A stretch of 59,653 nt of DNA, counting the filler. It is 6 parts of 6 records of this genome, joined end to end, with 100 filler letters (N's around TTAATTAATTAA, not from the genome) between each part and the next. Parts side by side here need not be neighbours in the genome. Positions count along the whole stretch, not along the records: positions 1 to 9,793 come from SRR31156797_6972; 5 more parts are not named here. One strand, written 5' to 3'. Below the pieces are notes generated by a model. That model saw only the letters and a list, made by a program, of their open reading frames with translations, had not been told where the DNA came from and did no database searches. Positions 1-59,653 of this stretch are shown here, piece by piece; within the stretch, counting starts at the first letter, position 1; every line of letters starts with the position of its first letter. The translations under genes and the position numbers were made by a program.

Positions 1-643
1 CTAAATAACCATATTGAGCTATACCAACTCTTGCAAAATCAAAGGTATAATTCTTAAATCTAAATAAACCTGAAGAATTAGCACAATGGAACTTAGGAAT
101 AGTTAAAAAAAGTTTTTCACATAAGTTGATTACCATGTGTTTAGCTTGTATAAAAACTGATCTTTGCCAAAAGAATTCACATGATAATTCATCTGCGCTT
201 CTAAAGTGTGTGAAAACTCCAGTTAAATTAAGTTTTTTCTCACAAATCCCATAAATAGCCTCTTCTATCTGTTTTAGAGTTATTCCATTTCTATGCATAC
301 CTGTGTCAATTTTAAGATGAACATTCGTGTTTTCGGGTAGTTTTTCAATATCTTCCAAACAATTCACAGCGATGTGAAAAGTATGTGAACAAGTGTGAAT
401 ATCACAATCAGCCAGAATTAAGATTTGCTCAAAAAATGTCTCAATTTTTTCTGCTTCTTCTAGTGATTTTACTACTGCTTTTGTTACTCCATACTCTTTT
501 GCAAGTGATGCGATTTCTAAAAGTCCGTGACCATAGGCATTATCTTTTAATACCACTGCAATTTTATCTTTTGAGCCAAGATGTTGTTCTATTTTTTGAA
601 GATTGTGAAAATAATGTGACTTGTTTAAAACGATTTTTGCCAA
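1..643 (-). CDS. alr: Alanine racemase, 5' portion, running off the window edge
   Basis: Not in the ORF track. Manual translation from TTG at 643 gives [15 protein letters not shown]...[13 protein letters not shown] (PLP-lysine motif) and later [12 protein letters not shown] and FTHFRSAD. It lies directly downstream of uvrC. Confidence 0.93.
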
Positions 644-647
644 GAGT

Positions 648-2480
648 TTAACCTTCGAGAGATTTAAAATAATTGATTATAAGCATAGCATCTTTTTCGT
701 TTAGAACATCTTTTAATTCTTCAAGCTTTGCATTTTTGATATTATCAAATGTCCCAAAATATAAAAGAAGTTTTTTAACCTTAGCTTCACCAATTCCTTT
801 GATTTGAAGAAGAGATATTTGAGTGTCTTCTTTTCTTTTTTGTTTCTTATGAAATGTTATCGCAAATCTATGTGCTTCATCTCTTAGTCTTTGTATAAAT
901 TGTAGTCGTTTGTCACTAGTAACTAAATCTAGCCTTTCAATGGCACCATTTTTTTCAAAATATATAATATCTTTTGCACTACCTTTTGCTCTGTGAGCTT
1001 TAAAATCTAGTTTTTCTTTTGCAATAGCAATAATCTCTAAGTTTACTCCAACAGAGTTTCTAATATCAATTGCAAGTTTTAACAAAGTCTCTCCACCATC
1101 TATAACCCACATATCAGGTGCAGGATTTTTTTCAAAGCTATCAACTCTTCTCATTAGAGTTTCTCTCATTTGAGCATATTCATCTTTGGCTTCTAGGTTA
1201 TAGTGTCTAAAATCACTTTTTACAAACTTCTCTTCCCATGTAACCATAGCTCCAACTGTTGCTTGTCCCATCATATGTGAGTTGTCATAACATTCAAATC
1301 TAGTTGGTTCTTTTGCTAATCCAAATAATAACTGTAATTCTTTGTATATAGAAGTTGTATTATTTACATTTGACAACCTTAGTAGTTCATTACAGTTATT
1401 TAGTGCTACATTTATTATCTCAGTTTTTTTACCACGCTTAGGATAGTTTAGAGGAATTTTTTTGTTAAATTTACTTTTTACAAACTCTTCTATTTCTTCT
1501 TTTTCTTCAAGTTCATCTGCAATTAGTATTTCATCTGGAAGTAGGGGGATTTCATTGTCATAATAGTTTATTATAGCTCTTTCATAAGCTTCTTGTAAAT
1601 CTATAGTTATATCTTCTCTATTTGGTTTTATATAATCGTGGTTACTAGAAGCTAGTTTCCCATCTCTAAAGAACATTCTAACTAATACAGCTTTTTGTCC
1701 ATCATCTTTTATTGCAAATAGGTCAATGTTTTCATTTGTAGCTAAATCCATTCCTGTTTGGATTTGAGATTTTTCGATTGTTTTTATTCTATCTCTTAGT
1801 TTCATTGCCTCTTCAAACTTCAAGTTCATACTTAACTCTTCCATTTTTGAAGACAGTTTAGAAATAAGCTTATTTTTGTTGTAAATATAGTTTAATGCAT
1901 CATCAACAAGTTTTGAGTATTCTTCTTTTGTAATCTTCCCTTCACAAGGAGCAAGGCATTTTTTTATTTGATAGAAAAGACAGGCTTCTTTACCTTTTAT
2001 GCATGATTTTTTTTGAACTAAAGGAATAATCTCATAAATAGAGTCTAACATATCTCTAGCTCCTGTAGAGTAGGGACCAAAGTATTTGATGTTTTTTTCT
2101 TTTAAAACTCTTCTTGTTATTTCAAGTCTTGGAAAATCTTCGTTCATATTTATATAAATATATGGATAAGTTTTGTCATCTCTTAATAAAATATTGTATT
2201 TTGGTTTTAATTGTTTGATTAGTGAATTTTCTAAAATAAGTGCATCGTGCTCATTTGGCACTACAATCCACTCTAAAGATTTAACTTCAGTAATCATTTT
2301 ATATATACGAGGACTTAATTTATCAGCTGGAAGAAGTTTTGGTGTAAATTTAAAATAGGATTTTACCCTGTTTTTAAGTACTTTTGCTTTACCAATATAT
2401 AAAAGTTTTCCTTTTTCATCAAAGTATTGGTAAACCCCAGCATCATTGGGTAGTTGTTTTAGTTTATCTTCTAAATTCAT
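648..2480 (-). CDS. uvrC: Excinuclease ABC subunit C
   Basis: GIY-YIG N-terminus (GVYQYFD...[17 protein letters not shown]), UVR domain, RNase H-like domain (ECYDNSH, DGG), RDEAHRFA motif and C-terminal HhH (IKGIG). Confidence 0.98.
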
Positions 2481-2554
2481 TTGTGAATAATATCAAATAA
2501 ACTCTTGAATATCAATTTGTTATAATAGGAAAAAAACAATATAAATGAGAGTAA

Positions 2555-3241
2555 ATGCCTGGTCGACTAGCTATTTTTGATGATACAAGTTTTAGAAAAG
2601 ACTGTAACAATCTAATTAAAAATCCAATGATTAAAACAATTGAAAAAAACTATAATATTGCTCCAACTTTGCCAATTGCTACACTACTTAATAACGGAAA
2701 CTATCTTTATGCTCATTTTGGTTATTTGCCCTCGTGGGCAAAAGATAGAACTTCTATGAATATAAATGCAAGAAGTGAATCAATCTATGAGAAGCAAACT
2801 TTTAGGGACTCTTTTAAAACTAGAAGATGTATTATTCCTTTAAATGGTTTTTATGAGTGGAAAGTTGAAGATAAAGATAAAACACCTTATTTTGTAAAAG
2901 ATGTATCAAATGATTATCTTGCTGTTGCTGGTATTTGGGACGAATGGTTTGATGAAAATCTAAATATGAAGATTGTAACAGTTGCATTAATCACTTGTGA
3001 TGCTAGTGAAAAACTTGCAAAAATACATCATCGAATGCCTATTGTATTAGAGAAAAAAGATTTTGATTTATGGCTAAACTCAAATAGTTTAAAAGATGTT
3101 GTTTCTTTATTCAAACCTTATGAAAGTGAAAAGCTAAATATTTATGAAGTTACAAATGAAGTGAATAAAGTTTTATATAACAACCCCTCTTGTATAGAAG
3201 AGGTTAAGAGTATACAAAATGGGCAGTTGTCTTTGTTTTAG
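2555..3241 (+). CDS. SOS response-associated peptidase (SRAP/YedK/HMCES family) with an N-terminal Pro in place of Cys
   Basis: Family motifs YNIAPT, INARSE, RRCIIP..GFYEW and IHHRMP. N-terminus is MPGR (ATG CCT GGT CGA). C-terminus is GQLSLF. Confidence 0.92.
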   Translation: MPGRLAIFDDTSFRKDCNNLIKNPMIKTIEKNYNIAPTLPIATLLNNGNYLYAHFGYLPSWAKDRTSMNINARSESIYEKQTFRDSFKTRRCIIPLNGFYEWKVEDKDKTPYFVKDVSNDYLAVAGIWDEWFDENLNMKIVTVALITCDASEKLAKIHHRMPIVLEKKDFDLWLNSNSLKDVVSLFKPYESEKLNIYEVTNEVNKVLYNNPSCIEEVKSIQNGQLSLF

Positions 3242-4185
3242 CTTTCTAGAGGTGTATTTTTTATAAGAAATTGAACTCCATCTTTTATATTTTTTGCACT
3301 AAGTTTTGTATTATTTTTTTGTGCAATTTGATAACTCATATAAAGACCAATTCCTGAGCCTTCATCTTTTTTAGTACTGATATGAGCCTTGAAAATATCA
3401 TTTATGATATTTTCTTCTATTCCACCTGCATTATCATTTATTTCAATTATATTTTCATTTTTATTTTTATAGGTTTTAATTACTATTTTTTTATCTTTGA
3501 TATTATTTGATAGAAATGCATCTTTTGAGTTATTTATAATATTTAAAAGAATATGTTTAAACTCATTTTCAATTGCTATAATTTCAAAGTCATCTATTAC
3601 TTCAAGTTCAATTGTTATAAGATGTTTAATAAACTCATCTTTTACTAAAAGTAAAACTTTTTCAATCATTTGTTTTATTTTGAAACTTTCAATATCTTTT
3701 GTTTGTTTAAAAAAAGTTCTAAATTCATTTAGAGTGTTATTCATATGTTCAATTATTGTGTAACTTTTTTGCTGTAAATCTAAGATATATTTTTTGTCAA
3801 CTTCACCATTCTCAAAGTCAAAGTCCATCATACTAAGTCTCATTTTTAAAAGACTTAAAGGTTGAGCCCATTGGTGTGCAATTGCATCAATCATTTCTCC
3901 CATTGCTGCAAATTTAGATTGTTCTAAAAGAAGTCTTTCATTCTCTTCTCTTTTTTTTATCTCTTCTTCAACCTTTAGTTCTAGGTTATTTTTGTATTCG
4001 TCTAGCTCTTCATTTGCTTCAAGAAGTCTAAGTTGCATCTTGTCACTTTGTTTGATTATCTTGTCTAGTCTTTCACTTTTTCTTTTATAATCATCTAATA
4101 AATCAAATAATCCATCTTTGAAATGGTCATAGTCTTTTTTTAAAAATTTACCTACATATTGAGAGTTTAATTTTGAGTTTTTCAT
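3238..4185 (-). CDS. Cytoplasmic histidine kinase with an N-terminal SiaD-like coiled coil
   Basis: H-box (MGEMIDAIAHQWAQPL), N-box (NIINNSKDA), DNAGGI and GSGIGLY. No transmembrane segment. Its start overlaps the stop of the upstream phosphatase gene. Confidence 0.9.
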   Translation of the reverse strand: MKNSKLNSQYVGKFLKKDYDHFKDGLFDLLDDYKRKSERLDKIIKQSDKMQLRLLEANEELDEYKNNLELKVEEEIKKREENERLLLEQSKFAAMGEMIDAIAHQWAQPLSLLKMRLSMMDFDFENGEVDKKYILDLQQKSYTIIEHMNNTLNEFRTFFKQTKDIESFKIKQMIEKVLLLVKDEFIKHLITIELEVIDDFEIIAIENEFKHILLNIINNSKDAFLSNNIKDKKIVIKTYKNKNENIIEINDNAGGIEENIINDIFKAHISTKKDEGSGIGLYMSYQIAQKNNTKLSAKNIKDGVQFLIKNTPLES

Positions 4186-7100
4186 ATTTTAAATCCTACG
4201 ATAGTCATATCATCATTTCTATCATTTTCACCTTGATAATCCATCATTTCATAAAGCAATATCTCTTGCTGGTCTGGAAATGGAAGATTATAGTTTTCTT
4301 CAATTAGTTTTACAAATCTTTTTTTACCAAAAGGAAAACCTTTTTTACCACCATTTTGGTCTAGATATCCATCAGTTGTAAGATAAAATTGCATATTCTC
4401 TTCAACTTCAATTATGTGCTCTTTAAAGACATAGTCTTTATTTGACTTTTTGTAACCTATTGAATGTCTATCGCCTTTTATTATTTTTACTTTGCCATCT
4501 TTTTCATAAAATAAAGCAGTTTCAGAACCTGAAAATTTAATTATATTATCTTTTTTATTATAATAAAGTACTCCACCATCAAAACCTGCATTTGAAATAG
4601 ATGTTTCATCTTCTTGTTTTAGTAAGTGTTTCATACTTTTATTAAAAATTGACAAAATTTTAGAAGGGCTTACAATCTCTTTTGTATTTTTTATATTAGA
4701 AACTATTTGTCTTTCTATAGCTTTTACAAGCATAGTTACAAAAGCTCCTGGAACACCATGTCCTGTACAATCAATTACCATTAAAATACATTCATTTTCA
4801 TCTCTTAGTTCTTCAAATAAATATATATCTCCACCAACAATATCTTTGGGATGCCAGATTGTAAGATAATCTTTAAAATATTTTCTAAACAGATTATTCT
4901 CTGGAATAAGTGCATGTTGGATTAAAGAAGCATATTCAATACTATCTTGTGTTTGTTTATGAATAATCTCTATCTCTTTTTTTGCTTGTTCTAAATCTAT
5001 AGTTCTCTCTTCAACTTTTTTCTCAAGGTTTTTACTTAAATCTTCTACAATCTTTTTGTTTGTTATATCTTGACTTATTGATTTAAAACCAATAAGATTT
5101 GAATTTTTATCATAGTCAGGTTCAATTTTTGAATATAACCAATAAGATATTCCATCTTTGCTTTTGTTTTTTAGTTCACCTTCCCAGCTTTTTTCTTCAC
5201 TTAAGTTTTTCCATAACTCTTTAAAAACTTCACTAGACGTATCCGGGTGCCTAATCATTTTTACTGGTTTTCCTATTAACTCATCTTTTTTATAGCCAGA
5301 TATTTTACAAAAAGCACTACTTACTTGTGTGAAGTTTCCATATTGGTCTGTTTGGTTAAATATTACATTTCTATCTAAAGATTTTAGGGTATTTTCTAGT
5401 TTCTCTTTTTGTTCATTTATATCTTCTGTTTTTTTATCAACAAGTGTTCTTAATTTTTTATTCCAGTAAATAATAAGAGCTGTAATAAAAAGAATAATGA
5501 ATATTATAGGTAAAACATAAGATAGAATTTTTTTAAGTGAAAAACCTTTGTTTTCTTCTATTTTAACTTTTACCCAACCATTATATATTTTCTCTCTATC
5601 TTTTTCACTAATAGTGTCAAAAACCTTATTTATAATTGAAAGAAGCTCTGGCATTTTAGGACTTATTAAAAAGTGGTGAATAAACTCTTTTTCTGTATTT
5701 CCTGCTAATTTGAGGTTTGCTTTTCCTATTCTAGAAATATTATATAAAGCAGGAGCTAAATGTCCAACAAAGATATCTGCATCTCCATTTGAAACTTTTA
5801 AAAGAGCATCGAAAATATTATTTGTCTCTAAAATTTTGCTATTTGGATATAAATCTTTTACATAGTTATAACTAGTGTAGTGTTTTGGTATTGCAAAAAT
5901 ATTGTCTTTTACTGATTCAAGAGACCTTACATATTCTATATTATTGTTAGTAACCATAACCATTGGATATGAAGCATACTTTTTAGAAACTAAACCTAAG
6001 GCTTTTTCCTCTTTTGAATTACCAATTCCAGGGACTAAGTCAATCTCACCTTTTCTAAACTTTTCTAATACTTCAGCCCAACTATTTGCCGGGACATATT
6101 TAAATTCTATACCTGTGGCATCTGAAACTAAGTTTAAATAATCTCCCATAATACCTGATATTGAATTGTTTTCTATTATTGAAAGGGGTTTCCAGTTTAT
6201 TTCACTGTATTTAATAACAATTTTTTTGTTTAGCCAAGCATATTCTTTATTACTAAAATTTATTTTTCTTTTTTCATTAAACCATTTATATTTTAGTTTA
6301 TCAACCTCTTGTATTGAAAGATTATTCATAGCTTTTTTTAAGATAGAAGCTAAAATAGGTGCATCTTTCTTAACTGCAATATAAAGGTTTTCCATCTCAG
6401 GGTCATCTGCTTTCACATCAGATGTGTATTTCAAACTCTTGATAACATTTTCTGCCATTATATGGTTTAAGATTGCAGTTTTCCCTAGTGTTGCATCAAC
6501 TTCTCCGTAAACAACTGCTTTTATACTATCGAGAGTTGTATTGTAAGTGATTATTTCTATTTTTGGATATTTCTCTTTTAAATACTTATCATAAATAAAA
6601 CCTTTTATAACAGAAACTTTTTTCCCAAATAGCGAGTTGATATTTGTAATATCATTTCTATCTTTTTTTGTTAAAATAGAAGTTATATTTCTAGCATAAA
6701 TTCCTACATAATTTAATTTTTCATCTCTTTCTTTTGTCTTTGCAATGTTCATCATTACATCAATTTCACCATTGTAGGCTTTTTTCAAAGATTCATTCCA
6801 AGAGTTTGTGACAAACTCAACATTTAATCCTACAAGTGAAGCTAAGTCTTTTATATAATCTATTGAAAATCCTAAAGGTGTATCATTTTTATTGAAGTTA
6901 AAAGGTGCCCAATCATACTCGTTGTGAACTTTTATTGTAGGGTTGTTTTGTATCCATTTTTTTTCTTCTTCAGTAAAATCTATTTTTTTTATATTTTTTC
7001 TAGAGCAAACTTCCATACTTCCAATAAACTCACCTCTAAATAATATCTCTGTAGTTTGGAGTATGCAATCAATTCTTAGTTGTTTTTCATTGAAAGATTC

Positions 7101-7352
7101 ATTTACAATTTCATTGTTTCTATTTTTGTAAAGAAATAAAAATCTTTCTTTTGTAAGAGCATCATATATAGTAATATATTTAATCTCTTCATTTTTATTC
7201 ATATAATCTTTTAATATTGATTGAATTTCTTTTTCATTTAGCTCATAAAAAGAGTTAGCAATAATACTTGAAATCTGTTTATCCGAATCTTTTGAAGTGG
7301 CAAATACATTTGTTAAGACAAAAAAAACTAAAAAGAGTATTTTATAAAACAT
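4182..7352 (-). CDS. SiaA-like sensor phosphatase: signal peptide, two periplasmic SBP family 3 domains, TM helix, PAS, PP2C/SpoIIE domain
   Basis: Two SBP repeats (DWAPFNF...GFSIDY; NWKPLS...GIMGDY), TM LSYVLPIIFIILFITALIIYW, PAS (SGYKKDELIGKP..IRHPD), and PP2C motifs DIVGGDIY, DCTGHGVPGAF, TDGYLDQ and DDMT. Confidence 0.9.
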   Translation of the reverse strand: MFYKILFLVFFVLTNVFATSKDSDKQISSIIANSFYELNEKEIQSILKDYMNKNEEIKYITIYDALTKERFLFLYKNRNNEIVNESFNEKQLRIDCILQTTEILFRGEFIGSMEVCSRKNIKKIDFTEEEKKWIQNNPTIKVHNEYDWAPFNFNKNDTPLGFSIDYIKDLASLVGLNVEFVTNSWNESLKKAYNGEIDVMMNIAKTKERDEKLNYVGIYARNITSILTKKDRNDITNINSLFGKKVSVIKGFIYDKYLKEKYPKIEIITYNTTLDSIKAVVYGEVDATLGKTAILNHIMAENVIKSLKYTSDVKADDPEMENLYIAVKKDAPILASILKKAMNNLSIQEVDKLKYKWFNEKRKINFSNKEYAWLNKKIVIKYSEINWKPLSIIENNSISGIMGDYLNLVSDATGIEFKYVPANSWAEVLEKFRKGEIDLVPGIGNSKEEKALGLVSKKYASYPMVMVTNNNIEYVRSLESVKDNIFAIPKHYTSYNYVKDLYPNSKILETNNIFDALLKVSNGDADIFVGHLAPALYNISRIGKANLKLAGNTEKEFIHHFLISPKMPELLSIINKVFDTISEKDREKIYNGWVKVKIEENKGFSLKKILSYVLPIIFIILFITALIIYWNKKLRTLVDKKTEDINEQKEKLENTLKSLDRNVIFNQTDQYGNFTQVSSAFCKISGYKKDELIGKPVKMIRHPDTSSEVFKELWKNLSEEKSWEGELKNKSKDGISYWLYSKIEPDYDKNSNLIGFKSISQDITNKKIVEDLSKNLEKKVEERTIDLEQAKKEIEIIHKQTQDSIEYASLIQHALIPENNLFRKYFKDYLTIWHPKDIVGGDIYLFEELRDENECILMVIDCTGHGVPGAFVTMLVKAIERQIVSNIKNTKEIVSPSKILSIFNKSMKHLLKQEDETSISNAGFDGGVLYYNKKDNIIKFSGSETALFYEKDGKVKIIKGDRHSIGYKKSNKDYVFKEHIIEVEENMQFYLTTDGYLDQNGGKKGFPFGKKRFVKLIEENYNLPFPDQQEILLYEMMDYQGENDRNDDMTIVGFKI

Positions 7353-8061
7353 GATTAATCTTTATTTTTTCATTTATTTTTTTTATTATTTTGTTAGAAA
7401 CTTTTTTAGAACATATAAGATATCTTTTGTTTCCTTTTGGAATATTTTTTATAGGATAGAATTGTAAGTTGGAAATGTTTTTATTGTCTAGTAATACTTC
7501 TGCTTCTTCTTTTGTCATAAACATATAATCAGCTCTTTTTTTAGATATGAGTTCAAGCATTTTTTGATTATCGTTGTACACTACTTTTTTATTTACATTA
7601 TAAGAGTCTATTCTTTCATCCAGAAATTTCCCATAAGAGTATGAGGCTTTTGTAAGAAGACTATTTTTTTTATTGATTAGCAAATTATCAATGTTCATAT
7701 TAGGAAAAATACCTGCGGTATCTTTTCTTGCAATAATTCCCATTGGATTATCTTGATATACAAAATAGGTATATTTTGCATATTTTTCTCTTTCTTTGTT
7801 TTTAAACCAGCCCATTGCGCACATAGGAATTGTATTTGCTTTTATCTCATAAAGGTGTCGTTTAGATGGTCTTTCTTTTAGTTCATAGTCTATTTTAGCT
7901 TTTTTTAGTGCTTTTATTATAGGTGTTGCAACTAAACCTTCAACTGAGTTTTTTACTTTTTTTACATAAGGTATTCTCTCTTCATAAACAACAATTAAAC
8001 TATCGTTAGCATAAAGTAATGAAAAAAAGAAAATATAAATTATTATAAAAAATTTACACAC
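7342..8061 (-). CDS. Periplasmic substrate-binding protein (family 3-like)
   Basis: Signal peptide, ERIPY motif, and a typical SBP3 pattern (KRADY). Overlaps the start of the phosphatase gene. Confidence 0.75.
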   Translation of the reverse strand: MCKFFIIIYIFFFSLLYANDSLIVVYEERIPYVKKVKNSVEGLVATPIIKALKKAKIDYELKERPSKRHLYEIKANTIPMCAMGWFKNKEREKYAKYTYFVYQDNPMGIIARKDTAGIFPNMNIDNLLINKKNSLLTKASYSYGKFLDERIDSYNVNKKVVYNDNQKMLELISKKRADYMFMTKEEAEVLLDNKNISNLQFYPIKNIPKGNKRYLICSKKVSNKIIKKINEKIKINHVL

Positions 8062-8200
8062 TCTATAACCTTTTCGTATATTTATTATGATAACATATTA
8101 TATCAGAAAATAATTACTTAATTTCATTATTTATTATACAAAATAATAAATAGTTTGAATAATGTATAGTTATTTCTAACTAAAATGTTTAGGTTATATT

Positions 8201-8551
8201 ATGAAATTTTTAGTTGTAGATGATTCAAAGGTAGCTAGACAAAGAGTTGTCTCTTATTTAAATGATTTGAATTATGAGGTTGTAGGTGAAGCCGTAGATG
8301 GTATTGATGCAATTGAAAAGTTTAAGATGTTAACTCCTTGTGTAATTGCACTTGATTTGGAAATGCCTAATATGAAAGGTATCGAAGCTTCAAAAAAAAT
8401 TTTAGAAATTGATCCTACAACTAAAATAATTTTAATTACTTCAATTATAGATAAAAAAGAGATTATTAATGCCTTACGAATTGGTGTTAAAAAAGTTATT
8501 AGAAAACCTTTTACAAAAGAAAAGTTACAAGAGATAATAAATGAACTATAA
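8201..8551 (+). CDS. Single-domain response regulator (CheY-like receiver)
   Basis: VVDD, LDLEMP (phospho-Asp), ITS and KPF motifs; 116 aa. Confidence 0.93.
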   Translation: MKFLVVDDSKVARQRVVSYLNDLNYEVVGEAVDGIDAIEKFKMLTPCVIALDLEMPNMKGIEASKKILEIDPTTKIILITSIIDKKEIINALRIGVKKVIRKPFTKEKLQEIINEL

Positions 8552-8560
8552 AGGCAGAGT

Positions 8561-9118
8561 ATGAATATACAAGTTATTCAAGATATTGTTGAAGAAGATG
8601 GCATAGTTTTTTTAACTTATGGTGGGTTCTTATCTCAATCTTTAATTTCATCTATGATGGAAGCTTTAGAGAAAGAAGCTGAAGAAAGGGATTTGAGTCT
8701 TGGAGAATCAAGTAATATTTTTACTATATTTATAGAATTAACACAAAATATGATGAATTACTCAAAAAGTAAAAATTTAGGCTCTGATAAGATAAACCCA
8801 CAAGGCTTAATAGTTGTTACAAAAGATAAAGATGCTAACTATTTTATTCATAGCCAAAATGTTATTGGAATAGAAGACAGACAAAAAATAGAACCTAAAC
8901 TACAAACAATAGCAAAGCTCTCAAGAGATGAAGTAAAAAAACTTTATAGAGAATCAAGAAAAACGGGTCAAGATAAACATGGTAAAGGTGGAGGAATTGG
9001 GTTTTATGAAATTGCTAAAAGAAGTGATGAAATAAAATATACTTTTAAGGAAATAAACAAAGATAGGTTTTATTTTCACTTTATATCAAAAATAATAACT
9101 AAAAAGGAGAAAAAATAG
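8561..9118 (+). CDS. siaB: SiaB family protein kinase
   Basis: YGGFLSQ, FIELTQNMMNYS (N-box-like) and GGGIGFYEIAKRS (G-box-like). Directly upstream of a siaC homolog. Confidence 0.85.
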   Translation: MNIQVIQDIVEEDGIVFLTYGGFLSQSLISSMMEALEKEAEERDLSLGESSNIFTIFIELTQNMMNYSKSKNLGSDKINPQGLIVVTKDKDANYFIHSQNVIGIEDRQKIEPKLQTIAKLSRDEVKKLYRESRKTGQDKHGKGGGIGFYEIAKRSDEIKYTFKEINKDRFYFHFISKIITKKEKK

Positions 9119-9499
9119 ATGAATAATCTGGTGATTGAAGAGACTAAATATACACCATACATAAGATTTAGTCAAGAAGAGGGAGTTTTAGAAATAATTG
9201 GAAAATCTTATCCTGAAAACACTTTTGAATTTTATAAACCAATGATGGAATGGATTGAAGAGTATTTTGATGGAAATGAAAAAGAAAAAACTATAGTTAA
9301 TATGGAAATTATATATTTTAACTCAAGTAGTTCAAAACTATTTTTTGATTTTTTTGATTTATTAGAAGAAGCTCACAATAATAAAAAAATTGTTCAAATA
9401 AACTGGATATATGATGATGAAAATGAAAGTGCTTTAGAAGCAGGTGAAGATTTTAAAGAAGATTTTGAAGAACTTGAGTTTAATTTAAAAGCTAAATAA
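9119..9499 (+). CDS. siaC: SiaC family regulatory phosphoprotein (DUF1987)
   Basis: TKYTP, GKSYPENTFEFY, YFNSSSSK and WIYD..NE...EAGEDF motifs; 126 aa. Confidence 0.9.
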   Translation: MNNLVIEETKYTPYIRFSQEEGVLEIIGKSYPENTFEFYKPMMEWIEEYFDGNEKEKTIVNMEIIYFNSSSSKLFFDFFDLLEEAHNNKKIVQINWIYDDENESALEAGEDFKEDFEELEFNLKAK

Positions 9500-9517
9500 C
9501 TTCTCAAAGGACTTAAA

Positions 9518-9793
9518 ATGCAAGAGAATGAAAACAAACTTATCTCAGAACTTGAAACCCTTCAAGAGAAGTTTAAAAAAACTACAGATAAGTTGATAAA
9601 AGATATTACTCGTCATGATAAAATTATGGCACAAAGTGATAAGAGACAACAAAAAGAGTACGATGAACTTCAAATAAAACTTAAAGAGGTTGAGGCTTTA
9701 AGTAAAGAGATTGAAGAAACTCAAAGAGAAGTTGTTTTTACTATGGGAGCTATTGGGGAAAGTAGAAGTAAAGAGACAGGAAACCATGTAAAA
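9518..9793 (+). CDS. Coiled-coil plus HD-GYP phosphodiesterase, N-terminal fragment cut by the contig end
   Basis: EIEETQREVVFTMGAIGESRSKETGNHVK is the typical start of RpfG-type HD-GYP domains. Confidence 0.75.
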
Positions 9794-9893
9794 NNNNNNN
9801 NNNNNNNNNNNNNNNNNNNNNNNNNNNNNNNNNNNNNTTAATTAATTAANNNNNNNNNNNNNNNNNNNNNNNNNNNNNNNNNNNNNNNNNNNN
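9794..9893. other. Artificial contig-joining spacer (N44-TTAATTAATTAA-N44)
   Basis: Identical 100-bp spacer with stops in all frames, found five times in the window. Composition changes across it. Confidence 0.99.
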
Positions 9894-10040
9894 ATTTACC
9901 ACCTGAACTTTTTCGTTTTCAATGATATTGGCCTCATCCATCAAGTCCTCGTCAATGGTAATACTACCCACATAATTTAAATTTGCTTCGGTAACCGAAA
10001 CATTATGCAACTTAGACTTTACAACTTCAACATGCATCAT
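9894..10040 (-). CDS. panD: Aspartate 1-decarboxylase, 5' fragment
   Basis: [23 protein letters not shown] contains the G-S self-cleavage site. Overlaps the panC stop. Confidence 0.95.
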
Positions 10041-10888
10041 GAATGTTTTTTGTAAATCAAATTATCAATCAATCTTATTTTATCTGCAAATACTGCTATA
10101 CAACCTACAATATAATCACTATCGTCCCAACTATCCAAAGGTTGTAAAGAGTCTCCATCTACTATATTAAAATACTCTACTTCTAATAAGGCAGATTCGT
10201 TTATCTTTTCCGTTACAAAATTAATAACTTCTTTTAAATTATCCGTTCCAATTAGCTTTTTAGATTCAAACAATGTTTTAGAAATCAAAGTTGACTCCGT
10301 TCTTTGCTCTTTAGTCAATCGCGTATTTCTGGAACTCATCGCCAAGCCATCAGCTTCTCTAACTATGTCTCCGGGAATAATTTCAATATTATAATCCAGC
10401 ATTTTTGTCATTTCCTTAATAATGGCTAATTGCTGAAAATCCTTTAATCCAAAAAATGCTTTATCAGGCATGACCATATCAAACAAACGACTGACAACCT
10501 GCGCTACACCATTAAAATGTCCAGGTCTGAACTCACCTTCCATTACCTTGTCCAATTTACCAAATTCAAATACTCGTGTATCTTCCTCAGGATATACTTC
10601 ATCAACATTGGGTGTAAATAAAATATGGCAAGCCGTTTTTTCCAATAATGCCATATCATTTTCAACTGTTCGCGGATAATTCTTTAAATCATCTGCATTA
10701 TTAAACTGGTTTGGATTAACAAAAATGCTCACTACAACCACATCTGTTGCACGACCAGCTAATTCCACTAAGCTTAAATGCCCCTCGTGCAAAGCGCCCA
10801 TGGTTGGAACAAAACCAACTGTCTTCCCCTCTGCTTTGCATTTTTCAATCGCCTTCTTAAGCTCCTCTCTTTTAGAAACAATGTTCAT
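10037..10888 (-). CDS. panC: Pantoate--beta-alanine ligase
   Basis: [37 protein letters not shown] and RLIDN motifs. Confidence 0.98.
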
Positions 10889-11071
10889 ATCTCAATTTCA
10901 AAAAACCCCGCAAAGTAAATAATTTAATCTTTACTATAAAAGCATAAAAATCACATATTTTGTTCATTTTATTACTTGAACACTAAACACCACCAAGCGC
11001 ACCTCAGTAACTCTTATACATTGGTTTATAAATCATAACACCTTACTAACTTTACAATAAAACCCTACATC

Positions 11072-11103
11072 TTTGTATAGGAAGTTTATTTTTGCTAATT
11101 TTG
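11072..11103 (+). promoter_or_regulatory. Bacteroidota sigmaA-type promoter (-33 TTTG, -7 TAnnTTTG)
   Basis: TTTG at 11072-11075 and TAATTTTG at 11096-11103, 20 nt apart, upstream of the ATG at 11149. Confidence 0.65.
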
Positions 11104-11148
11104 CAGCCTATTATTTTCACATAAAGCAATTATCACCAACAAAATAAA

Positions 11149-11958
11149 ATGGAAAAAACAAAGGTTTTATTTATTTCCCAAGAAATCACACCATACTTAC
11201 CAGAAACAGAGATGTCTAAAATAGGTAGATATTTACCTCAGGGCATTCAGGAAAAAGGAAAAGAAATCAGAACATTTATGCCTCGCTTTGGATGTATTAA
11301 CGAACGTAGAAATCAACTACATGAAGTTATACGTTTATCTGGTATGAATTTGATTATTGATGATACCGATCACCCATTAATTATTAAGGTAGCTTCTATT
11401 CAGGCTGCTCGTATGCAGGTTTACTTTATAGATAATGAAGATTATTTTCACAGAAAATCGACATTAGTTAATAAAGAAGGTAAAGAGCATGAAGATAACG
11501 ACGAAAGAGCTATCTTTTTTGCCCGAGGTGTATTAGAAACAACCAAAAAATTAAGATGGACTCCGGATATTATCCACTGTCACGGATGGTTTACGGGTTT
11601 GGTTCCATTATACATTAAAAAGGCTATGAACGAGGATCCGCACTTTGCGAATTCTAAATTAGTTTATAGTGTTTATAACGATGATTTCACCAATACTTTC
11701 CCGGATTCTTTCCCGGAAAAATTTCAGTTAGAAGGTGTTGAAAGTCAGGATTACGAAAACCTTACTCCTTTTGATTTTAAAAACCTTAGTAAGTTAGCGA
11801 TTAACTTTAGTGATGGAGTTATCCAGGGAAATCCTAATGCTAATCAGGAAATTATTGATTACGCAAAAGCATCAGGTAAGCCGTTCCTTGATTTTCATAA
11901 TGAAGAAACATACATCGATGCATATGATCAATTTTACGATCATTTACTAGGCAAATAA
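11149..11958 (+). CDS. Glycogen/starch synthase-like protein (GT5 N-terminal catalytic domain only)
   Basis: EITPYLP, RTFMPRFG, DNDERAIFF and PDIIHCHGW motifs. Only 269 aa, in the usual Bacteroidota position divergent from panC. Confidence 0.88.
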   Translation: MEKTKVLFISQEITPYLPETEMSKIGRYLPQGIQEKGKEIRTFMPRFGCINERRNQLHEVIRLSGMNLIIDDTDHPLIIKVASIQAARMQVYFIDNEDYFHRKSTLVNKEGKEHEDNDERAIFFARGVLETTKKLRWTPDIIHCHGWFTGLVPLYIKKAMNEDPHFANSKLVYSVYNDDFTNTFPDSFPEKFQLEGVESQDYENLTPFDFKNLSKLAINFSDGVIQGNPNANQEIIDYAKASGKPFLDFHNEETYIDAYDQFYDHLLGK

Positions 11959-12002
11959 TCTTTTTATACTACTTTTGAGTGCAAACACAAAACACGATTT
12001 TT

Positions 12003-13508
12003 ATGCAAATTCGGTTGGCAATAATTGCATTTGCCGTTTTCATTATATCATCTTGTAAAGATGAACCTGCAGAAATTGCCGGAAGCCTATTTGGAGATAA
12101 CTTAATCAATGCCAAAGAATATATTGCAGGCAGCAACGAGGTAAGCTTACAAAATGTAGAAGGTGAAGTTGTAACATTCAACCAATATACCTACCTCCTT
12201 TTAGGTGAGTATTACGATTCTCAATTTGGTTATCTAAAATCAGATTTTGCCAGCGGATTAAGTGTAACACCAGCAACTATTGATTCTATAGAGATAAATT
12301 CTAGTGAAGAAATAGACACGCTCATATTTATGTCGTGTACTTTTGATATTACATACTATGATGGCTCATGGTATGGGGATACCACAGCTTTACATCATGC
12401 TTCATTTTTTGAGGTGACAGAATCTCTAGAGAACGCACCCAACACTTCTGATTTTAATCCTAACAATTATAGTAACGATACTCCTATTGGAGAACTTGAA
12501 TATGGCATAAATAAGGTAAGTCAGAAAACAGCTATCATAAGAAACAATGATACCGTGTTCCATTATCTGTTATCGGCTAATATCGACGATGAAATTGGTG
12601 AAAGAATATTGCAGGCAGACTGGAGAAATCTTACTGATTCCAAAGAATATAATAGTAAACTAGATAGTTTACTTAAAGGAATATATATAACTTCAAATAA
12701 AGCGGATGAGAATAACGAGGGTTCTGTTTTGAAATTAGACTATAGAAACGTAAGTCAAAGATTAACCATTCACTATTGCAGAGTTGACACTGTAAAAGAT
12801 ACTGAAAAAGACTCAATTATTTCAATTGATATAGATACAACAGATATTTATTTCCCAATTAATGTTGAACAACCTATAGCCATGCAATACAAAAGGGATT
12901 ACACGGGCTCAGATGTTGATTTGGAAACACCTAATCCTGATAAGATTTATTTATCGAGCTATGGTGGTAGTATGGCCAAACTTAATATTTCAGATGAATT
13001 AATTAAAAATTGGAAAGAAATACTTCCTGAAGAAGATGAAATATCAGAAGCTAAATCTATTCAAAGCCTTTCATCCGTTACTCTTCAGCTATATGTAGAT
13101 ACATTAGATAATAATCATGCTTATGCACCAGAATATCTTTATTTGTACTATTTGAATGAAAACAACGAGCTATCAGCGCCAAAATATGTAAGTAGCAGCG
13201 AAACAGACCTCCCTATTATGGGATCGGGATCAAATCTCACTAGTGCTGCCTTAAGTTCGGACTACTCATACGTTTTTAATTTAAAAGTTGATTTCTTTAA
13301 AGAATTAATCTATCCTAGTCAGGAAGAAAACTCAACAAGAAAACTAAAAGAATTATACATAAGCACAGAACCTTATACTAGTACTAAGCCGTATACTATG
13401 AATCAACAATTCGTCTTCAGAAAAGTGCTTCTTAACGGATTTACAGTTACAAAAAGTGAAACTATTAAACCGTCTAAATTTTCGGTTAAGTATGTTGAAG
13501 CTCAATAA
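12003..13508 (+). CDS. DUF4270 family lipoprotein
   Basis: Lipobox IISSC after the ATG at 12003 (the ORF track starts at GTG 11979). LLGEYYD..FG..KSDF and LKGIYI motifs; typical position between the GT5 gene and glmS. Confidence 0.7.
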   Translation: MQIRLAIIAFAVFIISSCKDEPAEIAGSLFGDNLINAKEYIAGSNEVSLQNVEGEVVTFNQYTYLLLGEYYDSQFGYLKSDFASGLSVTPATIDSIEINSSEEIDTLIFMSCTFDITYYDGSWYGDTTALHHASFFEVTESLENAPNTSDFNPNNYSNDTPIGELEYGINKVSQKTAIIRNNDTVFHYLLSANIDDEIGERILQADWRNLTDSKEYNSKLDSLLKGIYITSNKADENNEGSVLKLDYRNVSQRLTIHYCRVDTVKDTEKDSIISIDIDTTDIYFPINVEQPIAMQYKRDYTGSDVDLETPNPDKIYLSSYGGSMAKLNISDELIKNWKEILPEEDEISEAKSIQSLSSVTLQLYVDTLDNNHAYAPEYLYLYYLNENNELSAPKYVSSSETDLPIMGSGSNLTSAALSSDYSYVFNLKVDFFKELIYPSQEENSTRKLKELYISTEPYTSTKPYTMNQQFVFRKVLLNGFTVTKSETIKPSKFSVKYVEAQ

Positions 13509-13531
13509 GAAATAATTACACTAAGATATAC

Positions 13532-13560
13532 TACTGCCATTCTTTACCAGAATGGCAGTA
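13532..13560 (+). terminator. Intrinsic terminator-like hairpin
   Basis: Perfect 12-bp inverted repeat TACTGCCATTCT-TTACC-AGAATGGCAGTA followed by TTT. Confidence 0.7.
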
Positions 13561-13645
13561 TTTATATATACACGTTTCTGATTTAGAATTCACATTGTTT
13601 TACTATTTTAGCCATCAACCTTGTCTTTCTAAAAAACAAATCGGC

Positions 13646-15598
13646 ATGCAACACAGAAATCTAACACCACAAGAAATTCAAAATCTTGAAAATCAAAACT
13701 GTCAATCAGTTAACGGCTGGGACAAAATTTGGGTTAACGATGGATTTCAAACCTCACATATAAAAAACGTTGTTTTTTCTGGCCAAAACTACCTGGGCAG
13801 TTTCTCCGAAATAATTGAATTTCAAGAAGGATATACTGACTATAGTGGCATTTATAATGCGCATATTCATAATTGTACCATACACGATAATTGCTATATC
13901 AAGAACATTGGAAATGCCATCTCTAATTATGAGATTAAAGCAAACACAATTATCGTTAATTGTAGTTCAATCAATGTAGTAGGCGAAAGTACATTCGGGA
14001 ATGGTATTCATGTTGCTTGCATCAACGAAGGAGGAGGAAGAGAGGTATGCATTTATGATGAATTGTCCGTTCATACAGCCTATTTAATGGCTTTCTATAA
14101 GCACAAACCTAAATTTACCGAAAGCCTGAAAAATAATATTAAAACGTATGCCAATAGCAAAAAATCGAATATTGGAACCATTGGAGAAAACACACGATTA
14201 ATTAATTGCGGTGATATTCTTAATACCAACATTGGAGATTATGCAGAACTCAAAGGGATTGAATTAATTAATAACGCTACAGTAAAAAGTTCTAAACCAG
14301 CTCCAACTTTTCTGGGTCATGGTATAAATATTAAAGATACCATAGTATTAGATGGAGCTCAGGTAAGCGATAAAGCCTTTTTACGCCATTGCTTTGTTGG
14401 TCAAGGTTGTGAAATAGCCAATAGTTATTCTGCAGAAAATTCCTTGTTTTTTGCCAATAGTCAGTGTCTACTCGGTGAAGCATGTAGCATATTTGCCGGT
14501 CCTTATACTGTCACCCATCACAAATCTACCTTATTAATTGCCGGATATTATTCATTTTTTAATGCGGGTAGTGGTACAAACCAAAGTAATCACATGTATA
14601 AATTAGGTCCCCTTCATCAAGGAGTTATTGAAAGAGGAGGAAAAACCGGAAGCGATTCTTACATACTATGGCCGGGACATATTGGCGCTTTCACCATGGT
14701 TTTAGGTCGCCATTATGGGAACCCGGATATTTCAGAACTCCCTTTTTCATATTTAATTGAAGATGCAGGAAAAAGCGTACTCATGCCGGCACAAAATATA
14801 TTTACAGTTGGTACTACTCGTGACGTGGAAAAATGGCCCAAAAGAGACAAGCGAAAAGGAGATCAACTCCTGGATTATATCATCACCGAAGCATTAAATC
14901 CTTATACCGTAAATAAGATTACAGATGCTATTAAAACCTTAAACGGGATATTAGAAAAAACTCCTTCTGAGAGGAAAAATATCATGTTTAAGAATGTCCA
15001 GCTATCATTAACCGCTATAAATAGAGGAATTAAACTATACGAACAGGCTTTGGTCAAATATGTTGGCGATGAATTGATAAATATTCTAAAACATACGAAT
15101 TTTGATACAATAAGAAATGAGCATATCAATCAACCTAAACGTTGGGTTGATTTGGCAGGATTAATTTGCAATACTGAAAGTCTGGATACATTTATTTCCA
15201 AAACTGAAAATGGAAATACATCTATTGAAAACTGGAATAGTTTCTTCCAAAATGAGTTTGAACAGTATGAGATCTTAAAAAAGCAACATGCATTATCGAT
15301 CTTAAAGCAATATTTTAGCATTGATATAGAAGTTTGTTCTCAACAGGATATTAAATTGTTTTTGGAAAACTATCTGGATGCGAACGAGAAAATTAAAAAT
15401 GCCATCGTAATGGATGCTAAAAAAGAGTTTAATGTTAAAAGTAAGATTGGTTTTGGAATTGACGATCCGCTAAATAATCGTGAAGAAGATTTTATTCAGG
15501 TGCGTGGCGATTGGAATAAAAATAGTTTTATTCTGGAAATTAAAGAGAACTTTAATCTGCTCAAAGCTGATGTTGATAGTATAATTAACATGCTGTAA
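13646..15598 (+). CDS. DUF4954 family protein (left-handed beta-helix-like)
   Basis: Probable start MQHRNLT. Hexapeptide-like region and motifs GEACSIFAGPYTVTHHKSTLLIAG and NQSNHMYKLGP. Confidence 0.8.
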   Translation: MQHRNLTPQEIQNLENQNCQSVNGWDKIWVNDGFQTSHIKNVVFSGQNYLGSFSEIIEFQEGYTDYSGIYNAHIHNCTIHDNCYIKNIGNAISNYEIKANTIIVNCSSINVVGESTFGNGIHVACINEGGGREVCIYDELSVHTAYLMAFYKHKPKFTESLKNNIKTYANSKKSNIGTIGENTRLINCGDILNTNIGDYAELKGIELINNATVKSSKPAPTFLGHGINIKDTIVLDGAQVSDKAFLRHCFVGQGCEIANSYSAENSLFFANSQCLLGEACSIFAGPYTVTHHKSTLLIAGYYSFFNAGSGTNQSNHMYKLGPLHQGVIERGGKTGSDSYILWPGHIGAFTMVLGRHYGNPDISELPFSYLIEDAGKSVLMPAQNIFTVGTTRDVEKWPKRDKRKGDQLLDYIITEALNPYTVNKITDAIKTLNGILEKTPSERKNIMFKNVQLSLTAINRGIKLYEQALVKYVGDELINILKHTNFDTIRNEHINQPKRWVDLAGLICNTESLDTFISKTENGNTSIENWNSFFQNEFEQYEILKKQHALSILKQYFSIDIEVCSQQDIKLFLENYLDANEKIKNAIVMDAKKEFNVKSKIGFGIDDPLNNREEDFIQVRGDWNKNSFILEIKENFNLLKADVDSIINML

Positions 15599-15659
15599 TA
15601 CGTGTACTAAGTAAGTTTTTTGTCTAAAATATATTGTTGAATATAAAATAACCTAATAT

Positions 15660-17495
15660 ATGTGTGGAATTGTAGCATACGTAGGTGATCAGGTTGCCTA
15701 CCCTATTTTAATAAAAGGATTACAGCGATTGGAATATCGTGGATATGACTCAGCAGGTGTTGCACTTGTAAATTCAGATACGCATACATACAAATGTTTG
15801 GGTAAGGTTAAAGATTTGGAAAACCATGCCAAAGGAAAACATTTATCCGGCACCATTGGTATAGGACATACCAGATGGGCTACTCATGGAGAACCCAGCG
15901 ATATTAATGCACACCCTCATACCTCAATGAATGGCAAATTCACTTTAGTGCATAACGGAATTATCGAAAACTATGCTCACTTAAAAAAGGAGTTAATAGC
16001 CCGCGGATATGAATTCCAAAGTGAAACGGATACAGAGGTATTAGTTAATCTTATCGAAAATATATACCTGGAAAAACAAGTTAATGCAGAAATCGCAGTT
16101 CGCCTGGCTTTATCTAAGGTAATTGGAGCCTATGGTTTAGTTATTTCATGTGTTGATGAAAAAGATAAATTGATTGCAGCCCGTAAAGGAAGTCCATTGG
16201 TAATTGGAGTTGGAAATCAGGAATATTTCCTTGCTTCGGATGCATCCCCTATTGTTGAATATACCGATCAGGTTATTTATATGAATGATGAAGATGTTGC
16301 GATCATTACAAAGGATGACCTAATTCTTAAAAACATTCAAAATGATGCTCAAAAACCCAAAATTCAAAAAGTTGAACTAACTATTGATGAAATTGACAAA
16401 GGCGATTATGAGCACTATATGTTAAAAGAAATATACGAGCAGCCTACTTCTATTTCTGATACTTTTAGGGGACGTATATCTATTGATAAAACAAAAATAT
16501 TCCTTGGTGGTATTGTGGATGTAATGCCTAAATTAAACCAGGCCAAAAGAATAATTATAATCGCTTGTGGTACCTCTTGGCATGCAGGTATGGTTGGTGA
16601 ATATTTATTCGAAGAATTTGCCCGAATTCCTGTAGAAGTTGAGTACGCTTCCGAGTTTAGATATCGAAATCCGGTGATCAATTCAGATGATGTTGTTATT
16701 GCCATTTCTCAGAGTGGGGAAACTGCAGACACTTTGGCTGCTATTAAAATGGCCAAAGAACAAGGAGCTACTATTCTTGGTATCTGTAATGTGGTTGGTT
16801 CTTCCATTCCAAGAGAAACACATGCTGGTGTATATACCCATGCAGGTCCAGAAATTGGTGTTGCTTCCACTAAAGCATTTACATCTCAGGTAACTGTACT
16901 TACGATGATGGCATTTATGCTGGGAAGAAAAAGAGGTTCTTTATATGATGAGCTATACAAACAATTGATTCATGAATTAACGCTGGTTCCAGAAAAGATT
17001 AAAATTATTCTTGAATCAGAACCTTATATCAAAGGGATTGCTGAAATGTACAAAGAGGCAACTAATGCCTTATACTTAGGTAGAGGATACCTATTCCCCG
17101 TTGCTCTTGAAGGCGCTCTTAAGTTAAAAGAGATATCATACATTCATGCTGAGGGTTATCCAGCAGCAGAAATGAAACATGGTCCTATCGCTCTCATTGA
17201 TGAAAACATGCCTGTTTTTGTATTGGCAACAAAAGACAAATCTTACGAAAAAATTGTAAGTAATATTCAGGAAGTGAAAGCTCGTAATGGAAAAGTGATT
17301 GCAATTGTTACAGAGGGAGATGAGACTATTAAGAAATTAGCAGATCATGTAATTGAAGTTCCTGATTCACACGAAGCAGTTGCGCCTTTATTAACAGTCA
17401 TTCCACTTCAGATTATTTCTTACCATATTGCTGTACTAAGAGGTTGTAATGTTGATCAACCCCGAAACCTGGCTAAATCGGTAACTGTAGAATAA
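15660..17495 (+). CDS. glmS: Glutamine--fructose-6-phosphate transaminase (isomerizing)
   Basis: MCGIV N-terminus, GHTRWATHG, SQSGETAD, and C-terminal PRNLAKSVTVE. Confidence 0.99.
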   Translation: MCGIVAYVGDQVAYPILIKGLQRLEYRGYDSAGVALVNSDTHTYKCLGKVKDLENHAKGKHLSGTIGIGHTRWATHGEPSDINAHPHTSMNGKFTLVHNGIIENYAHLKKELIARGYEFQSETDTEVLVNLIENIYLEKQVNAEIAVRLALSKVIGAYGLVISCVDEKDKLIAARKGSPLVIGVGNQEYFLASDASPIVEYTDQVIYMNDEDVAIITKDDLILKNIQNDAQKPKIQKVELTIDEIDKGDYEHYMLKEIYEQPTSISDTFRGRISIDKTKIFLGGIVDVMPKLNQAKRIIIIACGTSWHAGMVGEYLFEEFARIPVEVEYASEFRYRNPVINSDDVVIAISQSGETADTLAAIKMAKEQGATILGICNVVGSSIPRETHAGVYTHAGPEIGVASTKAFTSQVTVLTMMAFMLGRKRGSLYDELYKQLIHELTLVPEKIKIILESEPYIKGIAEMYKEATNALYLGRGYLFPVALEGALKLKEISYIHAEGYPAAEMKHGPIALIDENMPVFVLATKDKSYEKIVSNIQEVKARNGKVIAIVTEGDETIKKLADHVIEVPDSHEAVAPLLTVIPLQIISYHIAVLRGCNVDQPRNLAKSVTVE

Positions 17496-17514
17496 AACTT
17501 AACATCTTATATAC

Positions 17515-17543
17515 AAAAAAAGCCGGTCATGCCGGCTTTTTTT
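17515..17543. terminator. Bidirectional intrinsic terminator between glmS and rfbB
   Basis: AAAAAAAGCCGG-TCATG-CCGGCTTTTTTT between convergent genes. Confidence 0.85.
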
Positions 17544-17563
17544 ATATTTAATATTTTCTATAC

Positions 17564-18616
17564 TTATCTATCTTTATATTGTTCCTGATAGTAACTTTCA
17601 TAAGAACCATCTACAATATTATTCAACCAATTTTCATTCTCTAAATACCAATCTATGGTTTTCTCTATACCCTCTTCAAATTGAAGTGATGGTTTCCAGC
17701 CCAGTTCATTCATTAGTTTAGAAGAATCGATGGCATATCTCATATCATGACCAGCTCTATCTTTTACGAAAGTAATTAAACTTGCACAAGTTCCCGGTTC
17801 TCTATTTAATTTAACATCCAGAATCTCACACATCTTTTTAATTAAATCAATATTGGTCCATTCGTTTATTCCACCAATATTATAGGTTTCACCATTTTTA
17901 CCTTCATGATAAATTTTATCAATGGCAGATGCATGATCAATCACATATAACCAATCTCTTACATTTTCTCCTTTCCCATAAATAGGAATCGGTTTCATGT
18001 TTTTAATATTATTGATCGCTAATGGAATTAATTTCTCAGGAAACTGGTTAGGTCCATAATTATTGGAACAATTAGAAACCACAATTGGTAATCCATAGGT
18101 ATGATGATATGCTCTTACCAAGTGATCACTACTTGCTTTTGATGAAGAATAAGGGCTACGTGGGTCATATGCTGTTGTTTCGGTAAACAATCCCGTTTCT
18201 CCTAATGAACCGTACACCTCATCGGTTGAAATATGATAGAACAATTTTCCTTCATAATTATCTTTCCAGATACTTTTAGCTGCATTTAATAAATTAACCG
18301 TCCCCAGTATGTTCGTTCTTATAAAAGATAAGGGATCTGATATTGAACGATCCACATGGGATTCTGCAGCCAAATGAATAACACCATCGAACTGATGTTC
18401 CTGAAAAAGATTATTCATATCATTTTCAGAAACAATATCTCCTTTTACGAAAGTATAGTTAGGTTCATTTTCGATATCTTTTAAGTTCTCAAGATTACCT
18501 GCATAGGTCAATGCATCCAAATTAATGATGTGGTATTGTGGATACTTTTTTACGAACAAACGAACAACGTGTGATCCAATAAAACCAGCTCCTCCGGTTA
18601 TAAGTATTTTTTTCAT
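17564..18616 (-). CDS. rfbB: dTDP-glucose 4,6-dehydratase
   Basis: Probable start MKKILITGGAGFIGSH. HLAAESHVDRSI, STDEVYG and YSSSK motifs. Confidence 0.97.
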   Translation of the reverse strand: MKKILITGGAGFIGSHVVRLFVKKYPQYHIINLDALTYAGNLENLKDIENEPNYTFVKGDIVSENDMNNLFQEHQFDGVIHLAAESHVDRSISDPLSFIRTNILGTVNLLNAAKSIWKDNYEGKLFYHISTDEVYGSLGETGLFTETTAYDPRSPYSSSKASSDHLVRAYHHTYGLPIVVSNCSNNYGPNQFPEKLIPLAINNIKNMKPIPIYGKGENVRDWLYVIDHASAIDKIYHEGKNGETYNIGGINEWTNIDLIKKMCEILDVKLNREPGTCASLITFVKDRAGHDMRYAIDSSKLMNELGWKPSLQFEEGIEKTIDWYLENENWLNNIVDGSYESYYQEQYKDR

Positions 18617-18670
18617 ATAATTTATTTCCATTTTCTATATACAAAACTACAAAAGATATTCTATTTCATT

Positions 18671-18695
18671 AAAAAAGCCTCAAATGAGGCTTTTT
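18671..18695 (-). terminator. Intrinsic terminator
   Basis: AAAAAAGCCTCA-AA-TGAGGCTTTTT downstream of the 130-aa membrane gene. Confidence 0.7.
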
Positions 18696-18716
18696 AACAA
18701 TATTTCTTAACGTGAA

Positions 18717-19109
18717 TTATTTCTTATAATAAGGATCTTTCATACAGGTAATAAAGCAATAAATAAAAAATGCATTAAACAATAAACCAACCAAATTAAA
18801 AGTTGTAATATTTCCAATTAATCCTAATCCTGTAAATATTAAAGCAATAATTACAGCCCACATCTGCCCCTTAAACAATCCAATGGTAACAAATATTCCA
18901 AGAATTAAAAAAGGCAATAATATAATGGCTAACACAGTTGTTCCAAGTCCTGCCATCATAGCCATACCTGAACTTTCCATTAAACCAGCGATTAATGAAC
19001 CTCCGAGAAACAATAATATCAGTCCGATGAAACCAAAACCAATTCCTATTGCATTTAAAACACCGACTGCTGTTCCTTGCCAGGGTCTGCTGATTACCAG
19101 ATTTTCCAT
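18717..19109 (-). CDS. Small multi-pass membrane protein of unknown function
   Basis: 130 aa with about four hydrophobic segments, flanked by terminators. Confidence 0.7.
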   Translation of the reverse strand: MENLVISRPWQGTAVGVLNAIGIGFGFIGLILLFLGGSLIAGLMESSGMAMMAGLGTTVLAIILLPFLILGIFVTIGLFKGQMWAVIIALIFTGLGLIGNITTFNLVGLLFNAFFIYCFITCMKDPYYKK

Positions 19110-19147
19110 ATTTTTAAAGTTTAGATTTATTTTATCGATATGAAGAT

Positions 19148-19184
19148 AAAAAAAGGCTGCTAATTTTTAAAATTAACAGCCTTT
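19148..19184 (-). terminator. Intrinsic terminator after galE
   Basis: Imperfect inverted repeat AAAGGCTG...CAGCCTTT with an A-run that reads as a U-tail on the minus strand. Confidence 0.6.
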
Positions 19185-19228
19185 ATCTAATTCATATTTT
19201 TGATTATTAAATCTTCAAACAATATAGT

Positions 19229-20257
19229 TTAGCTTATTCCTCTTACATTTTTTTCCCACTTCCATGCCGAAGCTAACGTTTCTTCTAGTGATTTTTCTGA
19301 TTTCCAACCTAATTCAGCATTTCCATAAGAAGTGTCTGCCCAAATCTTCTCGATATCTCCTCCTCTTCTTGGTGCAACTTTATACTTTAAATCCACCTTG
19401 TTCACTTCGATAAAAGCTTTAACCAGCTGCATTACCGAATACCCCTCTCCAGTTCCAACGTTAAAGAATTCGTAATTACTTTTCTGCTTGCTTTCTAATA
19501 AACGATTAATTGCCACTACGTGAGCTTTAGAAAGGTCAACTACGTTAATATAATCTCTTACAGCAGTTCCATCCGGTGTATCGTAATCATCACCAAAGAT
19601 GCTTAATTCATCGCGCAAACCAGCTGCAGTTTGGGTAATGAATGGAACCAAGTTATTTGGAACACCAACAGGAAATTCTCCAATTAAACCTGATTCGTGT
19701 GCTCCAATTGGATTAAAATATCTTAAAGCAATACAATTGGTTGCTTCATTCACTTTACAAAAGTCTCTCATGATATCCTCGCAAATTGCTTTAGTATTTC
19801 CATAGGGCGACTCTGCGGGCTTACGAGGCGTTTTCTCAGTAACTGGTAGAACATCCGGTTGACCATAAACAGTACAAGACGAAGAGAATACCATATGCTC
19901 AACTCCATACTTCTTCATGCCAGCCAATAAATTCATTAGTGAATTAAGGTTATTTCTATAATACTCTAATGGTTTTTGTACCGATTCTCCTACAGCCTTA
20001 AAAGCAGCAAAGTGAATAATAGCTTCTACCTTGGTATATTTCTGAAAGAATTGATCAGTAAGAACACTATCGGATAAATCAAACTTTTCAAATGCAGGGC
20101 GAATACCTGTTATTTTCTCAATATTATCCAGTACTTCAATTTGAGAATTTGACAGATCATCTACAATCACAACATCAAATCCTGAGTTTTGCAACTCTAC
20201 TACTGTGTGAGAACCAATATATCCGGTTCCTCCTGTAACTAATATTTGTTTGCTCAT
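19229..20257 (-). CDS. galE: UDP-glucose 4-epimerase
   Basis: ILVTGGTGYIGSH, HFAAFKAVGES, YGNTK and LRYFNPIGAH motifs. Confidence 0.97.
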   Translation of the reverse strand: MSKQILVTGGTGYIGSHTVVELQNSGFDVVIVDDLSNSQIEVLDNIEKITGIRPAFEKFDLSDSVLTDQFFQKYTKVEAIIHFAAFKAVGESVQKPLEYYRNNLNSLMNLLAGMKKYGVEHMVFSSSCTVYGQPDVLPVTEKTPRKPAESPYGNTKAICEDIMRDFCKVNEATNCIALRYFNPIGAHESGLIGEFPVGVPNNLVPFITQTAAGLRDELSIFGDDYDTPDGTAVRDYINVVDLSKAHVVAINRLLESKQKSNYEFFNVGTGEGYSVMQLVKAFIEVNKVDLKYKVAPRRGGDIEKIWADTSYGNAELGWKSEKSLEETLASAWKWEKNVRGIS

Positions 20258-20464
20258 ATCCAATTTTAAATTTAACTACTAATTTATTGAGCCCGTAAAA
20301 TTAACAAATAAACTTTCAAATCAAAGAAATATTTACGGTTCAAAACTGTTAAATATCTGTTCTTAAATTACATAACTAGTGGGTACTTGTGGGTTTTTAT
20401 TTAGTTTTCAACATGTTATCAACAGCTGTTAAAAACACCTATGTACAACAATGTTTTTTTTTAT

Positions 20465-20472
20465 TAATTTTG
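20465..20472 (+). promoter_or_regulatory. Bacteroidota -7 promoter element
   Basis: TAATTTTG 4 nt before the ATG at 20477, implying a near-leaderless transcript. Confidence 0.45.
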
Positions 20473-20476
20473 CATT

Positions 20477-21430
20477 ATGCTTTATCTGGAAAAACATATA
20501 AACACATTATTATTTCAATACGATTGCGTAATCGTACCCGGTTTAGGAGGTTTTGTTGCTAATGTGACTAATGCCAACTTAAATGAAAAAACAGGTATTT
20601 TTACTCCACCAAGTAGAATCATTAGCTTTAACAAAAACTTATCTCACAATGATGGATTGCTAATTAGCCACATTGCCAAAGCAGAAGGTTTAAGCTTTGA
20701 GGAATGTAATTCAAAGTTGGGAAAACACGTAAATGTGTTGAAATTTCAACTTTCAAGAGGAGAAACAATTACCATTGGTGAAACTGGCGACCTAAAAACA
20801 GATAGATCTGGAAATATAGTTTTTACACCTAATAAAAACACTTCCTACTCAACGGAATCATTTGGATTACCTACCTTTCATTTTAACAGCCTTGAACAAA
20901 TTAAAGCTGAAAATGAACCAACTCGTCATTTAGTTCAAAGAACGATAGGAGCCAAAAGAACACGCCAGATTGCAGCAAGTATCGCATTGATTATGGGATT
21001 AATGTTTGTAGCTCCTGAATTTGAGAACAAAACACATCAATCTAATTACTCTGACCTTTTTCCAAATTTTGAGCAGGTTAATATTACTACAAAAGAAGTA
21101 TCTAGTCCTGAAGTATCTGTAAAGACAAAAACAGAGGAGCTTGTAGATGTCGATCCTATAGAAAATCAAAAAGCTACACCAATTGTAGAAATTGAGAACA
21201 GCTACTTTATTATTGCCGGCAGTTTTGCAGATGAAAAACCAGCCAAGGCATTTTTAAATAAGCTAAATAGCAAAGGGATCAATACAGCAGAAATATTAGC
21301 TATAAACAGCAACAGATATCGTGTTTCTTTAGAAGGGTTTAATGATAAAACTAAAGCAATTGAAGCTTTAGATACCTATCGTAAAAGGAACGGATATAGT
21401 TCTGCCTGGTTATTGACAAAGAAGCAATAA
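20477..21430 (+). CDS. HU-like (CCDC81-type) domain / TM / SPOR domain protein
   Basis: N-terminal DCVIVPGLGGF and FN..L..NDGLL, one TM segment, and a C-terminal SPOR (YFIIAGSF...AWLL). Confidence 0.85.
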   Translation: MLYLEKHINTLLFQYDCVIVPGLGGFVANVTNANLNEKTGIFTPPSRIISFNKNLSHNDGLLISHIAKAEGLSFEECNSKLGKHVNVLKFQLSRGETITIGETGDLKTDRSGNIVFTPNKNTSYSTESFGLPTFHFNSLEQIKAENEPTRHLVQRTIGAKRTRQIAASIALIMGLMFVAPEFENKTHQSNYSDLFPNFEQVNITTKEVSSPEVSVKTKTEELVDVDPIENQKATPIVEIENSYFIIAGSFADEKPAKAFLNKLNSKGINTAEILAINSNRYRVSLEGFNDKTKAIEALDTYRKRNGYSSAWLLTKKQ

Positions 21431-21450
21431 ATACTAATTGATATAAAAAC

Positions 21451-21480
21451 AAAAAAGCTGCTCATAGAGCAGCTTTTTTT
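21451..21480. terminator. Bidirectional intrinsic terminator
   Basis: AAAAAAGCTGCTC-ATA-GAGCAGCTTTTTTT between convergent genes. Confidence 0.85.
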
Positions 21481-21499
21481 ATATTCAAATATTAGATTC

Positions 21500-22510
21500 T
21501 TACTTTACAATACCTTCTTCAATCAGATATTCTGCAATTTGTACCGCATTTAAAGCCGCTCCTTTTTTAATTTGGTCACTTACACACCAAAATGCAATAC
21601 CATTAGGATTAGAAATATCTTTTCTAATTCTACCCACAAAAACATCATCCTCACCTGCTAAACTAAACGGCATTGGATACTCGTTTTCCAAAGGCTTGTC
21701 TATTACTGTAATTCCTTTTGTTTTTTCACATTCTGCTCTATATTCTTCAGGAGTCACAGGACGCTCTGTTTCTGCCCAAACCGACTCCGAATGTGCACGC
21801 ATTACAGGCACACGAACAGTAGTTGCACTTACTTCAATATCCGAATGCATAATTTTTTTAGTTTCATTATACATTTTCATCTCCTCTTTGGTATAACCAT
21901 TATCCTGAAAAACATCAATATGAGGAATCACATTAAACAATAGCTGATGCGCAAATTTTTCCACTGTTAAATCATTCCCTTCTACAAACTCCTTCACTTG
22001 CTGTTCTAATTCAGCCATTCCCATGGCACCCGCTCCACTTGCCGATTGATAAGTAGAAACATGTACTCTTTTAATATGCGAAATATTCTCTAATGCTTTT
22101 AAAGCTACTACCATCTGGATTGTAGTACAATTTGGATTCGCAATAATATTACGTGGGGTATTTTTACAATCTTCAGCATTCACTTCAGGCACAACCAACG
22201 GAATATCATCTTCCATTCTAAATGCACTTGAGTTATCAATCATCATAGCACCATGCTTAGTGATAGTCTCTGCAAATTCCTTTGAAGTACCGCCGCCTGC
22301 TGATGTTAAAGCAATATCAATATCTTTAAAATCATCATTATGCTTCAACTCTTTAACCGTAATATCTTTACCTTTGAATTTATAGGTTTTACCTGCACTT
22401 CGGGCTGACCCAAATAATACTAATTCACTCAAAGGAAAATTTCTTTCTTCAAGAACTTTTAAAAACTCCTGACCTACCGCGCCACTCGCACCAACGACTG
22501 CTACTTTCAT
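21500..22510 (-). CDS. asd: Aspartate-semialdehyde dehydrogenase
   Basis: [24 protein letters not shown] (catalytic Cys), QSASGAG and [10 protein letters not shown] motifs. Confidence 0.98.
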
Positions 22511-22604
22511 TGATTTTTTTTTAATAATTAATAACTTATTTACGTGTTAAATTGAACAACTTATAGTAAATTGTTCATAGTTGTTGATGATGATAATTAT
22601 CATG

Positions 22605-22612
22605 CAAAAGTA
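22605..22612 (-). promoter_or_regulatory. Bacteroidota -7 promoter element for asd
   Basis: The minus strand reads TACTTTTG (TAnnTTTG) about 95 nt upstream of the asd start. Confidence 0.5.
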
Positions 22613-22637
22613 TTTAATTTAGACCAAACCAAATACG

Positions 22638-25487
22638 ATGAACCGTTTTTTTTTATTTTTCTTTCTCATTTGCACTTCTTTAAATGCTCAATTCTCAGAA
22701 TCCTGGTTAAAAAACTACTTTGAATCTGCTCCTAAATGGCAGGGCGACACTGTTAAATTTAGCGTTGACTCAAATGAGCAGTTCCTTCTTCTTCAAGCTC
22801 CTTCAGAAAAATCAGAAGCTTTCATTTCAACTCAAAGTAATGCTATTAATAGTGCCACTTGGGAATTTTCGGTACAAATGGATTTTAATCCTTCCAGTTC
22901 GAACTATACAAAAATATATGTAGTGTGTAATTCTCCGGCATTAGAAGAAAAGACAGAAGGCTATTATGTAATGATTGGGAATACTGAGGATGAAATTTCA
23001 CTTTGGAAACTTGAGCAGGGTAAAAACACCAAAATTATTGACGGCTTAGATGATGTCACAGACATGTCACAAGTTTCTGTTTATATTAAGTTAACGAGAG
23101 ATAATTATGGAAACTGGCAATTGTTCTCTGGACAAAGCAGTGAAACATTAACATTAGAGGGCGAAACATTTGATGATTCGATAACAGAAAGTAGTTATTT
23201 TGGAATTCTATGCACTTATACCTCTACACGCAGTGATAAGTTTAGCTTTGGGCCTATTCATGTATCAGGCACACCATATGTAGATCAAGAACCACCATAC
23301 ATATCATCTCACTCATTTCAAAATGGAAATACATTTATACTTTATTTTAATGAGAACATTATTGAAAGTAGTGTGAAAAAAGAAAACCTTGTGGTTAATG
23401 AGCAACTTCATACAGACAATATTGAACTCAACAACAACATTCTTACTGTATCTTTTAATGACTATTTACCAGACAATCCTTCTGGCACATTACACATTTC
23501 AGGAATTCAAGATATAGAAGGGAATTTGATGAATGATACAACGCTCCTTTATTCATTTAATAGAATTAAATTAAAAGAGCTCAGAACGGTCTCAGATGCA
23601 TCTCTGGAATTAACCTTCAATAAGCAAATTTCTATTGATGATATTGAATTAAGTGCACTAAAGAGCAATGATGGTTTATTTAACTTCTCTCCAACAATTG
23701 TAAATGACTCTACAATTTTATATTCAAGTCAAAAAGCTTTAATCCCTGACATAGAGTATCAATTTATACTTTCAGGGATCAAATCTATTTTCGGTGATGT
23801 TATCAAGGATACAACAATCAATTGCATTTATAGAAAACCGGGGAGATATGATGTCATTATTTCTGAAATTATGCCCGATCCAAGTCCAGCAATTGCTCTT
23901 CTTGAATCGGAATATATTGAATTATTTAATCGCCAGAAATATCCAATAAATTTGAAGGATTGGCAACTTATTATCAACTCAAAAGTAGTTAATCTACCTG
24001 ATTACACGCTAAGCAGTAAAGAATTTGTTGTACTGATAAATAAAAATGAAGAAGAAAACTGGAGTGCTTTTGATAAAGGTAGCATATTCATAAAAAGTAT
24101 GCCTGCACTAACTAATAGTTCCGGAAAGATCGTTGTTATTAATAGCGATAATTTTGTCTGCGATGCACTGCAATATGATATATCCAATTTAAATCAAAGT
24201 TTTAAAACCGATGGCGGATGGTCTATTGAACGAAAAGATCCTAACAATTTTCAAGCAAGCTTAAATTGGGATTATTCTACCAATTTAGATGGAGGAACTC
24301 CTGGTTATATCAACGCAAATAAGGCTGATAATCCAGACCAGTTAAACCCCATGATCTTATATCTTTCTTATCTATCACCAACTGAATTTGAAATTGTTTT
24401 TAATGAAAGTATGGATACATCCACAATAAACCAAACACAAATAACTTTAGATGAAGAGATCATTGAAAATTATGAAATAGAGCCTACTTTTCTGGATAGA
24501 ATCAAATTTTCATTGAATGAAGAACTGATCCCGCGAAAAATATATCAGACTCGTTTTAAAAACAACTTACTAGATATTTCTGGAAACAAATTAGATACAA
24601 ACCACTCTATGAGAGTTGGCATTCCGGAAACACCTGACTCATTTGATATTTGTATTAACGAAGTGCTGTTTAATCCAGAAAGCGAAGGTTCCGATTATGT
24701 AGAAATCTATAATCGATCGGATAAAATCATTAACTGTAATGACATTGCCACAGCCAACTTAAGCGTAGGGATTCCAGACAAACTTTATTCTATCGATAAT
24801 AAAAATCAACTACTCTTTCCCAATGATTATCTGGTTATTTGCACTGATACCAATTGGATTAAAAACAAATATTCCATAGAATATAGCGAGCTTTTGCAAC
24901 AAAGTTCTTTGCCTTCTTTAAATGACGATGAGGGTAATATGGCAATTACACTTAAGGATGGACAAATATTGGATTATTTCAGTTATTCTGATGATATGCA
25001 ATTTGAATTACTTCGGTCTAAAGAAGGAGTTTCTTTAGAGAGAATTAATCCCAATCTTTCTGCTTTAAATAAAGATAACTGGCACTCAGCAGCAAGTACG
25101 CAAAACTATGGAACTCCGGGAAGACAAAATTCTCAATTCAGCCTCAATAATATGAATGGAAGTGATCAATGGTTTAGTATTGATAAAAAGGATTTTAGTC
25201 CTGATGGCGATGGTTATGAAGATTATTTAAGTATTAGTTATCAAATCCCTAATAATGGATGGACAGGAAATATCAAGGTATATAACCGGTATGGATCAAC
25301 AGTAAAAAATTTACTTTTAAATCAGCTGCTCGATACAAACGGAGCAATTACCTGGGATGGAACAACAAATTCTCAACAATTAGCTCCTCCTGGGATATAT
25401 ATCATTTATATTGACTTGTTTTCTTCTGAAGGGAAACGTAAGCAACAGAAATTAACCTCTGTAATAACCAATGGGTTAAACCCGTAA
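22638..25487 (+). CDS. Secreted lamin-tail-domain protein with Ig-like domains and a C-terminal T9SS/FlgD-like sorting domain
   Basis: Signal peptide, two LTD motifs (ISEIMPDP..EYIELFN; INEVLFNP..DYVEIYN), GTPG..N motifs, and C-terminal FSPDGDG...WDG...GIYI. Confidence 0.8.
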   Translation: MNRFFLFFFLICTSLNAQFSESWLKNYFESAPKWQGDTVKFSVDSNEQFLLLQAPSEKSEAFISTQSNAINSATWEFSVQMDFNPSSSNYTKIYVVCNSPALEEKTEGYYVMIGNTEDEISLWKLEQGKNTKIIDGLDDVTDMSQVSVYIKLTRDNYGNWQLFSGQSSETLTLEGETFDDSITESSYFGILCTYTSTRSDKFSFGPIHVSGTPYVDQEPPYISSHSFQNGNTFILYFNENIIESSVKKENLVVNEQLHTDNIELNNNILTVSFNDYLPDNPSGTLHISGIQDIEGNLMNDTTLLYSFNRIKLKELRTVSDASLELTFNKQISIDDIELSALKSNDGLFNFSPTIVNDSTILYSSQKALIPDIEYQFILSGIKSIFGDVIKDTTINCIYRKPGRYDVIISEIMPDPSPAIALLESEYIELFNRQKYPINLKDWQLIINSKVVNLPDYTLSSKEFVVLINKNEEENWSAFDKGSIFIKSMPALTNSSGKIVVINSDNFVCDALQYDISNLNQSFKTDGGWSIERKDPNNFQASLNWDYSTNLDGGTPGYINANKADNPDQLNPMILYLSYLSPTEFEIVFNESMDTSTINQTQITLDEEIIENYEIEPTFLDRIKFSLNEELIPRKIYQTRFKNNLLDISGNKLDTNHSMRVGIPETPDSFDICINEVLFNPESEGSDYVEIYNRSDKIINCNDIATANLSVGIPDKLYSIDNKNQLLFPNDYLVICTDTNWIKNKYSIEYSELLQQSSLPSLNDDEGNMAITLKDGQILDYFSYSDDMQFELLRSKEGVSLERINPNLSALNKDNWHSAASTQNYGTPGRQNSQFSLNNMNGSDQWFSIDKKDFSPDGDGYEDYLSISYQIPNNGWTGNIKVYNRYGSTVKNLLLNQLLDTNGAITWDGTTNSQQLAPPGIYIIYIDLFSSEGKRKQQKLTSVITNGLNP

Positions 25488-25540
25488 TATGCTTTAAAAA
25501 ATCTCTTACACATTAGAATTGCTTCAAAACAAGTCACTTC

Positions 25541-25640
25541 NNNNNNNNNNNNNNNNNNNNNNNNNNNNNNNNNNNNNNNNNNNNTTAATTAATTAANNNN
25601 NNNNNNNNNNNNNNNNNNNNNNNNNNNNNNNNNNNNNNNN
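25541..25640. other. Artificial contig-joining spacer
   Basis: N44-TTAATTAATTAA-N44. Confidence 0.99.
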
Positions 25641-27490
25641 TCCGGGTTTCCGGCAGTCCAGGCTTTGTCAATCCCTTCCATATCTAAGTTCATGTCGAGC
25701 GCCATTAATTCCTCAAGGTATTCGCTATGCTTCTGATACATTGAGATGTAACTGTCCTCATCTTTATGATGCATTCTATGCAATTCCGGCATCATTTCTT
25801 CGTCCTTTTTCCGGAAAATACGCATCAATTTGTGTGCTTCATAAGGATCGAAACCAAGAAGTTTCAGGGAATCCTGTCCAAGTGCCAAGGCACTGCCGAA
25901 GGTCTCCCTTCGTATCTGAGTAACTCCCAGATCCATGAGCTCGTGGGCAGATGAACGGTCGAAGGCATTGGATGCAATCTTCAGGTGCGGATAGTGTTTA
26001 CCTGCCAATTCGATCAGCTTTCGAGATTTTTCTATATCACCTATGGCGATTATTAAGAGTTCAGCTTCAGAGGCTCCGGCAGCTTCAAGCAGATCAAGTC
26101 GTGTACTATCACCGTAATAGACCTCGAATCCGAATTTTCTCAGAACATCCACATTGTTTGCATCATGGTCGATAATTACCGGTTTCACACCAGCAGAAAT
26201 AAGGAAACGACCAAGATCAGTCCCGAGACGGCCAAATCCGGCAAGGATTACCTTGTGTCCGGTATGATCGATAGTGTCAGCATCACGCCTATCCTCTTCA
26301 TCTCCCTGAGCACTTGAACTGAACTTCTCATAAACCAGGAAAAGTAGTGGAGTGAGGAACATAGAGATCGCAACTGCGGAAATAAGAGGTTCTATGGTTT
26401 CATTTGGTAAGACACCGTTTATCCGGGAAAATTGGAAGAGGACAAATGCGAATTCTCCTCCCTGGGCAAGAGCAACAGCAAAGAATGAACGGTCTTTTTT
26501 CTCCATTCCAAATATGCGGCCGGTACCTACAAGAACCAGCCATTTGAAACCTATCAGACCTGCTGTAAGTCCAGCAATCAGCATGATCTCCTCACCTATC
26601 AGTGTGAAGTTGAGACTGGCACCTATGGAAATGAAGAAGATACCCAGTAGCAGACCCTTAAATGGTTCTATATCACTCTCGAGCTCGTGGCGGTATTCGC
26701 TTCCTGCCAGAACAACACCAGCAAGGAAGGTTCCAAGAGCAGGGGACAGACCAACTGCGGTCATGAGTATCGAGATACCGACTACAAGAGCCAGGGCAGC
26801 AGCAACAAAGATCTCCCTGACCCTTGTAGCTGCAATGGTCCTGAATATTGGTCTGCTTGCATATTTACCGATGAAGAAGATAGATAGGATCGCAAGCAGT
26901 GTGATAATGATCTGCATGTATTCTGGCAGTGCGCTGATATCAAAGAGAGCCACTTCAGAATGCCCGTCGTCATGCATAGCGATGGTTGCCAGAAATGGCA
27001 GAACAGCAAGCATGGGAATGACTGCCAGGTCCTGGAAAAGAAGAACTGAGAAGATAGACCTTCCGGAAGAGGTATTCATCAGTCCCTTTTCCCGCAGGGT
27101 CTGCAAAACTATAGCTGTAGAAGATAAGGAGAGAGTCAGACCAACGGCTACTGCCTGTTGCCAGGGCAGAAAGATAAGGGCGATACCGGAAATGATGATA
27201 CTCGACAGAACAACCTGCATACCACCCATTCCCAATATGGGTGTACGCATCTGCCAGAGTAGTGATGGTTTGAGTTCGAGTCCAACCAGAAACAGCATCA
27301 TAACTACGCCAAACTCTGTGAAATGCATGACTTCCTCGAGGTCCGCAATGAGAGAGAGGCCGAAAGGTCCGATGATAACACCCGCTATGAGATATCCGAG
27401 TACCGAACCAAGACCCAGTTTCTTGGCAATAGGAACGGCAATGGCTGCTGAAGCCAGGAAAATAAAGAGCTGAAACAGGAAATTTTCCAC
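25641..27490 (-). CDS. kefC: KefC/KefB-type CPA2 K+/H+ antiporter with KTN domain (3' end at the contig break)
   Basis: [17 protein letters not shown], regulatory loop [28 protein letters not shown] and KTN GFGRLG. GTG start with an AGGAGG RBS. Confidence 0.9.
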
Positions 27491-27492
27491 TA

Positions 27493-28101
27493 TTACACCC
27501 TCCTGATAATTGAATTCAGGTCACTGTTGAGATATTGACCATGCTTTGCCTTCTCAATATCCAGCCTACCATCCCGCAAGGCAATGATGGTACGACGATA
27601 CTCTTCTGCATGAAATTTAACTTCCTCGTCAGACAGGCCCTGGTGAATACCAAGAACTGCGAATGGAGGAAGCCAGTTCATATTGCACAGATTAGCCATG
27701 GCACAATAGGGCGAAGTAAGTTCTCCAATTGTAAAAATGTTACAGCCATCTTTCTGATAGGTACTATCATCACCGCCTGCTGTGATAGCCTGCAGGAATA
27801 TCTTTCCTTCGAGTGCCTTGCCTTTCGAACCATAGGCCCAGTCATGCTCAAGTACCAGATCAAGCCATTCTTTTATAATTGCCGGGGTTGAGTACCAATA
27901 GAACGGATGCTGAAAAATAATGACATCATGATCTTCACAGAGACTTTGTTCTCTTTTGACATCTATCAGAAAATCCGGATAGTTTGCATAGAGATCATTA
28001 ATGGTTACATTTTCAAGACCTTCAACAGCAGCACGAAGAGCATTATTTATCTTTGAATGTGATTTTGCCGGATGGGCAAAAATAATGAGAATTTTGTTCA
28101 T
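27493..28101 (-). CDS. kefF: KefF/KefG-type NAD(P)H oxidoreductase (flavodoxin-like)
   Basis: [18 protein letters not shown] and [12 protein letters not shown] motifs; immediately upstream of kefC. Confidence 0.88.
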
Positions 28102-28389
28102 GATTTTCTTTCCTGAATGGGCGATTATTCCAGCATTATAAAATCTGATTATCTCTGAGTTTTAGTCTTTATCCGCAGTGGAAGGGAAGATGACTAACGG
28201 AAGTATTTAGCCAGTACATTGTAAATAAAGCTTCCTTTATGCGGCAAATGAGAAAGAAATGAAATAAGGGGAGGTGGAGTGTCTACTTCATACTCAGAGT
28301 GCAAAAAGAATGCCTGTTATTTGCTACAAACATGCACCAGGAATTATTTTATGATGAAGTGATTGCACTCATACAACAATGTTGCAAGA

Positions 28390-28647
28390 TTATTCATCCT
28401 GTACCGGATACCACGTTTCAAACAAAAGAGTTACATCCATACCTGGCTTGACGTGATCGATAGGATATGCAAGACCAGTTTCTTTCAGTGCTTTGAGTCC
28501 TTTTACCGTGAGTTCCAGTCTTTCTGCCGGCATGGAGATCACAATATCTTCATCTTTGAGCTGACCAAAAGCTCTTTCGCCCAGATAGCGCAGGCAGAGT
28601 GACAGCTTCCCACTAGCAACACAACGTGGCAGTGCATCTGTGCAGGA
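28390..28647 (-). pseudogene. C-terminal remnant of a DUF169-like protein
   Basis: Manual translation gives SCTDALPRCVASGKLSLCLRYLGERAFGQLKDEDIVISMPAERLELTVKGLKALKETGLAYP...*. There is an in-frame TAG just upstream and no start covering the N-terminal part. Confidence 0.6.
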
Positions 28648-28678
28648 ACTCTACAGACCAAAAAAGAGAAAACACCAT

Positions 28679-29044
28679 TCAAACGGTGTCTGAACTAAAA
28701 TCTCTGTTTCTATCCTTTAATTCCTGCCTCTTTCCTGAATTCCAGCCACCTACATTGGAAATATAACCGGTAACCCTTGAGAGCTGATGCACATTATGGT
28801 TCATACAATCCGGACATACAGCCTGGTCGCATACAGGACAATGTTCGATATTTGCCACGGTTCCTTTTGAACAGCCTTTTTGATTGTGTACTACCCAATA
28901 CTGAACAGGACAGATATTCTCATCATCTGTCTTCATGGGTTTTCCATCATTGAACTCTTTGCACCACTTCACACACCTGTCAATAAACCTGTCCAAAGGG
29001 AGTTCAAGCATTTCTTCTAATGTTATTGTTTTCATTTCGTTCAT
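28679..29044 (-). CDS. Small stand-alone NrdD C-terminal-like protein (Zn ribbon plus RVTGY glycyl-radical finger)
   Basis: CPVC...CPDC followed by SRVTGYISNVGGWNSGKRQELKDR; only 121 aa. Confidence 0.85.
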   Translation of the reverse strand: MNEMKTITLEEMLELPLDRFIDRCVKWCKEFNDGKPMKTDDENICPVQYWVVHNQKGCSKGTVANIEHCPVCDQAVCPDCMNHNVHQLSRVTGYISNVGGWNSGKRQELKDRNRDFSSDTV

Positions 29045-29062
29045 ACTACATTATCCTTAAGA

Positions 29063-29365
29063 TCATGTTTTAGCAATTAGAGTCATTTCATTAACAACAA
29101 ACTCTTCCACAGCATCTTCTGTAACTTCTTTATATTCAGCCAGATGAGAGTTATCCATGTGAATTTGGCATAGATCCCTGTTTTCCCAGTTTTCATAGAA
29201 CAGAAACAGGTTCTCATTTTTATTGTCCTGGTGCAGATCATAACTAATGCATTCTTCTTCTGCCCTGGTGCTTTCAATAAGTTTCAGCAATTCACTTTTT
29301 ACGAACTCCCTTTTTTCCGGTTTCGCTAAGATCCTTGCTACGATAGTTAATTTCTGGTCATCCAT
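29063..29365 (-). CDS. ABM-family (putative quinol) monooxygenase
   Basis: LTIVARILAKP, TRAEEECISYDLHQD and FLFYENW..H motifs; 100 aa. Confidence 0.85.
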   Translation of the reverse strand: MDDQKLTIVARILAKPEKREFVKSELLKLIESTRAEEECISYDLHQDNKNENLFLFYENWENRDLCQIHMDNSHLAEYKEVTEDAVEEFVVNEMTLIAKT

Positions 29366-29423
29366 TCTAATACCTTCTGGTCAAATTACTCATACACTTT
29401 TATAGCGCAAATTGTCCACGACA

Positions 29424-30289
29424 TTAGATGGACTGTCTTTCCGGTACACTATTCAGGAACGCATCATCTAACCTTTCAAAGCGTTGTCTACTATTTTGAT
29501 AGCCTTGTCCCTGTCTCCTGGAAGCAGTGCATCAAAACTGACCGTATTGATGGCATGTATACCCAGATATTGAGTCTCAATTTCTATTAGTTCAATGAAC
29601 TTTCTCTGTTCCTCAAGAACTTCCAGTTCGGTTGCAGGTGCAAATTTGCCACTTTCGACATCTTTTGCCAGCGGACGATCTCCAAAAACACCCATTGTAG
29701 TTGTTGCTATACCAGCAGGTCTCACCGTATTGATCAATTTTGCATTATCGATCGCATTCCGGATGCCTTTATCCTTTCCCGCTCCGCCGAATATCAGGAT
29801 ATCAATATGCCTTATCCCGGCTTTGTTCAGGCGTTCCAGTTGCTCATACGTGTCTTGCAGAGTACAGCCTTTATTCATATAATCGAGGGCTTCCTCGTTT
29901 CCTGATTCAACTCCCACCCACAGATCATTGATTCTCAGCTCCTTGAGCTCCTCGTCTGTTTTGCCCATGATGTTACTAATGGAAGCGTACATCGTGATCA
30001 CCTCTATCTCAGGGAAATATTTGATGATCAGTTCGGAAATCGGTTTTAACCGTCTGGCAGAAAGGACGAACGCATCTCTATTTACCAGAAATATCCTTTT
30101 GACATTCCCATGAAGCTGTTTTGCTTCCTGCAGGTCCTTTTCGATCTGTTCAATGGATTCCATCGAGAATTTAACATCCCTGTACATTGTACAAAAGGTA
30201 CAATTATTATGAGCACATCCTACTGTTACCTGAAGTAGCAAACTATGTGCTTCATAGGGAGGTCTGTAAATTGGTCCTGTGCGTTTCAT
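29424..30289 (-). pseudogene. Radical SAM protein (YRPP/CxxxCxxC type), probably degenerate with a frameshift near the C-terminus
   Basis: IYRPPYEA, GCAHNNCTFC and GVESG motifs. The ORF ends at TAG 29468, but a shifted frame continues LDDAFLNSVPERQSI* to TAA at 29424. Confidence 0.65.
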
Positions 30290-30341
30290 TTATTTTCTAT
30301 CTCGTTTTTCTAGATATATTGGAATTTTCAGCAGCGATAAG

Positions 30342-30632
30342 TCAATTGACCAGATCATCAGTTAGACTTATGAGCTTGTTAATTTTAGCTTCATAATAGG
30401 CATCCGGATATGCTTGTCCAAAAGTGCCTTTATCGTTATCGAAATACTTTCTGATAACACCTTTGTACTTTTCAGACATTGCCAGATCATACAAAATGTT
30501 CACACCTCTATCAGCCGGAGAACAGACTTGTCCGTAGGCCTCGTGTGCCATTTTTGTATTGAGCAAAGATCCCGGGTTAACCGCAATTACTGACACATCA
30601 AGTACGGTTTCTGCCAGACGGAAGTTCCACAC
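30342..30632 (-). pseudogene. C-terminal remnant of an SDR-family oxidoreductase
   Basis: WNFRLA...VIAVNPGSLLNTKM...YFDNDKG. The Rossmann fold and YxxxK region are missing and are replaced by the aquaporin 3' end. Confidence 0.7.
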
Positions 30633-31317
30633 GTTCCTCGAACACATCATCCCGGATGAACACATTATCATACAGCAATGCTGCAACGATTCCACCAATT
30701 ATCGGACCGATCCAGTAGACCAGGTGATCTGTCCAGTAACCTGCAATAAGAGCCGGACCGAATGACCTTGCTGGATTCATGGAAGCACCGGTTACCGGTC
30801 CTCCAATAAGGATGGCAATAAGAACAAAGGAACCTATTGTAAAACCCGCCAGACCGGGAGGAGAACGACTGTCGACTGCAACACCGAAGATCACGAAGAC
30901 CAGCAGAAAAGTGAGGATAGCTTCAATGACCATCCCTGTCCCTGATGAGATGTTCATCCCCAGACTTGTTGCACCTAGGTTCACACTGCTCACAGCGGAC
31001 GGAAACAGTTCAAGAAGCATTATACTTGCAGCGCAGGCACCGGAAACCTGTGCTATGATGTAGCCAGAACAGTCTCTGAATGAGATATTTCCGGTTGATA
31101 CCATCGCTATCGTAACGGCAGGATTGATGTGGGCACCTGAAATGTGACCGAGGGCATATATCATCAGCATGACAGTCGCACCAGTGGCTATCGCCATACC
31201 GGTCAGACCCAGAACTCCATGTGAGAGGTGGTCTACGGTATTGGAGCCTGCAGCTATGAAAACCAGTGCGAATGTCCCTATGAACTCTGCTGCATATTTG
31301 TGGACCGGACCGGGCAT
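30598..31317 (-). CDS. MIP family aquaporin/aquaglyceroporin
   Basis: AEFIGTF, SGAHINPAVT and TGASMNPARSFGPA (both NPA boxes), and YWIGP. Confidence 0.95.
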   Translation of the reverse strand: MPGPVHKYAAEFIGTFALVFIAAGSNTVDHLSHGVLGLTGMAIATGATVMLMIYALGHISGAHINPAVTIAMVSTGNISFRDCSGYIIAQVSGACAASIMLLELFPSAVSSVNLGATSLGMNISSGTGMVIEAILTFLLVFVIFGVAVDSRSPPGLAGFTIGSFVLIAILIGGPVTGASMNPARSFGPALIAGYWTDHLVYWIGPIIGGIVAALLYDNVFIRDDVFEERVELPSGRNRT

Positions 31318-31326
31318 GTTTTAACC

Positions 31327-32466
31327 TCAGTCACCTGTCCACCTTTCAATGTCGCCTATCCTCTGGTCCAGGCATGCTCCACAAAGACATGGTTCATCGA
31401 TAATAGAGGTAATATCCCTTGTCCTGTAACGGATAAGAGGCATGCACTTCCTCCTCAAAGTTGTTACCACAAGTTCACCTTTCTCACCTGCCGGTAAAAC
31501 CTTCCCTGTCTTCGGGTCGATAATCTCTACAAGAAAATCAGGATTATTCAGATGGAAACCGTTCTGTTGATCACATTCGATTGCATTTGCCAGACCAAGT
31601 TCTGTCATTCCCCACTGACGCAGGGCCTTACATCCCCACACGCTCTCTATCTCTTCCCTCATCTCCTCAGTCAGTGGTTCGGATGAACATATTATCCTCT
31701 TGATACCCAGTTCTCCGGGTTCGATGATACTGCGTACCTGCTTTGAAAGATCATAAAGGAAAGATGAAGTTCCGATTATAAAGGTCGTGTCTGAATCTCT
31801 CATGCTCTTCAGCTGTTCTTCAACGTCAAGGGAATCCTCGATAACAGAATTAAAACCTGCAAGGGCACATGCCTTGCTCAGAACCAGTCCGGGGTCCCAT
31901 GTTGCAGTTATGGTGGGATACATTATCTGTAGGACATCATCTTTTGAATCCATGCCAGCCATTTTCAGGCCGGATATAACGGAATCAACGATCTCAAGCA
32001 GCTCATCCTGTGTGTATGCCATTCTTTTGAGCATATTTGTTGTACCGGAACTTGTGAACTCACGGATGATATCCTTTCTCGGAACACAGAGAAAATGATA
32101 AGGTTTGTTTGCAAGGTCCTCCTGCTCTGTCAATGGGAGTTTTTCAAGATCCTCATAGCACTTTATATCCGAAACATCGATACCGGTATTTGCGTAAAGA
32201 TCCTGGTAGTAGGGACTATTCTCCAGCACGTAGGCGAGAAGTTCCCTGAACTTGAAGAGTTTGTACTCTTTAACGGAATCCCTGTTGAGTTCATCACTGC
32301 CTAAATTGTTGTTCAGTACCTTATTCTTCTTAATATCGTTCCTGATCTTGCCAATACCCCACTGTTCAAGCGGGTTGCCGTGCTGGATACTTAATTTTCT
32401 GGAATCAAGCTTCCTTTTTGCAACGGTCATACGAACAGACGTGTTTATCTTTGTGCAAAGACTCAT
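31327..32466 (-). CDS. AMP-dependent CoA ligase, phenylacetate-CoA ligase-like (DVU_1553-like)
   Basis: TSSGTT P-loop, WGMTELG, GELVVTTL and PLIRYRTRD motifs. Probable ATG at 32466 after GGAGA. Lacks the usual small C-terminal domain. Confidence 0.82.
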   Translation of the reverse strand: MSLCTKINTSVRMTVAKRKLDSRKLSIQHGNPLEQWGIGKIRNDIKKNKVLNNNLGSDELNRDSVKEYKLFKFRELLAYVLENSPYYQDLYANTGIDVSDIKCYEDLEKLPLTEQEDLANKPYHFLCVPRKDIIREFTSSGTTNMLKRMAYTQDELLEIVDSVISGLKMAGMDSKDDVLQIMYPTITATWDPGLVLSKACALAGFNSVIEDSLDVEEQLKSMRDSDTTFIIGTSSFLYDLSKQVRSIIEPGELGIKRIICSSEPLTEEMREEIESVWGCKALRQWGMTELGLANAIECDQQNGFHLNNPDFLVEIIDPKTGKVLPAGEKGELVVTTLRRKCMPLIRYRTRDITSIIDEPCLCGACLDQRIGDIERWTGD

Positions 32467-32580
32467 GTTTCTGTCTCCTGTATCTTGTAGGACATCCTGT
32501 CCTCTTCCCAAAGTCAATTATCAGACTTTTAAGTTTAAAGTCAAAGTTAAAATAATAAAAAATAAAACGAATTAATTTGA

Positions 32581-33319
32581 TCAGGCAGCATCCCTGTAGA
32601 GGAAGTTGCCATTGCAGTCGGTCATATTGTAATTGCAGAACGGGACGAATCTTCCGTCACGTGTTACAACATGTATACAGCAGTTCTCGACACGGTCCTG
32701 TTCATATGACCAGACATCCTGGAATGCCATGGTTGAAATGGTCAGGTAATTGTTCATGCTCATCTCGATGAAATCTGCCCATCCACCCAGACTGGGTTTT
32801 GATTTCGAAAGTACATCCGTTAGTGGCTTTTCACAACATGAACCTTTCACTGTAAGCTCGCTGAGAGGTTTTTCACAGCATGAACCCTTTATCATCAGGT
32901 CGCCACATGATGGTGCTGGCTTTGACTCTTTTTCCTTCTCAAGACCTTTCCATCTGCCCATGATAGACTTCTTTGTCTTGCTTGCCACATCAGATGCCGA
33001 TTTCACAGCACCCATGGAAACATTTGTCAGTGGAAGGAAACCACCGTTATCTATCAATGTGAGACACGTGGCTCCGCAATGTGCATGTGGCATGAGCGAT
33101 GGTGTGAAATTGTCTACCTTGAGCTGTCCTTCTGTCTGTTTTTCGATCTCTTTCAGAAGTTCCAGTATGGTGACCTTGTCGGTCTTGTCTGATGGCGACC
33201 TTCCTGAGTAGAATACTGGCTGGAAGTGAACACCTCTGACTGCCGGAACCCTGCTTGCTGCAAAGTCGATTATCCCGCCGACCTCATGAAGATTGTAACC
33301 TTTAGCTACCAGTGGAACG
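32581..33319 (-). CDS. Radical SAM protein of the TrsS/MJ0619 type, 3' part only
   Basis: The frame is open to the contig end: VPLVAKGYNLHEVGGIIDFA...VRGVHFQPV..GR...EIEKQT, and C-terminal MAFQDVW...RVENCCIHV...GRFVPFCNYN. The CxxxCxxC motif lies beyond the break. Confidence 0.8.
32821..32890 (-). repeat. 42-bp (14-aa) tandem duplication encoding KGSCCEKPL twice
   Basis: KGSCCEKPLSELTV-KGSCCEKPLTD; on the + strand TTTTCACA(A/G)CATGAACC recurs at 42-bp spacing. Confidence 0.9.
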
Positions 33320-33419
33320 NNNNNNNNNNNNNNNNNNNNNNNNNNNNNNNNNNNNNNNNNNNNTTAATTAATTAANNNNNNNNNNNNNNNNNNNNNNNNN
33401 NNNNNNNNNNNNNNNNNNN
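33320..33419. other. Artificial contig-joining spacer
   Basis: N44-TTAATTAATTAA-N44. Confidence 0.99.
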
Positions 33420-35784
33420 TGTCACCGTTCTTATCTTCAATTATAGTGCCGTTGTCATTCTTATAGACACCTGTACCAACGTAAACCTGCTGTATTTGAC
33501 TTCTTGTAACATTTCCCTTTGTATCAACTGCCTCAATGTAGTAATCAAGAAGTGTATCCTGATACTGTGAAATATAGCTGTAATAAAGGTTTCCAATTTT
33601 CAAAGCCGGAACGATCGTCATCATCTCTTTTCCAGACACCTGCCAATCCACACCATTTATATCTGAAGAAAGATCCCTTTCTTCCATCGGGAAGTTGGTC
33701 CAATCGCCAACATTATCGGCATCTATCTGAGGAACACCTTCAGATTCAAGATACTGCGGATTGTAAACCTGATAAGTTCTATCAAGTGGATCAGCGACCT
33801 TAGCTTTGTGCTCTCTAATTCTCACCCTAATATTTTCAATTCCTGAAGCATCAAAAGCGTAGGTATAGATTCCAAAATTATTGTCGTAGTAGTGTAGAGT
33901 CCATCCTTCTGCTTTACTTTTGTTGGCACTTCCCGGATTGTATGGATATCTCTGAGGCCACCATACTGAAGGACCTGTTTTGTCTTTTGAGATATTATCT
34001 TCAACATAAGGGACTGAAAAATACAACGACTGGTTAAAAGAAATAGTAGGTTTAACTCCGTCATCCACATTTTCATCATAGTAACCGAAACCGGAATCTA
34101 TAGCTGCGATCAGGAAATACCAGGAAAGTTCAGCAGGGTTTGACTGCCCTTTTATTGGATATGACATTAGATATGGGTTAAGTTGGTTGCCCGTCGCTGT
34201 CCCTGTTATTTCAAAATCCAGGTCAGATGAGGGTTTCCAGTGATCGGGATGTTCATCAAGCCAAATTTGTTCAGCAGTTTTAGCAAAGTTTCGTGCTGCC
34301 TGAAGCAAGGCAAAATTTCTTTCCAGATAGTGATACCCATATTCAAAAGAAACTGTCATTCCTTCTTCCTGTCCATCAAGGTTCCTTTTGGGAGCAAGAC
34401 TCTTTCCTGTTGCACTGTTAAAATCGGCGAACTGACCTTTCCAGATACCAAAAGGAAGATGCCAGTGATACCAGGTCGGATCACTTGATGAATCACGTGT
34501 ATCAATCCATGACCCATCTTGAACATGCACAATGTCATCAGTTGGAATTGGATGATCTTTAAGATACTCCTGCACACCTTTTCCAGTCACATCTGTCTGG
34601 TTATAAATATAGTCTCCACCGACCTTCCACGTTCCGCCATCTCCTGCTGCACCTTGAGAGTTATCACCATCATGAGCAATAACGTGATATTGAGTTCTTC
34701 CTTTTGTTAAAGAATCATAATCATGTAGCCATGTGACATCAACTGGACTTTTTGAACCTTGATATCCTTCCATCCAGGATGCAGCCTGCTCAACAGGAAT
34801 ACCGGCGATCTTAAACTCTTCACCAGTCCATGGGTCGATGTGTCTTACAAAATGTGGGATCGAAGCAAAGGGAAACTTATTCTGAGTGACCTGCTGTTCA
34901 TTGAACATCTGTCTTGAGATCCAGTCTCCACCATAAGGATCAACGTTTCTCATATCTGCTCTATTGGGTGGAGATATCATGCAGTCCTTCCCCGGTTCGT
35001 TCAGGTATGGATAATCAGTTAAAGTTCTTGAAAAGTGAACATTTCCTATAACACTCCATTCAACTCCCAACTTTTTTAGAACTGGAATTATCCTCGTTGA
35101 AAAACCAAGTTCTGTCGGAAAAAATCCCTTTGATGATCTAAAATTGCTTCCAAGAAAATAATCACGCGAAAGGGTCACATTGTGATAGATCATATCTTTT
35201 AACAGATAATCATTACCGACAAGAGGTCCCATTGAGTGGTGGCCCGTGAAATGAATGAGGTCCAGTGCCGGAAAGCCACTGTCTGTTCTTGTATTATAAT
35301 GCGAATCCCGCCACTTCTGTCCCCAGTTAGCCCTGCTGTTAAAAGTGTCATGGTTTTGAAGTTCTACAAAACTTTGAACATTGTTTATCACTGAAGCAGA
35401 CATTGTGACATGAGTTTGAGACTTATGATGTCCTTTGGTGTTGTAATTATAGTCAGCAGTTTCAGCCGGCCAGTCGCAATATGCTCCAACTTTAGCATGA
35501 TGAGAGTAGTAACTTACCAGATCATCATGAGGCATCGGACCTCCGTTATTGGGAAGGTAGTAGTCGTAACTTGCCGGAGGAGAGTTCTTGAGGTTGATAA
35601 CCTGACCGTCATAAGCATAAAGAACGGACTGACCATCAGAAATAGCATCATAGCTATCTACATCAAAATATGGCCAGAAGTTTGGCATATGATTATGATA
35701 GATGTGCGTGGCACAAATAGTCTCGGCTTTCAATCCAAAAGCTACAAAAAGTACCGATAGAAATGTTAAGAAAGTTCTTTTCAT
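33420..35784 (-). CDS. Secreted GH119-like (GH57-related) alpha-amylase, C-terminus truncated
   Basis: Signal peptide MKRTFLTF... and motifs HIYHNHMP, HFTGHHSMGPL, GFFPTELGFS (nucleophile region) and AHDGDN (acid/base region). Confidence 0.75.
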
Positions 35785-35800
35785 CTGCTCACCTGCCATA

Positions 35801-36445
35801 TCAATGTTCTTCTTCTTCGGATCTCTCTTCCAATTTTTTCTTCATTCTATCTGCAATTGAGCTGTGGTCTATATCCTTACCGTGAGACCACTTCATTGAA
35901 AGTGCTATCAGTGCGATTCCGCCACCGAGATAAAGGAGGTCCAGCGGTTTTTCAAGTGGAATATTAACTGTATATTTGAGAAAATTGATGATCATGATCA
36001 TGAGAACGACCTTCCCCAGAACACTTTTCAACTCTTCAAGTGAATTGAACACCAGCCAGTCAGGTCTTATATCATCCTGTTCTTCTGCCGGATCGATCCT
36101 TGAAATAAAAAGATCATAGGTTCCAAGACTGAAAATTAGAAGAACTATTCCTAGAAGAAAATCATCAACTATCGTGATAACGCCGACAATCACATCGTTA
36201 TAAATTTCATGAAAATGCAATCCATGGTGATAAATATGACTTACAAGATGAACTACAACGTTGTATGTTTCAAGAATTCCCATCACAAAGACAACCGTTG
36301 AACAAACTATCAGTCCAATAACTCCAAGAACGATTATAAGACGAAAGTTCCACAGGAAATTTTCGATAACACTTTCAGCAACTCCTGTAATTTTTTTCCA
36401 AACATTTTTTTTCGACATAGCTTTCTCCATATTTACAAACATCAA
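35801..36445 (-). CDS. YqhA / UPF0114 family membrane protein
   Basis: VDDFLLGIVLLIFSLGTYDLFIS and WL.FNSLEELKSVLGKV motifs. The true start may be a few codons downstream. Confidence 0.85.
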   Translation of the reverse strand: MMFVNMEKAMSKKNVWKKITGVAESVIENFLWNFRLIIVLGVIGLIVCSTVVFVMGILETYNVVVHLVSHIYHHGLHFHEIYNDVIVGVITIVDDFLLGIVLLIFSLGTYDLFISRIDPAEEQDDIRPDWLVFNSLEELKSVLGKVVLMIMIINFLKYTVNIPLEKPLDLLYLGGGIALIALSMKWSHGKDIDHSSIADRMKKKLEERSEEEEH

Positions 36446-36572
36446 TACAAAATATTCATTTCAATAAAAAAAATCAACTATAAACCCTTTAATTTCTAGA
36501 GTTTTTTATGAATTAGTGTAAAATGTAAGCGCGTGATAAAAATCATTTTTTCAACTTTCCAAGGAGGAATCC

Positions 36573-37160
36573 ATGAGCAACATTATTAATCGCGACAGTT
36601 TTTTTGTTAAGGAACATGTAGGAATGTTTAAAGCTGCAAACAACTATGACATCCTTGATCCTGAGTCACAGGAAATCATTCTTGAGTGCCGTGAAGAGTC
36701 ACTTGGAGCTATTACAAAACTCCTTAGATTTACTGATTATAAGAGAATGACTCCTTTTAATGTAACCATTAGAACTCCTGAAGGTCAGCAGATAGTAAGA
36801 GTTTCAAGAGGCATCTCAATTTTCCTTTCAAAAGTATCCGTTTTTGATGAGAACGACGCATATATTGGCGGGTTCAAGCAGAAACTTTTTTCTATTGGTG
36901 GAAAGTTCAATGTTCTTGACGATCAGGAAAATGAGATCTGTAAGCTCAAAGGAAAATGGACCAGCTGGGATTTCAAGTTCGTTGATAAGGACACTGAATA
37001 TGCACACGTTTCAAAAGAATGGGCAGGACTTGGCAAAGAGCTTTTTACAAGTGCTGATAACTACATGCTTGAAATATACGAAAATGCTCCACAGGATTCC
37101 AACATGAGAAAGCTCATACTTGCAGCTGTTATGTGTATTGATATGGTTTTAAAGGAGTGA
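36573..37160 (+). CDS. Phospholipid scramblase-related / LURP-one-like protein
   Basis: VKEHVGMFKAANNYDI, GKWTSWDF and GKELFTSADNY motifs; AAGGAGG RBS. Confidence 0.8.
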   Translation: MSNIINRDSFFVKEHVGMFKAANNYDILDPESQEIILECREESLGAITKLLRFTDYKRMTPFNVTIRTPEGQQIVRVSRGISIFLSKVSVFDENDAYIGGFKQKLFSIGGKFNVLDDQENEICKLKGKWTSWDFKFVDKDTEYAHVSKEWAGLGKELFTSADNYMLEIYENAPQDSNMRKLILAAVMCIDMVLKE

Positions 37161-37163
37161 TCA

Positions 37164-37430
37164 ATGTCTGAGAATGCCACAATCACAACGCTCGTAATAC
37201 TTGGGGTTTTAAATATCCCCGTCTATATTCTTATCGGAAAGGTGTTCTTTGGAGATCTGGCAGGATTTTTTGAAGCTTTGAAGTTCTGGTTCACGCCCAA
37301 TATTTTCTCGCTTTTTAGGGGAAGATACGGGGATGATGTAATAGCAGAGTTTAAGCTTGCAATATTTATCTTTGTCTGTGGACTCTGTGTCTATGGAGAG
37401 TATAAACTTATTCTGAAGTTTTTCGGTTAA
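37164..37430 (+). CDS. Small membrane protein
   Basis: AAGGAG RBS within the upstream gene's 3' end; two hydrophobic segments. Confidence 0.65.
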   Translation: MSENATITTLVILGVLNIPVYILIGKVFFGDLAGFFEALKFWFTPNIFSLFRGRYGDDVIAEFKLAIFIFVCGLCVYGEYKLILKFFG

Positions 37431-37448
37431 GGAAATTAAATTTGAATC

Positions 37449-40295
37449 CTACTCGATCTTAGTCGCTACGTAATCTGAATCGTAGTTAGATCCACTGTAA
37501 CCAATCGTATCAAATCTTCCAAGAATTACACATCCTGAAACTATATTTCCGTCAACGATCATGTCGTAGTAAGGATCGAATTCGAACTTCATATAGTCAC
37601 CAGTTCTCTTTCCAGGTTTAATTGAGCCTGATGCATTGAATGTTTCGTATGTTCCTGTAATATCATCTCCGTTTTGAACAAGATAAAAAGTCATTGGTTT
37701 CCAGTAAGCACCGCTTGGAATGAATTCCCATGTTCCTGATATGTCTGATTTATCTTCATCACAACTTGCAGAATAATCATAACATCCAGCAAGAATATTG
37801 ATGTTCAGATTTGGAAGAACATTCTGATAGCTTTCACTGTTCGGACTCAGACCGACATCATAGGAACCTTCAAAAAGTGTTGTGCTGTAAAGTGCCGCGC
37901 CACTGTTGCCCAAAGAAACATAGTAGGTATCACTTGTGCTTTTGTTGGTAAAGATCAATGATCCTCTGTTCTCATCTTCATTGTATTCAAGTGTGTTACT
38001 TGGCATCTGACTTCCATTAAGTGTAACGGCTCCTGAAACCTTAACTGTTTTAAGAGAATAGTTTCTCATAACCGTTGAGGTCACATCGACTCTTGAATCA
38101 AGGAACTGCCCGATATTTGGAAGAACATTCTGATAACTCTCACTATTTGGGTTAAGGGTCACGTCGTATGTTCCCTTATAGAGTTTTACACTGAAAGATG
38201 CTTCACCTGATGAACCAAGAGAAACATACATGCTGTCGCCACTTTCCTTATTCTTAAAACTCAACCCACCTCTAGACTCATCTTCGTTATATTCAAGAGT
38301 ATTATTAGGCATTGTGTTTCCATTAAGTGAAACTTTTCCTGAGATTTGTGCGGTTTCAAGATTGTAGTTCTTAATGGTCGTATCTTGTACAGCCACTTCC
38401 TTGTCAAGCTTTAGATTGAGATTCGGAAGCACATTCTGATAGCTTGAGCTGTTGGGTGAGAACATTACATCGTAACTACCTTTATAAACTGTTGCTGTGT
38501 ATGATGCTGTTCCGCTAGCCTTAATGGAAATATAAACATCATCACCACTTGCCCTGTTTTTAAGAATGATCCCTCCACGAGACTCATCTTCGTTATATTC
38601 AAGTGTATTATTAGGCATGGTTTCACCATTGAGATTTACCTTTCCTGATATCTGAGCAGTCTCAAGGTTATAATTTTTCATTGTAGTTGCGTCAACGACC
38701 ACACCTTCTTCAAGTTTCATGTTCAAGCTTGGAAGAACATTCTGATAACTTGAGTTGTTAGGAGTAAAGCTTACGTTATATGTGCCTTTATATATTTTAG
38801 TGTTGTATTCTGCCTGCCCTGAAGGTCCGATACTCATATAAACTGAATCACCGCTATCGGTATTTGCAAAAGTTATTCCTCCACGCGACTCATCTTCATT
38901 ATATTCAAGAGTATTGTTAGGCATGGTTTTGCCATTTAACGAGATCAACCCGGAAACCATTGCAGTATCAAGATTAAAATTCTTCATCAAAGTGTCATTA
39001 ATAACTACCCCGTCTTCAAGATTCATATTTAAAGAAGGGACAGCGTTCTGATAACTTGAGTTGTTTGCGGAAAATGTCACGTTGTAAGTTCCTTTATAGA
39101 TCTTTTCACTAAAAGAAGCCTTACCTGTTGAATTTAAAGAAATATAAACACTGTCACCACTAGCAACATTTGAGAAAGTTATCCCTCCTCGTGCCTCATC
39201 TTCATTATATTCAAGAGTATTATCAGGCATTTGAGCATTATTTATCGTCAGCTCACCAGAGATCTGAACTGTTTCAAGATTAAAGTTCTTCATGAGAGTA
39301 TCTTCAACTAAAACACCGCTATCAAGAACCATATTAAGGCTTGGAAGCACATTCTGATAACTTGAGTTGTTAGGATTAAAACTAACATCGTAAGTACCCT
39401 TAAATAGCTTTAGATTATATGTAGCTTCACCAGTTGCTCCAATATTTATGTAGTAGGAATCATTGCTTTCAGTATTTCTGAAAATAATGCTTCCCCGAAC
39501 TTCATCTTCGTTATATTCAAGAGTGTTGTTCGGCATTGTCTGGCCATTAAGCGTGACCTTTCCTGAGACATTAAAAGTCTCAAGATCTATATCGAGAACC
39601 TTATCAGTATTGATCGGCTCAAGATCACATGTCTTTTCGCACTGGCCACCACTGCTGCAAGCTTCCCAGTCACCGGTACATTCGCCGCAGGATTCTCCGC
39701 AAACAGGGTCAGGTCCGCAAACTCTGTCTCCGCATTCAGGAGAACAAGGAGTGTAACAATCAGTCTTATCAAAAGTTCTACAGTCAGCAGAACAAGCTAA
39801 GTCACCCTCTTCAAAACCTTCGTCTTCACAAGTTCTTCCATTAAGGTTCTTGCCGTCACAAACTTCACCATTATCAATGTTGCCGTCTCCGCAACTTGTT
39901 GAAGCGCCACATTCAGATGTATCAAATCCCGCGCAGTTTGCCTGACACTTTAATGTTCCCGCAGCAAAACCCTGAGATTCGCAGTCTTGTCCACCAAGGT
40001 CAGTTCCGTCACAGACATCTGTACCGTCAACATTATTATCTCCACAAGTAGCAGAAGCACCGCATCCTGAAGTATCAAAATCCATACAGTTACTTTGGCA
40101 GCTAAGCGTTCCTTCACCAAAACCCATAGTTTGACAAGTTTCGCCGTCAAGATTATTCATCTCACATTTTTCAGAATCTGTGATCTTACCGTCACCGCAA
40201 ACTGAATTTTGTGTTTTACCTTCACCACATGAAGTAAAGATCAGTGCGAAAAGCACGACTGTAACAAGCATTACGCTCTTAAAAACTCTTTTCAT
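37449..40295 (-). CDS. Large surface lipoprotein: Cys-rich repeats, six 102-aa beta-rich repeats, small C-terminal beta domain
   Basis: Lipobox FTSC, AGGAG RBS, and internal repeats visible in both protein and DNA. Confidence 0.88.
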   Translation of the reverse strand: MKRVFKSVMLVTVVLFALIFTSCGEGKTQNSVCGDGKITDSEKCEMNNLDGETCQTMGFGEGTLSCQSNCMDFDTSGCGASATCGDNNVDGTDVCDGTDLGGQDCESQGFAAGTLKCQANCAGFDTSECGASTSCGDGNIDNGEVCDGKNLNGRTCEDEGFEEGDLACSADCRTFDKTDCYTPCSPECGDRVCGPDPVCGESCGECTGDWEACSSGGQCEKTCDLEPINTDKVLDIDLETFNVSGKVTLNGQTMPNNTLEYNEDEVRGSIIFRNTESNDSYYINIGATGEATYNLKLFKGTYDVSFNPNNSSYQNVLPSLNMVLDSGVLVEDTLMKNFNLETVQISGELTINNAQMPDNTLEYNEDEARGGITFSNVASGDSVYISLNSTGKASFSEKIYKGTYNVTFSANNSSYQNAVPSLNMNLEDGVVINDTLMKNFNLDTAMVSGLISLNGKTMPNNTLEYNEDESRGGITFANTDSGDSVYMSIGPSGQAEYNTKIYKGTYNVSFTPNNSSYQNVLPSLNMKLEEGVVVDATTMKNYNLETAQISGKVNLNGETMPNNTLEYNEDESRGGIILKNRASGDDVYISIKASGTASYTATVYKGSYDVMFSPNSSSYQNVLPNLNLKLDKEVAVQDTTIKNYNLETAQISGKVSLNGNTMPNNTLEYNEDESRGGLSFKNKESGDSMYVSLGSSGEASFSVKLYKGTYDVTLNPNSESYQNVLPNIGQFLDSRVDVTSTVMRNYSLKTVKVSGAVTLNGSQMPSNTLEYNEDENRGSLIFTNKSTSDTYYVSLGNSGAALYSTTLFEGSYDVGLSPNSESYQNVLPNLNINILAGCYDYSASCDEDKSDISGTWEFIPSGAYWKPMTFYLVQNGDDITGTYETFNASGSIKPGKRTGDYMKFEFDPYYDMIVDGNIVSGCVILGRFDTIGYSGSNYDSDYVATKIE
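37790..39584 (-). repeat. Six tandem 306-bp (102-aa) repeats with an invariant NTLEYNEDE.RG motif
   Basis: The anchor TCATCTTC falls at 37972, 38278, 38584, 38890, 39196 and 39502, an exact 306-bp period. Confidence 0.95.
39745..40199 (-). repeat. Three 153-bp (51-aa) Cys-rich repeats (CGD...C...C...G.L.C...C..FD...C)
   Basis: The first Cys codons start at 40199, 40046 and 39893. The pattern resembles myxobacterial disulfide-rich repeats. Confidence 0.9.
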
Positions 40296-40363
40296 TTAAT
40301 TCTCCTACTAAAAATTACCCGCTAATTTTACCAGATTTCGAGGGCTTTACAAGAAAGTGTGGA

Positions 40364-41278
40364 TTATTTGGCTATAAAAACGTGCTTTGTGAGAGCTTTT
40401 ATGAATTCCATACAGAGAATTAAAATAAGAGAGCTGTAATAGACCCAGAAAATACTTGTTATCAGCCAAGTTGCTGAACCATAGAACAGTGAAAATGATG
40501 CAAGTTCAGTAATATAGAAATCATAGATCATCTTCGCACCGTTCCAGAGCACACTAAAAGTTACAGCACCGGCAATTATTGCTCTTTTTGAAACACCTGC
40601 ACCATATGTGAAATAGAAGATCAGAACTTCAAAAAGGATCACAATAATGAGAGTTGAGAGAACAAAGCTGTATACCCAGCCGCCTGTAAGCGTTGTCACG
40701 ATCCACTGCATTGAAGGAAAGTGAAGAACAACAAAGGCTGTGATCGAACTTAGGATCGTCGTCAGATAATGCAGAAAGAACAGTATGAAGGTCAGCGTCA
40801 AAAGGAAGACAACTCCCATAAGCCTGCTGAGAATAAAGTTAACGAACTTTCCACCAAATATTCTGTAAAAACAGTAGTGAAGTGTCGAGAAAAGAAGTGT
40901 TGCAGAAACAAAAAGCGAGATAATACCAATGGTTGTAAGACTGGTCTTATAGTTTGATATTTCAACAAAACCTGAAATATATTTTTCACTTAGAAAAGGA
41001 ATTGCAATTTTCAGATAATCATGAATGTACTGGACCATATCTGCGGAGGTTATATCCTGAACTTCTTTAACATATTCAATAACATAGCCTGAGACCGCAC
41101 CAAGCAGGATCATAAATGGAATGAAGCTCAGCATAAAATAAAAACTTATACCGGCAGCAAAGGTAAAACCATCATCTATATAAAATTTCCAGCCGGTATC
41201 AAACAGAACTCTGGCAGCTTTATTATGACGCACCAGCTTGATGAATGAATGCTTTAAAGCTCTAAGTTTACTTTTCAA
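40364..41278 (-). CDS. YihY/virulence factor BrkB family membrane protein
   Basis: AAGISFYFMLSFIP, YGS and WVYYSS..L motifs; overlaps the der stop. Confidence 0.85.
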   Translation of the reverse strand: MKSKLRALKHSFIKLVRHNKAARVLFDTGWKFYIDDGFTFAAGISFYFMLSFIPFMILLGAVSGYVIEYVKEVQDITSADMVQYIHDYLKIAIPFLSEKYISGFVEISNYKTSLTTIGIISLFVSATLLFSTLHYCFYRIFGGKFVNFILSRLMGVVFLLTLTFILFFLHYLTTILSSITAFVVLHFPSMQWIVTTLTGGWVYSFVLSTLIIVILFEVLIFYFTYGAGVSKRAIIAGAVTFSVLWNGAKMIYDFYITELASFSLFYGSATWLITSIFWVYYSSLILILCMEFIKALTKHVFIAK

Positions 41279-42648
41279 CTCTTTTCAACTCTCTCCAAAC
41301 CTCTTGCATAAATTAAGCGAACAGGAACACCCTCATAAGAGAACCTTTCATAAAAACGATTGAGCAGATACCTGTGATAGGAAAAGTGAACTTCAGAAGG
41401 AGCACTTACCCTGACAATTGCAGTTGGAGGAGCAACATCGACCATTTCAATTGAACGAAAATGTATAAGCTTGTTCTTTTTTGTAAGAGGAGGAGGGTTT
41501 CTTCTGAGACTTTTAGTAAGCCACTCCTCCAGTAATTCCTGATCGGTAGTCATGTTATATGTGTTATGAATCTCAAGAACCTTGTCAAGAAGCTTCTGGA
41601 CGCGAAGTCCTTTCATTGCTGATATGGAAATTATCGGTGCGTATGGAGCAAATTTGATCCTGTCTCTAAGGTCTGTAACGAACTGTTCATAAGTTCCTGT
41701 CTCTTTTTTAATAGTGTCCCATTTATTGATAACAATAATCGAAGCCTTTCCCTTTTCATGAGCAAGCCCTAGAAGTCTAAGGTCCTGATCTGTCGCGAGT
41801 TCATTGGCATCCATTAGAAAAAGAATGACATCAGACCTGTCAATAGCTCTAAACGCTCTGACAATTGCAGCCTTTTCCATCAAAGCTCCAACCTTCTTCT
41901 TTCTTCTAACGCCTGCAGTATCAATAACTTTAAAATCCCTGTCCTTGTATTTAAAGAAGGAATCTATCGGGTCCATTGTGGTTCCCGGAATCGGACTTAC
42001 AAGCATCTTTTCTTCACCGATAATTGCATTTGTGAGAGTTGATTTGCCGACATTCGGTCTTCCCACAATTGCCATCTTTATCTCATTTTCCTTTTTAGGG
42101 ATCTTTTCTGCAATTTCCTGTTCTGTCCAGAATTCCTCAGTCATATCATCAAGAAAATCATGGAGTCCGACACCCGTCTGTCCTGAAACAGGATAAACTT
42201 TTTCAGCACCTGTTTCATAAAATTCCGCGATCATATATTCTCTTTCTTCAGAGTCTATTTTAGATACTGCAACCCACGACCTGATCTCTTTCTTCCTGAT
42301 AAGGTCATATATCTCCTTATCATTTTCAGTAACGCCCATTTCACCATCACAAAGAAGAATGACGCCATCAACAACTTCAAGCACCTCGTTGATCTGCATT
42401 CTTATACCCTTGTTAATAACATCAGTCTCGGTCTCATCAATATGAAAACCCCCAGTGTCAATAACAGTAAGAGGCTTCTCTTCATAGACCATGTCCTGAT
42501 AGTTGAGATCTCTCGTAACACCCGGCATATCATCAATAATTGCAAAATTCCTATTAAGCATTCTGTTAAAAAGCGTAGATTTTCCGACATTCGGTCTTCC
42601 AATTATTGCTATCAGCGGCTTAACATTGTTAAAAAACTTATCATTCAT
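41275..42648 (-). CDS. der: Ribosome biogenesis GTPase Der (EngA)
   Basis: Two GRPNVGKSTL P-loops, DTGG/DTAG, NKWD, and a KH-like C-terminus. Probable start at 42648. Confidence 0.96.
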   Translation of the reverse strand: MNDKFFNNVKPLIAIIGRPNVGKSTLFNRMLNRNFAIIDDMPGVTRDLNYQDMVYEEKPLTVIDTGGFHIDETETDVINKGIRMQINEVLEVVDGVILLCDGEMGVTENDKEIYDLIRKKEIRSWVAVSKIDSEEREYMIAEFYETGAEKVYPVSGQTGVGLHDFLDDMTEEFWTEQEIAEKIPKKENEIKMAIVGRPNVGKSTLTNAIIGEEKMLVSPIPGTTMDPIDSFFKYKDRDFKVIDTAGVRRKKKVGALMEKAAIVRAFRAIDRSDVILFLMDANELATDQDLRLLGLAHEKGKASIIVINKWDTIKKETGTYEQFVTDLRDRIKFAPYAPIISISAMKGLRVQKLLDKVLEIHNTYNMTTDQELLEEWLTKSLRRNPPPLTKKNKLIHFRSIEMVDVAPPTAIVRVSAPSEVHFSYHRYLLNRFYERFSYEGVPVRLIYARGLERVEKS

Positions 42649-42779
42649 AATCCCTAACCTCATAAAATAACGACACGGTAACTTACACTTAATACTGAAA
42701 AAAAGCAAGGGAGCATACCCATCACCTTGAATTGATTGAATTTTATGGTAAACTGCCTCGTTAATTTTCGGAGGATAAA

Positions 42780-43853
42780 ATGAGAGTAATTTTTGTTGTA
42801 ATTTTTATGGCTGTCTTTTTTGTGTCATGCACTGACTCTAAAAGTGATACTGACGATCTTAATTTGGATAGTGATAATGCTGAAGTTGTCGATGATGTGA
42901 AGGATGATGTTGACGTTATGGACATAGTGGACGAAACGGACACAGTGGACATGGACAATAAGGACATAGTGGACGAAGTGGACGAAACTGAAGATATGGA
43001 CACAGCGGACGATGAAGTTAATGATGAAATTAATGATGAGGCCTCGGACGACTTTGACCTGTCCGACGAGGAGTCCGACACGTCTGACGAGTCCGAGATG
43101 CCCGACGAAGATTCTGCAACTTCTGATCATGTTGAAGTTATAAATAACACTGATGGTTCAATAACGGTTAATGTAACTCTTAACAGCGCAACGGATGCAG
43201 TTACTAGCTATCTTATGGATTCAGCTTCTTCTTCGTGGAATTATTTTCATGGAAGCAGCGTTAATGTCGGTTTTAGAGTTTACAGCGCCCTTGATGACCA
43301 GTATGTCGCCTATCACTCAGCATTTAGATTCACCGATGTTGATGTGCCGGCAGGTGCAACAATTGAAAACGCGAACTTTTCATTCCATCCGACAAATGAA
43401 GTTGATTCAAGTAAAAAAGTCTATCTTCGTGCCGCAATGGAAAAAAGTGTTAATTCAGCTGAGTTCGATGTTTCAAACTACACAACGAACAGACCTGACC
43501 AGAGACCTGAAACAGATGCAACAGTTGAAGAGATCCTTCTTAAATGTATGGAACTTGATGATTGCTACGACCCAGAAAGCTCTTACTGCAAAGATAGAGC
43601 CAAAGACTGCTGGGACAGAGAAACCAGATTTACCTTTCGAGGCGAACTTTCTGATATGGTTCAAGAAATTATTGACACCACTGGCTGGATAAAAAAGAAC
43701 GCAATGACAGTTTTCATCACCGGAACCTACCCTTCTGCAATGTCCAGTGGAGAAAAACCGGACTATTCAAACAACAGATCTGTTACTGGTTACGACACGG
43801 ATAAGACCGCATCTCACTATCCTGTACTTTCGATAACTTTTACTGTAAAATAG
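42780..43853 (+). CDS. Lipoprotein with a long Asp/Glu-rich linker and a DNRLRE-like beta-sandwich domain
   Basis: Lipobox FVSC, GGAGG RBS, about 95-aa acidic tract, then FRFTDVDVPAGATIENA and a terminal PVLSITF. Confidence 0.72.
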   Translation: MRVIFVVIFMAVFFVSCTDSKSDTDDLNLDSDNAEVVDDVKDDVDVMDIVDETDTVDMDNKDIVDEVDETEDMDTADDEVNDEINDEASDDFDLSDEESDTSDESEMPDEDSATSDHVEVINNTDGSITVNVTLNSATDAVTSYLMDSASSSWNYFHGSSVNVGFRVYSALDDQYVAYHSAFRFTDVDVPAGATIENANFSFHPTNEVDSSKKVYLRAAMEKSVNSAEFDVSNYTTNRPDQRPETDATVEEILLKCMELDDCYDPESSYCKDRAKDCWDRETRFTFRGELSDMVQEIIDTTGWIKKNAMTVFITGTYPSAMSSGEKPDYSNNRSVTGYDTDKTASHYPVLSITFTVK

Positions 43854-43948
43854 GGCCCTGAGAATTTCTAACCATCGAGATTTTGAATGAAAACATTCTT
43901 TATTTCAACTATTGAGGTTTCCTTAATAGTTGAGAAATTAAGGAGAAG

Positions 43949-43980
43949 ATGATGGCTAAAAACAAAAAAATTGAGGTGTT
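43949..43980 (+). CDS. Start of an unknown gene (MMAKNKKIEV), cut by the contig end
   Basis: AAGGAG RBS followed by ATG; only about 10 codons are visible. Confidence 0.45.
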
Positions 43981-44080
43981 NNNNNNNNNNNNNNNNNNNN
44001 NNNNNNNNNNNNNNNNNNNNNNNNTTAATTAATTAANNNNNNNNNNNNNNNNNNNNNNNNNNNNNNNNNNNNNNNNNNNN
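43981..44080. other. Artificial contig-joining spacer
   Basis: N44-TTAATTAATTAA-N44. Confidence 0.99.
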
Positions 44081-44326
44081 TTTTTGTTTTTTGTCAAACC
44101 AGTTTAAACCGCATTATAGGGGCAGATTCAAAATCAGGGATCGCTAACAATATTTGGGTCTGAAGAAAAAATATGATTTATTTGTTGTTAAGTAAGTTAC
44201 CCAATTCATAGTAATAAATTCATAATTATCTGGTGACGTTTTTTAATTAATGAAAATTTAAGAGTTAATTTGCTGCAGTTGTTTACGCATGAATTGGTGT
44301 GTAGATGTATAGTAAGTTAATAGTTA

Positions 44327-47300
44327 ATGAAGGAACGTCGAACGATAGCTGTATTGTTACTTGTTTTATTATATGGTTTTATTTGTAATGCCAATAAACA
44401 ATTAAAATACCATCATCTTAATGTAGAAAGTGGTTTGCCGCAAAACTCTGTTTATTCAATAGCCATGGACAAGTTTGGTTTTATGTGGTTTGGCACTTGG
44501 GGAGGGGCAGTTCGTTACGATGGATATTCTTATACAGTTTATCAACCGCATGAAAACGATTCAACATCGTTGCCTAGTTATCGTATCCGTTGTATTGTTA
44601 AGGATTCAGTGGGGAATATCTGGATAGAGACAGAAGACCTTGCCTACCTATATAAATATGACTATGAGAAAGATAATTTTGCGAGTTACTCCCGCAATGA
44701 GGTAAATAAAACCTTGCAAAATAAAATTGCCAACTGGCACAGTTATAGTTTTAAAGAAGCACAAAACTCTCTATTTTCCTTTTTAACTACTGATGATGGT
44801 TTATTGCAAATTGATCGATCAACAGGGGAACATTATAGATATAGAGCTGAGACAGCAAATCCTTTTTCAATATCAGATAATTCGGTTAAAAATGTTTTTC
44901 TGGATGAACAGGAAACATTGTGGTTTGGTACGCAAAATGGAGGTGTGAACTTTAGCAGTATGTATAGTAATTCATTTCAAAATGTATTTACCTATAAAAA
45001 TAATGGAGGATTAATAAGTAATGGAGTGCGAGCCATTTGTGTTGATCATACAGGTAATATTTATGTTGGTTCTGAGAATCGAGGGCTTACTATTATCAAT
45101 ACAGCATCTAAACCATATACTTATTCTTATTTGAGTGATGATAATCTTATCAACTTACACATTCGGGCTTTACATTGTGATAATGATGGTGTCATATGGA
45201 TTGGAACAAAAGATGGGTTGTTTACTTATAATCCTGTTACAAGAAGGATAAGACAATATTTAAAAGATTCCTTTAACCTGCAAGTGTTTTCGCTTTTTAC
45301 GGATCATAATAATCAGCTTTGGGTAGGTACTATGCAAGGACTAGCCAGATTTGATGCGCAAACCGAAAGATTAATTTATCTGGCAGATGAACAAAAGCCT
45401 ATGGGCAGACATATTCGATCTATTTTTGAGGATAAAGAATATAATCTCTGGATTGCAACCGAAGATCAAGGTATTACCTGTTTATCGAGAAAAATAGTAA
45501 AAGATAGTATCACTTTTATTCCGAAAAATTACCAGAAAATTGAAAACAAAGAAAATTCTATCTTATCAAACAGAACGTATTCATTAACTATTGACGGAGA
45601 GGGATATGTTTGGGTAGCGACCAGTTTTGGATTAAGTCGTCTAAATCCGGCATCCAATACCTTTAAAAATTTTACTGTAAATGATAAGTTACCTGATAAT
45701 CGCATAATGAGTGTTGTATATGATGGGCGTAACTCAGTTTGGTTTAGTCATAACAAAGGGTTAAGCCGTATAAATACTTCCTCTTACGAAATGCAGCATT
45801 TTGATGTACAAGATGGATTGCAGGGAAATGAATTTATCCAAAGTGCTTCTTACTATGATGAATCAAGAGGTTTATGTTATTTTGGAGGGAACAATGGACT
45901 AAGCTATTTTCAACCCGAGAAAGTATCTGTTAATCCTTATCCTCCCATGATTGCATTAACAGATTTGTTTGTTAGTTATCAGAGAGTAATTCCCTGTGCC
46001 AACATTAATAATCAGGTCATACTAGAAAAATCCTTATTGTGCACCGATGAAATAAAGTTATCATGGCAAAATAAAAATTTCAGGATCGAGTTTGCAGCAT
46101 TGCATTATGCCAATCCATCAGGTAATAGCTATAAATATAAACTCGAAGGATTTGACGAAGAATGGGTTTCAACCGATGCGTCATTGCGTTCCGCCTCTTA
46201 TTCCAACTTAGATGCAGGAAACTACACCTTTAAAGTTTTGGCATCCAATAGCCATGGCGTATGGGCGCCGGAACCTAAGACTTTAAAAATACAGATATTA
46301 CCTCCATGGTGGCTGTCTACATGGATGATTCTGGCCTATGTAATGTTGATTCTATTTTTTATTCTATTCGTATATAGAATGATTGTTGTTCGTATTAGTG
46401 CAAAACATGCTGAATCTCTTCATTTGGCGAAAGCCCATTTTTTTACTGAAATATCACATGAATTCCGTACTCCTCTCACGCTTATTCTTGACCCGCTTAA
46501 TAAGCTCATTTCCGGAAAAACAGATGATGAAACTACCAGGAAGTACTACCGTTTTATGCAGCGAAATGCACAACAGCTACTTCATTTAATTAATCAATTA
46601 CTGGATTTTAGAAAATTGGAATCTGGTCAAATGCGTTTGTCGGTAAAACAACATGATCTGATTTTGTTTATGAAACAAATATTGACAGCATTTGAGGATC
46701 AGGCTAATAGTAAGCATATTGATCTTTGTTTTAAATCAAATTTGGCTTCATTACAAATGCTGTTTGATGAACAAAAGCTGAATATGGTCATGAATAATCT
46801 TTTATCCAATGCTATTAAGTTCACAGCTGAAAATGGTAAAATTTGTGTCGAAATCATTTTGGATAATGAGAATAAAGAGGTGAAAGTAGCGATTAGGGAT
46901 AATGGTGTTGGGATTGCCAGAGATGAACAAAAAACGATATTTGATCCATTTTACCAGTCCGCAAACAATATGAGCCTACATAAGGGAACTGGTATTGGTT
47001 TGGCATTAACGAAAGAGCTTATTCTTTTGCACAAAGGAAATATTAGTGTAAACAGTCAACCAGGGCAAGGATCCACATTTACTTTTTTGTTGCCCGTAAT
47101 TACAAACGAAGAACATCGGGAAGCTGATAGGTTTTATGAAGAAAACTATATAACTCTATCAGATCCTGATAAGGATGATATTACCCCAGATGAAACAACT
47201 GATCAGCCTTTGTTATTAGTCGTTGACGATAATGAAGACATCAGGGAATACATCCGTTTAAATTTTGCAAAACAATTTCGTTTGATAATGGCTAAAGATG

Positions 47301-47959
47301 GTTTTGAAGGTTTGGAAATGGCAACAGTACATATTCCGGATATTATTATCAGTGATGTTATGATGCCACAAATGGATGGTATAGCGCTTTGTGAGAAACT
47401 AAAAATGGATCAGCGAACCTGTCATATTCCAATAATCTTACTCACAGCACGACAATCAGACGATGTAAAAACTGAAGGCTATAAAACCGGTGCCGATGCC
47501 TATTTAACCAAACCTTTTAGCTCTGAGATGCTTCTGGTACGCTTGCAAAACCTTTTGGAACAAAGACGTAAGTTACGTGAGCTATTTTCGTCGAACCCTG
47601 CTAACAAGTGGAAAACAATAGTCGGAATACCAGCTGAACAAGCCTTTTTAGATCAGGTACAAAAGTATATTCATGAGCATCTTGACAATCCGGATTTCAG
47701 CATCGATCAACTTTCTGAGCATTTGGGAATGAGCCGCTCGCAGTTTTATCGTAAAATTAAAGCACTCACCAATAAGTCGGGAAATGAATTCATTACCTCT
47801 TTTCGGATGAGTAAAGGGGTTGAACTAATGCTCGAGGAAGGCCTTAGTGTCAGTGAAACGGCATATAAAGTTGGATATTCTGCTCCTAATAGTTTCACTC
47901 GTGCTTTTTTAAAGCACTTTGGGATGTCTCCATCTCAGTACATAGAAAAAAACAAATAG
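44327..47959 (+). CDS. Hybrid two-component system (Reg_prop propellers, Y_Y_Y, HisKA/HATPase, REC, AraC HTH)
   Basis: Propeller repeats (WFGT, WIGT, WIAT), YKYKLEGFD, SHEFRTPL, GTGIGL, SDVMMP and an AraC C-terminus. Confidence 0.96.
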   Translation: MKERRTIAVLLLVLLYGFICNANKQLKYHHLNVESGLPQNSVYSIAMDKFGFMWFGTWGGAVRYDGYSYTVYQPHENDSTSLPSYRIRCIVKDSVGNIWIETEDLAYLYKYDYEKDNFASYSRNEVNKTLQNKIANWHSYSFKEAQNSLFSFLTTDDGLLQIDRSTGEHYRYRAETANPFSISDNSVKNVFLDEQETLWFGTQNGGVNFSSMYSNSFQNVFTYKNNGGLISNGVRAICVDHTGNIYVGSENRGLTIINTASKPYTYSYLSDDNLINLHIRALHCDNDGVIWIGTKDGLFTYNPVTRRIRQYLKDSFNLQVFSLFTDHNNQLWVGTMQGLARFDAQTERLIYLADEQKPMGRHIRSIFEDKEYNLWIATEDQGITCLSRKIVKDSITFIPKNYQKIENKENSILSNRTYSLTIDGEGYVWVATSFGLSRLNPASNTFKNFTVNDKLPDNRIMSVVYDGRNSVWFSHNKGLSRINTSSYEMQHFDVQDGLQGNEFIQSASYYDESRGLCYFGGNNGLSYFQPEKVSVNPYPPMIALTDLFVSYQRVIPCANINNQVILEKSLLCTDEIKLSWQNKNFRIEFAALHYANPSGNSYKYKLEGFDEEWVSTDASLRSASYSNLDAGNYTFKVLASNSHGVWAPEPKTLKIQILPPWWLSTWMILAYVMLILFFILFVYRMIVVRISAKHAESLHLAKAHFFTEISHEFRTPLTLILDPLNKLISGKTDDETTRKYYRFMQRNAQQLLHLINQLLDFRKLESGQMRLSVKQHDLILFMKQILTAFEDQANSKHIDLCFKSNLASLQMLFDEQKLNMVMNNLLSNAIKFTAENGKICVEIILDNENKEVKVAIRDNGVGIARDEQKTIFDPFYQSANNMSLHKGTGIGLALTKELILLHKGNISVNSQPGQGSTFTFLLPVITNEEHREADRFYEENYITLSDPDKDDITPDETTDQPLLLVVDDNEDIREYIRLNFAKQFRLIMAKDGFEGLEMATVHIPDIIISDVMMPQMDGIALCEKLKMDQRTCHIPIILLTARQSDDVKTEGYKTGADAYLTKPFSSEMLLVRLQNLLEQRRKLRELFSSNPANKWKTIVGIPAEQAFLDQVQKYIHEHLDNPDFSIDQLSEHLGMSRSQFYRKIKALTNKSGNEFITSFRMSKGVELMLEEGLSVSETAYKVGYSAPNSFTRAFLKHFGMSPSQYIEKNK

Positions 47960-48270
47960 TATCTGTCTAATTTGCATAAAATCAGTTATTAACAAAGGTG
48001 ATTTGTTTTAAGAGTTAAATATACCTAAGCTTTTATTGCAACATTTAGTTAGGTAAATGAACAGTTTGGTTAGCCTTTATTGATGCACAATTCCCAATTT
48101 TGCGGTACATTTTAATTTAAAAATTTTGATTCATTACTATGCCATTCTTTATGGACAGTTTTATTTTTTCTATTTCGTTTAGTTTTATAGAAAAAGTAAC
48201 AGAAGAGGTTTTTATTTTGATGATTAGACCTTGGATGTGTTAATGAAATCAATAATATAAATAGACGAAT

Positions 48271-49671
48271 ATGAAGTACCTTGTGCTAATAGCCCTTGTT
48301 CTTACAGCTTGTAGAGTAGATCACAATAATAGTTATCAGCATATAATTTCCGGTATTCCATGGTATACTGAAGATGGAGAAAATGTATCAGCACATGGTG
48401 CAAATATTATTCAGGAGGGGGATAAGTTTTATTTATTTGGAGAATATAAAAACAATGAAAATAATCGCTTTGAAGGTTTTAGTTGTTATTCATCTACTAA
48501 CCTTTCTAACTGGAAATTTGAATGCATTGCTATGCCACCCAATAAAAGTGGTAGGTTATCCGGATCTGAATGTATAGGAGAGCGACCCAAAGTAATGAAG
48601 TGTCCGTTTACCGGTGAATTCATTATGTATATGCATGCCGACTCAAACGGATATCGCAATCCTGCTGTTGAATATGCTGCTTCTAAAAATATTACAGGGC
48701 CGTATGAGTATAAAGGGCGATTAATGTTTGGAGATTCATATATCAGACGCTGGGATATGGGAACTTTTCAGGATGATGATGGGACTGGATATATAATTAT
48801 GCACCACGGCGACATTTATAAATTAGCAGATGATTATAAAAGTATAGTAGAACATACATTGAAGCACGATAAGACCCTTAGAACTGAATCTCCTGCTGTA
48901 TTTAAGCGAAACGGAATTTATTATTGGATTGGTTCCGGTTTGACTGGTTGGGAGCGAAATGATAATATGTACTTTACTGCCAAATCATTGGCCGGTCCCT
49001 GGACAAACAAAGGCTCCTTGGCACCTCAAGGTACACTTACGTGGAATTCGCAATCTACTTTTGTGTTTCCTGTAACAGGCAGTAAAACAACTACTTTTAT
49101 ATATATGGGCGACAGATGGTCTTTCCCAAAACAGCGAGCTACGGCTAGTTACGTATGGCAGCCGATTGTATTTACCGGGGATGAAATATCAATGCCTGTT
49201 TTTCATGAGAATTGGTTTGTTAATGTTGAAACAGGAGAATGGAAAGATGTGCCCTTGAAACCAGCTTATGAAATTCATTACAAGGATAAAGCTGTGAGAT
49301 ATGAGGGAGCATGGGAAGATGCTTTAGGTGATAATACGAAATCTAAAAGAGCTAATAATAAAGATGCATGTGTTTCAATTTCATTTATAGGAACACAAAT
49401 AGCAATTCGCGGTGTGGCTTCAATTGATTGCGGATATGGTCATGTCTTAATTGTAAATGATAAAGGAGAAAAGATCCATGATACATGGATAGATATGTAT
49501 TCCAATAAAACAGTTGAAGGTCTGCAATATTTAAGTCCAAAACTTCCCAAAGGTGACTATACGATATTTTTCACTCCAACAGAATCCCATTGGTACTGGA
49601 TTGAAAAGTCGGGTAAAAAATGGGGGAGTCAAAATACTTTTATTTCATTTAGCAAAGCCTTGGTTTTTTAA
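48271..49671 (+). CDS. GH43 family glycoside hydrolase lipoprotein with C-terminal beta-sandwich
   Basis: Lipobox LTAC; AHGANI, ERPKV, DMGTFQDDDG and ESPAVFK motifs. Confidence 0.85.
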   Translation: MKYLVLIALVLTACRVDHNNSYQHIISGIPWYTEDGENVSAHGANIIQEGDKFYLFGEYKNNENNRFEGFSCYSSTNLSNWKFECIAMPPNKSGRLSGSECIGERPKVMKCPFTGEFIMYMHADSNGYRNPAVEYAASKNITGPYEYKGRLMFGDSYIRRWDMGTFQDDDGTGYIIMHHGDIYKLADDYKSIVEHTLKHDKTLRTESPAVFKRNGIYYWIGSGLTGWERNDNMYFTAKSLAGPWTNKGSLAPQGTLTWNSQSTFVFPVTGSKTTTFIYMGDRWSFPKQRATASYVWQPIVFTGDEISMPVFHENWFVNVETGEWKDVPLKPAYEIHYKDKAVRYEGAWEDALGDNTKSKRANNKDACVSISFIGTQIAIRGVASIDCGYGHVLIVNDKGEKIHDTWIDMYSNKTVEGLQYLSPKLPKGDYTIFFTPTESHWYWIEKSGKKWGSQNTFISFSKALVF

Positions 49672-49708
49672 CTTTAGATGATTCCAATTACTCAAATTTT
49701 ATAAAGAA

Positions 49709-50695
49709 ATGAAGATTAGTTTGTTGATTATCATTTTGTATTCTGTCGTTATTTTAACATACGGACAGCATAATAGTTTTACGGAAAGAGATGAGCCGGA
49801 AATTTATATTTCCAAATTTAAGGACAACAAAGCATGTGCATTAAGCTATACTTTTGACGATGGTTTGGAAGAACACTTTACTTTAATCTATCCCAGGTTT
49901 GAAGAATTAGGATTTAAAGGAACCTTTTGGGTGAATGGGAATACCATTAATGAAGGAGAAGCCGAACTTCAGGAAAATAAACCCCGAATATCATGGGAGA
50001 ATTTAAAAAAGATGGCAGATGTCGGTCACGAAATTTCCAATCATGGATGGTCGCACCTTAACCTGACCAGAATATCGCTTGACGAAGCTTATACTGAAAT
50101 CCTTAAAAATGACAGTATTATTAAAGCCAATGTTGGTTTAAAACCCCTAACCTTTTGTTATGCTTTCAATAGTAAAAATGATACTATAATTAAAATGGCT
50201 TCAATAGGGAGAGTTGATACTCGTACAAAACAATTTGCTATGGGAAGGAAATCAACTCCTGAAAGTCTCAAAGCAAAGATGGATGAACTTATCAGAAATA
50301 AAGAATGGGGTGTTGCCATGATTCATGGAATTTCATACGAGTACGATGCTTTTACAGACGTAAACATTCTCTGGAACCATTTCGAAGAAGTGAAAAAACA
50401 GGAAGATAGAATATGGGTGGACACATTTAAGGCCATTGCAGCTTACACCAAGGAACAACAAAGTACTGCCATTGATATTAGAAAGAAAGGGCGAAAGTTA
50501 CTCATTACACCACACATGAAATTAGATCAGGAATTATTTAGCTCTTCTCTTACTTTGGTTATAAAAGCTAAAAATGTTGACCGGGTTAAAATAAAGCAAA
50601 ATAATCAATTAATAGAGGGAAAGATTGAAGCAGAGCAAATACTATTTAATTTCGATCCGAATGGAGGAACAATTTCAGTTGAAATGAAATATTAA
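49709..50695 (+). CDS. Polysaccharide deacetylase family (CE4-like)
   Basis: SYTFDDG, GHEISNHGWSH and MIHG motifs; signal peptide. Confidence 0.85.
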   Translation: MKISLLIIILYSVVILTYGQHNSFTERDEPEIYISKFKDNKACALSYTFDDGLEEHFTLIYPRFEELGFKGTFWVNGNTINEGEAELQENKPRISWENLKKMADVGHEISNHGWSHLNLTRISLDEAYTEILKNDSIIKANVGLKPLTFCYAFNSKNDTIIKMASIGRVDTRTKQFAMGRKSTPESLKAKMDELIRNKEWGVAMIHGISYEYDAFTDVNILWNHFEEVKKQEDRIWVDTFKAIAAYTKEQQSTAIDIRKKGRKLLITPHMKLDQELFSSSLTLVIKAKNVDRVKIKQNNQLIEGKIEAEQILFNFDPNGGTISVEMKY

Positions 50696-50724
50696 TTCTA
50701 GTCTACTATAAAAAACAGTTAGTT

Positions 50725-51465
50725 ATGAGAAAGATTTTAAGTGCTGCTTTTGTAGCCATTACTATACTTCTATGCATGTCGTTTATTCGGCCAAAATCAA
50801 TACAAATCTGGATGATTGGCGATTCTACAATGGCGTGGAAGAAACCATCAAGAGCTCCTGAGTCAGGATGGGGAGAAGGATTGAAAACTTTTATTAAGGA
50901 AACGGCAACAATACACAATCATGCAGCCAGTGGAAGAAGTACTTTAAGTTTTATAAATGAAGGGCGCTGGCAAGTCGTCCTTGACAGTTTGAAAAAAGGT
51001 GACTTTTTGGTTATACAATTTGGACATAATGATGAAAAGCCAGATCCTAAACTTCATACAGAATCATTTGGTTCATTTAAAGACAATTTGATTCGTTTTA
51101 TTACAGAAGCTCGTAACAAAGGGGTACAGCCGATTGTATGTTCGTCGGTGGTACGAAGACATTTTACCGAGGATGGAAAATTGGAAGATACACATGGTGA
51201 TTACATACCAGCTGCCAAGGAAGCGGCTATGCAAACAAATACGCCATATGTAGATATGGAAGCATTAAGCAAAGATCTTGTTCTTAGAATGGGGCCAGAC
51301 TATTCAAAGGCCATATATAACTTCACATCACGAAAGCAAGATTCAACACATCCTAATGAGCGTGGAGCTAAGGTCATTGCTTATCTTTTTGCCAAAGAAG
51401 TAGCTATTCAGCAATTACCACTTGCCAAATACCTAAATATAAACCAACCACTATTATTGTGGTAA
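50725..51465 (+). CDS. Rhamnogalacturonan acetylesterase-like SGNH esterase (CE12)
   Basis: IGDST, SGRS, QFGHND and DSTH blocks. Confidence 0.9.
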   Translation: MRKILSAAFVAITILLCMSFIRPKSIQIWMIGDSTMAWKKPSRAPESGWGEGLKTFIKETATIHNHAASGRSTLSFINEGRWQVVLDSLKKGDFLVIQFGHNDEKPDPKLHTESFGSFKDNLIRFITEARNKGVQPIVCSSVVRRHFTEDGKLEDTHGDYIPAAKEAAMQTNTPYVDMEALSKDLVLRMGPDYSKAIYNFTSRKQDSTHPNERGAKVIAYLFAKEVAIQQLPLAKYLNINQPLLLW

Positions 51466-51482
51466 TGTAAGAAAGTATAGTT

Positions 51483-52151
51483 ATGAATATATTAAAAGCT
51501 CTTTTTATCAGTCTTTTATTGGTTGGTCTGAATATTCAGGCGCAAACAGGTTCTCATACCTCGAAGAATAATTCCAAAACAAGTCATAATCCGGTACTTA
51601 AAGGATATTATGCCGATCCGGATATAATCTATGCTCAAAAAACAGGGAAGTATTATATTTATCCTACTTCAGATGGATTTAACGAATGGAGTGGTCATTA
51701 TTTTAAAACATTTTCATCCGAAGATTTGGTTAATTGGAAAGATGAAGGTGTTATTTTGAATTTATGGACTGATGTTGAATGGGCCAATGAAAAAGCCTGG
51801 GCTCCTTGTATCATCGAAAAGCAAGTTGAGGGAAAATACAAGTATTTCTATTATTTCACTGCGGCAGGTAAAATTGGGGTTGCCACTTCTGATGAACCGA
51901 CCGGTCCGTTTATCGATTCTGGTAAAGCGCTTATCGACAGTCTACCTGCCGGACTTGCTAAAGGACATCAAATAGACCCGGATGTATTCTGCGACCCGGA
52001 AACAGGAAAATATTACCTTTATTGGGGAAATGCCTATATGGCTGTTGCTGAATTAGATGATGATATGGTTTCATTTAAATCAAATACAACAAAAATATTA
52101 ATCCCTAATGCCCGTTATTATGGAGCTACTCTTTTAACTCTTTATTGTTAA
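51483..52151 (+). CDS. GH43 family glycoside hydrolase, apparently truncated
   Basis: ADPDI, WAP and IDP motifs. It stops after 222 aa, before the catalytic Glu blade, 2 nt from the contig end. Confidence 0.8.
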   Translation: MNILKALFISLLLVGLNIQAQTGSHTSKNNSKTSHNPVLKGYYADPDIIYAQKTGKYYIYPTSDGFNEWSGHYFKTFSSEDLVNWKDEGVILNLWTDVEWANEKAWAPCIIEKQVEGKYKYFYYFTAAGKIGVATSDEPTGPFIDSGKALIDSLPAGLAKGHQIDPDVFCDPETGKYYLYWGNAYMAVAELDDDMVSFKSNTTKILIPNARYYGATLLTLYC

Positions 52152-52153
52152 AT

Positions 52154-52253
52154 NNNNNNNNNNNNNNNNNNNNNNNNNNNNNNNNNNNNNNNNNNNNTTA
52201 ATTAATTAANNNNNNNNNNNNNNNNNNNNNNNNNNNNNNNNNNNNNNNNNNNN
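52154..52253. other. Artificial contig-joining spacer
   Basis: N44-TTAATTAATTAA-N44. Confidence 0.99.
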
Positions 52254-52281
52254 CACTGGGCACTGGGCACTGGGCACTGGG
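52254..52281 (+). repeat. Heptamer tandem repeat (CACTGGG)x4, truncated at the contig start
   Basis: Read directly from the sequence. Confidence 0.95.
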
Positions 52282-52405
52282 AAGATATGAATGAACATTA
52301 TCGACTACAAGAAGTATATTATTGATCTCAGTGCTCATCCTCTCAGCGCTCAGTGCTTTTTATTTTGGATATTGGTTATTGATTATAGTCTCTTTAAATT
52401 CTCGT

Positions 52406-53965
52406 ATGAGAATTTCTCTTATCCAAACTCCGGTTGAAGATTTTTATTATACTCCGCAGCGGACATATCCATTGGGACTCACATATCTTGCAACAGCCGT
52501 AAAAGATCTGCCTGTTGAAGTGGAGATCATTGATTTTATTACCGGACATGGGCGTCAAACGATCCCGGTCCCAATGAATTTCAAGCCGATCATGGACTAT
52601 TTACCTTACGACCGCTCCCCTATCTCTGCTTTTCATTCCTATTATCACCATGGAGCAAATTGGCATCATATCGAGGAATTCTTTAAAACCAATCAATTTG
52701 ATCTTTATGCGATCTCATCGAATTTTTATACATACTCACAAGAAGTGATCAAAACAGCGGAGATCATCAAGAGATCAAATCCCTCATCGATCATAGTGGT
52801 GGGTGGACAAAATGTAGGTTCCGAACATTCATTATTCACGAATTGCCCCGATATCGACTATTGCATTCATGGTGAAGGTGATATTGCATTTAGAGATTTT
52901 GTAAAAACACTTATCAATAAAAAAGAACTATCAAGAATACCCGGAATATTTAATAGAACACCGAAACATTGGAATGATCCTGCGATCATTCACAAGTTTG
53001 ATATCAAACCTTCAAGCGCTTTGCTTCCGGTAAATAAATATCAAATTTCAGGTGAGCCTGCGATGATGCTCGCTACATCCCGAGGTTGTCCCGTGGGTTG
53101 CCGATTTTGTTCGGTTTCCCGGACTTTCGGTCAAAATCTGCGGCTAAAACCCGTTGATATTGTACTTGAAGAAATTCGATCGGCGTATGATCGAGACATT
53201 CGGGCATTTGACATCGAGGATGATAATTTTACCTTTATTCGCGAACATTGCATTGAACTTCTACAAAAAATATCAGAGAAGTATAAAGGTAAGATCGCTC
53301 TATATGCCATGAATGGCCTTTCGGCCGAGCATCTTAATGAAGAGATCGTCGATCTGCTTTACAATTGCGGAATGAGATTGCTGAACCTTTCCATTGCCAC
53401 AAGTTCTGAAGAGCAATTGAAGAAGCTTCATCGTAAAACAAGTATCGAACACTTCAAGCAAGTCAGCAAGTATGCTGCTTCCAAGGGTATGAAGGTCATG
53501 GGACATTTCATTGCGGGATTACCGGATCAATCGCCAACGGAGATCTTGAAAACAATGAAAGTACTCAACGAATTGCCGGTGGTCCTTGGCATTTCCCCTT
53601 TCTATTATATCCCCGGAATGAAAATGGAAGTTTCAAACAAACCCGTAAATTGCAAAGATGCACGCTTAAGTCGTTTCTGGCCGGCAGACAAACACTTGGA
53701 TGAACTCGACCTGATCACCTTATTCAGACTTTCACGCTGGATCAATTACTTGAAAGCTCGAATGCAAGAACATGCCATGCATTCAATACACTTTGCGGAG
53801 ATCAGGGACGTATTTCAAGATGATATCTATTTTCAGGGATTGATCAATGACAGATCACTGATAGGTATGAACAGTAAAAACAAGTATTACCGGCATCATG
53901 TTTCCGATAGAATTCTTGACTCTTTTTTTGGAATATTTAAAGATTCAGATGTATATTGTGCATGA
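52406..53965 (+). CDS. B12-binding radical SAM protein
   Basis: Probable ATG at 52406 (MRISLIQTP). YPLGLTYLA, VVGG, HGEGD, TSRGCPVGCRFC, EDDNF and FIAGLP motifs. Confidence 0.9.
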   Translation: MRISLIQTPVEDFYYTPQRTYPLGLTYLATAVKDLPVEVEIIDFITGHGRQTIPVPMNFKPIMDYLPYDRSPISAFHSYYHHGANWHHIEEFFKTNQFDLYAISSNFYTYSQEVIKTAEIIKRSNPSSIIVVGGQNVGSEHSLFTNCPDIDYCIHGEGDIAFRDFVKTLINKKELSRIPGIFNRTPKHWNDPAIIHKFDIKPSSALLPVNKYQISGEPAMMLATSRGCPVGCRFCSVSRTFGQNLRLKPVDIVLEEIRSAYDRDIRAFDIEDDNFTFIREHCIELLQKISEKYKGKIALYAMNGLSAEHLNEEIVDLLYNCGMRLLNLSIATSSEEQLKKLHRKTSIEHFKQVSKYAASKGMKVMGHFIAGLPDQSPTEILKTMKVLNELPVVLGISPFYYIPGMKMEVSNKPVNCKDARLSRFWPADKHLDELDLITLFRLSRWINYLKARMQEHAMHSIHFAEIRDVFQDDIYFQGLINDRSLIGMNSKNKYYRHHVSDRILDSFFGIFKDSDVYCA

Positions 53966-53987
53966 ACAAATTATCGGGAGGTTTAAA

Positions 53988-54629
53988 ATGAAAAAAATAT
54001 TAACATTTCTTTTGATCGGAGTTCTCATGTTCTCATTCTTTTCACCTAAAAAAGTCAGGGCTCAGGAAGTACTTGATATCATTGAATTGCCGGCAGTACA
54101 AAAAACAGGCGGCATGCCTTTGATGGAGGCTCTGAACCAACGTCATAGTGTGCGCTCATTCACAAAAGACGAATTATCAGATCAAGTTCTGTCAAATCTT
54201 CTTTGGGCAGCTTGGGGATATAATCGTCCGGACAAACAAAAGCGGACTGCTCCATCCTCAATGAACAAACAGGAGATCTCAGTTTATTGCGCATTGGGAA
54301 AAGGCTTATATCTTTATAATGCCGAAAAACATCAACTGGAACTGATCAAGAATGAAGATCTTCGTGGAAAGACCGGCAAGCAGCCCTTTGTTGGTTCTGC
54401 TCCACTGAATTTGATCTTTGTTGCCGATACCAAAAAACAATCTTCAGCAACTTCTTCAGCAGCCAATGTTGGTTTTATTTCTCAGAACGTTTACCTTTTC
54501 TGTGCTTCAGAAGGATTGGGAACCGTAGTTCGTGGTTGGTTTGACAATAAAAAATTGCATAAAGCTATGGGATTGGATGAAAAGCTATCTATTGTATATT
54601 GTCAAACGATTGGCTATCCGAAGAAGTAA
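53988..54629 (+). CDS. SagB/ThcOx-like nitroreductase family protein with signal peptide
   Basis: ATG at 53988 after GGAGG; signal peptide; RHSVRSF, LLWAA, RTAPS and QNVYL motifs. Confidence 0.88.
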   Translation: MKKILTFLLIGVLMFSFFSPKKVRAQEVLDIIELPAVQKTGGMPLMEALNQRHSVRSFTKDELSDQVLSNLLWAAWGYNRPDKQKRTAPSSMNKQEISVYCALGKGLYLYNAEKHQLELIKNEDLRGKTGKQPFVGSAPLNLIFVADTKKQSSATSSAANVGFISQNVYLFCASEGLGTVVRGWFDNKKLHKAMGLDEKLSIVYCQTIGYPKK

Positions 54630-54660
54630 CGAGTAACGAGTAACGAGTGACGAGTGACGA
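54626..54660 (+). repeat. Heptamer tandem repeat (GTAACGA)x3 (GTGACGA)x2
   Basis: Starts within the nitroreductase stop codon region. Confidence 0.95.
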
Positions 54661-54765
54661 GAATATTGAAAATAATGCTCTGAAAAAACCGATTTTTCTT
54701 TACTATTAACAAAAATTTACCTTAAATTTTATGATGCCTGAACGTACACGCATAAAAGAAAGGAA

Positions 54766-55413
54766 ATGTACATGGACGGAGCAAACTGGAACTACTCGGA
54801 TAAGGTAAAAGAACACTTCTTTCACCCCAAAAATATATTAGAAATTGATGAAAAAGAATATAATGCAGACGGTATGGGCTATGTCGGCTCTCCCGCCTGT
54901 GGCGATATGATGAAGATCTTCATTAAAGTCAAGGATGACCGTATCGTTGATTTAAAATGGCAGACCTTCGGTTGTGCATCAGCCATCGGTTCAACGTCAA
55001 TGTTATCAGAAATGGTGATAAAGGACGGTGGCATGATGATCGATGAAGCCTGGAAACTGACACCGGAAATGATCATCAATGAACTTGGCGGTCTTCCTGC
55101 AAATAAGATCCATTGTTCAGTTCTTGGAGACAAGGCTTTGCGAGAAGCCATCAAAGACCATTTCAAACGTACAGGGCAAGAAGATCGAATTCCTCATGAT
55201 GATAAATCACGAGTTATCTGTGAATGTCTGAATGTCACTGAAGACGATATCAGGATGGAAGTTCTTGAAGGTGTAAAAGATTTCAAGACACTCCAGGAAC
55301 GCACAAAGCTTGGAACTATGTGCGGCAAATGCGTTGATACGGCAAAAACGCTGGTTGACTTTTATGTCGGCCGTTATTATACCGACGATATCTACACCGG
55401 TGATAAAAAATAG
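54766..55413 (+). CDS. NifU-like Fe-S scaffold: IscU domain plus BFD-like [2Fe-2S] domain
   Basis: SPACGD, FGCASAI and KIHCS (IscU cysteines), then ICECL...GTMCGKC. Confidence 0.9.
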   Translation: MYMDGANWNYSDKVKEHFFHPKNILEIDEKEYNADGMGYVGSPACGDMMKIFIKVKDDRIVDLKWQTFGCASAIGSTSMLSEMVIKDGGMMIDEAWKLTPEMIINELGGLPANKIHCSVLGDKALREAIKDHFKRTGQEDRIPHDDKSRVICECLNVTEDDIRMEVLEGVKDFKTLQERTKLGTMCGKCVDTAKTLVDFYVGRYYTDDIYTGDKK

Positions 55414-55421
55414 GTGACAAT

Positions 55422-56579
55422 ATGATCTATTTAGACAATTCAGCAACCACTCCCCTGCATCCCAAGGTCAAAGACGCCATTTCAAACGCTCTTGATCTTT
55501 TTGGCAACCCATCTTCCATGCACTCTACCGGACGTCAGGTCCGGGCCATGCTGGAACAAAGCAGAAAAGATATCGCTGATTTCTTCAATTGTGAACCTGA
55601 AGAATTGATCTTTACCGCAGGTGCTTCGGAAGCAAACAATACCGTCCTAAAAAGTTCAACGACCTGTTGCGCTATGTGCAATGAGAACCACGGTCATATC
55701 ATTACGTCAAACATAGAGCATCCTTCCGTACAGAGTACCTTGAAATGCTTAAGCCAAAATCATGTGGACGTCACCGAGATAAATGTTAATACTGAAGGTA
55801 TCATAGATCCCAAGGATGTAGAGACCGCAATCCGCCCTGATACCATGATGATCTCCATTATGTACGTTAATAACGAGATCGGCACAATACAACCGATCAA
55901 AGAGATCGCAGAGATCGCAAAAAAACATAATATTCCCATGCATACGGATGCCGTGCAAGCAGTTGGAAAACTCCCAATTGATCTTCAAGATCTACCCGTT
56001 GATTTTCTATCCATGTCCGGACACAAGATCTATGCTCCCAAGGGAATCGGCATTTTATTTAAACGTAAAAGCGCCAAGAATATCTGCCCCTTGATCACCG
56101 GCGGTCATCAGGAAAACTCTATGAGAGCCGGCACAGAAAATACATTAGGTATTATCGCGCTGGGTGAAGCCATCCGGCAGGCAAAACTTGAAATGGACGA
56201 GAATAAAGAACGTATCGGCAAGCTTCGCGACAAGCTTGAACAAGGCATCATGAATAATCTTGACAAGGTCAAGATCAACGGTGATCCGAAAAACCGTGTA
56301 TACAATATTACCAATCTTTCTTTTACGAACATTGAAGGTGAATCTATTCTTCTTAGATTGGATATGCACGGTATTGCAGTATCTACCGGATCAGCCTGTT
56401 CAACCGGTAACCTCGAACCAAGTTATGTGATCACTGCTCTTAAAGTAGAGCCGGAGATCGCGCATTCATCCATTCGTTTTTCACTGGGTAGAGAGACTAC
56501 TGAAGAAGATGTAGACAGAACGATCGAAGCCGTTACAGAAACGATCACTTTTTTGCGAAAAATCAGTCCTATAGCATAA
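55422..56579 (+). CDS. iscS: Cysteine desulfurase (IscS/NifS group I)
   Basis: YLDNSATT, GNPSS, HTDAVQ, SGHK (PLP Lys) and STGSACS motifs. Confidence 0.95.
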   Translation: MIYLDNSATTPLHPKVKDAISNALDLFGNPSSMHSTGRQVRAMLEQSRKDIADFFNCEPEELIFTAGASEANNTVLKSSTTCCAMCNENHGHIITSNIEHPSVQSTLKCLSQNHVDVTEINVNTEGIIDPKDVETAIRPDTMMISIMYVNNEIGTIQPIKEIAEIAKKHNIPMHTDAVQAVGKLPIDLQDLPVDFLSMSGHKIYAPKGIGILFKRKSAKNICPLITGGHQENSMRAGTENTLGIIALGEAIRQAKLEMDENKERIGKLRDKLEQGIMNNLDKVKINGDPKNRVYNITNLSFTNIEGESILLRLDMHGIAVSTGSACSTGNLEPSYVITALKVEPEIAHSSIRFSLGRETTEEDVDRTIEAVTETITFLRKISPIA

Positions 56580-56593
56580 ATAAAGGGATATTC

Positions 56594-57217
56594 ATGCATA
56601 ATGTCCAACTGATCGACCATCCTTTGGTCAAACATTCTCTTACGATCTTGAGAGATAAAAATACCGATACGGAAACATTTCGCCGGCATACGGCCATTGT
56701 TTCTCAGATCATCATCATGGAAGCCAGTAAGAACATTAAATTGACCAAAAAAGAGATCGAAACACCGATCACAAAAATGCAAGGTCACGAGATATCGCGT
56801 TCCATGGTTTTTGTTCCGGTGTTACGCGCAGGTATTTCCATGTTGGTTCCGGCAAGGGATTTCCTTCCCTGGACACCTGTAGGTTTTATAGGATTGGAAC
56901 GCGATGAGGAAACGGCTATAGCCCGGGAATACTACCAGAAATTCCCTAAAGATATCGAGAACAAACTTGTTTTGATCCTTGATCCTATGCTTGCATCCGG
57001 AGGCTCTGTTTCCGATACGATCACTCGCTTGAAGGAAAAAGGTGCCAAGCGTGTTGCCATTGCTTGTATTGTCACTGCCCCCGAAGGTATTAAACGGATC
57101 AATAAAGAACATCCTGATGTCTATATTTTCACATCAGCTATTGATGATCATCTTAATGATAAGAAGTATATCGTTCCGGGATTAGGTGATTTCGGTGATA
57201 GGTATTTCGGAACTTGA
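56594..57217 (+). CDS. upp: Uracil phosphoribosyltransferase
   Basis: VPVLRAG, LDPMLASGGS and YIVPGLGDFGDRYFGT motifs. Confidence 0.97.
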   Translation: MHNVQLIDHPLVKHSLTILRDKNTDTETFRRHTAIVSQIIIMEASKNIKLTKKEIETPITKMQGHEISRSMVFVPVLRAGISMLVPARDFLPWTPVGFIGLERDEETAIAREYYQKFPKDIENKLVLILDPMLASGGSVSDTITRLKEKGAKRVAIACIVTAPEGIKRINKEHPDVYIFTSAIDDHLNDKKYIVPGLGDFGDRYFGT

Positions 57218-57358
57218 CCTCACACAAAGCCACAAAGATCTAAAAGACTCTAAGAATATTTATGGTTTTTTCTTAAGGAAATCTATTGACACTCTATTTG
57301 TTCAAAGCTATATGGTTACTTTGTGTCTTATTTATTTCTTTGGGTCTCTGTGTGAGGT
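57217..57358. repeat. Intergenic element bounded by imperfect 21-bp inverted repeats
   Basis: ACCTCACACAAAGCCACAAAG (57217-57237) versus CTTTGGGTCTCTGTGTGAGGT (57338-57358), 18/21 complementary by manual count. Confidence 0.7.
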
Positions 57359-57359
57359 A

Positions 57360-59207
57360 TTAGGATTCTCTTTTTCTATTAGATAATAAGATCACGTCAC
57401 GGAGTTCTTCCGTGTTTCTGGCATACATCCACCGTTTATTAAAACCGCTTTCCTGAACTAAGTTGGCAATAGCCATAAGTGCTCTGAGATGATAGGATCT
57501 TTCATCCAGTGAACCAACCAGAACGAACATGGTATGAACCGGTTCAGGTGAAGCCGGGAAGTTAATGCCTTCTTTGCTCCTGACAGGGATGATCTGGAAG
57601 CATTTTTCACCCGGCACAATGATATGAGGTATTGCAAGTCCGGGTTTGATAATGGTACTTGATTGGGCTTCTCTTTCTTTGAAACCCTTGATCAATAGAT
57701 CTTTTGAAACACCGCATTTTTCTTCGAATATCTCCGAGATTTTCTCGATCAAAGAATTCATGTCGGGACTGCCTTCAACATCTATGATATCACATTCTTT
57801 GATCAAACTATCAAATCGATCCTCAATGATCTCATCACGATGAATAACGATCTCACGTAATTCATCTTCAAGGCTTGTGCTCTTGAGCTCCTTGGCGGAA
57901 ACTCTTTCAATGATATGCATCAAGGCCGAAGTCCTGCTGATACGCTTTCTAGCAAAAGCAAAATAAATAATCACACCCAAAAGCAGGAATGCGGCAGATA
58001 TTACTATCGGAATCCATCCCATGTTAAATAATAAAAAAGCATAGGAAAGAATTGCTAATATAGGCAAGATCGGGTACAGAGGAACTTTAAATTTCGGACG
58101 ATAATTCTGGATCTTACTTTCTCGCATGATGATCACAGATAGATTATTCATCATGAAAAGAATGATCTTTAGAGTTGATGCTGTTTTAACCAAATTCTCG
58201 ATATTCAAGAACACGATCACAACGATCATGAAAGCAGTAGTAAACAGGATTGAGACAACAGGTGTTTTTGCCTTTACATTAGTTTTGGCAAAGAATTTTG
58301 GTAATAATTGGTCGCGACTCATAGCCAGTGGTGTTCTAGATGCAGCTAAAATCCCGGCATTAGCTGTTGTGATAAAAGCCATTAATGCCGCTAGACTTAA
58401 AGCGATCACCCCGGGACGCCCCATTAAGCGACCCGCTCCCAAAGATAGAGGAATCGTAGTGCCACTGAGTTCATTTGCAGGTACAACTCCGATGGTCACA
58501 CCTATAGCCAAAATATAGATCAAGGTCACAACAGAAAAAGAAAGCAACATACCAAGAGGAATATTCCTGCCCGGATTATCTATTTCTTCTGCTATACTTG
58601 CGATCTTTGTCAGTCCGCCAAAAGACACAAAAACCAAACCGGCCGTTGCTATTATAGATGAGAACCCGCTTGGCATAAAGGGTTGATAGAATTCCGGGTG
58701 CGTTGAAATAAAACCTCGGCCGATGTAAAGGGTTAATACTGCAAGGAGAATAAAAACCAGCACCACCTGGATCCTACCGGTCATTTTAACGCTAAATATA
58801 TTCGTAATGGCAAAGATAACACACACTATTACTGCAATGGTTTTGATCTGGAACACGGAAATATCCGGAAAGATCAGAACCGCAAAAGCGCCCATCCCGA
58901 TCAACGCAAAAGCAGATTTAAAACTAAGGGAAAACCAATTCGCAAAACCGCCAAAGATACCCAGTAATGGCCCCAGGCTCCTATCAATAAAAAAGTAAAT
59001 ACCACCCGATTTCGGCATAGCCGTAGCAAGTTCCGCTTTTGCGAACATGGATGGGATGATAAGAATGGCAGCTAAAAGATAAGCGAGGATCATAGCAGGA
59101 CCGGATTTTGCAAATGCTATACCGGGCAGTACAAAGATCCCGGAGGAGATCATCGCTCCGGTCGAGATCGAAAAAACATCCAGTAAATTTAATTGCCGTT
59201 TGCTCAT
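57360..59207 (-). CDS. APC-family amino acid permease fused to a C-terminal PTS EIIA (Ntr/Fru-type) domain
   Basis: GAMISSGIFVLPG, AELATAMP.SGG and about 12 TM segments, then EREAQSST..PGLAIPH (phospho-His motif) and HLRAL. Confidence 0.9.
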   Translation of the reverse strand: MSKRQLNLLDVFSISTGAMISSGIFVLPGIAFAKSGPAMILAYLLAAILIIPSMFAKAELATAMPKSGGIYFFIDRSLGPLLGIFGGFANWFSLSFKSAFALIGMGAFAVLIFPDISVFQIKTIAVIVCVIFAITNIFSVKMTGRIQVVLVFILLAVLTLYIGRGFISTHPEFYQPFMPSGFSSIIATAGLVFVSFGGLTKIASIAEEIDNPGRNIPLGMLLSFSVVTLIYILAIGVTIGVVPANELSGTTIPLSLGAGRLMGRPGVIALSLAALMAFITTANAGILAASRTPLAMSRDQLLPKFFAKTNVKAKTPVVSILFTTAFMIVVIVFLNIENLVKTASTLKIILFMMNNLSVIIMRESKIQNYRPKFKVPLYPILPILAILSYAFLLFNMGWIPIVISAAFLLLGVIIYFAFARKRISRTSALMHIIERVSAKELKSTSLEDELREIVIHRDEIIEDRFDSLIKECDIIDVEGSPDMNSLIEKISEIFEEKCGVSKDLLIKGFKEREAQSSTIIKPGLAIPHIIVPGEKCFQIIPVRSKEGINFPASPEPVHTMFVLVGSLDERSYHLRALMAIANLVQESGFNKRWMYARNTEELRDVILLSNRKRES

Positions 59208-59280
59208 TATTGATCCATAAAAGTATTATCTGTGTTCAAAACGCAGAAACTGCGTTCAACAAGTACTTGGTTTCAGTTAT

Positions 59281-59653
59281 TTATTTTTTATTTATATCTG
59301 TAATCCCCGCATTTTCAATGGTCGCTTGAACTTCATTGAGCTGTCGGGAGAGATTGTTGATACGAAATTCGATGGAATTCAAGATCCAGAACTGAAAATG
59401 ATCGACTTTTGACTGCCTGTTGATCATCCAGATGATCTTGATCGAGACCAAAAGAACGCCTATCTCTATTGAGAATAATGGAGGAAGGGGAATATTATCC
59501 CAATGCAAAAAATGTCGCGCTATATCAAAGGCAAGCAATAGGACTATCAAAACTATAAAAACCCAATTCACAACTTTATCACGCTTTACATCGCTTGAAC
59601 TTCCGATCTGACCCATTAATTGTTTAATGCGTTCACGTTCTTCCTGATAAGCT
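59281..59653 (-). CDS. Two-TM hypothetical membrane protein, 5' end beyond the window
   Basis: The frame is open to the edge (AYQEERERIKQLMGQIG...). Two TM segments, then HFQFWILNSIEFRIN and a coiled coil. Confidence 0.7.
   Translation of the reverse strand, partial: AYQEERERIKQLMGQIGSSSDVKRDKVVNWVFIVLIVLLLAFDIARHFLHWDNIPLPPLFSIEIGVLLVSIKIIWMINRQSKVDHFQFWILNSIEFRINNLSRQLNEVQATIENAGITDINKK

Follow-up and report, generated by a model that had tools for sequence, protein, structure and literature searches.

The SRAP/HMCES field rests on an N-terminal cysteine, which makes these proteins suicide crosslinkers that shield abasic (AP) sites, and published accounts describe this residue, Cys2, as 'absolutely conserved' or 'invariant' (PMC3765255; PMC9436759). 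The window analysed here, meaning the whole stretch of 59,653 nucleotides, contains a gene for an SRAP-type protein in which the second codon specifies proline. The locus raises the question of whether such a protein (Pro2-SRAP) is a genuine and maintained member of the family and, if so, what an SRAP active site without a thiol would do to an AP site.

The gene, its start codon and its fold

The Pro2-SRAP gene occupies positions 2555–3241 of the plus strand and encodes 228 amino acids followed by a TAG stop codon (3239–3241), as identified from the ORF list, a Pfam SRAP match and an AlphaFold2 model. Direct reading of its start gives ATG CCT GGT CGA (M1-P2-G3-R4; 2555–2566), as claimed in a preliminary description of this DNA, with proline (CCT, 2558–2560) at the position where the SRAP superfamily is characterized by an invariant Cys2. 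An in-frame TAA (2552–2554) abuts the start codon on its 5′ side, which excludes an N-terminal extension and therefore rules out an alternative start that would supply the protein with an N-terminal cysteine, a possibility raised in that description. A single sequencing error had been judged unlikely there, and contigs from two other public runs of two other studies (X2 and X3), spanning 2400–2940, show zero differences within 2555–2570. The agreement of independent contigs, with the upstream stop fixing the start, argues against a sequencing or annotation artefact.

The product belongs to the SRAP/YedK family. It matches Pfam SRAP (PF02586) over the full profile (positions 1–214 of 214) with an E value of 1.4e-56 and 191.9 bits against a cut-off of 27.1, and this is the sole Pfam domain above its cut-off in the protein. 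The NCBIfam YedK-type model PRK09951 gave 60.4 bits against a cut-off of 349, placing the protein outside the YedK equivalogs. The AlphaFold2 model, built on a 147-sequence alignment, has a pLDDT of 95.7 (41.4 with an 18-sequence alignment of the clade), and every listed Foldseek match with an E value of up to 0.001 is an SRAP structure (TM 0.66–0.83). Agreement is closest with 2f20 and HMCES (TM 0.83) and extends to structures of YedK in its crosslinked form and of the C2A Schiff base (TM 0.77; 8d2m_B, 0.77).

The gene diverges from uvrC, which encodes 610 amino acids with GIY-YIG, UVR and UvrC RNase H domains on the minus strand (648–2480). The spacer between them measures 74 bp (2481–2554) by direct reading, in keeping with the roughly 75 bp first described; linkage to uvrC is seen in 22 of 56 loci of the Pro2 clade and is thus a feature of only part of it. 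A consensus scan of the spacer returned no plus-strand promoter. Read by eye, the spacer contains a candidate extended −10 element (TG, 2518–2519; TATAAT, 2521–2526) that may serve as the promoter of the Pro2-SRAP gene, and a purine-rich GAGAG (2547–2551) precedes the ATG.

A clade with proline at position 2

The preliminary description had considered that close homologues might mostly carry Cys2. They carry proline instead: 117 of the 120 nearest begin [M/L]PGR (110 MPGR and 7 LPGR). A homologue search reported roughly 22,700 sequences, of which 150 were covered. A scan of species-representative genomes gave the same picture at the nucleotide level, with an [M/L/V]PGR start in 51 of the 80 loci kept. 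All four proline codons are used in these 51 loci (CCT 25, CCA 18, CCC 5, CCG 3) and three different start codons occur, each immediately 5′ of the proline codon. The 18-sequence clade alignment shows no variation at P2, G3 or R4; position 2 is Pro in 18 of 18 clade rows, whereas 128 of the 129 other rows have Cys there. In two trees, both built without the first three alignment columns, the Pro2 proteins form a single clade nested among Cys2 SRAPs (SH-aLRT 97), from which Pro2 appears to have arisen once.

The possibility that the gene is a loss-of-function allele, a decaying gene or an artefact draws on a patchy occurrence. A match is found in 15 of 301 sampled genomes of the order, three of the 15 being remnants with stops or fragments, and one Pro2 locus (L025) is interrupted after codon 67. 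Against this, members of the Pro2 clade reach down to about 43% identity, NG86 dN/dS is 0.09–0.22 across the five least diverged pairs, and 84 of 228 positions are near-invariant among 123 sequences, including N71, R73, E101, W102, T147, H158, R160 and P162. We consequently regard decay or artefact as very improbable. Both the MPGR conservation and the purifying selection to which the preliminary description had looked among homologues are found, and on these alignments and trees the Pro2-SRAPs are a real, old subfamily under purifying selection. Our literature search found no paper describing this clade; the SRAP collection in Additional file 1 of PMC3765255, which lay outside that search, may include some of its members.

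Pro2-SRAPs were found in many Arcobacteraceae and in some Sulfurimonas. The gene is dispensable, with no SRAP gene in 92 of 151 sampled Arcobacteraceae genomes; where the N terminus could be typed in this family, 57 of 58 genomes have Pro2 and one has Cys2. Paralogue checks, made in the genomes of relatives, found two SRAP genes in none of 72 SRAP-bearing genomes (59 + 13; N terminus typed in 71), such that the Pro2 protein is the sole SRAP in each genome checked and never accompanies a Cys2 copy.

Several genomic correlates of the proline were considered and rejected. Compensation for missing Fpg/Nei enzymes finds PF01149 in 0 of 5 Pro2 genomes and equally in 0 of 4 Cys2 Campylobacterota genomes, and a tie to absent translesion polymerases finds Y-family polymerases in 5 of 5 Pro2 and 4 of 4 Cys2 genomes. 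Nth-type lyases are not missing, with HhH-GPD proteins in 5 of 5 genomes, and control by an SOS response finds the LexA DNA-binding domain in 0 of 5. No genomic correlate specific to a lyase role was singled out among these.

The C-terminal clamp-type tail

The pentapeptide QL[SD]LF is the consensus β-clamp-binding motif. The last five codons of the Pro2-SRAP gene (3224–3238, plus strand) encode QLSLF immediately before the stop, the ending that had been claimed, and the tail is a conserved feature: 110 of 119 Pro2 homologues have Q..[LMIF][FL] within their last 9 residues. Among the 60 ORFs of at least 100 amino acids in the window, the loose C-terminal motif is present in two, and the strict motif at the very C terminus is found only in the Pro2-SRAP gene. 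The tail resembles those of β-clamp partners in sequence, as a C-terminal pentapeptide conserved in orthologues after a variable, low-confidence linker; here the linker is rich in Lys and Glu and varies in length across the 18-sequence alignment, and mean pLDDT falls to 72 over the model's final 8 residues.

The tail is also common in SRAPs that retain the cysteine, being present in 23 of 127 nearest Cys2 cluster representatives, and 112 of 120 alphaproteobacterial SRAPs have it as well, which implies that it is older than the Cys-to-Pro change. The clamp-tethered SRAP subfamily of the preliminary description is accordingly borne out in part: the Pro2 clade is conserved and the rest of its active site intact, and the tail, although conserved, does not set the subfamily apart.

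The QLSLF-type tail would most likely tether Pro2-SRAP to the β sliding clamp. Complex prediction for DnaN (L086) and Pro2-SRAP (P0006) of one genome (G006), run without controls, gave scores of 0.24 and 0.16, below the mark of 0.34, a result that weighs on neither side of the binding question. Our search found no literature linking bacterial SRAP or YedK to the β clamp. HMCES has been reported to bind PCNA (PMC7313144), and the tail of Pro2-SRAP may act as a tether comparable to the PCNA-binding tail of HMCES. The widespread occurrence of clamp-type tails in bacterial SRAPs suggests a bacterial counterpart of the HMCES–PCNA link.

An SRAP active site without a thiol

The active-site motifs first described as intact are all present in the ORF on the plus strand: NARSE (2765–2779; residues 71–75), which is invariant in the clade, GFYEW (2846–2860; residues 98–102) and HHRMP (3026–3040; residues 158–162), with L145-I146-T147-C148 (2987–2998) between the latter two. 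HMMER alignment to YedK equates N71, R73, E101, W102, T147, H158, R160 and P162 with Asn75, Arg77, Glu105, Trp106, Thr149, His160, Arg162 and Pro164, and L145 with Ile147. The Asn/Glu/His set (N71, E101 and H158) is invariant or nearly so. Also conserved are W61, R73, T147 and R160, the equivalents of YedK Trp67, Arg77, Thr149 and Arg162, which make up the AP-phosphate anchor and ssDNA groove; in YedK, Glu105 acts as the AP-site sensor, and His160 and Asn75 contact DNA (PMC6821365). Pro2-SRAP therefore has whole-domain homology, fold, anchor and helper residues in common with YedK and HMCES, as well as a reactive position directly after the initiator Met, and differs from them in having Pro2 and no thiol in place of the thiazolidine-forming Cys2.

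A second difference lies in the thiazolidine pocket, the wall of which includes YedK Ile147 and Thr149 (PMC6821365). Position 145 aligns with Ile147; 18 of 18 Pro2 rows have Leu there, whereas the 129 other rows have Ile in 111 and Leu in 6, suggesting that the pocket wall has been remodelled from Ile to Leu in the Pro2 clade. Further clade-specific changes are F/Y5L, W55F and T148C. The last of these was considered as a source of a surrogate thiol and rejected: Cys148 is next to T147 on a β-strand and should face away from the pocket, and position 148 is Thr in the basal Pro2 member P0121.

Because the protein keeps its DNA groove together with the residues that anchor the AP phosphate (R73, T147 and R160) and the helpers (N71, E101 and H158), AP-site binding, ring opening and attack on C1′ would still be expected. 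The SRAP fold would recognize an AP site in ssDNA; removal of the initiator Met would expose an N-terminal proline in place of cysteine; and once the AP site was bound and its sugar ring opened, the N-terminal amine would attack C1′, the secondary amine of proline giving an iminium ion. Thiazolidine ring closure is chemically impossible for want of a thiol at position 2. The most likely end would be β-elimination, that is, AP-lyase strand cleavage with enzyme turnover.

The closest experimental parallel is provided by YedK C2A and C2S. Neither variant gives a stable crosslink; instead the N-terminal amine enters a Schiff base that borohydride can trap, and AP-DNA is cleaved in a Glu105-dependent manner (PMC9436759). 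That these variants act as Schiff-base AP lyases favours the same reading for Pro2-SRAP. They likewise represent an SRAP active site without a thiol (PDB 8D2M), but are laboratory mutants with a primary α-amine, whereas Pro2-SRAPs are a natural clade with a secondary amine and co-varying pocket residues.

Precedent for the proline itself comes from Fpg, Nei and mycobacterial Nei2, in which the Pro freed by Met removal is the Schiff-base nucleophile, and Nei2 is an AP β-lyase on ssDNA (PMC11323726). Here the likeness is a working one and not one of membership. Pro2-SRAP has an N-terminal Pro after the initiator Met as these enzymes do; their fold is unrelated, and Pfam finds none of the Fapy_DNA_glyco, H2TH or zinc-finger domains in Pro2-SRAP, which has Gly3 where Fpg/Nei enzymes have Glu after the Pro, and no sign of a base-excision pocket. 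Any shared mechanism would be convergent. With these parallels in view, we tentatively prefer the reading of Pro2-SRAP as an AP lyase that acts on ssDNA through its N-terminal proline, convergent with Fpg/Nei, and give it slightly less than an even chance.

Some observations sit uneasily with a lyase. Cutting an ssDNA template at a replication fork makes breaks, the opposite of the protective role of HMCES and YedK. A swap of the N-terminal nucleophile is not automatically tolerated, as the P2C variant of Nei2 has no lyase activity (PMC11323726). The status of Pro2-SRAP as sole SRAP and the retention of the ancestral clamp-type tail suggest that the ancestral job is still done, which also weighs against strand cleavage.

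These same features suit a protein that keeps the ancestral role as a reversible covalent shield, in which a Pro2 iminium, carbinolamine or ring-closed N-glycosylamine would be held without β-elimination. The lesion would then be protected as in YedK and HMCES, with fast release and no long-lived crosslink needing removal. The absence of a coexisting Cys2 copy, the retained tail and the strictly conserved N71, E101 and H158 all fit, and since His160 and Glu105 of YedK catalyse both ring opening and crosslink reversal (PMC9436759), it is chemically conceivable that a sugar linked to Pro could close its ring. The C2A Schiff base in the equivalent active site, however, goes on to strand cleavage (PMC9436759). 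Judging from Fpg/Nei chemistry, a prolyl iminium, which carries a permanent charge, should be at least as prone to elimination. No stable prolyl–AP adduct is known to us from earlier work, and on the balance of these considerations we judge a shield of this kind distinctly unlikely.

Covalent chemistry might also have been given up altogether. Pro2-SRAP would then be a clamp-tethered, non-covalent binder of AP sites or ssDNA, with Pro2 kept for structural reasons, for instance to cap a buried N terminus. The DNA-anchoring residues W61, R73, T147 and R160 are all retained as such a role would need, and YedK C2A still binds ssDNA with a Kd of 7.9 uM (PMC6821365). AP-site recognition alone could also account for the retained Asn, Glu and His, as Glu105, His160 and Asn75 serve in binding or sensing in YedK as well (PMC6821365).

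A natural comparison is offered by eight alphaproteobacterial SRAPs with Ser2 or Thr2 (P0249, P0271, P0274, P0276, P0279, P0285, P0286 and P0288), a lineage that shows SRAPs persisting without the nucleophile. Like the Pro2 clade these are natural proteins that lack Cys2 and have a clamp-type tail, and they are separate from it, with P0249 placed elsewhere in the tree. In these likely pure binders, however, the active-site Asn and His have each been lost in 8 of 8, whereas both are invariant in the Pro2 clade, which argues that the catalytic apparatus there is still in use. Mere loss of the crosslink, moreover, would not need a fixed position 2 or an exact start position, yet Pro survives shifts among all four of its codons and the start codon always abuts it. 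Pure binding is therefore possible but, in our estimation, unlikely.

With proline in place of the crosslinking cysteine, Pro2-SRAP is likely either to cleave the damaged strand or to hold it reversibly, rather than to lock on to it. The Pro2 clade constitutes a natural experiment in which an SRAP active site operates without its thiol. If the preferred lyase reading is true, the clade would represent a second, convergent invention of the N-terminal-proline mechanism of Fpg/Nei on an unrelated fold, located in genomes in which Fpg/Nei was not detected (0 of 5 Pro2 genomes). If instead the protein is a shield, it would make use of a DNA–protein linkage chemistry so far undescribed, and nature would have an alternative to the thiazolidine by which HMCES and YedK crosslink to DNA. 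Either outcome, a lyase or a new reversible adduct, would alter the definition of SRAP proteins.

A full-length SRAP protein divergent from uvrC

The 228-residue product of the gene at 2555..3241 (+) is a full-length SRAP-domain protein, matched by PF02586 across the entire profile (1–214 of 214; E = 1.4e-56; 191.9 bits; cut-off 27.1). By NCBIfam PRK09951 (YedK) it does not qualify as a YedK equivalog (60.4 bits; cut-off 349), and its closest solved structures by sequence are 2f20 (1.3e-31), HMCES (4e-17) and YedK (3e-11). An AlphaFold2 model built from a 147-sequence alignment (mean pLDDT 95.7; pTM 0.91) gives a TM of 0.83 with both 2f20 and HMCES, and of 0.77 with both the YedK–DNA crosslink (6nua) and the YedK C2A Schiff-base complex (8d2m).

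Direct reading confirms that the gene starts ATG CCT GGT CGA (M-P-G-R) and ends in GQLSLF followed by TAG, as the preliminary description had it. A TAA in frame at 2552-2554, immediately 5′ of the start codon, means that the N terminus cannot be extended, which disposes of an alternative start supplying an N-terminal Cys. Nor is Pro2 a sequencing error: contigs from two other public runs, belonging to two other studies, span 2400-2940 with zero differences in 2555-2570.

uvrC (648..2480, −; 610 aa; GIY-YIG, UVR and two UvrC RNase H domains) diverges from the SRAP gene across a spacer of 74 bp, in agreement with the approximately 75 bp first described. This arrangement, with uvrC upstream and divergent, recurs in the fetched flanks of 22 of 56 loci, all 22 of Arcobacteraceae type and none from Sulfurimonas; among the loci compared, the spacers showed no sequence conservation. 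A partial alanine racemase gene (2-643, −; Ala_racemase_N, N-terminal part, E = 3.3e-43) is co-oriented with uvrC, lies downstream of it and runs off the window start. On the other side, a gene for a 315-aa protein with HATPase_c as its sole domain (3238..4185, −) converges on the SRAP 3′ end, its stop codon overlapping the SRAP stop region; it shares four bases with a sensor gene (4182-7352, −; 1056 aa) encoding two SBP_bac_3 domains, a PAS domain and a SpoIIE/PP2C phosphatase domain. The 3′-terminal part of the SRAP coding sequence contains, at 3184-3202 (−), a terminator-like hairpin and T-run just downstream of the HATPase_c gene, and terminator-like sites in the SRAP region number 3 against 0.3 expected. 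As a LexA DNA-binding domain was not found in any of the five Pro2 genomes examined, 'SOS response-associated' is here a family name only.

Conservation and descent of Pro2

In two papers, the SRAP cysteine is described as 'absolutely conserved ... always the second amino acid' (PMC3765255) and as 'invariant' (PMC9436759), and a search of the openly accessible literature, at the level of listings and abstract openings, found no paper on a Pro2 SRAP. Pro2 is nevertheless neither an error nor a one-off. Among the 120 best homologues (65–95% identity; source names Halarcobacter, Arcobacter and Poseidonibacter), 110 begin MPGR and 7 LPGR, so that 117 carry [M/L]PGR and close homologues are not mostly Cys2 proteins; the other three have differently called starts, one of them with an internal VPGR. 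When one genome per prokaryotic species was scanned by pattern, 80 loci were kept; 51 of these start [M/L/V]PGR, a minimum for Pro2 loci because the scan relies on two peptide patterns. Among the Pro2 loci, record titles give Arcobacter, Halarcobacter, Poseidonibacter and Arcobacteraceae, as well as Sulfurimonas and Sulfurimonadaceae; the closest Cys2 loci in the scan are from Sulfurovaceae and Sulfurimonadaceae. Across the 51 Pro2 loci, the start codon (ATG 35, TTG 11, GTG 5) always directly precedes Pro, itself encoded by CCT (25), CCA (18), CCC (5) or CCG (3), showing that the amino acid and its place as residue 2 have been held despite nucleotide drift. Searched exhaustively, the representatives of 50%-identity clusters yielded 22,739 proteins with E up to 0.001; the best 150, which were listed, include only two further Pro2 proteins (P0121 and P0122; 44–46% identity), with Cys at position 2 in 128, Thr in one (P0249) and longer or cut N termini in the rest. 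At one locus, on a Halarcobacter ebronensis MAG chromosome (L025:6001-6683), the Pro2-SRAP halts after 67 codons while tblastn aligns all 228 residues; the reason is a broken frame or else faulty assembly.

Purifying selection, which the preliminary description had proposed to look for, is seen in the five least diverged Pro2 pairs (NG86 dN/dS 0.09-0.22); for the 713 pairs whose dS is under 1.5, saturation inflates the median, which is 0.31. Near-invariant positions account for 84 of 228 in a 123-sequence alignment. Two maximum-likelihood trees were computed after the first three columns of the alignment had been dropped, one of 72 rows (every ninth Pro2 homologue, P0121, P0122, the first 55 full-length Cys2 representatives and P0249) and one of 52 rows from genome loci. 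In both, every Pro2 row falls to the same side of a branch of SH-aLRT 97, nested among Campylobacterota Cys2 proteins. In the 52-row tree, the Sulfurimonas Pro2-SRAPs (L041-L050 and L152-L154) form a clade with 100% support inside Arcobacteraceae-labelled rows (L027, L029, L032 and L038), a topology hinting that the Pro2 form passed laterally from one family to another. The protein of L050, labelled Arcobacter, is identical to that of L153, from the Sulfurimonadaceae sample.

Each of the five genomes checked first has one SRAP. In the Arcobacteraceae sample, 59 of 151 genomes carry the gene and none has two (in G123 the halves are split over two contig ends); 57 are Pro2, one is Cys2 (G097) and one is an untypable fragment. 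Thirteen of 121 genomes in the Sulfurimonadaceae sample have one SRAP each, 4 Pro2 and 9 Cys2. Since the gene is always single in the sampled genomes, Pro2 replaced Cys2 as an orthologue rather than arising as an extra paralogue. Order-wide, only 15 of 301 Campylobacterales genomes have an SRAP match (7 Pro2, 5 intact Cys2 and 3 remnants), consistent with repeated loss; the SRAP gene as such is dispensable. The remnants, in other Campylobacterales (L161 in G455, L162 in G320 and L163 in G313), comprise two short fragments and a Cys2 gene disrupted by stops or by a change of frame.

Active site and clamp-type tail

HMMER alignment to YedK chains equates N71, R73, E101, W102, L145, T147, H158, H159, R160 and P162 of the window protein with YedK N75, R77, E105, W106, I147, T149, H160, D161, R162 and P164, and all ten mapped residues are kept in the Pro2 clade. 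In YedK, R77, T149 and R162 anchor the AP-site phosphate, W67 and W68 grip the single-stranded DNA, Glu105 acts as a sensor of the AP site and also hydrogen-bonds the linkage, and Trp103, Ile147, Thr149 and Pro164 form the thiazolidine pocket (PMC6821365). When 18 Pro2 rows were compared with 129 others, C2P was present in 18/18 (Cys 128 and Thr 1 in the others), as was the pocket-wall change I145L (Ile in 111/129 others), along with the additional clade-specific changes F/Y5L, W55F and T148C. The pattern looks like remodelling around the N terminus, not decay.

A second natural group of Cys2-less SRAPs, unrelated to the Pro2 clade, has Ser2 or Thr2 (P0249, P0271, P0274, P0276, P0279, P0285, P0286 and P0288) and is alphaproteobacterial, from Cohaesibacter celericrescens, C. 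marisflavi and uncultured Cohaesibacter; the 120 best matches of P0249 include five MTGR and three MSGR starts. The active-site Asn and His are replaced in 8/8, the DNA anchors are mostly kept and the clamp-type tail is present, so that these proteins look, from their sequences, like catalytically dead DNA binders. This lineage apparently gave up the chemistry and with it Asn and His, whereas in the Pro2 clade both stay.

The consensus for β-clamp binding is QL[SD]LF. QLSLF is the commonest ending among the 120 best matches (65), and Q..[LMIF][FL] occurs within the last 9 residues of 110 of 119 Pro2 proteins, behind a K/E-rich linker of variable length; in the AlphaFold2 model the last 8 residues have a pLDDT of 72. 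Of the window's 60 ORFs that reach 100 aa, 2 fit the loose tail pattern and the SRAP gene alone fits the strict one. Such tails also occur in 23 of the 127 Cys2 representatives closest to the window protein (among the matches listed) and in 112 of 120 alphaproteobacterial SRAPs (the best 120 of P0249: QGSLF 61, QLDLF 9, QLSLF 7), and the tail is therefore no novelty of the Pro2 clade. Thus, of the clamp-tethered Pro2 subfamily first envisaged, comparative evidence upholds a conserved Pro2 clade, but the tail is not specific to it. The distribution suggests a general bacterial SRAP–β-clamp link, in which the putative clamp tail would parallel the reported binding of HMCES to PCNA (PMC7313144). 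The same search of listings and abstract openings in the openly accessible literature found no paper on a bacterial SRAP–clamp link.

Predicted chemistry of Pro2

Methionine aminopeptidase is established to remove the initiator Met before Pro. Such removal, observed for Nei2 (PMC11323726), would expose Pro2 in the window protein, giving it the N-terminal Pro of Fpg, Nei and Nei2, whose nucleophile is the secondary amine of that residue; Nei2 is an AP β-lyase on single-stranded DNA (PMC11323726). From YedK and HMCES the window protein differs in having Pro2 and no Cys2 thiol. YedK C2A and C2S, likewise thiol-less, are reported to form no stable crosslink, yet their Schiff base is still borohydride-trappable (structure 8D2M) and DNA is cut by β-elimination; a C2A E105Q double mutant is 25-fold slower (PMC9436759). 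By analogy, the Pro2 secondary amine would attack the AP site with no thiol for a stable crosslink, and β-elimination would follow, as in YedK C2A/C2S and Nei2. Met removal, the YedK variants and the Fpg/Nei/Nei2 proline together make a Pro2-dependent AP lyase on single-stranded DNA the likeliest activity, one that we favour tentatively. That Nei2 P2C is inactive (PMC11323726) is a caution that the effect of exchanging the nucleophile depends on context.

The chief objection comes from physiology: a cut in single-stranded template is the outcome that SRAPs are thought to prevent, yet Pro2-SRAP took over the ancestral locus and tail. This conflict keeps alive two alternatives. Pro2-SRAP may be a non-covalent binder, which we consider rather unlikely, or may form a reversible, non-cleaving covalent adduct at the AP site, which seems slightly less probable still. 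The interpretation put forward in the preliminary description is sound as a hypothesis and has gained comparative backing, its chemistry being a prediction, and the activity of Pro2-SRAP is directly testable with established YedK assays.

Follow-up and report, generated by a model that had tools for sequence, protein, structure and literature searches.

Judged by sequence, the locus on the first contig of the window is related to SiaABCD, the biofilm switch of Pseudomonas, and it probably constitutes a branched form of it, in which the phospho-switch protein SiaC docks on the helical stalks of both a histidine kinase and an HD-GYP protein. Since these two proteins both start with a helix motif of the kind gripped by SiaC, signalling enzymes of several kinds are probably under the control of a single switch based on serine phosphorylation. 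The window, i.e., the whole stretch of 59,653 nucleotides that was analysed, is made up of several contigs with N spacers between them; the first, contig 1, stops at position 9793, an assembly break. Its minus-strand side encodes a solute-binding protein (SBP), a SiaA-like phosphatase and a sensorless histidine kinase; divergent from these, the plus-strand side encodes a receiver, SiaB, SiaC and the HD-GYP protein (Table 1). The genes and coordinates of the first-pass annotation were reproduced, including a 13-residue motif in the kinase and another in the HD-GYP protein. Between the two operons, a promoter scan found 6 promoter-like sites against 3.7 +/- 2.2 expected by chance, which is chance level.

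Table 1. Features of the sia locus on contig 1 (positions along the window).
Feature	Position	Strand	Basis or remark
Soluble sensorless histidine kinase, 315 aa	3238..4185	-	Pfam HATPase_c 41 bits
Kinase parts: N-terminal helical stalk of ~95 residues, H-box with His104, HATPase domain	3238..4185	-	
Predicted SiaC-docking motif of the kinase	4033..4071	-	residues 39-51; modelled contact zone 38-55
SiaA-like membrane PP2C phosphatase, 1056 aa	4182..7352	-	Pfam
Periplasmic solute-binding protein	7342..8061	-	SBP_bac_3 27 bits; overlaps phosphatase start
Divergent intergenic region, 139 bp, AT-rich	8062..8200	.	
Single-domain CheY-like receiver (D7, D8, D52, T80, K102)	8201..8551	+	Response_reg 88 bits
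SiaB-family Ser/Thr kinase	8561..9118	+	NF038262 130.7 bits, cut-off 85
SiaC phospho-switch protein	9119..9499	+	PF09345 146 bits, cut-off 24.5
Start of HD-GYP protein, 92 residues, siaD position	9518..9793	+	runs into contig end
Putative SiaC-docking motif of the HD-GYP protein, divergent subtype	9611..9649	+	residues 32-44

The first-pass annotation had described a Sia-type partner switch, and this is borne out by SiaA-, SiaB- and SiaC-type proteins in which the catalytic and phospho-acceptor positions are conserved. The SiaA-like protein consists of a signal helix, two SBP_bac_3 domains, one transmembrane segment (609-627), a PAS domain and a SpoIIE domain. Because its N-terminal sensor differs, it stays below the cut-off of 700 for the full-length SiaA equivalog (NF038263, 266.9 bits); its PP2C domain matches that of SiaA (6K4E) with 187 bits, and the metal-binding aspartates and the SiaC-contacting GF loop are aligned. 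In the SiaB-family kinase, E59 aligns with the catalytic E61 (6KKO chain A, E 8.5e-17). SiaC matches 6KKO chain C (E 6.4e-22) with Ser69 replacing Thr68 at the start of helix 2, and a serine is found at this phosphosite in 80/80 related loci. Its score against the NF038265 equivalog is 119 bits, below the cut-off of 150, and the SiaC-side contacts changed with respect to Pseudomonas are T68S, I71S, R103S and L107A. By homology, SiaB would phosphorylate SiaC and the SiaA-like protein would dephosphorylate it. The SBP, whose gene is placed alike in L001, L002, L003, L005 and L019, is from its gene position a probable input to the phosphatase.

The 315-residue kinase has all of the class I histidine kinase boxes (H, N, G1, F and G2), and no transmembrane segment was found in it. 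NCBIfam kinase models cover only residues ~75-305, with no NCBIfam match to its N-terminus or to that of the HD-GYP protein. Likewise, no Pfam family covers the stalk in 21 kinase N-termini, where only scattered sub-threshold coiled-coil matches occur. In a monomer model, residues 2-99 are predicted to form a single helix (pLDDT 91.5). Within it lies the motif R-x2-K-I-x3-S-D-K-x-Q, which is common to the kinase and HD-GYP starts. SiaD contacts SiaC through R74, K77, V78, S82, D83, R84, Q86 and D91 (PMC8457831). Both window motifs have the SiaD residue at R74, K77, S82, D83 and Q86 and a similar one at V78 and R84; the equivalent of D91 is D in the HD-GYP protein and E in the kinase. The SiaD pattern first proposed, R-L-x-[RK]-[IV]-x-x-I-S-D-x-x-Q, agrees with this residue list and with the 7E6G chain. 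SiaD has two SiaC sites in tandem; the window kinase and HD-GYP protein have one each, and two or three sites, 28 residues apart, are found in the kinases P0034, P0037, P0076, P0085, P0120 and P0124.

By itself, the resemblance between the two N-terminal regions is modest, their local alignment score being reached by 69/5000 plain and 170/5000 heptad-preserving shuffles (p 0.014-0.034). What makes it convincing is the family profile, together with the link to siaC and the agreement with the SiaD contacts. Profile A1, built from 39 rows with none from Pseudomonas, had 3 matches at E<=10 among 177,635 PDB sequences, one of them SiaD (7E6G). It aligns with both SiaC sites of SiaD, with a weak E of 0.48 that ranks below two unrelated helical proteins. 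A profile of 18 SiaD-like GGDEF stalks placed the window kinase 4th of 2,489 ORFs, with 19.9 bits against 4.9 for the best background. The in-register contact residues and profile matches uphold the identification of the kinase motif as the SiaC-binding motif of SiaD, with the HD-GYP copy as a putative, divergent subtype.

In Pseudomonas, unphosphorylated SiaC pairs onto the SiaD stalk and phosphorylation blocks binding, as the SiaD Ser, Asp and Gln bind the free SiaC hydroxyl and clash with a phosphate (PMC8457831). A complex of two kinase stalks and two SiaC, modelled with the kinase stalk only and without alignments, scored 0.69, while the best of 3 controls scored 0.00; the score mark is reached by 51/78 solved and 2/108 mismatched pairs, a calibration set from which the kinase job differs. 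Model runs share at least 90% of contacts, with a partner pLDDT of at least 91. The interface places S47 against SiaC S69, R39 against D115 and K42 against D111/D115, all equivalents of crystal contacts; the score and this match may both reflect prior exposure of the predictor to 7E6G. We consider binding of SiaC to the kinase stalk very likely and to the HD-GYP stalk likely. In the proposed mechanism, the periplasmic SBP domains would signal to the SiaA-like phosphatase, which would remove from SiaC Ser69 the phosphate added by SiaB, as expected from homology and conserved catalytic residues. By comparison with SiaC-SiaD, an unphosphorylated SiaC pair would clamp the parallel two-helix stalk at R-x2-K-I-x3-S-D-x2-Q, with Ser69 between the two helices and facing the motif serine, and phosphorylation would prevent the clamp. 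With one site each where a sensor domain would be, the kinase and HD-GYP protein would use SiaC as a detachable sensor, its signal passing down a continuous coiled coil to the dimeric catalytic domains. The distance from motif to catalytic domain is 47, 54, 68 or 75 residues in 49/49 HD-GYP proteins and 51 or 65 in 21/22 kinases, steps of whole heptads which argue for mechanical coupling. On balance, analogy favours activation by SiaC over inhibition. Should SiaC activate the HD-GYP protein, and should this protein act on c-di-GMP, activity of the phosphatase might reduce c-di-GMP levels, contrary to what happens in Pseudomonas.

Because contig 1 ends at 9793, the HD-GYP protein is represented by its first 92 residues only, and no Pfam match was found within them. 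They are 82-86% identical to the starts of HD-GYP proteins of 264-265 aa in L002, L003 and L005, which is why the last gene is called HD-GYP. The HD, HHE, GYP, ADxFDA and RxYK motifs are intact in 45/45 full-length motif-bearing relatives and in the window would fall past the contig end; a contig from another run extends beyond this position. Degradation of c-di-GMP by this protein is probable. A PDB search with the 92-residue start as a single sequence returned unrelated helical proteins only, without SiaD. No GGDEF gene was found in contig 1, where HD-GYP occupies the siaD position. In L002, L003 and L005, the three complete relatives nearest to the window, the HD-GYP gene is likewise not followed by a canonical siaD, and these genomes have no further motif match. 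In L073, a nearby GGDEF protein was rejected as SiaD, being without the motif and in no stalk alignment.

It was also proposed that the kinase feeds the CheY-like receiver. The counts lean weakly in this direction, with single-domain receivers in 12/25 loci with a motif-bearing kinase against 15/56 loci without (Fisher p 0.08). The receiver tree groups the window receiver with receivers of clusters both with and without the motif kinase, and therefore gives no support for a dedicated kinase-receiver pair; in five genomes that keep close receiver relatives, a motif-bearing kinase was not found genome-wide. Phosphorylation of the receiver by this kinase is thus a tentative assignment, somewhat short of an even chance. 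In part of the cluster the wiring could instead run in reverse, with an unlinked kinase phosphorylating the receiver, which would act on SiaA/SiaB, and the motif proteins serving in part to soak up SiaC and so adjust its free level, and not as switched enzymes. Receivers kept beside siaB in clusters without the motif kinase speak for this, as do receiver-phosphatase fusions in sia clusters (L082, L088), motif proteins whose GGDEF domains are degenerate and a 77-residue stalk-only ORF (L088). However, the catalytic motifs are intact in the motif-bearing kinases (N 20/21, G1 21/21, G2 18/21) as in the HD-GYP relatives, and the heptad-phased linkers point to mechanical coupling, so we regard the reverse wiring as unlikely. 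It is compatible with SiaC docking, and only the wiring differs.

The HD-GYP motif is, from profile comparisons, a separate and divergent subtype. The GGDEF-only profile gives the window HD-GYP copy -1.0 bits (rank 162) and places 0/45 of the HD-GYP class above background; the kinase-only profile gives it 10.6 bits, barely above a background of 8.4, and again 0/45 relatives. In the other direction, the HD-GYP-only profile scores the window kinase at 7.3 against a background of 7.7, with 11/20 other kinases above background. This poor tie to SiaD-type stalks would be expected if SiaC docked on the kinase-type stalk only and the HD-GYP-type motif were a relic that has diverged or simply a helix for dimerisation. 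Yet the five core contacts persist (S 46/47, D 47/47, Q 47/47), the HD-GYP gene lies directly 3' of siaC in most loci and encodes the sole motif protein in 40/81, and the subtypes swap classes, the HD-GYP type being found on the kinases P0046, P0057 and L050 and the kinase type on some HD-GYP proteins (L020, L035, P0123). Docking on the kinase-type stalk only is therefore improbable.

Arginine at motif position 8 (39/47) and 12 (45/47) of the HD-GYP type, against 0/21 kinases at either, raises the further idea of a toggle, in which the kinase/GGDEF motif binds unphosphorylated SiaC and the arginine-rich motif binds phospho-SiaC, so that the Pseudomonas logic is kept. Position 8 does contact SiaC Ser69 in the model, but it also contacts the acidic E107/D111, with which an Arg would commonly pair; in the window copy this position is Gln, and the residues that clash with phosphate in SiaD are kept. 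Such a toggle seems quite improbable, and docking of unphosphorylated SiaC on both stalks is preferred.

Of 301 genomes from the host phylum, 12/15 siaC-positive and 0/286 siaC-negative ones carry the motif (Fisher 5e-19), these genomes being kin, with gene clusters inherited as blocks and at least 2 of the 12 (G001, G070) having given profile rows. Across the samples searched, the motif is restricted to genomes with siaC, in line with the earlier proposal, and 21/23 matches are no more than 6 kb away from siaC and share its contig. Two further samples have it in 4/201 and 1/301 genomes, all siaC-positive, absence elsewhere being limited by sensitivity because the genome-level profile mostly misses the gamma-type SiaD motif (1/10 siaC-positive genomes matched). 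At the locus level, 98 motif proteins occur in 75/81 siaC loci, with no scores between 8 and 14 bits among 2,489 ORFs; no motif neighbour was detected for the SiaC copies of L081 and L083-L087. Chance likeness of charged coiled coils, spread by common ancestry of one gene cluster, might explain the modest shuffle significance and the two unrelated helices above SiaD, but it is largely refuted, and scarcely credible, given this score gap, the absence of the motif from 9/30 other kinase-like and 59/60 PP2C proteins of the same loci and from siaC-negative genomes rich in coiled-coil kinases, and its fusion to at least five unrelated catalytic domains.

The motif heads histidine kinases, CheA-like kinases, HD-GYP, GGDEF and PP2C proteins, so that, on sequence grounds, the module is more general than the two window outputs named in the first-pass annotation. 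A cluster look-up of 10 motif proteins returned no names. We lean towards the SiaD stalk motif being a portable 'SiaC-input' module, a short docking site of coiled-coil type which in 1-3 copies replaces the sensor domain on kinases (histidine, hybrid, CheA-like), HD-GYP, active or degenerate GGDEF and PP2C proteins, one Ser/Thr phospho-switch setting a His-Asp phosphorelay and cyclic-dinucleotide turnover in parallel. If true, SiaC would serve enzymes of many classes as a detachable sensor of general use, instead of being an activator specific to SiaD, and the suggestion that DUF1987/SiaC proteins modulate neighbouring proteins (PMC8457831) becomes testable. It would also connect Ser/Thr partner switching to two-component signalling by direct physical contact and explain a class of sensorless-looking kinases and phosphodiesterases. 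SiaC targets could then be annotated by a short motif, and enzymes under phospho-control could be engineered with a small part.

In the open-access literature searched, no account of SiaC targets other than GGDEF proteins was found. In Nostoc, hcyA-D likewise cluster partner-switch genes with a (hybrid) histidine kinase, but this kinase has its own GAF/PAS sensors and is itself the proposed input, and SiaC is absent, with 0 occurrences of Sia/STAS in the text (PMC9127174). Closer are the Campylobacterota clusters of PP2C, stas_STYK, STAS and a c-di-GMP enzyme, in which a periplasmic-sensor PP2C and a Ser/Thr kinase are predicted from gene neighbourhood, with SiaABCD cited as precedent, to control an enzyme of c-di-GMP turnover (Mo et al., 2022; PMC9239204). 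They were found with SpoIIE and HATPase PF13581 queries, and the available text is without a docking motif, HD-GYP or histidine-kinase SiaC target; its Table S6 and Fig. 4 may include some of these siaC clusters. As described, HptB-HsbR-HsbA/HsbD and BgrUVW/BgrR also have a small phospho-switched protein that directly binds a c-di-GMP enzyme, but these are classical STAS proteins and the enzymes regulated are cyclases (PMC8457831; PMC7647112). With Pseudomonas aeruginosa SiaABCD (6K4E, 6KKO, 6K4F, 7E6G; PMC8457831, PMC7647112) the locus has in common the PP2C, SiaB and SiaC, whose catalytic and phospho-acceptor residues are conserved, and a sensorless enzyme, encoded directly 3' of siaC, whose N-terminal helical stalk carries the (here putative) SiaC-binding motif. 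In contrast to SiaABCD, there is no siaD in contig 1 or close relatives, an HD-GYP protein and a histidine kinase, with one site each instead of two, take the place of the output, Ser is the phosphosite, the SiaA-like protein senses through SBP and PAS domains and scores under the SiaA equivalog cut-off, an extra SBP and receiver are present, and the genes are split between two divergent operons.

The finding is borne by contig 1 (positions 1-9793; about 26% GC) of the window, which consists of several contigs with N spacers between them, and the gene map drawn for it in the first-pass annotation is borne out by the positions of the ORFs. On the minus strand, the SBP gene overlaps the phosphatase gene by 11 bases and the latter overlaps the histidine kinase gene by 4 bases (see table). 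The plus strand bears a single-domain receiver, siaB, siaC and then the first 92 codons of a predicted HD-GYP gene, which run up to the contig end. This end is an assembly break, because contigs elsewhere run on beyond it: one from a second study covers the entire contig 1 stretch gap-free, differing at 28 letters, and stops 8 letters beyond 9793, and a contig from another run extends approximately 430 letters past it. Run X1, from which this DNA may stem, is left out of the support. Positions 1-3241 form a housekeeping flank with uvrC and an SRAP gene, the stop of which shares 4 bases with that of the kinase gene, as well as the start of what we take by its sequence to be an alanine-racemase-like gene. 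Positions 9894-59653 hold five more contigs, unrelated and set off by N spacers, the first of which carries genes that are presumably panC-, glycogen-synthase- and glmS-like, as named by sequence; the docking motif described below was found in none of the frames of these contigs.

The window SiaC scores above the PF09345 cut-off (146 bits), as does SiaB for NF038262 (130.7 vs 85). The phosphatase reaches 267 on the SiaA equivalog, below the cut-off of 700, because its match is limited to the C-terminal 290 residues. In alignments to the solved Pseudomonas proteins, the metal ligands and GF loop of SiaA and the glutamate of SiaB are kept, and Ser69 of the window SiaC, its predicted phosphosite, aligns with Thr68 (roles of residues as given in excerpts of PMC7647112). 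The catalytic boxes of the kinase are complete, and neither a transmembrane nor a sensor domain was found in it.

Features of the siaC cluster on contig 1 and of motif-bearing genes in related siaC loci (L numbers)
Feature	Position	Strand
SBP	7342-8061	minus
SBP-SBP-TM-PAS-SpoIIE phosphatase, 1056 aa	4182-7352	minus
Histidine kinase, 315 aa	3238-4185	minus
300-aa motif family	L001:5202-6116	
300-aa motif family	L004:7802-8704	
300-aa motif family	L006:10387-11289	
300-aa motif family	L016:2287-3216	
300-aa motif family	L068:10391-11293	
300-aa motif family	L074:4265-5200	
Stalk-only ORF, 77 residues	L088:8101-8334	
Motif PP2C (SpoIIE) phosphatase	L012:1157-2572	
Motif PP2C (SpoIIE) phosphatase	L090:3369-4223	
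Motif CheA-like kinase	L037:2844-4898	
Motif CheA-like kinase	L049:11752-13353	
Motif CheA-like kinase	L050:6034-8109	
Motif CheA-like kinase	L089:4066-6027	

Both output proteins carry the motif R-x2-K-I-x3-S-D-K-x-Q on their N-terminal stalks, at residues 39-51 of the kinase and 32-44 of the HD-GYP protein. According to the accessible portion of PMC8457831, Pseudomonas SiaD contacts SiaC through R74, K77, V78, R80, I81, S82, D83, R84, Y85, Q86, M88, R90 and D91, with Thr68 of SiaC held by S82 and Q86. Both window motifs match SiaD exactly at R74, K77, S82, D83 and Q86, and have similar residues at V78 and R84. Taken alone, the resemblance between the two N-termini in a pairwise comparison is only modestly significant, with 69 and 170 of 5000 shuffles reaching the score. 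A motif profile of 37 positions, for which the window and related loci supplied 39 rows, was compared to 177,635 PDB sequences; SiaD, in its solved complex with SiaC (7E6G), was the third of three matches at E<=10 (E 0.48), aligned across both SiaC sites. Profiles leaving out one class at a time were run on 2,489 ORFs. The one made from 18 SiaD-like GGDEF stalks ranked the window kinase fourth (19.9 bits vs a background of 4.9) and missed the window HD-GYP motif. A kinase-only profile gave the window HD-GYP 10.6 against a background of 8.4 and found 0/45 of its class, and an HD-GYP-only profile gave the window kinase 7.3 against 7.7 and found 11/20 of the other kinases; cross-detection by these two profiles is only partial. 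Judged by sequence, these results make the kinase motif securely SiaD-like and the HD-GYP motif a divergent subtype with its core in common.

With SiaC as the query, a scan of GTDB yielded 97 relatives, mostly from Campylobacterota. In 81 loci (the window contig and the best 80 of the 97), 98 motif proteins of at least 14 bits are spread over 75 loci and no protein scores between 8 and 14 bits, 39 of the motif segments being training rows of the profile. The 98 comprise 51 short and 13 long HD-GYP proteins, 21 kinases, 4 CheA-like kinases, 7 members of a 300-aa class, 1 GGDEF protein and 1 PP2C, and motif-bearing kinase and HD-GYP proteins stand together in 11 of the 81 loci. The divergent layout of the window is complete in L002 and L005. 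Downstream of HD-GYP, the cluster ends in L003 and L005 and a second siaB-like gene follows in L002; the genomes of these three loci gave no further motif match. We judge the arrangement to be genuine: it is conserved and common across Campylobacterota that carry siaC, and the helix, a portable element with a predicted docking role, heads at least five enzyme classes. Five siaC copies (L081, L083, L084, L085 and L087) have no detected motif-bearing neighbour, and SiaC may have other targets.

Genome samples tie the motif to siaC. In the phylum of sampled genome G001, SiaC is above cut-off in 15/301 genomes and the motif occurs in 12, all within those 15, and in 0/286 siaC-negative genomes (Fisher 5e-19, or 1e-17 without G001, for genomes that are related and so not independent, with G070 also having supplied profile rows). 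There, 21/23 motif matches lie at most 6 kb from siaC on the same contig. Among the three siaC-positive misses, the kinase directly after siaC in G224 bears a weak motif (14.8 bits); G179 and G236 have a distant SiaC (31%) and no motif was found in them. In the phylum of G005, 5/201 genomes have a strong SiaC match and four of these the motif, each time adjoining siaC. In the class of G004, SiaC is present in 10/300 scored genomes, with a motif match in the training genome only. In 7/9 loci there, siaC is followed by a gene for a GGDEF protein whose SiaD-like stalk scores more weakly, which shows the limit of the profile's sensitivity.

Among 1.84 billion representatives, the profile matched 129. 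Pfam divides the 78 longer ones into 31 kinase-type (4 hybrid, 2 with CheX), 11 GGDEF, 7 SpoIIE, 3 HD and 26 without a match at 1e-7; the motif-bearing P0089, P0104, P0117 and P0115 (417-480 aa) have no match at this threshold. In six kinases (P0034, P0037, P0076, P0085, P0120, P0124), the motif is present in duplicate or triplicate at a spacing of 28 residues, compared to 32 in SiaD. The members of the 300-aa class form a family of degenerate GGDEF proteins with SiaD as its best PDB match; it is placed between or beside siaC and HD-GYP, often lacks the final Gln of the motif, and is possibly a catalytically dead SiaD paralogue or a SiaC sink. The stalk-only ORF of L088, flanked by a motif-PAS-GGDEF gene on one side and a motif kinase on the other, is possibly a SiaC decoy or a broken gene. 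Motif-bearing PP2C phosphatases, which also include P0007, P0008, P0009, P0018, P0087, P0096 and P0116, could let SiaC feed back on its own phosphatase or pass the signal on to a second switch. The CheA-like kinases start with the motif, some have a C-terminal CheX, and a receiver of a separate clade follows; among the candidates for a phosphorelay from SiaC to a receiver, they rank first. In P0079, a membrane hybrid kinase with SBP domains, an internal motif (residues 546-578) sits just ahead of HisKA and could combine a periplasmic signal with SiaC input.

The spacing between the arginine of the motif and the catalytic domain differs by whole heptads in 49/49 HD-GYP proteins and 21/22 kinases, as expected if the SiaC clamp works via a continuous coiled coil, and the N-terminus of the window kinase is predicted as a single helix. 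When two copies of SiaC were modelled with two kinase stalks (residues 1-100), the complex scored 0.69, compared to 0.00 for the best of three controls; the mark applied is reached by 51/78 solved and 2/108 mismatched pairs, counts that are only rough for a four-chain job. The runs share at least 90% of contacts with partner pLDDT of at least 91. SiaC was placed on residues 38-55 of the 100 offered, with modelled contacts S47-Ser69 and R39/K42-D115/D111 that match the crystal. Since a similar complex has already been solved (7E6G), the passing model points to likeness, not binding. Alongside the observed gene content, catalytic residues, motif, co-occurrence and heptad phasing, we propose that SiaC would undergo a phosphorylation cycle and bind the stalks, with phosphate blocking this binding; its clamp on the motif would act through the continuous coiled coil and activate the output enzyme. 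The HD-GYP subtype has Arg at motif positions 8 (39/47) and 12 (45/47), and with these arginines it may, at low odds, recognize phospho-SiaC.

The first-pass annotation also had the kinase feeding the receiver, a link that the loci do not bear out. A receiver lies within 4.5 kb of siaC in 12/25 loci with a motif kinase vs 15/56 without (p 0.08, with both counts blurred by contig ends), and in five draft genomes, where no motif kinase was found genome-wide, it is kept next to siaB. The window receiver may be the target of the kinase, a modulator of SiaA/B, or both.

In the accessible part of the open-access literature, we found neither a portable motif nor a SiaC target outside the GGDEF proteins described, and the available portions of PMC7647112, PMC12834913 and PMC9127174 name no such target. 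DUF1987 proteins were suggested, no more, to modulate adjacent proteins (PMC8457831, in part). Gene neighbourhoods have led to the prediction that c-di-GMP enzymes of this phylum are under PP2C/STYK/STAS control (PMC9239204, in part), and Table S6 and the figures of that paper may include such clusters. For the logic of Pseudomonas to be inverted, as had been proposed, SiaC would have to activate and c-di-GMP would have to be the substrate of HD-GYP. The window cluster is a SiaABC switch, not the canonical SiaABCD.
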